Assembly (NCBI GenBank): GCA_965219535.1
Contig: CBDCNV010000001.1
Location: forward strand, 1,200,001-1,232,000
Direction of reading: 5' to 3'
Length of the DNA stretch: 32,000 nucleotides
Source of the DNA: Opitutales bacterium
GTDB lineage: Bacteria > Verrucomicrobiota > Verrucomicrobiia > Opitutales > PNEW01
The notes under the pieces are model-generated. The model did no database searches. It saw only the letters and a list, made by a program, of their open reading frames with translations, and was not told the DNA's origin. Positions 1-32,000 of this stretch are shown in pieces; position 1 is the stretch's first letter; each line of letters opens with the position of its first letter. Both the position numbers and the translations under genes were made by a program.

Positions 1-379
1 CTTTCTTCAACCATCGTGCTGGATCCGATAACGGGATCTCTGACTCTTTTAAAGCTTGTCGTTTGCGGTCCGCCCACTCCGCAGGAAATAGCGACAACCA
101 TTTCCGCCTGATCAGGATCGGGTGATTCATAGTAGCCTTTGCCCGATAGTGCGGTTTTAATATAATCAGATGTCTCTTCAAATATTAACGGTTGATCATC
201 TACGTTTATAACCGAGCTAACAAGTTTATAGGATTCAGGTAGGTTTCCCAGCAACTGCTGATTGTTGATAGCATCTACTTTAAAAGTGTAGGTTGTCTGG
301 GTGCAGCCGCCGAAAATTAAACCGGCACTGATTGCTATCAAAAATAGAAAAAGTAAATTTAATCTTCGTGTGTGATCAT
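1..379 (-). CDS. Lipoprotein precursor; the C-terminal part runs off the left window edge, and the 5' end is out of frame with the only nearby ATG
   Basis: Absent from the ORF track because it has no in-window stop and no in-frame ATG/GTG. The minus-strand frame is open from 434 to 1 and reads ...DDHTRRLNLLFLFLIAISAGLIFGGCTQTTYTFKVDAINNQQLLGNLPESYKLV... This shows a charged n-region, a hydrophobic core and a lipobox-like F-G-G-C (Cys codon 305-303). The ATG at 379-377 is in a different frame and stops after 6 codons. Confidence 0.5.
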
Positions 380-876
380 CGACAAAAATTTCTGCAATTG
401 TAGGTATTGTTTTAATTATAAGAATAATTAATGGTTAGTGATTTTAATATTACAATATCTACTCAAAAATGGCGACAATATAGTGCTAAAACACCTGTCA
501 ATAAAATGTGAAAATCACTGATTACCAATGGGATGGTTCGATGGGGTGGCCGTTACTTGTGACCCTAACGCCTATAATTCCCAAGTGGCTGATTTTAGCA
601 GATATACGCAAGAGTATAGGCCAAAATTTCAAGCCGAGATATTACTCATCCAAGGCGTGAGAAATGGCGAATGGCGCTGTGGCCATCTGGAATTTGAAAA
701 AAAAGTAAAACCCAGGTTTTAAGCTCTATCAAATAGAGAAAATCATACCTTAAAAACTGCGGCTGTGGTTTTTAGTCACGACTAATGATTACTCAGTTTG
801 CGATAACGATTCAATTGCTTACAGGAATAAATCCTTATAGTTTACGCTGTATATACATAACCAGTTGGATTTATTG

Positions 877-914
877 CACAGAAAAACCGTCAGTTCACGG
901 GTGTGAACTGACGG
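877..914 (-). terminator. Rho-independent terminator downstream of the 970-1528 gene
   Basis: Perfect 12-bp stem ccgtcagttcac (887-898) / gtgaactgacgg (903-914) with a 4-nt loop. On the minus strand the hairpin is followed directly by TTTTTCTGTG (886-877). It lies 56 nt past the TAG at 972-970. Confidence 0.6.
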
Positions 915-969
915 CGTGGTCGAAGAGTAATTAACCTCTTTTCTTACCTTTTTAAATAAATAGAATCAG

Positions 970-1528
970 CTAGCTGGAACTTATAGTTCTAAATTGAAGT
1001 TCCGGGATTAGCTTCTCTGCAGCGAGACGGGCAGAGGTTTTCAAATGTTCAATCGTCGTCGCCGGTGGATTGAAATCGATCGTAATATAACGCCCGACAA
1101 AAATACCAAGTTTTTCCTTTCCACCTGGTGAACTCAGGGTGGCAGATAAGCGTGTCTCAAATTCACCAAAACGGTTTATTCTCCAGGATAATAAACCAAT
1201 ATTCAGGACCGTTACATTATCCGGAGTGTCACTGCCGGAACGAACAAACTTTAAATCAACCGGAATTTCTTTGTTCTCAATGACCGAACTTATGCTCTGG
1301 CTTAGATGGTTAAAACGATCTTTCTCTCCAATGTCTGAAAGATAACCGTCTGTTGAAAATACGCCTGTTTGATCATTTTTTTTTAACGTATAGTGTATCG
1401 TAGGCAGATATTTTTACTCTACTATCATCTAGAGCATACAAGGATCCAACTAATGTAAACCCATGTGCAGATCCTGCTAATGTAAAAATAAGTGACGCCA
1501 GTATTACTCTTATCAATTTTATTTTCAT
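970..1528 (-). pseudogene. Exported protein gene interrupted by a frameshift in an A9 (T9 on +) homopolymer
   Basis: The ATG at 1528 opens a Sec-type signal peptide, MKIKLIRVILASLIFTLAGSAHG. This frame stops at TGA (1375-1373) right after the nine-T run at 1376-1384. A second frame then stays open down to the TAG at 972-970 (NDQTGVFSTDGYLSDIGEKDRF...PELQFRTISSS) and has no start codon of its own. The span is 559 nt (3n+1). Confidence 0.6.
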
Positions 1529-1682
1529 TTCAGTATTTATTTTAAGTTAACAATATCAGGTACTTTTCATGTTATACCTGAATCTTACTTTCTTTATATA
1601 ATAAGAGGTAATTCGCTGGTTATTATTCCCTGACTGGCTATCCAGGTGACATGAAGATAAGACCAAATTTTGTATTGTATTT

Positions 1683-1830
1683 ATCTTCGTCTTCGTCCAC
1701 GTCTGCCTCTTCATCCCTGTAATATCAAGCTGTGGATAAGCATAAGAGGACGAAGACGATGAGGCAGACACAGACGAAGATTGGTTACATTCTATCCACG
1801 CACACTTCTGCGCTCTAACGAGGGTTGTTT
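1683..1830 (+). repeat. HEAD hairpin plus leader module, copy 1a
   Basis: The arms atcttcgtct (1683-1692) / agacgaagat (1772-1781) and tctgcctc / gaggcaga form an imperfect long hairpin. Positions 1726-1830 recur at 2093-2197 with 3 substitutions and no indels. Confidence 0.75.
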
Positions 1831-2066
1831 TAACTAAGCCCCGGAGGGGCGGCATAGTCGTAGCCCACAGCGCAAGCTGTGGGTTTGGAGTTAAAAAAAA
1901 TCCAGAGCCCCAGCGGGGCGACACAACTTCTTATTCAACCGGAATTGTGTCGCCCCTCCGGGGCTATTTCTTAATCTACATTAATTTACCCACAGCTCAC
2001 GCTATGGGCTATGTTTGTTCCACCCCTCCAGGGTGTGTAACCTGATTCACTGTTTGCTTTCTCATT
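1831..2066 (+). repeat. Nested-palindrome core element (REP/REPIN-like), copy 1
   Basis: Aligns by hand to 13796-14031 with about 17 substitutions and 2 single-base indels. It contains GTAG+cccacagc-gcaa-gctgtggg (1860-1883) and an inverted twin at 1989-2008. It also has a 21-bp helix 1906-1926 / 1945-1965 and GCCCC-N3-GGGGC mini-palindromes at 1838-1850 and 2023-2033. Confidence 0.8.
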
Positions 2067-2067
2067 A

Positions 2068-2197
2068 ATCTTCGTCTTCGTTCATGTTATAGCAAGCTGT
2101 GGATAGGCATAAGAGGACGAAGACGATGAGGCAGACACAGACGAAGATTGGTTACATTCTATACACGCACACTTCTACGCTCTAACGAGGGTTGTTT
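2068..2197 (+). repeat. HEAD hairpin plus leader module, copy 1b (internally deleted)
   Basis: Direct repeat of 1683-1830. It lacks about 20 nt of the 5' arm (cacgtctgcctcttcatccc), and similarity ends at gggttgttt (2197). Confidence 0.75.
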
Positions 2198-2344
2198 CGT
2201 TATTCAGCCGTGTTATGATCGAAAAATACAACTGTGGATATTTATGGTGTCCAGAGTGTGAATTAAAGGATTAGCGGTTTATATTCTTTTGCTTTTTAAA
2301 ATTTCGCTTAATATTCTGCTTTATAAAATAAATCGAAAGAAATT

Positions 2345-3487
2345 ATGAAAACTTATGATTTTCGTTCTGGATGCACTGATCCGGCTTCATTTCCCGCCGC
2401 CCATTTAGCGGAGTACGCGGTTAAAGCGATTAATGAAGTCGGTATGGATTTTGCGCGATACCCTGGAGAACTGGGATATCTTGGTCTGCGTGAAGTGATG
2501 GCTGAGAGAGAATCCCAGCGTGAAGGGGTGGAGGTTTCTCCAGATAATATATCCTTAATGAATGGTTCAATGCAGCCGGTTACTCTTATCGCTGAAGCAC
2601 TCATGGAAAAACCGGGAGATATTATTATAACTGAAGAGCTGACCTATTCGGGAACGCTCAGCATTTATAAAAACCTGGGAGCACAACTGGTGGGCATTCC
2701 CATGGATGAACAGGGAATGAAAATAGATGCTCTGGAAAAGACATTGCAGGAACTCCATGCAAAAGGTACCCCTCCTCGTTTTATCTATACTTTACCGACA
2801 TACCATAATCCAACGGGAATCCTGATGCCTAAAGCCCGCCGTTTGGAACTCATTGATGTTGCGCTTAAATATAACACCGTAGTGGTGGATGATAATTGTT
2901 ATGGAGATGTTCATTTTGAAGGTGAAAAAGAACCCTCCCTTCATGCTTTGAGTGAAAGTCCCAATATTATTTATTTATGTTCGCTTTCGAAAATATTGGG
3001 ACCGGGCCTTCGTTTAGGCTATCTTATCGCTCGGCAACCCATGCTCGATCGCATCATGGAACGTCGTTTTGACGGAGGGAACAGCCTTTTGGCTGCTTCC
3101 GTTTGTGCGGCCTATCTTAAAGATAATCTTTGGGACTATGTCACTAAAGCTAATCTGGTCCTGAAAGAAAAAAGAGATGCGGTTTATGCCGGTTTGGAAT
3201 CTAGCGTGAGTGATATTTGTACCTGGTCACATCCTGTTGGTGGTATTTTTATCTGGGTACAATTTCCCAGCGACGTAGATAGACTTAAGCTCGAAGCTCT
3301 TCTTGAAAAAGAAGGGATCCTCTATGGTCCTGGATCTGCCTACCATGTGAATGAAAAGGATATTCCCTATCTCCGCTTGGCTTTCGGTTATTGCAGCCTG
3401 GAGGACATTCAAAAATGTATTCCTCTCGTTGGTCAGGCCATTCGCGCTTCGCGAAAAACTAGAGCTCAAGCACAAGCCGCTGTTTAA
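2345..3487 (+). CDS. PLP-dependent aminotransferase, class I/II fold
   Basis: 380-aa ORF with the YHNPTG motif and SLSKILGPGLRLGYL (PLP-lysine context S-x-S-K). The length is typical of this family. Confidence 0.85.
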   Translation: MKTYDFRSGCTDPASFPAAHLAEYAVKAINEVGMDFARYPGELGYLGLREVMAERESQREGVEVSPDNISLMNGSMQPVTLIAEALMEKPGDIIITEELTYSGTLSIYKNLGAQLVGIPMDEQGMKIDALEKTLQELHAKGTPPRFIYTLPTYHNPTGILMPKARRLELIDVALKYNTVVVDDNCYGDVHFEGEKEPSLHALSESPNIIYLCSLSKILGPGLRLGYLIARQPMLDRIMERRFDGGNSLLAASVCAAYLKDNLWDYVTKANLVLKEKRDAVYAGLESSVSDICTWSHPVGGIFIWVQFPSDVDRLKLEALLEKEGILYGPGSAYHVNEKDIPYLRLAFGYCSLEDIQKCIPLVGQAIRASRKTRAQAQAAV

Positions 3488-3550
3488 TCGGTTAAGAAAA
3501 GTATGGTGCTAGCGCAGGGTTAGGGACTGTCGCAGTGTTAGGTGCTAGCG

Positions 3551-3589
3551 CAGTGTTAAGTGTTAAGTATTAAGTTTTAGGTGTTAGGT
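3551..3589 (+). repeat. Degenerate heptamer tandem array (TGTTAAG-like), left arm of a foldback
   Basis: The array reads cag tgttaag tgttaag tattaag ttttagg tgttagg t. Positions 3551-3582 match the reverse complement of 5063-5094 at 29 of 32 positions. It is preceded by a direct repeat of ggtgctagcgcag (3505 and 3541). Confidence 0.8.
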
Positions 3590-3654
3590 TTAATGCGAAA
3601 GATAGGTTCTTATCTAATAATTCTCAAATAAGTTAACGTTTTTGTGACGGTATA

Positions 3655-3699
3655 GGTTCAAGACATTCTTTACACAAAAGGTTCAGGACATCCTTTACA
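3655..3699 (+). repeat. IS left-end subterminal repeats, two copies with 25-bp phasing
   Basis: ggttcaagacattctttaca (3655-3674) and ggttcaggacatcctttaca (3680-3699). Confidence 0.75.
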
Positions 3700-3734
3700 G
3701 ATTGCCAAAGAAAGAAGGATGCTAAGTAAGGGGT

Positions 3735-4925
3735 ATGATGTCATGGAAGGAAACAAATAAAATGGACCAAAGATACCAATTCGCCCTGGAATCGATGCAA
3801 CCGGGAGTAAAGATGAACGAGCTGTGTGAAGACTACGGGATCAGCCGACCGACAGGGTATAAATGGAAGAAGCGCTTCCTGAGCGAAGGGATGGAGGGGT
3901 TGCACGAGCGCTCACGCCGACCGCATGGAAGTGTTCAGGAACTATCCGAATCAGTAGTATGTACGCTGATCAAACTCAAGCATCATCACCCGACGTGGGG
4001 CCCCTACAAGATCCGCGAGCTTTACCAGAGGCGTTACGGGAAGGCCCCCTCAGACTCGAGCGTGAAACGGGTCTTGGAACGTGCGGGACTGGTGCAAAAG
4101 CGTCGGCGCAGAAGCGCTCAAAAAAGCGGACGCCTTTACCGCAGCGTCAAGGCCAGTGGCTGTAACGAAGTGTGGAGCGTAGACTTCAAAGGGTGGTGGC
4201 ACACCGTTGATGGCAACCGTTGTGAACCTTTGACGGTACGGGATGAATGGAGCCGCTATGTATTAGAGGTGCGGGTGCTCAGTTCAGCCCGTAGCGAAGC
4301 GGTGCGTGAATGCTTCACAAAACTCTTTGAACGCTATGGACTTCCCGCTTGCATCCGCAGCGACAACGGCAGTCCCTTTGCCAGTGCCAATGCGGTCCTG
4401 GGCCTGAGCAAACTGGCGGCCTGGTGGCTGGCCTTAGGGATCAATCTCGAGCGTGGACGTCCGGGTAAACCCCAGGATAACGGTGCCCATGAGCGTCTCC
4501 ATCGCGATATCAAAGAGGAGTTGCAAAAACATGCCCAGGACGATCTTCGCACCCAACAGGTGGCCTTCGATCTGTGGCGCAAGACCTTCAATGAAGAACG
4601 CCCCCATGCGGCTCTTGCCATGAGCACGCCCTCTGAAATCTATCAGCACAGCTCTCATCCTTACGGTGGCACTCCTGCCGATATCAGCTATGATTTGATG
4701 ACTCGCCGGGTCTCAAAAAGCGGGTCTATCAAACTCGATGGCTTCCAGATTCCTATCTCCACCGCCCTCGCCGGTTGGAGCGTTGGACTAAAACCACTAG
4801 ACACGGTACACTTCGATGTTTACTTTGCCACTCTCAGAATCGGTCAGATTGACCTTTCAACGGCTGCTTTCATTGGGGCCGCTTGCGGCCCCAACAATGC
4901 CAGCCAAACCTCTAAAACCGCATAA
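3735..4925 (+). CDS. Transposase with N-terminal HTH and integrase-core (rve, DDE) domain, IS481-like
   Basis: 396-aa ORF. The N-terminus (NELCEDYGISRPTGYKWKKRF) is HTH-like. The core has WSVDFKG...IRSDNGSPF...HERLHRDIKEE, typical of rve transposases. The start could instead be the ATG at 3762 (MDQRYQF). Confidence 0.85.
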   Translation: MMSWKETNKMDQRYQFALESMQPGVKMNELCEDYGISRPTGYKWKKRFLSEGMEGLHERSRRPHGSVQELSESVVCTLIKLKHHHPTWGPYKIRELYQRRYGKAPSDSSVKRVLERAGLVQKRRRRSAQKSGRLYRSVKASGCNEVWSVDFKGWWHTVDGNRCEPLTVRDEWSRYVLEVRVLSSARSEAVRECFTKLFERYGLPACIRSDNGSPFASANAVLGLSKLAAWWLALGINLERGRPGKPQDNGAHERLHRDIKEELQKHAQDDLRTQQVAFDLWRKTFNEERPHAALAMSTPSEIYQHSSHPYGGTPADISYDLMTRRVSKSGSIKLDGFQIPISTALAGWSVGLKPLDTVHFDVYFATLRIGQIDLSTAAFIGAACGPNNASQTSKTA

Positions 4926-4974
4926 CATTAACTTAACTATATAACCCGATTACCGTTCAGCATCCCTCACAAAG

Positions 4975-5044
4975 TGTAAACCATGTCTTGATCTAAATCT
5001 GTAAACCATGTCTTGATCTAAATCTGTAAACCATGTCCTGGTTG
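4975..5044 (+). repeat. IS right-end subterminal repeats, three copies with 25-bp phasing, inverted relative to the left end
   Basis: tgtaaaccatgtc starts at 4975, 5000 and 5025. The first two units are identical 25-mers (tgtaaaccatgtcttgatctaaatc). Confidence 0.8.
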
Positions 5045-5062
5045 TACCTTGTACCTCTCTTT

Positions 5063-5094
5063 ACCTAAAACCTAACACCTAACACTTAACACTG
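5063..5094 (+). repeat. Heptamer array, right (inverted) arm of the foldback interrupted by the IS
   Basis: The reverse complement of acctaaaacctaacacctaacacttaacactg is cagtgttaagtgttaggtgttaggttttaggt. It differs from 3551-3582 by three A/G differences only. Confidence 0.8.
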
Positions 5095-5116
5095 AAAATC
5101 GTTAGATTTTCAATCC

Positions 5117-5740
5117 TTACTTCACGAACACGGTGTATGACATCACCCCATCCGAAGGGGAATTAAACATAACATCCTGGTAAGTCCCTTTGGCCAGGGT
5201 TAAAAATTGAGACCCGCTTTGTTGATGATCGGGGCTTCCCTCGATGCGAAAGGCGCAGGATACCTGGAGACGGAGTGGTCCTTCGGTTTCATTTTGGATA
5301 CGCGCCCAAACGCGAATACGATTGTTCTGCAAAGGATGAGCTTCGACCCGAGGGAGAGAAACAGATGAACTGTAGGCTTTTGACATCAATTTCATATCCG
5401 GAACCAAGACTGTGCCATCCCAATCATTTTCGGGTAAAGCAATTTCAAGATCAGGTTTTGAACCGGTCTTGGACACCCTTGCCGGAATTGGAGAGGAAGC
5501 ACCTACTGAATCATCGGATAGAATCGAAGGTGGGACAGCGTCTTCAACGAGGTAATCCATGGATTTTTCAAAGTAAGTATTCGATTCCACAACATGCGGA
5601 AGAATTTTCGAGTTGTCAGTTACCTCAACGAGCGTTTTGGCTGCTTTAGGCAATTTTTTTCCAGCAAAAAATTTAATGTATAAAATAAAACCGCCCGCAA
5701 AAAGAACCATAACCAAAAAAATGATAAGTAATTTTTTCAT
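5117..5740 (-). CDS. Membrane-anchored hypothetical protein
   Basis: 207-aa ORF with an N-terminal transmembrane/signal-anchor segment (MKKLLIIFLVMVLFAGGFILYIKFF). I did not recognise any catalytic motif. Confidence 0.6.
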   Translation of the reverse strand: MKKLLIIFLVMVLFAGGFILYIKFFAGKKLPKAAKTLVEVTDNSKILPHVVESNTYFEKSMDYLVEDAVPPSILSDDSVGASSPIPARVSKTGSKPDLEIALPENDWDGTVLVPDMKLMSKAYSSSVSLPRVEAHPLQNNRIRVWARIQNETEGPLRLQVSCAFRIEGSPDHQQSGSQFLTLAKGTYQDVMFNSPSDGVMSYTVFVK

Positions 5741-5859
5741 AACACAAATGAATGTTTGTTCTTACAGGATATAAAATTTACTCATTTATCGTCAACGATT
5801 ATAAAATATAGCAAGGTTAAGCCCGACTTGTTATTAGCGTTTAGCGATTCAAATACCTG

Positions 5860-6651
5860 TTAAATTACTTTAACCACGTACAACTGATTGCGCACCTCAG
5901 TTCCAAGCGCGCCGCAATTCGTATAATGAAGCACAGGATAACTGGCCCCTTCGATTTTTATCGGCAATCGCATCGCGTATTCGGAGTAGTCCCAACGGTT
6001 AAATACAACATAGGCCTGTCGAAAGATGGATACTTCGAGTTCATGCTCAATTGAAAAATCGGGAAGCAGCATGGGACCTGTATCTACCTGCCAGCTATCG
6101 TGCTCGTGCCGGGCGTTCATTACAGTCACCGGGTATTCAGCCACCACCTCAATTTCTTCATCGCCATTTGAAGTGAGGTAACGCGTTCTTCCGAGGATGG
6201 GTTTATTATCCATCATCGCATCGTGGACTTCCTGGTAGCTGGTCATTTCCGCCACTTCGACAAAATAGCGCAGTCCACTTTCCATTTTATCAATCGTCGT
6301 CACCAGGTTTACTTTAGAACCGACAATATCACCCACGCGAAAAGACATGCGTTCAAAACCGGGTGCGTCATCAAATTGTTTTACAAACATGAATTGTCCA
6401 TCATCACTAAAAACAACATGAAACTCCATCGTGGGTTGGGCTATAATGTTCTTTTCCGCATACATCTTTTCTCCCGCACAGGGATGACTTAAAAAATACT
6501 CCCTGAATTCTTCACCTTTGCCACGTATTTTACAACTGGCGTGCAAAGCGCACCGCGGTGTGGAGTCCGCTGTATTCTGGTCCCACTGAACGAACGAGTT
6601 TGTGTAGTCGTACCCTAAATTGTAATCATAACTGAAATCAAAATCACTCAT
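5860..6651 (-). CDS. Hypothetical protein
   Basis: 263-aa ORF with no signal peptide and no recognisable motif. It is co-directional with its neighbours. Confidence 0.6.
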   Translation of the reverse strand: MSDFDFSYDYNLGYDYTNSFVQWDQNTADSTPRCALHASCKIRGKGEEFREYFLSHPCAGEKMYAEKNIIAQPTMEFHVVFSDDGQFMFVKQFDDAPGFERMSFRVGDIVGSKVNLVTTIDKMESGLRYFVEVAEMTSYQEVHDAMMDNKPILGRTRYLTSNGDEEIEVVAEYPVTVMNARHEHDSWQVDTGPMLLPDFSIEHELEVSIFRQAYVVFNRWDYSEYAMRLPIKIEGASYPVLHYTNCGALGTEVRNQLYVVKVI

Positions 6652-6713
6652 TGCTCATAACTTCCCATCTGTTAACTCAAGATGTTTATTTTAAATTAGA
6701 AATTATAGCCAAT

Positions 6714-7427
6714 TCACCAATTATAATCGTCCTGATTGCCATCACGACCAAAAAACTGGCTTGAATTGTCCATCGTTAATCGATGAGCGGTGTTGAAGAT
6801 GCAATTTGCCGATTCTTCTGGTGAAATCTCAGCGTCATCTCCTCCCATATCCGTCCTGACCCAGCCGGGACTCAGGGCAACAACAATTATCTCCTCCGGT
6901 TTTAATTCAGCGGCCAATGCGCGGGTAAACATGTTTAATGCCGCTTTTGAAGTACTGTAACTGTAGAGTTTAAAATTAGTTTTAATCGCTATTGATCCCG
7001 CGCCGGATGAAATATTAATGATACGCGGTTCATTGCCTTTTCTGAGGAGCGGAAGTAAACTCCGAGAAACACGTGCGACGCCGACAACATTAACATCGAA
7101 GGCCATCTCTAAATGCGCAATGTCCATATCTTCGAATTTTTCACCTTTTACATCTGGATTCACTCCCGCGTTATTTATGAGGATATCGAGGCTGGAAAAT
7201 GATTGCGCGATTTTTGAATAAGCCTGATGCACTGAATCAGTATTTGTGACATCCATTGGAATAACAGTGTAATTCGGTTCGTGATAAGTTTTGCTCAACA
7301 CATTTAACTCATCTGCCTTGTCAGGTTGACGAGCGGTAGCAATAACGCGGTCACCTTGTTTTAGAAATTCTTTGACCAAAGCCAGGCCAATGCCGCGGTT
7401 TGCTCCAGTAATAAGTACAGATGACAT
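6714..7427 (-). CDS. Short-chain dehydrogenase/reductase (SDR)
   Basis: ITGANRGIGLA (TGxxxGxG), NNAG and YSTSK (YxxxK) motifs; 237 aa. Confidence 0.85.
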   Translation of the reverse strand: MSSVLITGANRGIGLALVKEFLKQGDRVIATARQPDKADELNVLSKTYHEPNYTVIPMDVTNTDSVHQAYSKIAQSFSSLDILINNAGVNPDVKGEKFEDMDIAHLEMAFDVNVVGVARVSRSLLPLLRKGNEPRIINISSGAGSIAIKTNFKLYSYSTSKAALNMFTRALAAELKPEEIIVVALSPGWVRTDMGGDDAEISPEESANCIFNTAHRLTMDNSSQFFGRDGNQDDYNW

Positions 7428-7436
7428 TGTTGTTAA

Positions 7437-7592
7437 GTCAAAAAGTCAAAAGGTCAAAAAGTCAAAATGTTTAAAGTACGGAAATAGAGTTTCGTGCTAC
7501 TATTGGACTTATCACTATGCAACCTCACCTGATTCAATTGATCAAACACGGGTCATTCCGATGACATCTTTTTGACCTTTTGACTTTTTGAC
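7437..7592. repeat. Foldback element: 24-bp perfect inverted repeat made of GTCAAAAN octamers, with a 108-nt spacer
   Basis: gtcaaaaagtcaaaaggtcaaaaa (7437-7460) is the exact reverse complement of 7569-7592. The left arm continues as a fourth octamer, gtcaaaat (7461-7468). Confidence 0.85.
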
Positions 7593-7593
7593 C

Positions 7594-8439
7594 CTAATCT
7601 ACAATATCTTTATAATAATGATCCCAGGGGTGGTAATAGGGGGTCTTTAAGAGGCGCGTTTTAATTTCGCTATCCGCGGTTCTTGTGCGTAGTTCCATGG
7701 ATGCTTCGCAACCCGGCCAACTCAACATGTACGATGGACCGTATTGATAGGACAGCCAATTGTGTGTTTCATTAATTGGCGATTTCATCGCGTGCGATAA
7801 ATTTTCGCTGAAGATTATCGCATCTCCGGCATTTAGAGCGATGTCTTTCAAGACAGGAACTGCTTCCAGGGGCACGTTGCTGTAGGGGTGGGAAAAATTA
7901 CTTTTATGACTGGCTGGAATCATGCAAAACGTTCCATTGCCATTCGCGCAATTATTAAGGGCAACGAGACAGGTTGTCATAAGGCAGCGAAATTCTCCTT
8001 CGACAAAACAGCGATACCTTGTATATCGCCTGGGATCAGCTTTTCCTCCTTGAGTAAGTGCTTCTATACTACCGGATTCTCTGATCAGTCCACGGGAAGC
8101 GACTAGCCTGACCTGGCTGCCCCAGATTATTTCTTCCATTGCCTGGAGCAGTCGCGTGAAAGTGATCGCATCCTCGATAATGCCACCGTTTTCAATGATG
8201 TTTAACAGCTCAAGTTCGGAATCTTTTTTATTGACCGTTATACTCGCGGGGGGATTTTCAACTGTATTCTGCAGCGCTTCGCGTGCTTCATTAACCTGGT
8301 CGGGCTTCAGGAAATTTTCTATTACCAGGTATCCCCTGACATCAAAAAAATGCCTCTCTTCATCTGAGAGATGACGTTCACCGGTTCCCGTCTGCAACTT
8401 ATTTGTTCGCTCTACTTTTTTCTTAGCTTTACTTTCCAT
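7594..8439 (-). CDS. PhyH (phytanoyl-CoA dioxygenase) family protein, divergent paralogue
   Basis: FFDVRGYLVIENFL N-terminal motif, CMIPASHKSNF, and distal LSHAMKSPIN. The position expected for HxD reads L-T-Q-G (8047-8055). Confidence 0.75.
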   Translation of the reverse strand: MESKAKKKVERTNKLQTGTGERHLSDEERHFFDVRGYLVIENFLKPDQVNEAREALQNTVENPPASITVNKKDSELELLNIIENGGIIEDAITFTRLLQAMEEIIWGSQVRLVASRGLIRESGSIEALTQGGKADPRRYTRYRCFVEGEFRCLMTTCLVALNNCANGNGTFCMIPASHKSNFSHPYSNVPLEAVPVLKDIALNAGDAIIFSENLSHAMKSPINETHNWLSYQYGPSYMLSWPGCEASMELRTRTADSEIKTRLLKTPYYHPWDHYYKDIVD

Positions 8440-8484
8440 CTGATTCAGTAATCGGGAGATGATTATAGTGTTTTTTAAAAAAGC

Positions 8485-9294
8485 TTATGCGATGGCAAAT
8501 GGCGAGGGTCCCTTTATTAATTCCAATTGCCTGGGAGTAGCTCTTTCCTCAAAAGCATCTGCGGTATCCACTAGTTTCCCCCAGGGGGTTTGAAATGCCG
8601 GCGCGTAAGATATGAACAGGGTGCGACGAGCCTTATTGCTTTGATTGATCGTTGCGCCATGGGTAAGATCTTCGGTGAATATCACCGCATCTCCAGCTTT
8701 ACACGGACAGGCTTTAATTAATGGGTGATTCTCATCGGGAACCTCCCCTCCAAAAGGATTATCAAAATTACTTTTATGGCTTCCCGGAATCACGGCAAAT
8801 GAACCTTCTTCAATCGAGACATCTCTCAGTGCGTAGGCAACTTTTACGCTTACGCACTTAAACTCCCCTTCATCAATCGCGAATTCACTATAAGATAAAA
8901 GCTCAGCATAACCATGATGTAAATTTGTGTGTCGCCCTTGATTGCGTGTCATAAACATATAACCATCAAGACGAAGAGGTTCGTTGATCATCGCGTCAAT
9001 ATAGGGTAGGATCCGCGGGCAATCAATTAATGCCTCAAAAGGTCCACCTATTCTTAAAATGTTACAGTCATAATCGCGCGGTCGATTGGGGTCATACTCT
9101 TCACTCCACCCACTTTTTTTATTATCGTGATATTTTCGGTCGAATCCCAATTGCGCCGCATCCGCATCACTAAGCGGTTCCAGCTTGTCAATTTCATCAT
9201 TCATTTGTTGCACCAAATCTTGCGGGATTACCCCTGGTATGAAAAGAAAACCCTGAAGGTCAAATAAGTATCTTTCTTCTGGTGTCATAATCAA
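8485..9294 (-). CDS. PhyH family Fe(II)/2-oxoglutarate-type oxygenase
   Basis: YLFDLQGFLFIPGVI, AVIPGSHKSNF, and LTHGATINQSNKARR (H...N...R). The position expected for HxD reads L-H-H-G (8911-8919). Confidence 0.8.
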   Translation of the reverse strand: MIMTPEERYLFDLQGFLFIPGVIPQDLVQQMNDEIDKLEPLSDADAAQLGFDRKYHDNKKSGWSEEYDPNRPRDYDCNILRIGGPFEALIDCPRILPYIDAMINEPLRLDGYMFMTRNQGRHTNLHHGYAELLSYSEFAIDEGEFKCVSVKVAYALRDVSIEEGSFAVIPGSHKSNFDNPFGGEVPDENHPLIKACPCKAGDAVIFTEDLTHGATINQSNKARRTLFISYAPAFQTPWGKLVDTADAFEERATPRQLELIKGPSPFAIA

Positions 9295-9388
9295 TCACTC
9301 CTTAATAGATTTACCTTTCGGTCTAATCAACAGTTCCGTTTCATTATTATTTAAAATATTATGGGAAGTGTAAAGTCTATCTGTTTAA

Positions 9389-10813
9389 TTGAAATCAGCT
9401 GCTTCTGATCATCATACCATTACTTTCTTATTTAGCTCCGTTGTGGCTGAAGATACCCCAAATACCAAAAACCCCCTGGAACCATCTAACCATACGCTTC
9501 CCTCTACGACGCGTGATTGGCACCGCCGAGTCTGGGTCCTAGCCGGTCCAATTATTCTCTCAAATCTGACGGTGCCACTCGTGGGAGCAGTCGATACTGC
9601 CGTAGTTGGACATTTACCTGATGCCGTCTATATGGGTGCCGTTGCGCTAGGGGCAATCGTGTTTAACTTCCTCTACTGGGGGTTTGGTTTTCTTCGTATG
9701 GGGACTTCGGGATTTATTGCCCAAGCTTATGGCGCGGGTGACGCTTCTGAAGTCCGCGTCGCTCTTGCCCGTGCTCTGCTAATCGCAGTTGTCATCGGTA
9801 TTTTCGTCATCGCGATGCAACTTCCCATCGCAAAACTGGCTTTCTCAGTCTTGGAGGGGAGTCGTCAACTCGAAGGCCTGGCGCAAAGCTATTTCGCGGT
9901 CCGTATCTGGAGCGCTCCCGCGGCCCTCGTGAATTTTGCTATCCTCGGCTGTCTCGTCGGCATACACAATACCCGCGCCGCTCTGGGGGTACAATTAACG
10001 CTTAATCTTTGCAACGTTGCTTTAGATCTTCTTTTTGTTTTGGGCTTTGGCTGGGGAGTCGAAGGAGTAGGTCTAGCATCATTGATCAGTGAGTACATTG
10101 CAGTTTTCGTAGGTCTTTGGATTATAAAACTCAATTTCGATCGCTTGGGCGGAAGTTGGAAGCCGCATGCCATTTTCGATCCCCGCAGCTTGAAAGCGCT
10201 CATTCATGTAAATGCCAATATCTTTATAAGAACTTTAGGCGTAATCTTCGCTTTTTTTTATTTCACCGCGATGAGCACCAAAATGGGAGAAGTTACCCTT
10301 GCGGCTAACGCGGTGCTTATGCATATGCAGCATTTTCTTGCCTTCGGACTCGATGGTTTTGCTTTTGCCGTCGAAGCCCTTGCCGGTAGTGCCTATGGGA
10401 TGCGCAGTCGATCCCAATTTAGGGCCGCGATTAAAGCAACTACCCTGTGGGCATTGTTCTTTGCCGGTATTTATACCATTATCTATGCGTTCTTCGGCAT
10501 ACATATCATCAATGCAATTACCGGGATCGAAAATGTTAGATTAAGAGCCACGGAATTTTTGCCGTGGTTGATTGTATCACCCTTAATCTCTGTCTGGAGC
10601 TATCAACTGGACGGAATATTTATTGCGTCGACGCGATCAGTGGAAATGAGAAACGGAATGCTTTTAGCAGTCGGCTCTTTTCTCGTTGCGGTATGGATAC
10701 TCGTGCCGATATGGGAGAACCACGGTCTTTGGCTTTCGCTAATCATCTTAATGATTGGAAGGGCTGTATTTTTAGCCGTCTATTATCCCCGAATTGAGAG
10801 AATTTTGGATTAA
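9389..10813 (+). CDS. MATE family efflux transporter (DinF-like)
   Basis: Polytopic hydrophobic protein of 474 aa with the N-terminal MATE signature LAGPIILSNLTVPLVGAVDTAVVGHL. The start is uncertain: the track uses the TTG at 9389, and an in-frame GTG at 9443 is also possible. Confidence 0.8.
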   Translation: MKSAASDHHTITFLFSSVVAEDTPNTKNPLEPSNHTLPSTTRDWHRRVWVLAGPIILSNLTVPLVGAVDTAVVGHLPDAVYMGAVALGAIVFNFLYWGFGFLRMGTSGFIAQAYGAGDASEVRVALARALLIAVVIGIFVIAMQLPIAKLAFSVLEGSRQLEGLAQSYFAVRIWSAPAALVNFAILGCLVGIHNTRAALGVQLTLNLCNVALDLLFVLGFGWGVEGVGLASLISEYIAVFVGLWIIKLNFDRLGGSWKPHAIFDPRSLKALIHVNANIFIRTLGVIFAFFYFTAMSTKMGEVTLAANAVLMHMQHFLAFGLDGFAFAVEALAGSAYGMRSRSQFRAAIKATTLWALFFAGIYTIIYAFFGIHIINAITGIENVRLRATEFLPWLIVSPLISVWSYQLDGIFIASTRSVEMRNGMLLAVGSFLVAVWILVPIWENHGLWLSLIILMIGRAVFLAVYYPRIERILD

Positions 10814-10822
10814 AGCTTAAAT

Positions 10823-10902
10823 CTGGAAAGCCGGAAAATCAGAAAACGGGAGGGAAAGAAAGCCAGAGAACTGGAAAGCCGGAAGGCTGGAGAACCGGAG
10901 AG
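10823..10902 (+). repeat. Purine-rich degenerate octamer array (10 units, YY+RRRRRR)
   Basis: The array reads ctggaaag ccggaaaa tcagaaaa cgggaggg aaagaaag ccagagaa ctggaaag ccggaagg ctggagaa ccggagag. The 14-mer ctggaaagccggaa occurs at both 10823 and 10871. The array starts 10 nt after the MATE stop codon. Confidence 0.8.
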
Positions 10903-10978
10903 GAAGCGTTATGTTGTAATCGGATTTTGAAGTCTTGCATTGATCGGATGAGTTCCACTATCTCTATTGCCAAGAATT

Positions 10979-12124
10979 ATGACTAATACAGCAGATATCG
11001 TTATTATTGGTGGTGGTGTTCATGGCGCCAGTCTGGCCTTTCACCTGGCGCGTGAAAAAGCGGGAAAGATCGTCCTTCTTGAGAAGAAACACATGGCTGC
11101 GGGCCCGACAGCAAAATCGAGTGCCATGATACGCCCCCTATTTAATGAGCTGGTTTATGTCCAATTGGTCAGTGAATCGACAAAATTGTTTGAACAATGG
11201 GGTGACTACGTTGGTGGTTCTGCGGGATTTGTGCAAAATGGGTTTCTCAGAATTACTGATTCTTTAGAAAATGACGTTTTGGCGGTGGATCTTGATCTCG
11301 CGAAAAGTCAGGGGGTAAATTTTAAGATTATTCCTAACGATGAATTGAAAAATTACGCCCCCAATGCACAGTTTGGTGAAAAGGAAATAGCAGTTTTATT
11401 TCCTGAAGGTGGCTATGCTGATCCTTATTTAACAACCTTATCATTCGCTGCTGCTGCTAAACGGTTGGGGGCTGAGATCATCGAAGGGGTAAGTGTTACA
11501 GGAATTAAAGTTTCTCAGGGTCGCATTGATGCGATTCAAACGGACGTGGGAGAAATCAGCACGCGCACCGTTATTAATTGCGCGGGGGCGTGGAGCGATC
11601 GCATCGCTGCCTATGCAGGTATTCAACTGCCCATTGAAGTTCATCGCATTCCCGTTTGTCTATTTCGTCGGCCTCTGGAAATGAATATTGAAAATCCCGT
11701 CTACTCCGATGGAACCCATGGTGTGTATTTGCGAAAAGCCGATGAGAATATATTCAGGTCCGGTCTATTCGGCTCAGAAAAAGATCCCGTGGATCCTGAC
11801 ACTTACGATGAAACCTTGAGTGAGGATCAGCTCCCCGTCTTTCGCAAACCTCTAGATCAGCGGTTTGCAGTCATGAGGAAAACTTATTTCACGGGCGGTT
11901 TTTCAGCGGTCTATGATATGTCTCCCGATGGACATCCGATTATCGGAAGGATACCAGAGGTGGATGGATTCTGGTGCGATTGCGGTTGGAGCGGAAACGG
12001 TTTTGCCAGCTCACCAGCTATCGGACGCAGTTTAGCGACCGAGATAATGGGGGGAAAAAGTGATATCGATATCTCCTATTTTAGCTGGCCGCGTTCGCAG
12101 GATGTAACAGACCGCAGGAGGTAA
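10979..12124 (+). CDS. FAD-dependent oxidoreductase (DAO / sarcosine-oxidase-beta-like family)
   Basis: N-terminal dinucleotide fold ADIVIIGGGVHGASLAFHLAR; about 380 aa. I prefer the ATG at 10979 over the TTG at 10967 used by the track. Confidence 0.8.
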   Translation: MTNTADIVIIGGGVHGASLAFHLAREKAGKIVLLEKKHMAAGPTAKSSAMIRPLFNELVYVQLVSESTKLFEQWGDYVGGSAGFVQNGFLRITDSLENDVLAVDLDLAKSQGVNFKIIPNDELKNYAPNAQFGEKEIAVLFPEGGYADPYLTTLSFAAAAKRLGAEIIEGVSVTGIKVSQGRIDAIQTDVGEISTRTVINCAGAWSDRIAAYAGIQLPIEVHRIPVCLFRRPLEMNIENPVYSDGTHGVYLRKADENIFRSGLFGSEKDPVDPDTYDETLSEDQLPVFRKPLDQRFAVMRKTYFTGGFSAVYDMSPDGHPIIGRIPEVDGFWCDCGWSGNGFASSPAIGRSLATEIMGGKSDIDISYFSWPRSQDVTDRRR

Positions 12125-12145
12125 ATTATCGTATATGATAATCGC

Positions 12146-12502
12146 TTAAGAAGACCTCGCCAATTGAGCCAACTTTTTTGTCGTGCGATCTAATCGTCCG
12201 GAAAGTGTTTTAAAAATCTCTGTGACCGTGTCGGGATTATTTTTAATGAATTCTTTTAAGTTGTAAGTCTTTACATGAATTATTTTTGACGGATCTTTCG
12301 CTCTCACCGTGCAAGTCCTCGGTTTGTTTAAAGTCCCTCCCATTTCGCCAAATAATGTACCAGGCTGTTGAAGTACACTGAGTAATACACCGTCTTTAAT
12401 TACCTCTACCTTTCCAGAATGGAGAATGTAGAATCCGTCAGCTTCTTCGCCTTGCGTGATAATCGCTTCCCCAGTGGGTATATTGAGAATTTCTTCCGTC
12501 AT
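12146..12502 (-). CDS. Stand-alone cyclic-nucleotide-binding domain protein
   Basis: 118 aa with GFYILHSGKVEV and FGEMGGTLNKPRTCTVRA, matching the cNMP-binding FGE...R(T/S)A signature. It has no output domain. Confidence 0.7.
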   Translation of the reverse strand: MTEEILNIPTGEAIITQGEEADGFYILHSGKVEVIKDGVLLSVLQQPGTLFGEMGGTLNKPRTCTVRAKDPSKIIHVKTYNLKEFIKNNPDTVTEIFKTLSGRLDRTTKKLAQLARSS

Positions 12503-12691
12503 GATATTTATTTATAAATAATAGGGTATTATACTTATAAAGTAATAGGAGTAAACCTCATATTTATCCCTACCCTCATTTTCACAGAGATTTTACTTAA
12601 TATTCTCAATAAATCTGCTAATCGATGGCTCGCATTTTTACGTCACGTCAGTTTTAAAGATTGGAGGGATACTTTTTGTGAGAAATGGAGG

Positions 12692-13477
12692 ATGAGAGAT
12701 AATAAGATGGAGGGAGTAAATTTTGATTTAACAGGGAAAGTGGCGATAATCACCGGAAGCGGTTCCGGGATCGGCCGATCCATAGCCCTGGGAATTTCTC
12801 AAGCCGGTGCTTCAGTTGTCGTCACCGAACTACCGGGTAAGGCTGAAGTAGCCGATGAGACAGCGGAAGCAGTTCGGAAAGAAGGGAGAGAGGCGATCAC
12901 CGTTGAGCTGGACGTGCGGAAAATAAAGAGCGTGGAGCAAATGGTGGAAAGAGCGGTAGAGAGTTTTGGTAGGATTGATATTCTCGTCAACAATGCCGGT
13001 GTCATCATCAGGAAAAAAGCGATCGAAACTTCGGAGGAAGAGTGGGACCGCGTGATGGACGTGAATTTAAAAGGGGTCTTTTTTACGAGTCAGTCTGTCG
13101 CCCGTGAAATGATAAAAAAGCGATCCGGGAAAATTATAAATATCTCCTCCATTAATGGTGTAATCGGATCTGATGAACGGGCATCATATACGGCAAGCAA
13201 AGCGGGAGTTATCAATTTAACCCGTACCCTGGCAGCGGAGTGGGCAGAATATGGAATCAATGTAAACGCAATTGGCCCCACCTATTTATTAACACCACTG
13301 ACAAAATCCTTATTTGAAAATGAGGACTTCAAGGAAAAATATTTTGAGCGTCAACCTATGCAACGCATCGGCCGGCCTGAGGATATTCTAGGTGCCGTTA
13401 TCTATCTCGCGAGTTCCGCTTCCGATCTGGTTACAGGCCATACGCTCATGGTAGACGGTGGTTGGACCGCGGTTTAA
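12692..13477 (+). CDS. Short-chain dehydrogenase/reductase (FabG/gluconate-5-dehydrogenase-like)
   Basis: ITGSGSGIGRS, NNAGV, YTASKAG and a C-terminal GHTLMVDGGWTA. The start could instead be the ATG at 12707. Confidence 0.85.
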   Translation: MRDNKMEGVNFDLTGKVAIITGSGSGIGRSIALGISQAGASVVVTELPGKAEVADETAEAVRKEGREAITVELDVRKIKSVEQMVERAVESFGRIDILVNNAGVIIRKKAIETSEEEWDRVMDVNLKGVFFTSQSVAREMIKKRSGKIINISSINGVIGSDERASYTASKAGVINLTRTLAAEWAEYGINVNAIGPTYLLTPLTKSLFENEDFKEKYFERQPMQRIGRPEDILGAVIYLASSASDLVTGHTLMVDGGWTAV

Positions 13478-13499
13478 GCATTGAGGCGTCAGCTTTACT

Positions 13500-13795
13500 A
13501 ATCTTCGTCTCTGATTGATTAAGAACTATTTTGCTATAAAGCTTGTGAAACTAGGTGGAGCGGGCTGTCCCTAGCACGCTTCTTAAATGACCACTACTTA
13601 AACGCGCTAGGGACAGCGCGTTCCACCTTAATATTGATTGTTCAATCTAACTTGGACGAAGACGATGAGCTCAGCCGAATCGCAGCCCGCTCCACCTTGA
13701 GCTACAATATTTATGAAGTATCAGGGCGTATCCTACAAGACGAAGATCTGTTACACTCTATCCTAAAGGTTCTTCAGCGTTATTACCAGGGGGTC
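13500..13795 (+). repeat. HEAD hairpin plus leader module, copy 2a (expanded by inserts)
   Basis: The 5' arm is aatcttcgtct (13500-13510), and the 3' motifs are ggacgaagacgatgag (13654) and gacgaagat (13739-13747). The loop carries a 23-bp hairpin, 13553-13575 / 13606-13628. Positions 13664-13753 recur at 14183-14272 with 4 substitutions. Confidence 0.7.
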
Positions 13796-14031
13796 TTTAA
13801 CTAAGCCCCGGAGGGGCGATATAGTCGTAGCCCACAGCGCAAGCTGTGGGTTTGGGGTTAAAAAAAACCAGAGCCCCATCGGGGCGACACAACTTCGCTT
13901 CCAACCGTAATTGTGTCGCCCCGATGGGGCTAATTCTTAATCTACATTAATATACCCACAGCTCACGCTGTGGGCTACGTTTGTTCCACCCCTCCAGGGT
14001 GTGTAACCTGATTCACTGTTTGCTTTCTATT
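13796..14031 (+). repeat. Nested-palindrome core element (REP/REPIN-like), copy 2
   Basis: Homologous to 1828-2066. It has GTAG+hairpin at 13827-13850 and an inverted twin hairpin at 13955-13974 followed by CTAC (13975-13978). There is a perfect 21-bp helix 13872-13892 / 13911-13931 with an 18-nt loop. Confidence 0.8.
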
Positions 14032-14272
14032 AATCTTCGTCTTCGTCCACGTCAGTCTCTTCGTCTGTTATAGAGATCCTATTATTTTATAAGGAATGGA
14101 GGGACGCATTCCATTGCGTCCGCTTTGAAATGATATTAAAGCCACGATCAGACGATGCCAAGGCTATGTCGGACAGGACTTCGATGAGCTCAACCGAATC
14201 GCAGCCCGCTCCACCTTGAGCTATAATATTTATGAAATATCAGGGCGTATCCTACAAGACGAAGAGCTGTTA
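14032..14272 (+). repeat. HEAD hairpin module, copy 2b (different loop insert, truncated 3')
   Basis: aatcttcgtcttcgtccacgtcagtctcttcgtctgttatag matches copy 1a. The loop insert contains the ggacgca-ttccat-tgcgtcc hairpin. The 3' part (14183-14272) repeats 13664-13753. Confidence 0.7.
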
Positions 14273-14369
14273 TCGGGTAAGCCATCCACTTCCCAATGGA
14301 AGGGTGGTTTGCTTAACGCAAAAACTCGCTCCTTGTCAGTGAGGGAGTATCGCCGCTTTATTAGTTCAC

Positions 14370-14747
14370 TTACTCCGCCTTGGAAGCAGCCTCAATTGAT
14401 TGAATGAGAATATCGCTATCCGTAATGGGCTTGGCGATATAACCGGAGAACCCGACACTTAAATAGTGTTCTTCATCATTCCCTAATTTCTGCGCGGTAA
14501 CAGCAATGACGGGGACCTTGTCATATTTAGAATAAATACGAATGTTTTCCAATATCTCATCCCCGGTCATCCCCGGTAAATTAATATCCATGAGAAATAC
14601 ATCGGGGACGATAGAATCCGGGTGGTCTAAATAATTAAACAGCTCGATAGCGTGGGTGAAAATTTTTATATCGTAAATGCCATTTAGCATATCGAGAACC
14701 AAATCAGCGTTGTCTTTATTATCTTCAACTAAAAAAACTTTTTTCAT
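14370..14747 (-). CDS. Single-domain response regulator (CheY-like receiver)
   Basis: 125 aa with VEDNKDN acidic residues, DVFLMDINLPGMTG (phospho-acceptor Asp) and GYIAKPI (conserved Lys-Pro). Confidence 0.85.
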   Translation of the reverse strand: MKKVFLVEDNKDNADLVLDMLNGIYDIKIFTHAIELFNYLDHPDSIVPDVFLMDINLPGMTGDEILENIRIYSKYDKVPVIAVTAQKLGNDEEHYLSVGFSGYIAKPITDSDILIQSIEAASKAE

Positions 14748-14928
14748 AAAGAATCTATAATAGTAAGGGGAAGACCATTAAATTTATCACCAGAAAATAT
14801 TTTCAGAGATTGAGCGTAATGCAATGTTGTCAGGATGAGGGGTCATTAACAAGCATCTTTTACTTGAATTTTTAATCTTCTATATGACAGGGAAGACGAA
14901 AAATAAAATTGTAATTCAATGCTGTTAA

Positions 14929-15840
14929 TTAAGTCGAGAGGGACAGAAGTTCACTGATGTTTTCCGGAGTATTTACCCAGAGGTGGGAGTTGTCTTTCCA
15001 AATCATAAATTGAGGAGTGATGTATTTGTTTATAACTTGCTTCATTTCTGGAATAGACTGTCCCTGCCAGTAGCCGTCTTTAGTGGCTGACAAGACGTAT
15101 GCCTTTATATCAATCGGTGCCGTTATATTTTCAGTGCAGTGATTAAGGAGCCAGTTCATGCAATCGGAGGATAAATACGTCCATGAAAAACCAAAAACTT
15201 TAAAACGGGATTCAAGATCATGCTTGAATAAAACCCTGTTTTGAGCACCAAACTTCCAATTATAAGTTAAACTCGCTTCGGGGTTAATGAAGGTTAAAAG
15301 ATTACTGTTTGGGAGAGCGAACCATCGAAATTCGTTTTTCTTAAAACCATTGAGAGGGAAAAATAGTTTTTCCCAAGCACTGTCATCTGTGTAATCAGGC
15401 GCCGAAGCGACCCAGAAGAGCTGCAATGATTTCTGGATCTCTTTTGATAGCTGGGGATAGACGGGAAGAAAATCATAGAACCCGGTGCTTGATGCCACGA
15501 CTGAAACCTTCTCAAACTTTTTCGCAAGATCGCAAAGATCCTCATTTATTTTTGATTCTCTTTTATTTTGATTCTCCGGTGAATATTTTTCCCAGATTGG
15601 AGTGCTGGCTGAAAACTCGGGAAGAGAGAGAGAACGGATATAAAATCGGTGTTTAAATTTTTGATAAAGACTGGGAATTGCGAAACGGATTTGACCGGGT
15701 GATCCATCAAAACCGTGAATAAAATAGAACGCTTCATCCGCTTGTTCAGGATTACCGTATTCATTGAGATCGTCATAGAAGTAACGAAAATAACTTAACG
15801 AATCGTAATATTTATTTTCGAAGAGTGTTCGCAATGACAT
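14929..15840 (-). CDS. Hypothetical protein, possibly alpha/beta-hydrolase fold
   Basis: 303 aa. FIHGFDGSPG, then VVASSTG (AxSxG-type nucleophile elbow), then KDGYW and DNSHLW, appear in the Ser-Asp-His order expected for the fold. The assignment is by eye only. Confidence 0.45.
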   Translation of the reverse strand: MSLRTLFENKYYDSLSYFRYFYDDLNEYGNPEQADEAFYFIHGFDGSPGQIRFAIPSLYQKFKHRFYIRSLSLPEFSASTPIWEKYSPENQNKRESKINEDLCDLAKKFEKVSVVASSTGFYDFLPVYPQLSKEIQKSLQLFWVASAPDYTDDSAWEKLFFPLNGFKKNEFRWFALPNSNLLTFINPEASLTYNWKFGAQNRVLFKHDLESRFKVFGFSWTYLSSDCMNWLLNHCTENITAPIDIKAYVLSATKDGYWQGQSIPEMKQVINKYITPQFMIWKDNSHLWVNTPENISELLSLST

Positions 15841-16037
15841 TTGAGTTAATTTTTATTTTAAGCGTATGGATTTGAGATGATTAAGCACGAGGAGAATTCA
15901 AGCATTGTGCAAGAGCGAATAAATTGATCAATCATCACCGCGTTGATGAGACACTTTTTTGCATACTTTTTCCACTTGAAATTCGTTTATTTGTAATTAA
16001 ATTGGAACAAACAAGCGCGATATTTTCTCCAACAGTA

Positions 16038-16733
16038 ATGATGACACTTTCCAAGCGAATATGCGGTCTTCTCAGCCTTGTGGTCTTATTTTCTTTCTCA
16101 ACCGGATTTTCTGCCGTGGTGAAAGAGGGGGATTCTATTAATCGTGTTCAGACTGTCCTCGGCAACCCTAACGGGGCTATTTCTGTTAATGAAAAACAGA
16201 CCTATTTTTTCGATCGAGGTGAAGTAATATTTATCGATGGTGTAGTGACAGAAATTAAGCTCGTTGACGAAAGCGCGGCGGCAGTGAAACATGCCCGAGA
16301 TAAAAAACGGCGCGAACTCGCAGTCTTACTCGCCAAAGAGCGTAATCAACAGCGAATCATCAGGGGGCTCGAACTGAAAAAAGAAAAGTTGAACAGTCTG
16401 AAATTCAAGACCGCTTCAACCGAAAGTCGTATCCACTACTGGAGGAATTTCCACCGTGTTTTTCCCGATATTGATATCTCTGATCAATTAGACGCGGTAC
16501 TCCTGGAACGCGATGAAGAGATTGCCCGCACCGAAGAAGAAGCTCGTTTGGCTGAAATAGAAGCCCGACTTCTTGCCGCAGAAAGGCGTACCCGTTATCG
16601 CTATCGCTATTCATTTCCATACTTTTTCGGTTTCAGCCACGGACATGCTCCAGTTGTCGAAGACCCGGTGCCACAAAAAGTACCGCCTCCCGACTGCGTT
16701 CCCACCTTTATTTCCGCCGAGTTAAAGCGGTGA
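16038..16733 (+). CDS. Secreted protein with coiled-coil region
   Basis: The ATG at 16038 gives the signal peptide MMTLSKRICGLLSLVVLFSFSTGFSAV. There is a charged heptad-like segment, ERDEEIARTEEEARLAEIEARLLAAERR. The track ORF starts further upstream at the TTG at 15924. Confidence 0.6.
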   Translation: MMTLSKRICGLLSLVVLFSFSTGFSAVVKEGDSINRVQTVLGNPNGAISVNEKQTYFFDRGEVIFIDGVVTEIKLVDESAAAVKHARDKKRRELAVLLAKERNQQRIIRGLELKKEKLNSLKFKTASTESRIHYWRNFHRVFPDIDISDQLDAVLLERDEEIARTEEEARLAEIEARLLAAERRTRYRYRYSFPYFFGFSHGHAPVVEDPVPQKVPPPDCVPTFISAELKR

Positions 16734-16740
16734 TGATGAA

Positions 16741-16764
16741 GTTTTAGGTGTTAAGTTTTAGGTA
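16741..16764 (+). repeat. Heptamer array related to 3551-3589 (single arm)
   Basis: gttttaggtgttaagttttaggta starts 8 nt after the stop at 16733. It uses the same word family as the arms flanking the IS. Confidence 0.6.
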
Positions 16765-16845
16765 GCAAAGTCGAAGATAAATCCTGCAACTTCACATAGA
16801 GATAGCATATTTCGTCTTTTGACTTTTAGCTTTGGACATTCGACT

Positions 16846-17574
16846 TTATCTTTCATTTGCATCTTCGATCTGAGAAAAGGTATCGCGTATGTGTTCTGCG
16901 TAACGTTTCACAACAATAGCCAACGCTTTTTCTCCCTTTTCTCGAGAAGCTAAACTTGATTTACCCCACACTCCCGTTTTACTCATCGCGCTCATAGGTA
17001 AGTAGTCAAAATATTCGGCGGATTTACCGGGAGGAACATGATCGTGACGCTCTTTTCCTACTGTAGATTCATCGATCGCCAGCATGAGTGATGTTTCATA
17101 ATCGCCGCCATGCAAATCGTTGTCTAAATCTGGGAATATATCTCGCAACTCATTAATCGGGGGTGTCCCTGGGGTAATGAGCAGAACTTTACCGTCTTTT
17201 CGATTCGTATTCAGTTTGCGCACCGCGATTTTCAAAATCGTGTTACCGCCGTGGAGATTTACAATCACGACCTTTTTAAAGCCCTGTGCAAAAAGGCAAG
17301 TTACGAGATCCTCAGTTATGAGGGCAAGCGTTTCATGTTTCAGTGATACCGTCCCTCGAAAATCAGCATGCGCTTCGGAATTACTAAAGGGTAATGCCGG
17401 CAGCAGGTAGGCATTTAATTCACGGGCAATGCCCTCTCCAATGGCATCCGCTTCCATCCAATCGGTGCCTAGAGGAAGATGCGTGTCATGTTGTTCGATC
17501 GCACCTACAGGCAGAATGGCTATATCAGCATTACTTTTTTCCAAATCAGGACTGGTGTTTTTTGAATTCCACAT
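16846..17574 (-). CDS. Creatininase-family amidohydrolase
   Basis: AILPVGAIEQHDTHLPLGTD is the family signature; 242 aa. Confidence 0.8.
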   Translation of the reverse strand: MWNSKNTSPDLEKSNADIAILPVGAIEQHDTHLPLGTDWMEADAIGEGIARELNAYLLPALPFSNSEAHADFRGTVSLKHETLALITEDLVTCLFAQGFKKVVIVNLHGGNTILKIAVRKLNTNRKDGKVLLITPGTPPINELRDIFPDLDNDLHGGDYETSLMLAIDESTVGKERHDHVPPGKSAEYFDYLPMSAMSKTGVWGKSSLASREKGEKALAIVVKRYAEHIRDTFSQIEDANER

Positions 17575-17595
17575 CTTATGCCTTTCTCACATTTT

Positions 17596-18486
17596 TCATT
17601 TCTCAATTATCTTCAGTTTTATCGCCAGTTTTTTTACCTCTTCTAAATGCCAGTCGTCGGCTTTAGGGTAGGGTGGACGCGTTGTTGCGTGATCGATTAT
17701 TCCCTTCCATTTGAGAAGGTGTTTGGCGACTGAAAATGCATAGGGATCAGGTGTTATGAATGTAATGAGGGGTAGCATTTTATTATAGAAATGTTCTCTC
17801 GCTTCATCCCATTTCTCCGCCTTCACCAGTTTGTATAGAACAACTTCATGTTCGGGCATAACGGCCGCGCTTCCAGCAATCACGCCATCGCTCCCGCAGA
17901 GATAAGTGATAAGTGAATACAAATCTGATCCGCATAAGGCCGGGATAGAAAGTGCTTCATGCTTGAGTACTTCAAAAGATCCAATATCTCCACTTACTTT
18001 CAATGCCGCAATGCGATCACAATCGTTAACGATTGGGAGAACATCGCGTTGCATATTGAGTTTCCCCTCATTGGTCATGTCATAGAGCATAACCGGTATC
18101 TCATCCGCAATTTTCAGGAAAAAAGAGTGCAAGTCTTTATAGGAACGTTTTTTTACCATCGCAAAGCTGGCCCCTTTACGTGAGGCAATCTTTGCCGCTT
18201 TCATCGCATCGTCGAGGTCAACAGAGATGATACCCATACCGATGGGCACTCTGCCGTTCACATGTTCAAGAACATGATCCAATACCTGCTCGATCTCATT
18301 GAGGTTCATTCCCTCAAACTCACCCGCTTTTCCGCACGCTACGAGACCATCTACTCCACCATCGAGGATGTAATCTATCTCGCGACTCATGCTGCGAGAA
18401 TCAAACAGGCTTCCGTCTTCATTGAAAGGTGTTGAGAGAAGGGTGTATACCCCTCCACTTAGTTTCGTGTCATTGGCCTTTATCAT
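17596..18486 (-). CDS. DapA/N-acetylneuraminate-lyase family class I aldolase or dehydratase
   Basis: GVDGLVACGKAGEFEGMNLNE (GxxGE motif region) and IAALKVSGD (candidate Schiff-base Lys); 296 aa. Confidence 0.75.
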   Translation of the reverse strand: MIKANDTKLSGGVYTLLSTPFNEDGSLFDSRSMSREIDYILDGGVDGLVACGKAGEFEGMNLNEIEQVLDHVLEHVNGRVPIGMGIISVDLDDAMKAAKIASRKGASFAMVKKRSYKDLHSFFLKIADEIPVMLYDMTNEGKLNMQRDVLPIVNDCDRIAALKVSGDIGSFEVLKHEALSIPALCGSDLYSLITYLCGSDGVIAGSAAVMPEHEVVLYKLVKAEKWDEAREHFYNKMLPLITFITPDPYAFSVAKHLLKWKGIIDHATTRPPYPKADDWHLEEVKKLAIKLKIIEK

Positions 18487-18564
18487 ATTAGTTTTTTAAT
18501 AATTCAGATTAATTACATACCGATAAAATTACATTACTCTTAGCGCATGAGGTTTTTCAGCCCA

Positions 18565-20466
18565 TCATGAGGGGATGATAGGCAATACAATGTGGGAGGG
18601 GTGTTCGGAATCGAGGTGGATTGAATTGTCGGCGCTGACTTGACGGCGGTTGAGGCCAATCTTTTCACCGGTGTTGGGGTTGACATCAAAACGTGGAAAA
18701 TTGGAACTGGAGATATCAAGCCGTATGCGATGGTCAGTGACAAAGAGATTGCTCGTGGGATAAAGGGTGATCGTCACGGTATCGATTTCACCGGGTGACA
18801 GAAACTGGGCGGTCTCATGACCCTTGCGGTATCGCAAGCGCATAATACTGTCGGTAAGATTTAACGCGTAACCGAGTGGATACGATGCACTGGGCGGGTA
18901 GAGGTCGATCAGTTTGGCCGTGAAGTCAGTGTCGAGAGCCGACGAGGAGACCCAAAGGGTTACGGTGATTGGGCCGGTCACTTCTACATCCTGTTCAAGC
19001 GCCTCAGTTTGAAAAATGATGACATCGCTGCGTGAACCTAATGGCAGGTAGGGTGGCTCACAGCCGTAAATATCTGGCGATTCTACCTGGTTGAATCCTC
19101 CCGCATTCATGATCGGTTCAGCTCGGGCGGCGAAGTGGAGAATCCCTGGGTCGGCCAGGCCTGGGGGCATGGGACCAACCTCCTGATGTGACGAAACACC
19201 TCCACCGATTGACGGCACCGGGTTTGAAGGATCGAATCGATAAGTGATGGCCGCTTCTGTTTGATCAGGCGGCTGACGCCGCAACAATTGATCCTCGTGC
19301 AGATAGTAATGGGTGAATTGGGTGCGGGCCAGCGGCCATTCGTTTTCATCTCGCCACGATCCGCCATGAAACAGGCGACCGTTCCTTGAGCGACAGCCAT
19401 GGCCACCCCCCATAACGAATATGCGCACCGGTGGTTGGTCTTCGATAGCCGAACCCTGCCCCTTTAAGACAGCGTCGAACCAGGAAAAATGCAGATCGCG
19501 AAAGCTATCGAGCGCCGCCTCCGGTCCGAACTCCACGTCGCCGGCAAAGGACTGTTCGACTGTCGTGTTGCCATGGGTCCACGGTCCGACTAGAACTTTA
19601 ATGGGGCCTTTTTTTCGTGACGACAAACCAATGTAATTCTCGAATGTCGCCCGTGTATAGGAGTCATACCAACCGCCAACGATGAGCATGGGTATATCCG
19701 GGAATTGATCCCAATGTTCCGATGGCGCAAAGCTTGGGTGTCGCCAGTAGTCGTCGTAATCGCTATGGGTGAGCAGTTCCATTGCCCATTCCTCGTACGG
19801 TGGCACGAGGCGCAATTGCGTTTGTCCTTTGCGAATAGGCATGCGCTGGAGCCAGTCACCAAAGGTATTAGCGCCAAAATTGAGGGCGGGATCGATACTG
19901 GGGTCGGCCTTTAATTCGGACTGCGTGTTTCCCGCTGAATGCCAGAACGCCCAGGCCAAAAAACGAAGTTCCAGCGCCCCGCCTTGGCGCACACTGCTGC
20001 TGTGCGCGTTTGACCCGCTCATATTGGGAATCATCGTGACCAGTTGATTGGGGCCCAGCGCGGCCATCGCGGTCTGCGTCCAGCCACACCAGGAAGTTCC
20101 CCAACTGCCCACCTCTCCGTTTGACCAGGGTTGTTGTGCAATCCAGCACAAGGTATCGTAGCCATCTTCAGCTTCCGGCAAGAGAAAGTTGACTTTACCA
20201 CCGGACCGGAAACAACCCCGGCAATCCTGAAGCACCACGGCATATCCTCGGCGTGCATACCATGATCCATCACCGTTCGAGCTTTCACTGTCACTTATGT
20301 TATAGGGGGTACGGAAGAGCAGGGTCGGCATTTTTTCGGATAGTACTTTTCCCTCTAGTGCCGGAAGAAAAATATCTGTTGCCATTTCCACGCCATCGCG
20401 CATCGGAACCCTCACGTCTTTCTCTATGACCACCTCGTAGATGTCAGCTGAAGAACGCTCACTCAT
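18565..20466 (-). CDS. CocE/NonD family hydrolase (S15 X-Pro dipeptidyl-peptidase-like)
   Basis: 633 aa with LLFRTPYN, VVLQDCRG and the nucleophile context GSWGTSWCG (GxSxxG). The many long alternative-frame ORFs reflect its high G+C (35/60 in lines 18901 and 19981). Confidence 0.8.
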   Translation of the reverse strand: MSERSSADIYEVVIEKDVRVPMRDGVEMATDIFLPALEGKVLSEKMPTLLFRTPYNISDSESSNGDGSWYARRGYAVVLQDCRGCFRSGGKVNFLLPEAEDGYDTLCWIAQQPWSNGEVGSWGTSWCGWTQTAMAALGPNQLVTMIPNMSGSNAHSSSVRQGGALELRFLAWAFWHSAGNTQSELKADPSIDPALNFGANTFGDWLQRMPIRKGQTQLRLVPPYEEWAMELLTHSDYDDYWRHPSFAPSEHWDQFPDIPMLIVGGWYDSYTRATFENYIGLSSRKKGPIKVLVGPWTHGNTTVEQSFAGDVEFGPEAALDSFRDLHFSWFDAVLKGQGSAIEDQPPVRIFVMGGGHGCRSRNGRLFHGGSWRDENEWPLARTQFTHYYLHEDQLLRRQPPDQTEAAITYRFDPSNPVPSIGGGVSSHQEVGPMPPGLADPGILHFAARAEPIMNAGGFNQVESPDIYGCEPPYLPLGSRSDVIIFQTEALEQDVEVTGPITVTLWVSSSALDTDFTAKLIDLYPPSASYPLGYALNLTDSIMRLRYRKGHETAQFLSPGEIDTVTITLYPTSNLFVTDHRIRLDISSSNFPRFDVNPNTGEKIGLNRRQVSADNSIHLDSEHPSHIVLPIIPS

Positions 20467-20526
20467 GGCATTACACGAAGCGTGGTTGAATACGCGATAG
20501 GGTGCTTGAAATTGAGAAGATTCATT

Positions 20527-20715
20527 CTAGCGATTGGACCAATACTTTTTCCCCAGAATAGCACTGACGATAAAAAGTGCGAGAGCTATCAATGTTTTTA
20601 CGAGCCACAAATCAGTGCTGTAGAGGTTTGAAGCCAATAATAAAATGGCAACCAAAAGCAGGATCACCGCAGTGTAAATCAGTTCCAGCTGGATTGTTCT
20701 TTTTTCGTTTTCCAT
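20527..20715 (-). CDS. Small two-helix membrane protein
   Basis: 62 aa with two hydrophobic helices (YTAVILLLVAILLLASNLY and VKTLIALALFIVSAIL). It lies 52 nt downstream of the symporter gene on the same strand. Confidence 0.5.
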   Translation of the reverse strand: MENEKRTIQLELIYTAVILLLVAILLLASNLYSTDLWLVKTLIALALFIVSAILGKKYWSNR

Positions 20716-20767
20716 AATGATGACTGGGGACTACAACCTGTAAGTAAACGTGCTGAGCCGCAAAATA

Positions 20768-22474
20768 TTACCATAGCAAAATAAAAAGCAAATAACAGAC
20801 AATGATGAGGTAAATTATCGCTAATAACCCGGGTCGTCGATACCAGGGCAGACCTCCGGGTGGAACGTTAAAAGGATACTCAGGATTGATCGGCGCTTCG
20901 ATCAGCGTTTTCTGCAGCCAGGTGCCTTCCAAGACTTTTAAGCGATGTCCCATGAGCTCCCTTAATTCCGCGGCAACGGTATGTCTCTCGTAAACCAGGC
21001 CTTTATACTCCTCCTCTTTCATCGGTCCATGAAAAATGCTGATCACTCGCGAAATGATAAGCATGGTCGTAGCGGGCAATAATATATTCCACAAATAGGT
21101 CCACCAGGTATGGGTGATCCATACCGGCCATCCCCATTTATTGGCATCGGCAATAATGGCCAGGATTCCGTAAGTCAGGCCGATAAGGAGACCGAAAATG
21201 CCAGTGCGACGGTGGACACGGGTAAAAACGCCCATCAAAATAATGGTCATAAGTGGTACCGCGATGGCACCGGCCAACCTCAGGAAAAAAAGCAGCATGC
21301 CTTCCTGGATAAAAGGAACATAGACAAATCCGAGCGCGATAATGAAGGGAACAGAAATTCTACCGACAAGAGTATAGTGGGCATCATCGGCTTTTCTCAC
21401 AATAAATCGGGCGTATATGTCCCGCACAAAAAGGCTGGATATGCCGATCGCGACGGAATCAAAAGTAGAGTAGGCTGCAGCTATGAGTCCGGCCACAACC
21501 AGGCCAATAAGGCCGGGCGGCAGGTATTTTGCCATCATCAAAGGGTAGGCCGCGTCTACGGTTTCAAGATTTGGAAAGTCGGCGTGTGCCAGCGGCCCGA
21601 GGCTTACATTAAACCAAAGGCATATCGCGGTCGCGACGCTCGCTACCAGTGCAGCCATCTTGAAATCCCATTCTGATCTCGCTCCAAGAAAACGGATGGC
21701 TTCGTACTGGTTGATCACGGCGTAGGTTGTTAAGACAACGATAAATCCGAAGATGACAACGATCGCGGGGACACCATCCGGGGAATATCCGCCAACATGA
21801 AGGAGCGAGTCCGCTAATTCGGGATCGATGGCAACCAATCTTTCATTGAGACCTGTCCATCCCCCTCCTTTTACCCAGACCACTCCCCATAAAACAAAAG
21901 CGGCTACAATCATAATAGTGCTCTGTAGAGCATCGGTAAAAACTCCCGCTTTCAAGCCGCCACGGACAATGTAGAGTGCGGATGTTATTGCAACACCCAC
22001 GACAATCATCCAACTCCAACCCGAACCGATATTAGCGACGATCTTCAGGACAAGATAGAGAGAGAAAAATATATTACCCAGAACATTGGTGCGGGATTGT
22101 ATGTTGATGAGAACAGCAATGACACGGGCGCCAGGTCCAAAACGAAATTCAAGCCATTCAGCATTGGTGAAAACACCGGATCGGTACATCGGAACGATAA
22201 CGAAAAAACTCAGGACGATCCATCCCACCGCTATTCCCAACCACCAGGAGGATAATTGGGATAATCCTAATTCATAGGATCCGCCGACAATAGAAACATA
22301 ATCGCCGCTGTCGACCGCCGTCCCAAAGGCTGATAAACCAATGACCCACCAGGGCATTGATTTTGCGGCGAGGTACCAGTCAAAACTTTCACCTTTGCCC
22401 CTGAATACAACGATTCCATAGAGAACGATGCCCCCATTGATTACAAGTACGAGCAACCAATCAACAAGAGTCAT
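20768..22474 (-). CDS. Sodium:solute symporter family (SSF) transporter
   Basis: 568-aa polytopic membrane protein with SSF-like organisation (multiple Gly/Ala-rich helices and a long C-terminal extension ending in an extra helix). Confidence 0.8.
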   Translation of the reverse strand: MTLVDWLLVLVINGGIVLYGIVVFRGKGESFDWYLAAKSMPWWVIGLSAFGTAVDSGDYVSIVGGSYELGLSQLSSWWLGIAVGWIVLSFFVIVPMYRSGVFTNAEWLEFRFGPGARVIAVLINIQSRTNVLGNIFFSLYLVLKIVANIGSGWSWMIVVGVAITSALYIVRGGLKAGVFTDALQSTIMIVAAFVLWGVVWVKGGGWTGLNERLVAIDPELADSLLHVGGYSPDGVPAIVVIFGFIVVLTTYAVINQYEAIRFLGARSEWDFKMAALVASVATAICLWFNVSLGPLAHADFPNLETVDAAYPLMMAKYLPPGLIGLVVAGLIAAAYSTFDSVAIGISSLFVRDIYARFIVRKADDAHYTLVGRISVPFIIALGFVYVPFIQEGMLLFFLRLAGAIAVPLMTIILMGVFTRVHRRTGIFGLLIGLTYGILAIIADANKWGWPVWITHTWWTYLWNILLPATTMLIISRVISIFHGPMKEEEYKGLVYERHTVAAELRELMGHRLKVLEGTWLQKTLIEAPINPEYPFNVPPGGLPWYRRPGLLAIIYLIIVCYLLFILLW

Positions 22475-22558
22475 AGCAGCATTCCTCTATTATTCATAAT
22501 TGATTCTTCAACTTACTGTGCGAGGAATAGGATCTGCATCGGCCATTATAATTATTCT

Positions 22559-23620
22559 CTACCGAGGAGGAAGTTGGTAACCTTTCTTTTTTACCTTTAT
22601 TCGTAAGAGATCTGTTTCAGCGCTAATATAAAGTGTGTTGCTTTCCTGCCCCCTGCCAAAACCAACATTAGTTGGTACCTGCGGAGTGGGAATGTATGCT
22701 AATTCCTTTCCTGTGGGCGTGTAGACATAAATTCCATACCTTGTTAAATCACGTACCGCGACGTAGAGATTACCTTCAATGTCGACCGTTAGACCATCGG
22801 GTCCATCTTGTGGAGAATAATCGACAAGAACTTCTCTGAAGGAAGCCGTGCCAGCTTCGGAAAGATCGTAAGCCAAGAGGGCCATGCGTCCTTTATGATA
22901 AACGGTGTCTTCAGGCAGGCGATCAAAGCCGAGTGAACCATTATCATTGCTCACTACATAGAGTGATTTCTGATCGGGTGAAATTGCGATGCCATTCGGT
23001 CTGCCCGCATCCGTTACGATTAATTCTATCGTTCCATCTGGATCGATGCGATAGACTCCCATGATGGGTTGTTCAATCGGTTCATGCCCGAGATACCGCG
23101 GGTCGCTAAAATAAATACGCTCCTTTTCGTCGATCGCGATATCATTAGGCGAATTAAAAGGTCGACCCTGGTATAAGCCTGCAATGATTTCAGTCTTCCC
23201 GGTCGTCAGGTCGGTGCGCGTTACACGGCGACCGCCATAATCTGCGCCCTCCGCGACGATCATCCTTCCCCGCGCATCAAACTTGATTCCATTGGACATG
23301 CCACTAGGGGAGCGGAAAATCTTTGTGATTCCGGTTTCCGGATTGTAATTCCAGATGCGCCCTGCCTGCATGTTAGATCTGAAGGTAAAGGTAATATCGC
23401 TGAAGTAAACGGATCCATCGCGCGCAACGGCGGGACCCTCAGCAAAAAAGGTGTCGCTAAACAATAACTCTAATTCAGCTCCGGGTGACAGGATTGACGG
23501 GTCACCTTCCGGTTTTTCACCCGCGAAGCCGTGCCCGATGAAGAGAAGGAATAATGCGGGGAATAGGAGTCCATAGACCGTGGTGTTATCCAGTACAGAG
23601 AAGGGGTTATTTTTTTTCAT
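22559..23620 (-). CDS. SMP-30/gluconolactonase/LRE-family beta-propeller protein, secreted
   Basis: FAEGPAV, FNSPNDIAID and RPNGIAISPDQKSLYV repeats are typical of the family. The ATG at 23620 gives a signal-like N-terminus, MKKNNPFSVLDNTTVYGLLFPALFLLFIGHGFA. Confidence 0.8.
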   Translation of the reverse strand: MKKNNPFSVLDNTTVYGLLFPALFLLFIGHGFAGEKPEGDPSILSPGAELELLFSDTFFAEGPAVARDGSVYFSDITFTFRSNMQAGRIWNYNPETGITKIFRSPSGMSNGIKFDARGRMIVAEGADYGGRRVTRTDLTTGKTEIIAGLYQGRPFNSPNDIAIDEKERIYFSDPRYLGHEPIEQPIMGVYRIDPDGTIELIVTDAGRPNGIAISPDQKSLYVVSNDNGSLGFDRLPEDTVYHKGRMALLAYDLSEAGTASFREVLVDYSPQDGPDGLTVDIEGNLYVAVRDLTRYGIYVYTPTGKELAYIPTPQVPTNVGFGRGQESNTLYISAETDLLRIKVKKKGYQLPPR

Positions 23621-23751
23621 TAATATTGCCTTATTTATTAAATTTGGCGGGTGAGGATACCGTATTAACTGCATTCATTTGGTAAGTTTCTATCATTTTG
23701 CCTCAATCTTTTTTTTCTCAACAAATTTAATAATTATCTTGAAAAATTATT

Positions 23752-23771
23752 TAGTGAACATATGTTTACTA
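23752..23771. promoter_or_regulatory. Operator-like 20-bp palindrome upstream of the ssb-like gene
   Basis: tagtgaacat|atgtttacta is 19 of 20 self-complementary, with core GAAC-ATAT-GTTT. It abuts a TATAAT hexamer (23772-23777) and lies 31 nt upstream of the ATG at 23802. Confidence 0.45.
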
Positions 23772-23801
23772 TATAATCATTAACAAAAGTAAGGATTAAA
23801 C

Positions 23802-24149
23802 ATGAACATTGCGCACATCACAGGAAATCTCACTGCTGATATTGAAGTAGTACCCCTCAGAGAAAATACCCTCTGCAAATTTACTCTAGCCTGTAATCAG
23901 GGAGAACGAACGCTGTTTCTACCGATTGAAGTCTGGAATCAGGATCATTTGCAGAGTTATTTAAAAAAGGGATCAAAGGTATTGCTGAGTGGCTATCTTA
24001 AACAGGAGACTTGGCAAAATAAGGAGGGAGAAAATCGCAGTCGCATAGTTCTCGTAACTCATAATGTTGAGTTTATTGATCTCAAGTCGCGCGGTAAATT
24101 CCCTACAGATTCAGATAGGAATTCACCCAAGGTTGCAGCTGCTGCTTGA
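23802..24149 (+). CDS. ssb: Single-stranded DNA-binding protein, short paralogue without acidic C-terminal tip
   Basis: OB-fold SSB pattern: ITGNLTADIEV...FTLA...FLPIEVWNQ...YLKKGSKVLLSGYLKQETWQNKEGENRSRIVLVTHNVEF. It is 115 aa and ends ...SPKVAAAA instead of a D-D-D-I-P-F-type tail. An AAGGA Shine-Dalgarno-like sequence lies 7 nt upstream. Confidence 0.8.
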   Translation: MNIAHITGNLTADIEVVPLRENTLCKFTLACNQGERTLFLPIEVWNQDHLQSYLKKGSKVLLSGYLKQETWQNKEGENRSRIVLVTHNVEFIDLKSRGKFPTDSDRNSPKVAAAA

Positions 24150-24205
24150 ATTACCGGTAAGCTTAAGCGTGAAAAAATGGTAATTAACTCTACCCCGAGG
24201 GAAGA

Positions 24206-24985
24206 CTAACTAAACGATGCAAAGTTTAGGACCAATTCTCTGCTGCGTATTAGCGCATCGAGAGGATTGGTCAGTTTCGCGCTCAATTCCAGGCTGACGG
24301 GTCCACTATATTGAATCTTTTCAAGCGCCTCAAAGGTCTGGCGAAGAGAATTTTCAGTCTGGACTCCGTCCGTCAGGGCCCAGTGTAAATCGCCATGGCC
24401 GTCGTTGTCGTCCAAATGGACATATCCAAGTTTGGGTCCGGCGGAGGCGATGACTTCGGCCGGGTCTTCGTTAGATATTTGTGTGTGCCCAATATCGAGA
24501 AGAAGATAGAGATTGGGATGATCGATGCCCCGTATAAAGCTGAGTGTTGCAGAGGCGGTTGGGAATGCACTACCGGGAAAGTGTTCGATGCAGAGTTTTA
24601 ATCCGAGTGTGGAAGCCAGATCGGTAAGGGTGGAATATGAACGCGCATAGCGGGAGAGGGCCTCAGGACTCCCATCTGTGCCCGGTACGAGGTAGGCGAC
24701 TTTAGCACCGAGATTTTTACCATATTCAAGGGCCTTTCCGGTATAGGCTAACGCCTGGGCAGTTGAAGACGGGTCCTCACTATCGAGTGCTACGCCTTCT
24801 GGGATGCCAAAAGATGCGGCGAGACAAGAAACCTGAAGATTGAGGTGATGAATACGCGTTTGAATGTCTTCAGGATTAAAGACAAAGGGTTGAAGATCAA
24901 TACACCTGAAACCCGCGTTGGCGATCTGAGTTAATACTTCTTCTTCCGGCCCGCTAAGGGCCCATATACAACAGGATAATTCCAT
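24206..24985 (-). CDS. Sugar-phosphate isomerase/epimerase (xylose-isomerase-like TIM barrel)
   Basis: LCIEHFPG, LLLDIGH and YVHLDDNDGHGD metal-site-like motifs. I prefer the internal ATG at 24985 (MELSCCIWAL) over the track start at 25042. Confidence 0.75.
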   Translation of the reverse strand: MELSCCIWALSGPEEEVLTQIANAGFRCIDLQPFVFNPEDIQTRIHHLNLQVSCLAASFGIPEGVALDSEDPSSTAQALAYTGKALEYGKNLGAKVAYLVPGTDGSPEALSRYARSYSTLTDLASTLGLKLCIEHFPGSAFPTASATLSFIRGIDHPNLYLLLDIGHTQISNEDPAEVIASAGPKLGYVHLDDNDGHGDLHWALTDGVQTENSLRQTFEALEKIQYSGPVSLELSAKLTNPLDALIRSRELVLNFASFS

Positions 24986-25061
24986 GTGAATTGAAACCGA
25001 ATAGTAGAGCGCGAATTTATAAAATAAAGAATTAAGATCCAAATACGTTTAAAATAATATT

Positions 25062-25182
25062 TTCGTCTTCGTCTGCGTTTGCCTCTTCGTCCCTGTTATT
25101 GCAAGCCGTGAAAAAAAGAGGACGAATACGATAAGGCAGACCCGTCTTCACAGAAACCTTCAACGTGGCAAGCGAAGACGAA
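25062..25182 (+). repeat. Solo HEAD hairpin repeat
   Basis: ttcgtcttcg (25062-25071) pairs with cgaagacgaa (25173-25182). Internally, gcctcttcgtccctgttattgcaagccgtg...aagaggacgaatacgataaggcagac is homologous to 1700-1770. Confidence 0.7.
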
Positions 25183-25201
25183 GCTATTTTGATACCCCAT
25201 A

Positions 25202-27157
25202 TCACTGGTCGCGATAGGGTTGGAGGAACTCATCAATTCGCGTGTAAAGTTCAATTTTATTTTTCGTTTTTTTGAATCCATGACCTTCATCCTTCTTAAC
25301 CAGCCACGCGTAATCCTTGTTTTCTTTGATTAATCCTGCGCGCAACCTCTTTGCTTGATTGATGGGTACCCTGGAATCTCGTGTTCCATGGACAATGAAT
25401 ACAGGGGCCTGAATACGTTCCAGGTAATTGACAGGTGAGTAGGCATTGAGCATCTCTTTATCTGCTTTAGGGTCTCCAATTGTTTTCGTATAATAAGCAT
25501 AAGCAATCTTCTGCCTCCATTTTTTTCGCCAATTGATGAGGCCGACTAAATCTATCGGGCCAAAAGCGGTAATACCAAATTGATACAGTTCCGGATAGAA
25601 AACCAATTGAGCCATCGTAGCATAGCCACCATAACTAGAGCCGTAGATGCCAATACGGTTCCGATCAACGATACCCTGTTCCACAACCCAATTGATTCCG
25701 TCAACTAAGTCTGTTTGCATCGTTGTTCCCCAAAGTTTGTCCCCTGCGTGAAGGAATTCACGGCCATAGCCCTGTGAGGAACGAAAATTGATTTGTAAAA
25801 CAACAAATCCCCGGCTGGCGAGAAATTGTAATTCCGGATTATAGCCCCATGAATCTCTTACCCAGGGCCCTCCATGGGGATGCACAATGAAGGGGAGATT
25901 TTTATGTTTTTTACCGTTAGGCAAAGTCAAATAACCGTGCAAAGTGACCCCATCGCGTGCTTTAAATACAATGGGTTTCATTTCGCTCAAGCGTGTAGGT
26001 TCAATAATGCTGTTGTCAGCTAAGATTTCAAAATCCAATCTCCCCTCTATAATACTGAGGAGCGAATAAATTACCGGATGACGGTCACTGTAACTGGCAA
26101 TCACAAGACGTGAATGATCATCACTCACATTGGTGATAACACTGATTAAGCCCGGGAATTTGAGGTCGAGAAATTCCTGGATCATTTGTTTTTCTTTATG
26201 AAACCAATAAGATTGCAGTTTATCAGTTTCAAAATAAACCCCCACGGGTTTTTGAATAAAATCGGACAGAATTAAGTGAGAAACATCATTCGATTGGCAC
26301 TCATAGAGTAACCTTCCGCGTTTACGTGTTTTTAAATTAAACTCATACAGGGCGGCTACTTCGCGGTCGATATCGCTCGAGATGTAAAGGATGTTGCGGT
26401 CATATCCAAATGGCTGCTGCGGTGGTCTTAAATTTTGAAAGTGTTCCCTGTTTTGAGGTCCAGCAGGAGACCATTTTTTTTCCTTGAAGGAGAAATTGGC
26501 GATCATTTCCCATTCCGCGCCCTCTCTTTCCCGATAATGATAGCTCGTATTGCGATCAATGTCCTTTGCCTCGGCGAGGCGAACATCGCTGTTTTGATCG
26601 GTAAACCATTTTGTGAAAGTACCGGGATTTGCAACACTTAGAACTTTCCCACCATCTTTGATGTTCAGGCGATAGACATCAGGATAATCGACATTCTTTT
26701 CGTTGTTCACGACAAGAATTTCATCGTGAGATTTTTTGAGGAGATCTAAAGGCCAGGTGTAGCGAAATACAAAACTGCCGGTGGATTTTAGTGGTGGAAC
26801 CAGGACCCTTGGGTTTTCCCCATCGCGATCAACTGCGAATAGTCCCCACGATTCATTTCCGTGGTAATCCATGGTGAAAACCAGTCGATCATCATTTCCC
26901 CAAAAATAATCTTTGATCGTCTGATCCTTAATAGCGGTTACTCTTACCGGGGTGCGGGATTTCAAATCGATAACATAGAGGTTTGTCGCGCCTTTCCAGT
27001 CTGCCAATGCGGACAAGTACTTTCCATTTGGGGAAACGCGAAACTTGCTAAAACCGGTGCTTTTAAAAAATGATTCAACTGGGATATCGTCGGCCCAAAG
27101 TTGGAGCCCCATAATGCTCAAGATAAAGCTGAGAAATCCTGCTACCCATATTTTCAT
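25202..27157 (-). CDS. S9 family serine peptidase (prolyl oligopeptidase / dipeptidyl aminopeptidase-like), secreted
   Basis: Signal peptide MKIWVAGFLSFILSIMGLQLWA, an N-terminal propeller-like region, and a catalytic domain with GSSYGGY, VHGTRDSRV and DEGHGF. Confidence 0.85.
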   Translation of the reverse strand: MKIWVAGFLSFILSIMGLQLWADDIPVESFFKSTGFSKFRVSPNGKYLSALADWKGATNLYVIDLKSRTPVRVTAIKDQTIKDYFWGNDDRLVFTMDYHGNESWGLFAVDRDGENPRVLVPPLKSTGSFVFRYTWPLDLLKKSHDEILVVNNEKNVDYPDVYRLNIKDGGKVLSVANPGTFTKWFTDQNSDVRLAEAKDIDRNTSYHYREREGAEWEMIANFSFKEKKWSPAGPQNREHFQNLRPPQQPFGYDRNILYISSDIDREVAALYEFNLKTRKRGRLLYECQSNDVSHLILSDFIQKPVGVYFETDKLQSYWFHKEKQMIQEFLDLKFPGLISVITNVSDDHSRLVIASYSDRHPVIYSLLSIIEGRLDFEILADNSIIEPTRLSEMKPIVFKARDGVTLHGYLTLPNGKKHKNLPFIVHPHGGPWVRDSWGYNPELQFLASRGFVVLQINFRSSQGYGREFLHAGDKLWGTTMQTDLVDGINWVVEQGIVDRNRIGIYGSSYGGYATMAQLVFYPELYQFGITAFGPIDLVGLINWRKKWRQKIAYAYYTKTIGDPKADKEMLNAYSPVNYLERIQAPVFIVHGTRDSRVPINQAKRLRAGLIKENKDYAWLVKKDEGHGFKKTKNKIELYTRIDEFLQPYRDQ

Positions 27158-27160
27158 CGT

Positions 27161-29890
27161 TCAGAATCTCTTCTTTAACGATAAAAAGACCATCCGACCA
27201 TAGGGGTTGTGAGCGCCGTTATTTTCATCATAGCCTTCAGATCGAGTTACGTCGGCAGGGGGATCGCGATCAAATAAATTACGGAAACCAAGCGTAATGT
27301 CCATGTCCCACAGACCGGAATAAGTAAGATTTAAATCAATGTTGGTAAAACTGCCTACTTGGGGAACGCCAACATATATGGTCTGATAACCCGATGAATA
27401 ATTAGCGGCGAGAAAAGCAGAGAAATCACGATTACTGCTGATCCATTGCAGGGAATTACGCGTTTGAAACTCCGGTACTCCTCTGAAACCGGTGAGATCG
27501 AAACCACCACTGACGAACTGGTCAAAGAAAACAGTGTAACTTCGCAACCAGAAATCGCCCTGTGTCTGAGTCCGATAATGGTAAAACAATTCAAAGTCGA
27601 GACCCTGAAGATCTACCCCCTCAAAATTCCTCTGTTCGTTGAGGATAAAATCAATGTGCCCCGGCACGGTGAAGCCACCATAAAATGTATTCGGATTTCT
27701 AAAAATTCCGGTTGTCTCTCCACGGGTCTCGGGATCCATCGTTAAAAAAGCTAAAGGGTCTTCATTGTATAAATTAACTTCTCGCTGAAGCAGACCGAGC
27801 GTCCTCCTAGTACTGATTACATTCTCAATTTCTAATCGCCAAAAATTAACACCAATCGTTAAATCCTTTATCTTTGCCGGGTTATATACGACACCGATAT
27901 TAAAATATTGTGATTCTTCCGGTTCGAGATTTGGGTTGCCGGTCGTTCGGACATCACGTGACCTGAAATCATCAAATGGAAAGGGCATTCCTGTTTCTTG
28001 ATTAAAGGTTAAGCTATAGCGCAGCAAATCGCGCTCTTGGATAAAGCCACGAGTGGTACCACCAAAAGCCTGTTCCAAAGAGGGTGCTTGAAACCCTTCC
28101 GCATACGATGCGCGTACTAGTAACTTAGAGGATGGTTGAAAGTTTAAACCTATTTTTGGATTAACTGATTTACCAAAATCACTGTATTCTTCGCGACGCA
28201 GAGCAAAATGACTTTCCAGCCAGGGAGTTAAGGGAATCGCCAGTTCCCCATAAATGGCGTTGATATCTCGATCTCCCTTTGCGGATGTGCCTCCCGAACC
28301 GAAGAGAAGAAAATTTTCTGCGAGATCAGATTGGTTTCTCACCATCGACTCCTCACGGTACTCGCCACCCAAATACCCCAATACTTTACCTGCTCGTAAT
28401 TCAAAGAGTTCGGTACTGATGCCTCCGCTGAATTGATTGAATTCTCTTTTCCCATAGCGGACGTCATCTGTTGTTATGCGGTTGTAGATCGCCTCATTAT
28501 TGTCTTCGCCCGGGCCCGAAGCAAATGGGTTGAGCGCATCGGCACCAGATGCGTTTAAAGCTTCCTGAAATAAGTCAACGCGTATCAGATTGGTGGACAG
28601 ATTATTGACTTCGCTTTGGGTCTCGAGATAAGCAATTTCCCATCGCGTTGCCGTTCCAATCTGACCATCGAGTCCCATAACCACGCGTAACGATTCAGAG
28701 TCTATTTCAAAAAGACGAGGCCCTGTATCGGTTGGTCGCAATAGAACGTCGGTTAAATCTATCCCTTCGGGAACTATATTGACGGTCGGATTATAGGGGT
28801 TAGTTGACGGAATAGTGAAACTACGGTCCAGGGGGGAAGGTGCAAATTGAGATTCCGATTTATTTTTCTGGTAACTAAACTCAGTGAAAAATGCGATGTT
28901 ATCGCTGAGCTCGTAGTTGCCAATCAAGGTGGCGCCGCGTCGTTCGGCGGCGCTTATTGCGGTTTTGAACTCATTGAAGTTAAACCGCTCATAGGAATTT
29001 GCAGTTTCAGAGCTTCCATCGCCGATAAAAAAAAAGGCGTCGCTTCCGAAGGTGAATGAGAATATTCCCGGATAAGAAGCCCAGTCGCGTAAATCGAACC
29101 CCCCTTTATCCGAGTGATCTGCACTTGCTGAGAATGAACGGTCACTCAATCTGATGGAATTGCGATTCAGGTAATTGATGAACACGGCGAGGTTTGACTT
29201 TGGCGAGCTTCCACCCCACGCGATATCAACCTTGGTATTGGAGAAGTCATCACCTCGTGTCGTGTTACCATAGTAGGTTTGTACCTCGGCTCCTTCAAAA
29301 TCTTTACGTAGTATAAAATTTATAACTCCGGCGTGCGCATCAGAACCATAAATGGCTGAGCCCCCTTCTTTCAGTATTTCAATTTTTTCAAGTGCGCCAA
29401 CGGGGATAGCGTTTAAGTCTACAAAATTTACCCCTCTCCCTGTTGAAAAGGCATAGGGAGCTAACCTGCGCCCATTAAGCAGTACCAGCGTCCCCCCAAC
29501 TCCCGTCCCACGCAAGTTGGCTTGCGCGCCATCACCGGCAAAAGATCCCGACTGGTCCGCTTCGGAGGCTCCTGCGGTTATCGGCAGCTGACGGATAAGG
29601 TCTGAAATTTGTGGAGATTGGATCAGACTAATCTCTTCTCGGTCTACGGTAAAGAGGGGAGCTGCTGTTTCGAGGTGGATACTTTTTATTCGTGAACCGG
29701 TAATCAGTAAGTCTTCCATCTCGACTACTGCCTCTTCATCCTCCGGTTTGTTCTTACTAATTGTTTTTTCTTTTTCTTCCCGTGGCTGTCCTTCAGCCGT
29801 AGCAGATTCATCAGCATAAATGAAGCTACCCGTTAACGATAACAAGCATAGCGTGATCAAGGTCCCAACGAATTGGATGAAGCTTTGCAT
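27161..29890 (-). CDS. TonB-dependent outer-membrane receptor
   Basis: 909 aa with a signal peptide, plug-domain motifs (LLITGSRIK, NLRGTG..GTLVLLNGRR, IEILKEGGSAIYGSDA) and a C-terminal beta-barrel ending in an aromatic residue (...LSLKKRF). Confidence 0.9.
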   Translation of the reverse strand: MQSFIQFVGTLITLCLLSLTGSFIYADESATAEGQPREEKEKTISKNKPEDEEAVVEMEDLLITGSRIKSIHLETAAPLFTVDREEISLIQSPQISDLIRQLPITAGASEADQSGSFAGDGAQANLRGTGVGGTLVLLNGRRLAPYAFSTGRGVNFVDLNAIPVGALEKIEILKEGGSAIYGSDAHAGVINFILRKDFEGAEVQTYYGNTTRGDDFSNTKVDIAWGGSSPKSNLAVFINYLNRNSIRLSDRSFSASADHSDKGGFDLRDWASYPGIFSFTFGSDAFFFIGDGSSETANSYERFNFNEFKTAISAAERRGATLIGNYELSDNIAFFTEFSYQKNKSESQFAPSPLDRSFTIPSTNPYNPTVNIVPEGIDLTDVLLRPTDTGPRLFEIDSESLRVVMGLDGQIGTATRWEIAYLETQSEVNNLSTNLIRVDLFQEALNASGADALNPFASGPGEDNNEAIYNRITTDDVRYGKREFNQFSGGISTELFELRAGKVLGYLGGEYREESMVRNQSDLAENFLLFGSGGTSAKGDRDINAIYGELAIPLTPWLESHFALRREEYSDFGKSVNPKIGLNFQPSSKLLVRASYAEGFQAPSLEQAFGGTTRGFIQERDLLRYSLTFNQETGMPFPFDDFRSRDVRTTGNPNLEPEESQYFNIGVVYNPAKIKDLTIGVNFWRLEIENVISTRRTLGLLQREVNLYNEDPLAFLTMDPETRGETTGIFRNPNTFYGGFTVPGHIDFILNEQRNFEGVDLQGLDFELFYHYRTQTQGDFWLRSYTVFFDQFVSGGFDLTGFRGVPEFQTRNSLQWISSNRDFSAFLAANYSSGYQTIYVGVPQVGSFTNIDLNLTYSGLWDMDITLGFRNLFDRDPPADVTRSEGYDENNGAHNPYGRMVFLSLKKRF

Positions 29891-30115
29891 TAAAAGGGGT
29901 ATTTAGAGTCTGTATTATAGATTTTAATCTTCACTGAGCAAACCCTTTCTATTCGATTACTAACAGCTGAATTAGGAGGATAAACGCTTATGCTATATCA
30001 TCATCTATACCTAAAATAATTATTTCATTGCCGTGAAATGTTAAAATTTAATATAAAATTAATTTTCTAACTGCCTAATCGAATAATATATTCTAAATTT
30101 TCAGGAATCCAAACG

Positions 30116-30958
30116 ATGATTGTTGATTGTCATACCCATCTCTCGACAAATGAACAGTGGGGTGAGGTTTTTTTAAATGAATTCGCTGTCGCCTATAAAA
30201 AAAGCGGGATTGATTTGCACGTTACTCCGGAGAGGCATTGGAAAGCCTCTGCATCCGCAGATAAAGTCATTGTCTTTGGAATTAACTCACAATTTTTAAA
30301 GATGAATACGCCGAATGATCAAATCGCGGATTATGCGAACGCTCATCCAGATAAAGTTATTGGTTTTATGTCAATTGATCCAAATGAATCAGGGGCAATC
30401 GAAGAGCTGGAAAGGAGTGTGCATGATTTAAAACTACGCGGCATTAAAATGAGTCCCGTATATCAGTACTATGAGCCGATGGATGAACGCGTGCAGGAGA
30501 TTTATAAACGCGCGGTAAAATACAATCTTCCTATCCTGACCCATTCCGCATTTCAGATGATACCGCAAACGCCCATGAAATGGGCGAATCCTTTACTCTT
30601 TGACGAAGTCGGAATTCGCTATCCCGATTTAAAAGTCATAATCGCCCATGTCGGTATCCCCTGGTATGAAGATGCCATGGTCGTAGTGAGAAAACATCAC
30701 AATTTCTATGCAGATATTTCCGGGATAATGACCAAACCCAATTGGGGTTACCAGGCTTTGCTTGCTTTTCATGAATTCCGTATTGCGCACAAGTTATTAT
30801 TCGGAACAGATTTTCCCTTTGTTACGGTCGAGGATACAATCGAAGGCTTGCGCAATGCCAATCAAGTCATACCCGATAAGGGGATGACTGAAATTCCCCA
30901 AACTTTAATTGAAGAAATAATTCACCGAGAAACCTTAACCCTTCTCGGCCTCGATTAA
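30116..30958 (+). CDS. Amidohydrolase-2-type metal-dependent hydrolase (TIM barrel)
   Basis: MIVDCHTHL at the N-terminus, ILTHSA, IIAHVGIPW and FGTDFPF; 280 aa. Confidence 0.75.
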   Translation: MIVDCHTHLSTNEQWGEVFLNEFAVAYKKSGIDLHVTPERHWKASASADKVIVFGINSQFLKMNTPNDQIADYANAHPDKVIGFMSIDPNESGAIEELERSVHDLKLRGIKMSPVYQYYEPMDERVQEIYKRAVKYNLPILTHSAFQMIPQTPMKWANPLLFDEVGIRYPDLKVIIAHVGIPWYEDAMVVVRKHHNFYADISGIMTKPNWGYQALLAFHEFRIAHKLLFGTDFPFVTVEDTIEGLRNANQVIPDKGMTEIPQTLIEEIIHRETLTLLGLD

Positions 30959-31079
30959 TCTTAATAGACTTCGCGCTTTAACCCAGCGACGGAAATCGCA
31001 CCCACGCATACACTCTTTATCATCGTAGTTTGCCCCATCTGTTTATCCTTAATCACTGCAATGTGGGACAAAATGACGA

Positions 31080-32000
31080 TTACTTTTTTATTTTGTGACC
31101 GCTTTTATTTCCCAAGCCGTCGTAAGCTGCATACTTATAAAGTTCGTGCAAGGTGGGGGAATTAATTGCAATCGATATACAATATTCAATCGGTTTTTTG
31201 CTTTCCACCAAAACCATGTCGAAATGTATAAGTTCAGTTGCAATCGGTCCGATAATATGAACGCCTAAAATTGTATTATCCGCGCGATTAAAAACTATTT
31301 TTAGAAACCCCTGTTTTGTCCCCATGATTCGACCGCGCGTTAGATCACTGTAACGTGCGCGACCTGCGCAGACATCGAAGTTTTGATCTAAGGCTTCTTT
31401 TTCCGTTAGTCCAATCATTGAAACTTCAGGCACTGTGTACATGCCCAGGGGATACTGGTCGGCGATATGTTCTACATCCGATAGACCAAACATGTGCGCA
31501 ACGGCTACGCGTCCCTGGTCCATGCTAATACTCGCGAGCGCTGGAAAGCCAATCACATCGCCCACGGCGAAAATGTTTGGCGTATTACTCCGATACTCTT
31601 TATCGACGATAATTGTTTCACGTTTCCCCGTTTTTAACCCTGCATTTTCACAATGCAAGGTGCCAATATTACCGCAACGGCCAGCTCCATAGAGAAACAT
31701 ATCTGCTTCAATAGTAACATCGGATGTGAGTTTCGCGTAAGCCTTTTTACCATCGTCAGTTTCTTTGATCGCCACGCTCTCAACCCGGGTATCAAAGAGT
31801 ATTTCGACCTTATCGCGTTTCATTTGTTCAACGAGAGCATTAGATATCTCCCCATCCAGAAATTGAAGGATCTTATTGTGACTGTTTACAAGATAGACTT
31901 TGCTGCCAAGCGTTGAGAAAATTGTCGCGTACTCACAGCCAATCACTCCCGCTCCCACAATGCAGATGGTCTCCGGCATGCGGTCTATTTCAAGAATAGT
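31080..32000 (-). CDS. sthA: Soluble pyridine nucleotide transhydrogenase-like flavoprotein (N-terminus beyond the right window edge)
   Basis: IVGAGVIGCEYATIF, AVGDVIGFPALAS, DQGR, and the TVPEVSMIGLTE...FLKIVF...ILGVHIIG..ATELIH pattern closely parallel E. coli SthA as I remember it. The reading frame stays open from 31979 to 32000. Confidence 0.7.
   Translation of the reverse strand, partial: TILEIDRMPETICIVGAGVIGCEYATIFSTLGSKVYLVNSHNKILQFLDGEISNALVEQMKRDKVEILFDTRVESVAIKETDDGKKAYAKLTSDVTIEADMFLYGAGRCGNIGTLHCENAGLKTGKRETIIVDKEYRSNTPNIFAVGDVIGFPALASISMDQGRVAVAHMFGLSDVEHIADQYPLGMYTVPEVSMIGLTEKEALDQNFDVCAGRARYSDLTRGRIMGTKQGFLKIVFNRADNTILGVHIIGPIATELIHFDMVLVESKKPIEYCISIAINSPTLHELYKYAAYDGLGNKSGHKIKK

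Follow-up and report, generated by a model that had tools for sequence, protein, structure and literature searches.

The window, that is, the whole stretch of 32,000 nucleotides of Opitutales DNA that was analysed, contains two copies of an inverted doublet of about 200 nt, located at positions 1837-2036 (locus 1) and 13804-14002 (locus 2). The first of these lies between divergent genes and the second between convergent genes. Each half of a doublet is a module of about 90 nt that comprises, in this order, a hairpin A (of the type GCCCC-GGA-GGGGC), 9-10 nt of spacer, a TAG foot, a hairpin B with a stem of 8 bp and a GNRA loop of 4 nt, an A-rich linker of about 23 nt, a hairpin C, and a GACACAA tail. 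The two modules of each doublet face inward (-> <-) around a central loop of 18 nt. An ENA contig (ERZ25067264:ctg830199) has the same sequence as the window, except for a 72-nt tandem duplication.

The left module of locus 1 occupies 1837-1926 on the plus strand. Its parts are hairpin A at 1838-1850 (GCCCC-GGA-GGGGC; GCCCCGGAGGGGC), the TAG at 1861-1863 with a G before it at 1860, hairpin B at 1864-1883 (CCCACAGC-GCAA-GCTGTGGG), the linker at 1884-1906, hairpin C at 1907-1919 and the GACACAA tail at 1920-1926. After the central loop (1927-1944), the right module follows at 1945-2036 on the minus strand, with its tail at 1945-1951, hairpin C' at 1952-1964, the linker at 1965-1988, hairpin B' at 1989-2008, the foot ATAG (CTAT at 2009-2012 on the plus strand) and the outer hairpin A' at 2021-2035 (CACCCCTCCAGGGTG). 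The centre of the doublet forms a helix of about 20 bp, in which 1907-1926 pair with 1945-1964 around the 18-nt loop. At locus 2, the left module (13804-13892, plus strand) consists of A at 13805-13817, TAG at 13828-13830, B at 13831-13850, C at 13873-13885 and the tail at 13886-13892. The alignment of the two copies places the 18-nt loop of this locus at 13893-13910, and the right module (13911-14002, minus strand) consists of C' at 13918-13930, B' at 13955-13974, a GTAG foot (CTAC at 13975-13978 on the plus strand) and A' at 13987-14001.

The middle hairpins are as the first-pass annotation had described them, namely two inverted copies of cccacagc-N4-gctgtggg with GNRA loops, at locus 1 GCAA on the plus strand and GTGA (GUGA as RNA) on the minus strand. 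The same annotation had placed a GTAG before each of them. This holds for three of the four arms in the window (at 1860-1863, for example), but the right arm of locus 1 carries ATAG, and the general foot is better written NTAG. The TAG-hairpin pattern was matched eight times in the window (four sites, each matched on both strands) against 0.01 expected. Relative to shuffled sequence, the palindrome region folds as RNA with z-scores of -10.2 (plus strand) and -12.8 (minus strand). Taken alone as single-stranded DNA, each module folds into exactly hairpins A, B, and C, with z-scores of -5.2 and -4.0 for the left and right modules of locus 1, and of -4.2 and -4.6 for those of locus 2.

Globally aligned, positions 1828-2066 and 13796-14031 differ by 16 substitutions and three gap columns, one at the very start and two that are internal one-base indels, which bears out an earlier count by hand of about 17 substitutions and two one-base indels. 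Five of the substitutions fall in the 18-nt loop, as had been pointed out then, four in the 3-nt loops of C hairpins and six in linkers, and the remaining one converts a T.G wobble into a C-G pair. None of the 16 is disruptive to a stem, a TAG foot or a GACACAA tail. The pattern of substitution between the two window copies is thus a purifying one.

The alignment of the two loci covers the whole extent of 1828-2066 that had been proposed for the element. Nevertheless, the unit conserved across genomes is 1837-2036 only; beyond it, the flanks of the related doublets at three other loci (L064, L131, and L141) are unrelated. Positions 2037-2066 and the left flank back to about 1770 are common to the two window loci only and belong to another repeat family, a long hairpin of the form ATCTTCGTC...GACGAAGAT. 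One unit of this family lies outside the element at 1682-1830 (direct-repeat families D2, D3, and D5), and further copies occur at 2067-2197, about 13500-13790, 14032-14272, and 25058-25183; ATCTTCGTC is matched seven times in the window against 0.32 expected. The two window loci are alike outside 1837-2036 because both are embedded between units of this family. The family is absent beside the doublets in L131, L141, and L158 (1900-2110). It also adjoins modules in two Opitutales MAGs (L044 and L064), which points to a source of the window related to that order and suggests that the doublet and ATCTTCGTC...GACGAAGAT families may share sites or form BIME-like clusters.

Since their similarity continues for about 65 nt to the left and about 55 nt to the right, the window copies could be taken for a mere local segmental duplication of intergenic DNA. 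We regard this as extremely improbable, since the same genome contains the 200-nt unit once more between unrelated flanks, and L064, L131, and L141 contain it at 75-86% identity. The copy in the same genome is a third doublet, located 5.5 kb to the left of the window (L158, 1900-2110), whose flanks are unrelated to those of the other two and which is 85.8% identical to the doublet of L131. The source genome thus holds three doublets in about 40 kb, and the unrelated flanks of the third indicate that the doublet family is dispersed in it. The idea of a duplication does retain a part in the explanation: given the flanking repeat context common to both window copies, at least one of them may stem from a larger composite duplication and not from transposition of the doublet alone. 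The hexamer AACTAA lies directly 5' of the left arm in all three copies of the source genome.

A search of one-genome-per-species collections with an exact 19-base pattern (TAG plus hairpin B) returned at least 120 loci, most of them in Acidobacteriota, Verrucomicrobiota, and Planctomycetota, and others in Armatimonadota and Bacteroidota. Among the matches listed, up to five loci came from a single MAG. Apart from the element and a few further small repeats, the source genome and the other loci have no matching sequence, and synteny is absent. Hairpins A and C of at least 5 bp were found at fixed spacing in 130 of 164 modules, the distance from A to TAG being 9-10 nt in 96 of the 130 and that from B to C 21-25 nt in 98. 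These same 130 modules carry 92 distinct A and 75 distinct C hairpin sequences. The stem of hairpin B varies as well, its variants including CCCACAGC, CCCACGGC, CCCAGGGC, and CCGTGGGC, and the tails of relatives have sequences such as GACACAA, GACATA or GACAGA.

A census with a generic hairpin-B detector identified 232 modules, 118 of which pair up as 59 inward-facing doublets; from TAG to TAG, these measure 156 nt in the median, against 150 nt in the window doublet. In metagenomes, a scan that relied on nothing but the central C-C' stems yielded 29 further doublets. Closest to the window doublet are L141 and L131, with 75-76% identity over 200 nt, as well as L064, a locus from an Opitutales MAG. 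The heterodimer of a left-type and a right-type module seen in the window is conserved in all three, in unrelated flanks. The further copies that the first-pass annotation had anticipated, in this genome and in others, therefore exist. Modules also occur in tandem arrays, with seven in a row in L077. These arrays and the Lentisphaera seeds had raised the idea of integron attC sites or a CRISPR-like array, which was set aside as the R'/R'' core sites did not seem to fit by eye.

In a scan at Rfam gathering thresholds, the minus strand of the window was matched by Acido-Lenti-1 (RF01687) at 1837-1883 and 13804-13850; the window contains no tRNA, tmRNA or other Rfam family. These matches cover the A and B part of the left arms, which score 38.5 bits at locus 1 and 37.0 bits at locus 2 (gathering score 37); the right arms, with 24.5 and 32.0 bits, respectively, do not reach it. 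Acido-Lenti-1 dates from 2010, when the motif was described in Acidobacteria and Lentisphaerae as a candidate sRNA, rated as a likely RNA, found in some cases close to group II introns as the only context noted for it, and so far without a function (Weinberg et al. 2010, PMC2864571). We found no link to such introns, as no reverse transcriptase family was enriched among 2536 ORFs from 120 of our loci.

All three hairpins display strong covariation. An alignment of the whole module with MAFFT left hairpins A and C out of register; hence, subsets of the same geometry were used. For hairpin A, five of six pairs change on both sides, and the covariation score is 0.258 against 0.092 for shuffled alignments, with none of 500 shuffles as high. 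For hairpin B, examined in a set for which only the central C stems had served as criterion, six of eight pairs change on both sides (55 cells, 90% paired), and the score is 0.52 against 0.125 when shuffled, again with 0 of 500 as high; slid controls gave 0.05-0.16. Both module searches required a TAG; in 38 arms located by hairpin pairing alone, it was present in 31. The base before it was G in 96 of the 130 modules of one set and A in 21 of the 38 arms of the other. The loop of hairpin B was GNRA on the arm's own strand in 30 of these 38 arms and the complement of GNRA in none, and the loops of hairpins A and C are mostly GNA (GGA, GAA). GNA triloops closed by C-G are classic examples of very stable DNA mini-hairpins.

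Covariation of this strength, GNRA tetraloops, matches that reach the gathering score and the original rating as a likely RNA are all what a structured small RNA gene would show, with hairpins kept for an RNA function, and the first-pass annotation had named a large structured ncRNA as the alternative to a mobile element. We consider an RNA explanation of either kind very unlikely. The favoured GNRA and GNA loops lie on opposite strands in the two arms of a doublet, so that a single transcript cannot carry both, and this arrangement does fit recognition of each arm on its own DNA strand. The strand modelled by Rfam is the one that lacks the GNRA loop. The modules are found in inverted doublets, in tandem arrays, and on either side of a transposase gene. 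Promoters were not in excess, and the central loop and the linkers vary freely. Finally, the conserved unit is the half-element and not the whole palindrome, in disagreement with one large ncRNA.

A maintained role for the host is a different matter. However they spread, the doublets might be kept as bidirectional terminators or as protectors of mRNA ends between genes. Read on the opposite strand, the C hairpins are followed by T-rich runs and were flagged as terminator-like: four such calls were made at locus 1 against 0.6 expected, and three at locus 2 against 0.8, two of them being C hairpins in each case. The linker between B and C is also rich in A (35%, against a background of 21%), and locus 2 lies between convergent genes. 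On the other hand, in many modules the T-runs are weak and stand apart from the stems, the genes around locus 1 are divergent, and termination leaves hairpin B, the TAG foot, and the link to a transposase gene described below unexplained. We therefore judge such a role rather unlikely as the explanation of the element. It is compatible with mobility and not an alternative to it, and the doublets may, speculatively, act as bidirectional transcription barriers in a secondary role.

The gene content around the modules provided insights into how they might spread. When the ORFs of the 120 loci (2536 ORFs, minimum length 90 aa) were clustered, the sole enriched family of neighbours was a protein of about 150 aa with a Y1_Tnp domain (PF01797, E about 1e-24), found in 14 of the 120 loci examined. 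The next most frequent neighbours were sigma-54 activators, TonB-type receptors, LepA, and aldehyde dehydrogenase. In eight loci (L011, L016, L038, L063, L072, L073, L097, and L101), the Y1 gene is bracketed by two inward-facing modules (-> gene <-). In the tightest of these loci, hairpin B lies 45-50 nt from the end of the ORF, a distance that equals the linker, hairpin C, and the tail; the gene thus occupies the place of the 18-nt loop of the window (L011, L038, L063, L097, and others, in which it is enclosed by the C tails). In L011, one C tail directly adjoins the stop codon, and about 10 nt separate the other tail from the start codon.

The association was also recovered from the protein side. 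A protein search retrieved 2852 clusters at E <= 1e-10 (under the JGI name RayT and the NCBI name IS200/IS605), and seven loci with six homologues were fetched. Matches to RF01687 lay within about 110 nt of the gene in all seven (E 4e-10 to 1e-3), and on both sides of it in four (L122, L124, L126, and L128). Thus, a Y1 gene flanked by the same TAG palindromes, which the first-pass annotation had proposed to look for, was found from both directions, and its statement that the window has no RAYT gene also stands: tblastn detected no Y1 gene in the 32 kb, and the gene list shows none in the 7.6 kb to the left.

The proteins contain the motifs DH[IV]H, WQ, and YIxNQxxHH (Y-x3-Q-x2-HH), with no Y-x3-NP. 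They pass the NCBIfam model for IS200/IS605 transposases (62-67 bits against a cutoff of 55) and fail the RAYT model NF047646 (cutoff 80), which gave 28.5 bits for one protein and no match for the other. Among solved structures, their best relative is the TnpA of ISDra2 (E about 1e-4; the HUH and Y motifs coincide in the alignment) and not E. coli TnpA-REP. By its motifs, length, and apparently low copy number, the associated enzyme can be classified as a predicted HUH/Y1 protein of the TnpA_Y1 'subclass 1.2', a group described as low-copy, without features of insertion sequences (IS) and without REP partners (Quentin et al. 2018, PMC6006769). The candidate Y1 partner, which had been proposed as a RAYT, is then an IS200-like enzyme, bracketed by the same modules in other genomes.

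This affiliation raises the question of whether the window elements could be remnants, of the MITE or PATE type, of an ordinary and active IS200/IS605 insertion sequence, and not REPIN-like partners of a fixed, domesticated enzyme. Besides the model score and the alignment to ISDra2 TnpA, the occurrence of enzymes 83-92% identical under the labels of different phyla points that way, as it suggests horizontal spread. The genomic setting of the gene argues for a resident. In L122-L124, it occupies one syntenic position, between G3P_acyltransf/GFO_IDH and LpxB/HIT genes, though the proteins are only 75-83% identical to the query, and the arrangement of the surrounding modules differs; this looks like a resident gene and not a hopping IS. 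Most of the protein clusters are found on one or two contigs, in line with a protein type known to be low-copy and without IS properties (Quentin et al. 2018, PMC6006769). In addition, no tnpB was present among the neighbour genes of the examined loci, and the flanks are inverted repeats, unlike the ends of IS200/IS605. We consider a remnant of this kind unlikely.

Based on these findings, we postulate that the 200-base palindrome is a gene-less and probably mobile DNA element, and that the window loci carry non-autonomous, REPIN-like doublets of Acido-Lenti-1-type three-hairpin modules that are mobilised by a Y1 enzyme encoded elsewhere, a reading to which we assign a probability of roughly 0.7. 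As the same inward-facing modules bracket a Y1 gene in other genomes, the window element looks like such a unit with its gene deleted down to the 18-nt loop. The idea of a REP, REPIN, and Y1 transposase system, put forward in the first-pass annotation, is therefore supported, and it is corrected in four respects: the repeated unit comprises three hairpins, its foot reads NTAG, the enzyme is of the IS200-like type, and the window copies share flanking repeat DNA. Several points speak against this reading: the loci compared revealed no transposition event, no empty site, and no target duplication, the window and the 7.6 kb to its left lack a Y1 gene, and the associated enzyme falls short of the RAYT model.

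By analogy with IS608/ISDra2, IS200/IS605 TnpA, and the TnpA-REP/RAYT system of E. coli, movement might proceed as follows. When the DNA becomes single-stranded, each arm would form hairpins A, B, and C on the strand to which it belongs. The Y1 enzyme encoded elsewhere would then recognise hairpin B and the TAG foot 5' of it, the foot serving as a guide-like tetranucleotide for cleavage. The single-stranded DNA would be cut and rejoined nearby by the enzyme, so that the doublet is moved or copied as a unit. In E. coli, TnpA-REP binds and cuts single-stranded REPs in a strand-specific manner and needs the GTAG (PMC8266576). Since the classical ends of IS200/IS605 are not inverted repeats, the mechanism cannot simply be transferred from either model.

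On balance, we also favour a broader proposal, in which the Acido-Lenti-1 'RNA' would be the DNA partner of subclass-1.2 Y1 enzymes. The two would form a cross-phylum, REPtron-like system with a three-hairpin unit, which would have arisen in the IS200 branch independently of canonical RAYTs, and the window doublets would be its gene-less progeny. We found no paper that links Acido-Lenti-1 to subclass 1.2, and a full-text literature search with the hairpin sequence returned unrelated primer matches only. If correct, this proposal has important implications: it would provide a function and a mechanism for an Rfam family listed since 2010 as an sRNA of unknown role, as well as a DNA substrate for IS200-like Y1 enzymes described without IS ends or REP partners. 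It would also extend 'resident' mobile DNA of the REPIN/RAYT type from Proteobacteria to Acidobacteriota, Verrucomicrobiota, and Planctomycetota. The module of about 90 nt with its three hairpins, TAG foot, and GNRA/GNA loops offers a defined substrate for biochemistry, and matches of the RF01687 type should not be counted as sRNA genes in annotation.

Several known systems resemble the one postulated here. One of them is Acido-Lenti-1: the A and B part matches its model at or above the gathering score in the left arms of the window and matches it beside Y1 genes, and its original taxa, Acidobacteria and Lentisphaerae (a phylum of the PVC group, like Verrucomicrobiota), fit the present distribution. 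The differences are that the Rfam model spans 46 nt of the strand without the GNRA loops and is filed as an sRNA of unknown function, whereas here this stretch is part of a longer module that occurs in inverted doublets and brackets a transposase gene.

IS200/IS605 elements and their PATEs share with our system a Y1 HUH enzyme and hairpins in a subterminal position whose foot is preceded on its 5' side by a guide tetranucleotide (a putative one in our case), single-strand transposition being a feature of the IS, and ISDra2 TnpA is the closest solved structure. Their ends, however, are not inverted copies, whereas the flanks here are inverted, the gene is syntenic in three assemblies and apparently low-copy, and its neighbours include no tnpB; the elements are thus unlikely to be ordinary members of this group or MITEs derived from it. 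TIRtrons with their TIRYT genes (Di Nocera et al. 2013) and the class 3 TnpA_Y1 genes with a 'CnGA-foot' (Quentin et al. 2018) are reminiscent of our loci in that unusual structured repeats in inverted orientation, which may be multi-copy, flank Y1 genes in Acidobacteria and Planctomycetes. The proteins of our loci agree with neither type, as the acidobacterial TIRYT enzymes carry Y-x3-NP and belong to a different protein class, and the class 3 enzymes carry Y-x4-Q and measure about 178 aa. Subclass 1.2 agrees in its DH[IV]H, WQ, and YIxNQxxHH motifs, its length (about 150 aa here, about 148 in Quentin et al.), and its low copy number, but its members in Acidobacteriota and Verrucomicrobiota are here tightly bracketed by structured repeats.

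The REPs and REPINs that form REPtrons with RAYTs in Enterobacteria and Pseudomonas also resemble our system in layout. As far as the loci compared show, short palindromes with a 5' TAG, often GTAG, occur here, too, in what appear to be multiple copies between genes. Two close inverted units form one long hairpin, as in both window copies, the 59 doublets of the census, and the 29 from metagenomes, and in other genomes a single HUH/Y1 gene has such units on both sides, inverted relative to each other (the eight loci mentioned above, plus the four of seven with matches on both sides). The GTAG REP families of Opitutus terrae (GTAG-17 to GTAG-20) are probably distinct from the modules, as the peptides encoded by intragenic O. 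terrae REPs indicate different sequences. The system described here differs from REPs and RAYTs in its three-hairpin module of about 90 nt (A, TAG-B, and C with a GACAnA tail) against a single REP of 20-40 nt, in its NTAG foot, and in an enzyme that has Y-x3-Q-x2-HH instead of Y-x3-NP and fails NF047646, which sets it outside the canonical RAYT/TnpA-REP class (class 2). It differs, too, in its reach, as the same hairpin-B sequence and near-identical enzymes occur here in several phyla.

In addition to the two doublets of the window, the source genome carries a third member of their family, located at 1900-2110 of L158, a stretch of ENA contig ERZ25067264:ctg830199 that reaches left of the window. 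This copy lies 5.5 kb to the left of the window's first position, and its flanks are unrelated. It sits between two minus-strand genes. AACTAA, a possible target motif or end motif of these elements, is found directly 5' of the left arm in all three doublets of the source genome.

A second family, distinct from that of the doublets, consists of long imperfect hairpin repeats with the core ATCTTCGTC(TTCGT)...GGACGAAGACGA...GACGAAGAT. Its units flank both window doublets (1682-1830 and 2067-2197; ~13500-13790 and 14032-14272), and a solitary copy without a doublet is present at 25058-25183. Outside the window, the family was detected in the Opitutales MAG loci L064 (2865-2960 and 3207) and L044 (5417-5485). 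The window and Opitutales MAGs have the conserved GGCAGACCCGTCTTC..GTGGCAAGCGAAGACGAAG stretch of this repeat in common, at 92% over 51 nt. These repeats might constitute a MITE/REP-like family in their own right, or might reflect insertion-site context.

The left flank of locus 2 has another small hairpin element nested inside it, AGGTGGAGCGGGCTGTCCCTAGC...GCTAGGGACAGCGCGTTCCACCT (13552-13629), which displayed 88.6% identity over 79 nt to L044 5252-5330. Adjoining it is a 91-nt direct repeat whose copies (13663-13753 and 14182-14272; 96% identical) lie on either side of the locus 2 doublet.

Tandem duplications were also observed. A 72-nt segment present once in the window (1404-1475) occurs as two tandem copies in ERZ25067264:ctg830199 (L158 8988-9131), which is an assembly or strain polymorphism. 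The contig is otherwise identical to the window, and the difference falls in a 2-kb intergenic region. At 4975-5024 of the window, the 25-nt unit TGTAAACCATGTCTTGATCTAAATC is duplicated in perfect tandem; TGTAAACCATTTCCTGACCTAAATCTGTAAACGATGATCTGG, which resembles this unit, is located in L158 1781-2270, on the right side of the third doublet.

The window encodes an IS481-family transposase (3735-4925; domains rve, HTH_32, and LZ_Tnp_IS481). Just upstream of this gene, positions 3679-3788 matched L141 9532-9639, from another source, with 83.6% identity, and are probably an IS end.

In other genomes, a Y1 transposase gene (2001-2453) occupies a conserved syntenic site in three assemblies (L122, L123, and L124), with G3P_acyltransf/GFO_IDH_MocA on one side and LpxB/HIT on the other. 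In L122 and L123, LpxB was called as two ORFs, adjoining modules. A more distant Y1 gene, in a Kapaibacterium MAG (L005 3968-4637), has the same CCCACAGC/GCTGTGGG hairpin on its flanks. The hairpin context there differs from that of the modules (GGCCCATAT..., loop CTCA, without the A or C hairpins), and the orientation is ambiguous.

Modules also form same-orientation tandem arrays. The array of a Limisphaerales MAG (L077 3134-4441) comprises seven modules spaced 101-291 nt apart. Further arrays are those of L102 (983-1072) and L097 (5819-6695), and spacing outside the Limisphaerales MAG is 67-70 nt. Lentisphaera copies are 200 nt apart in the Rfam seed alignment of Acido-Lenti-1. These tandem arrays resemble BIME-like clusters.
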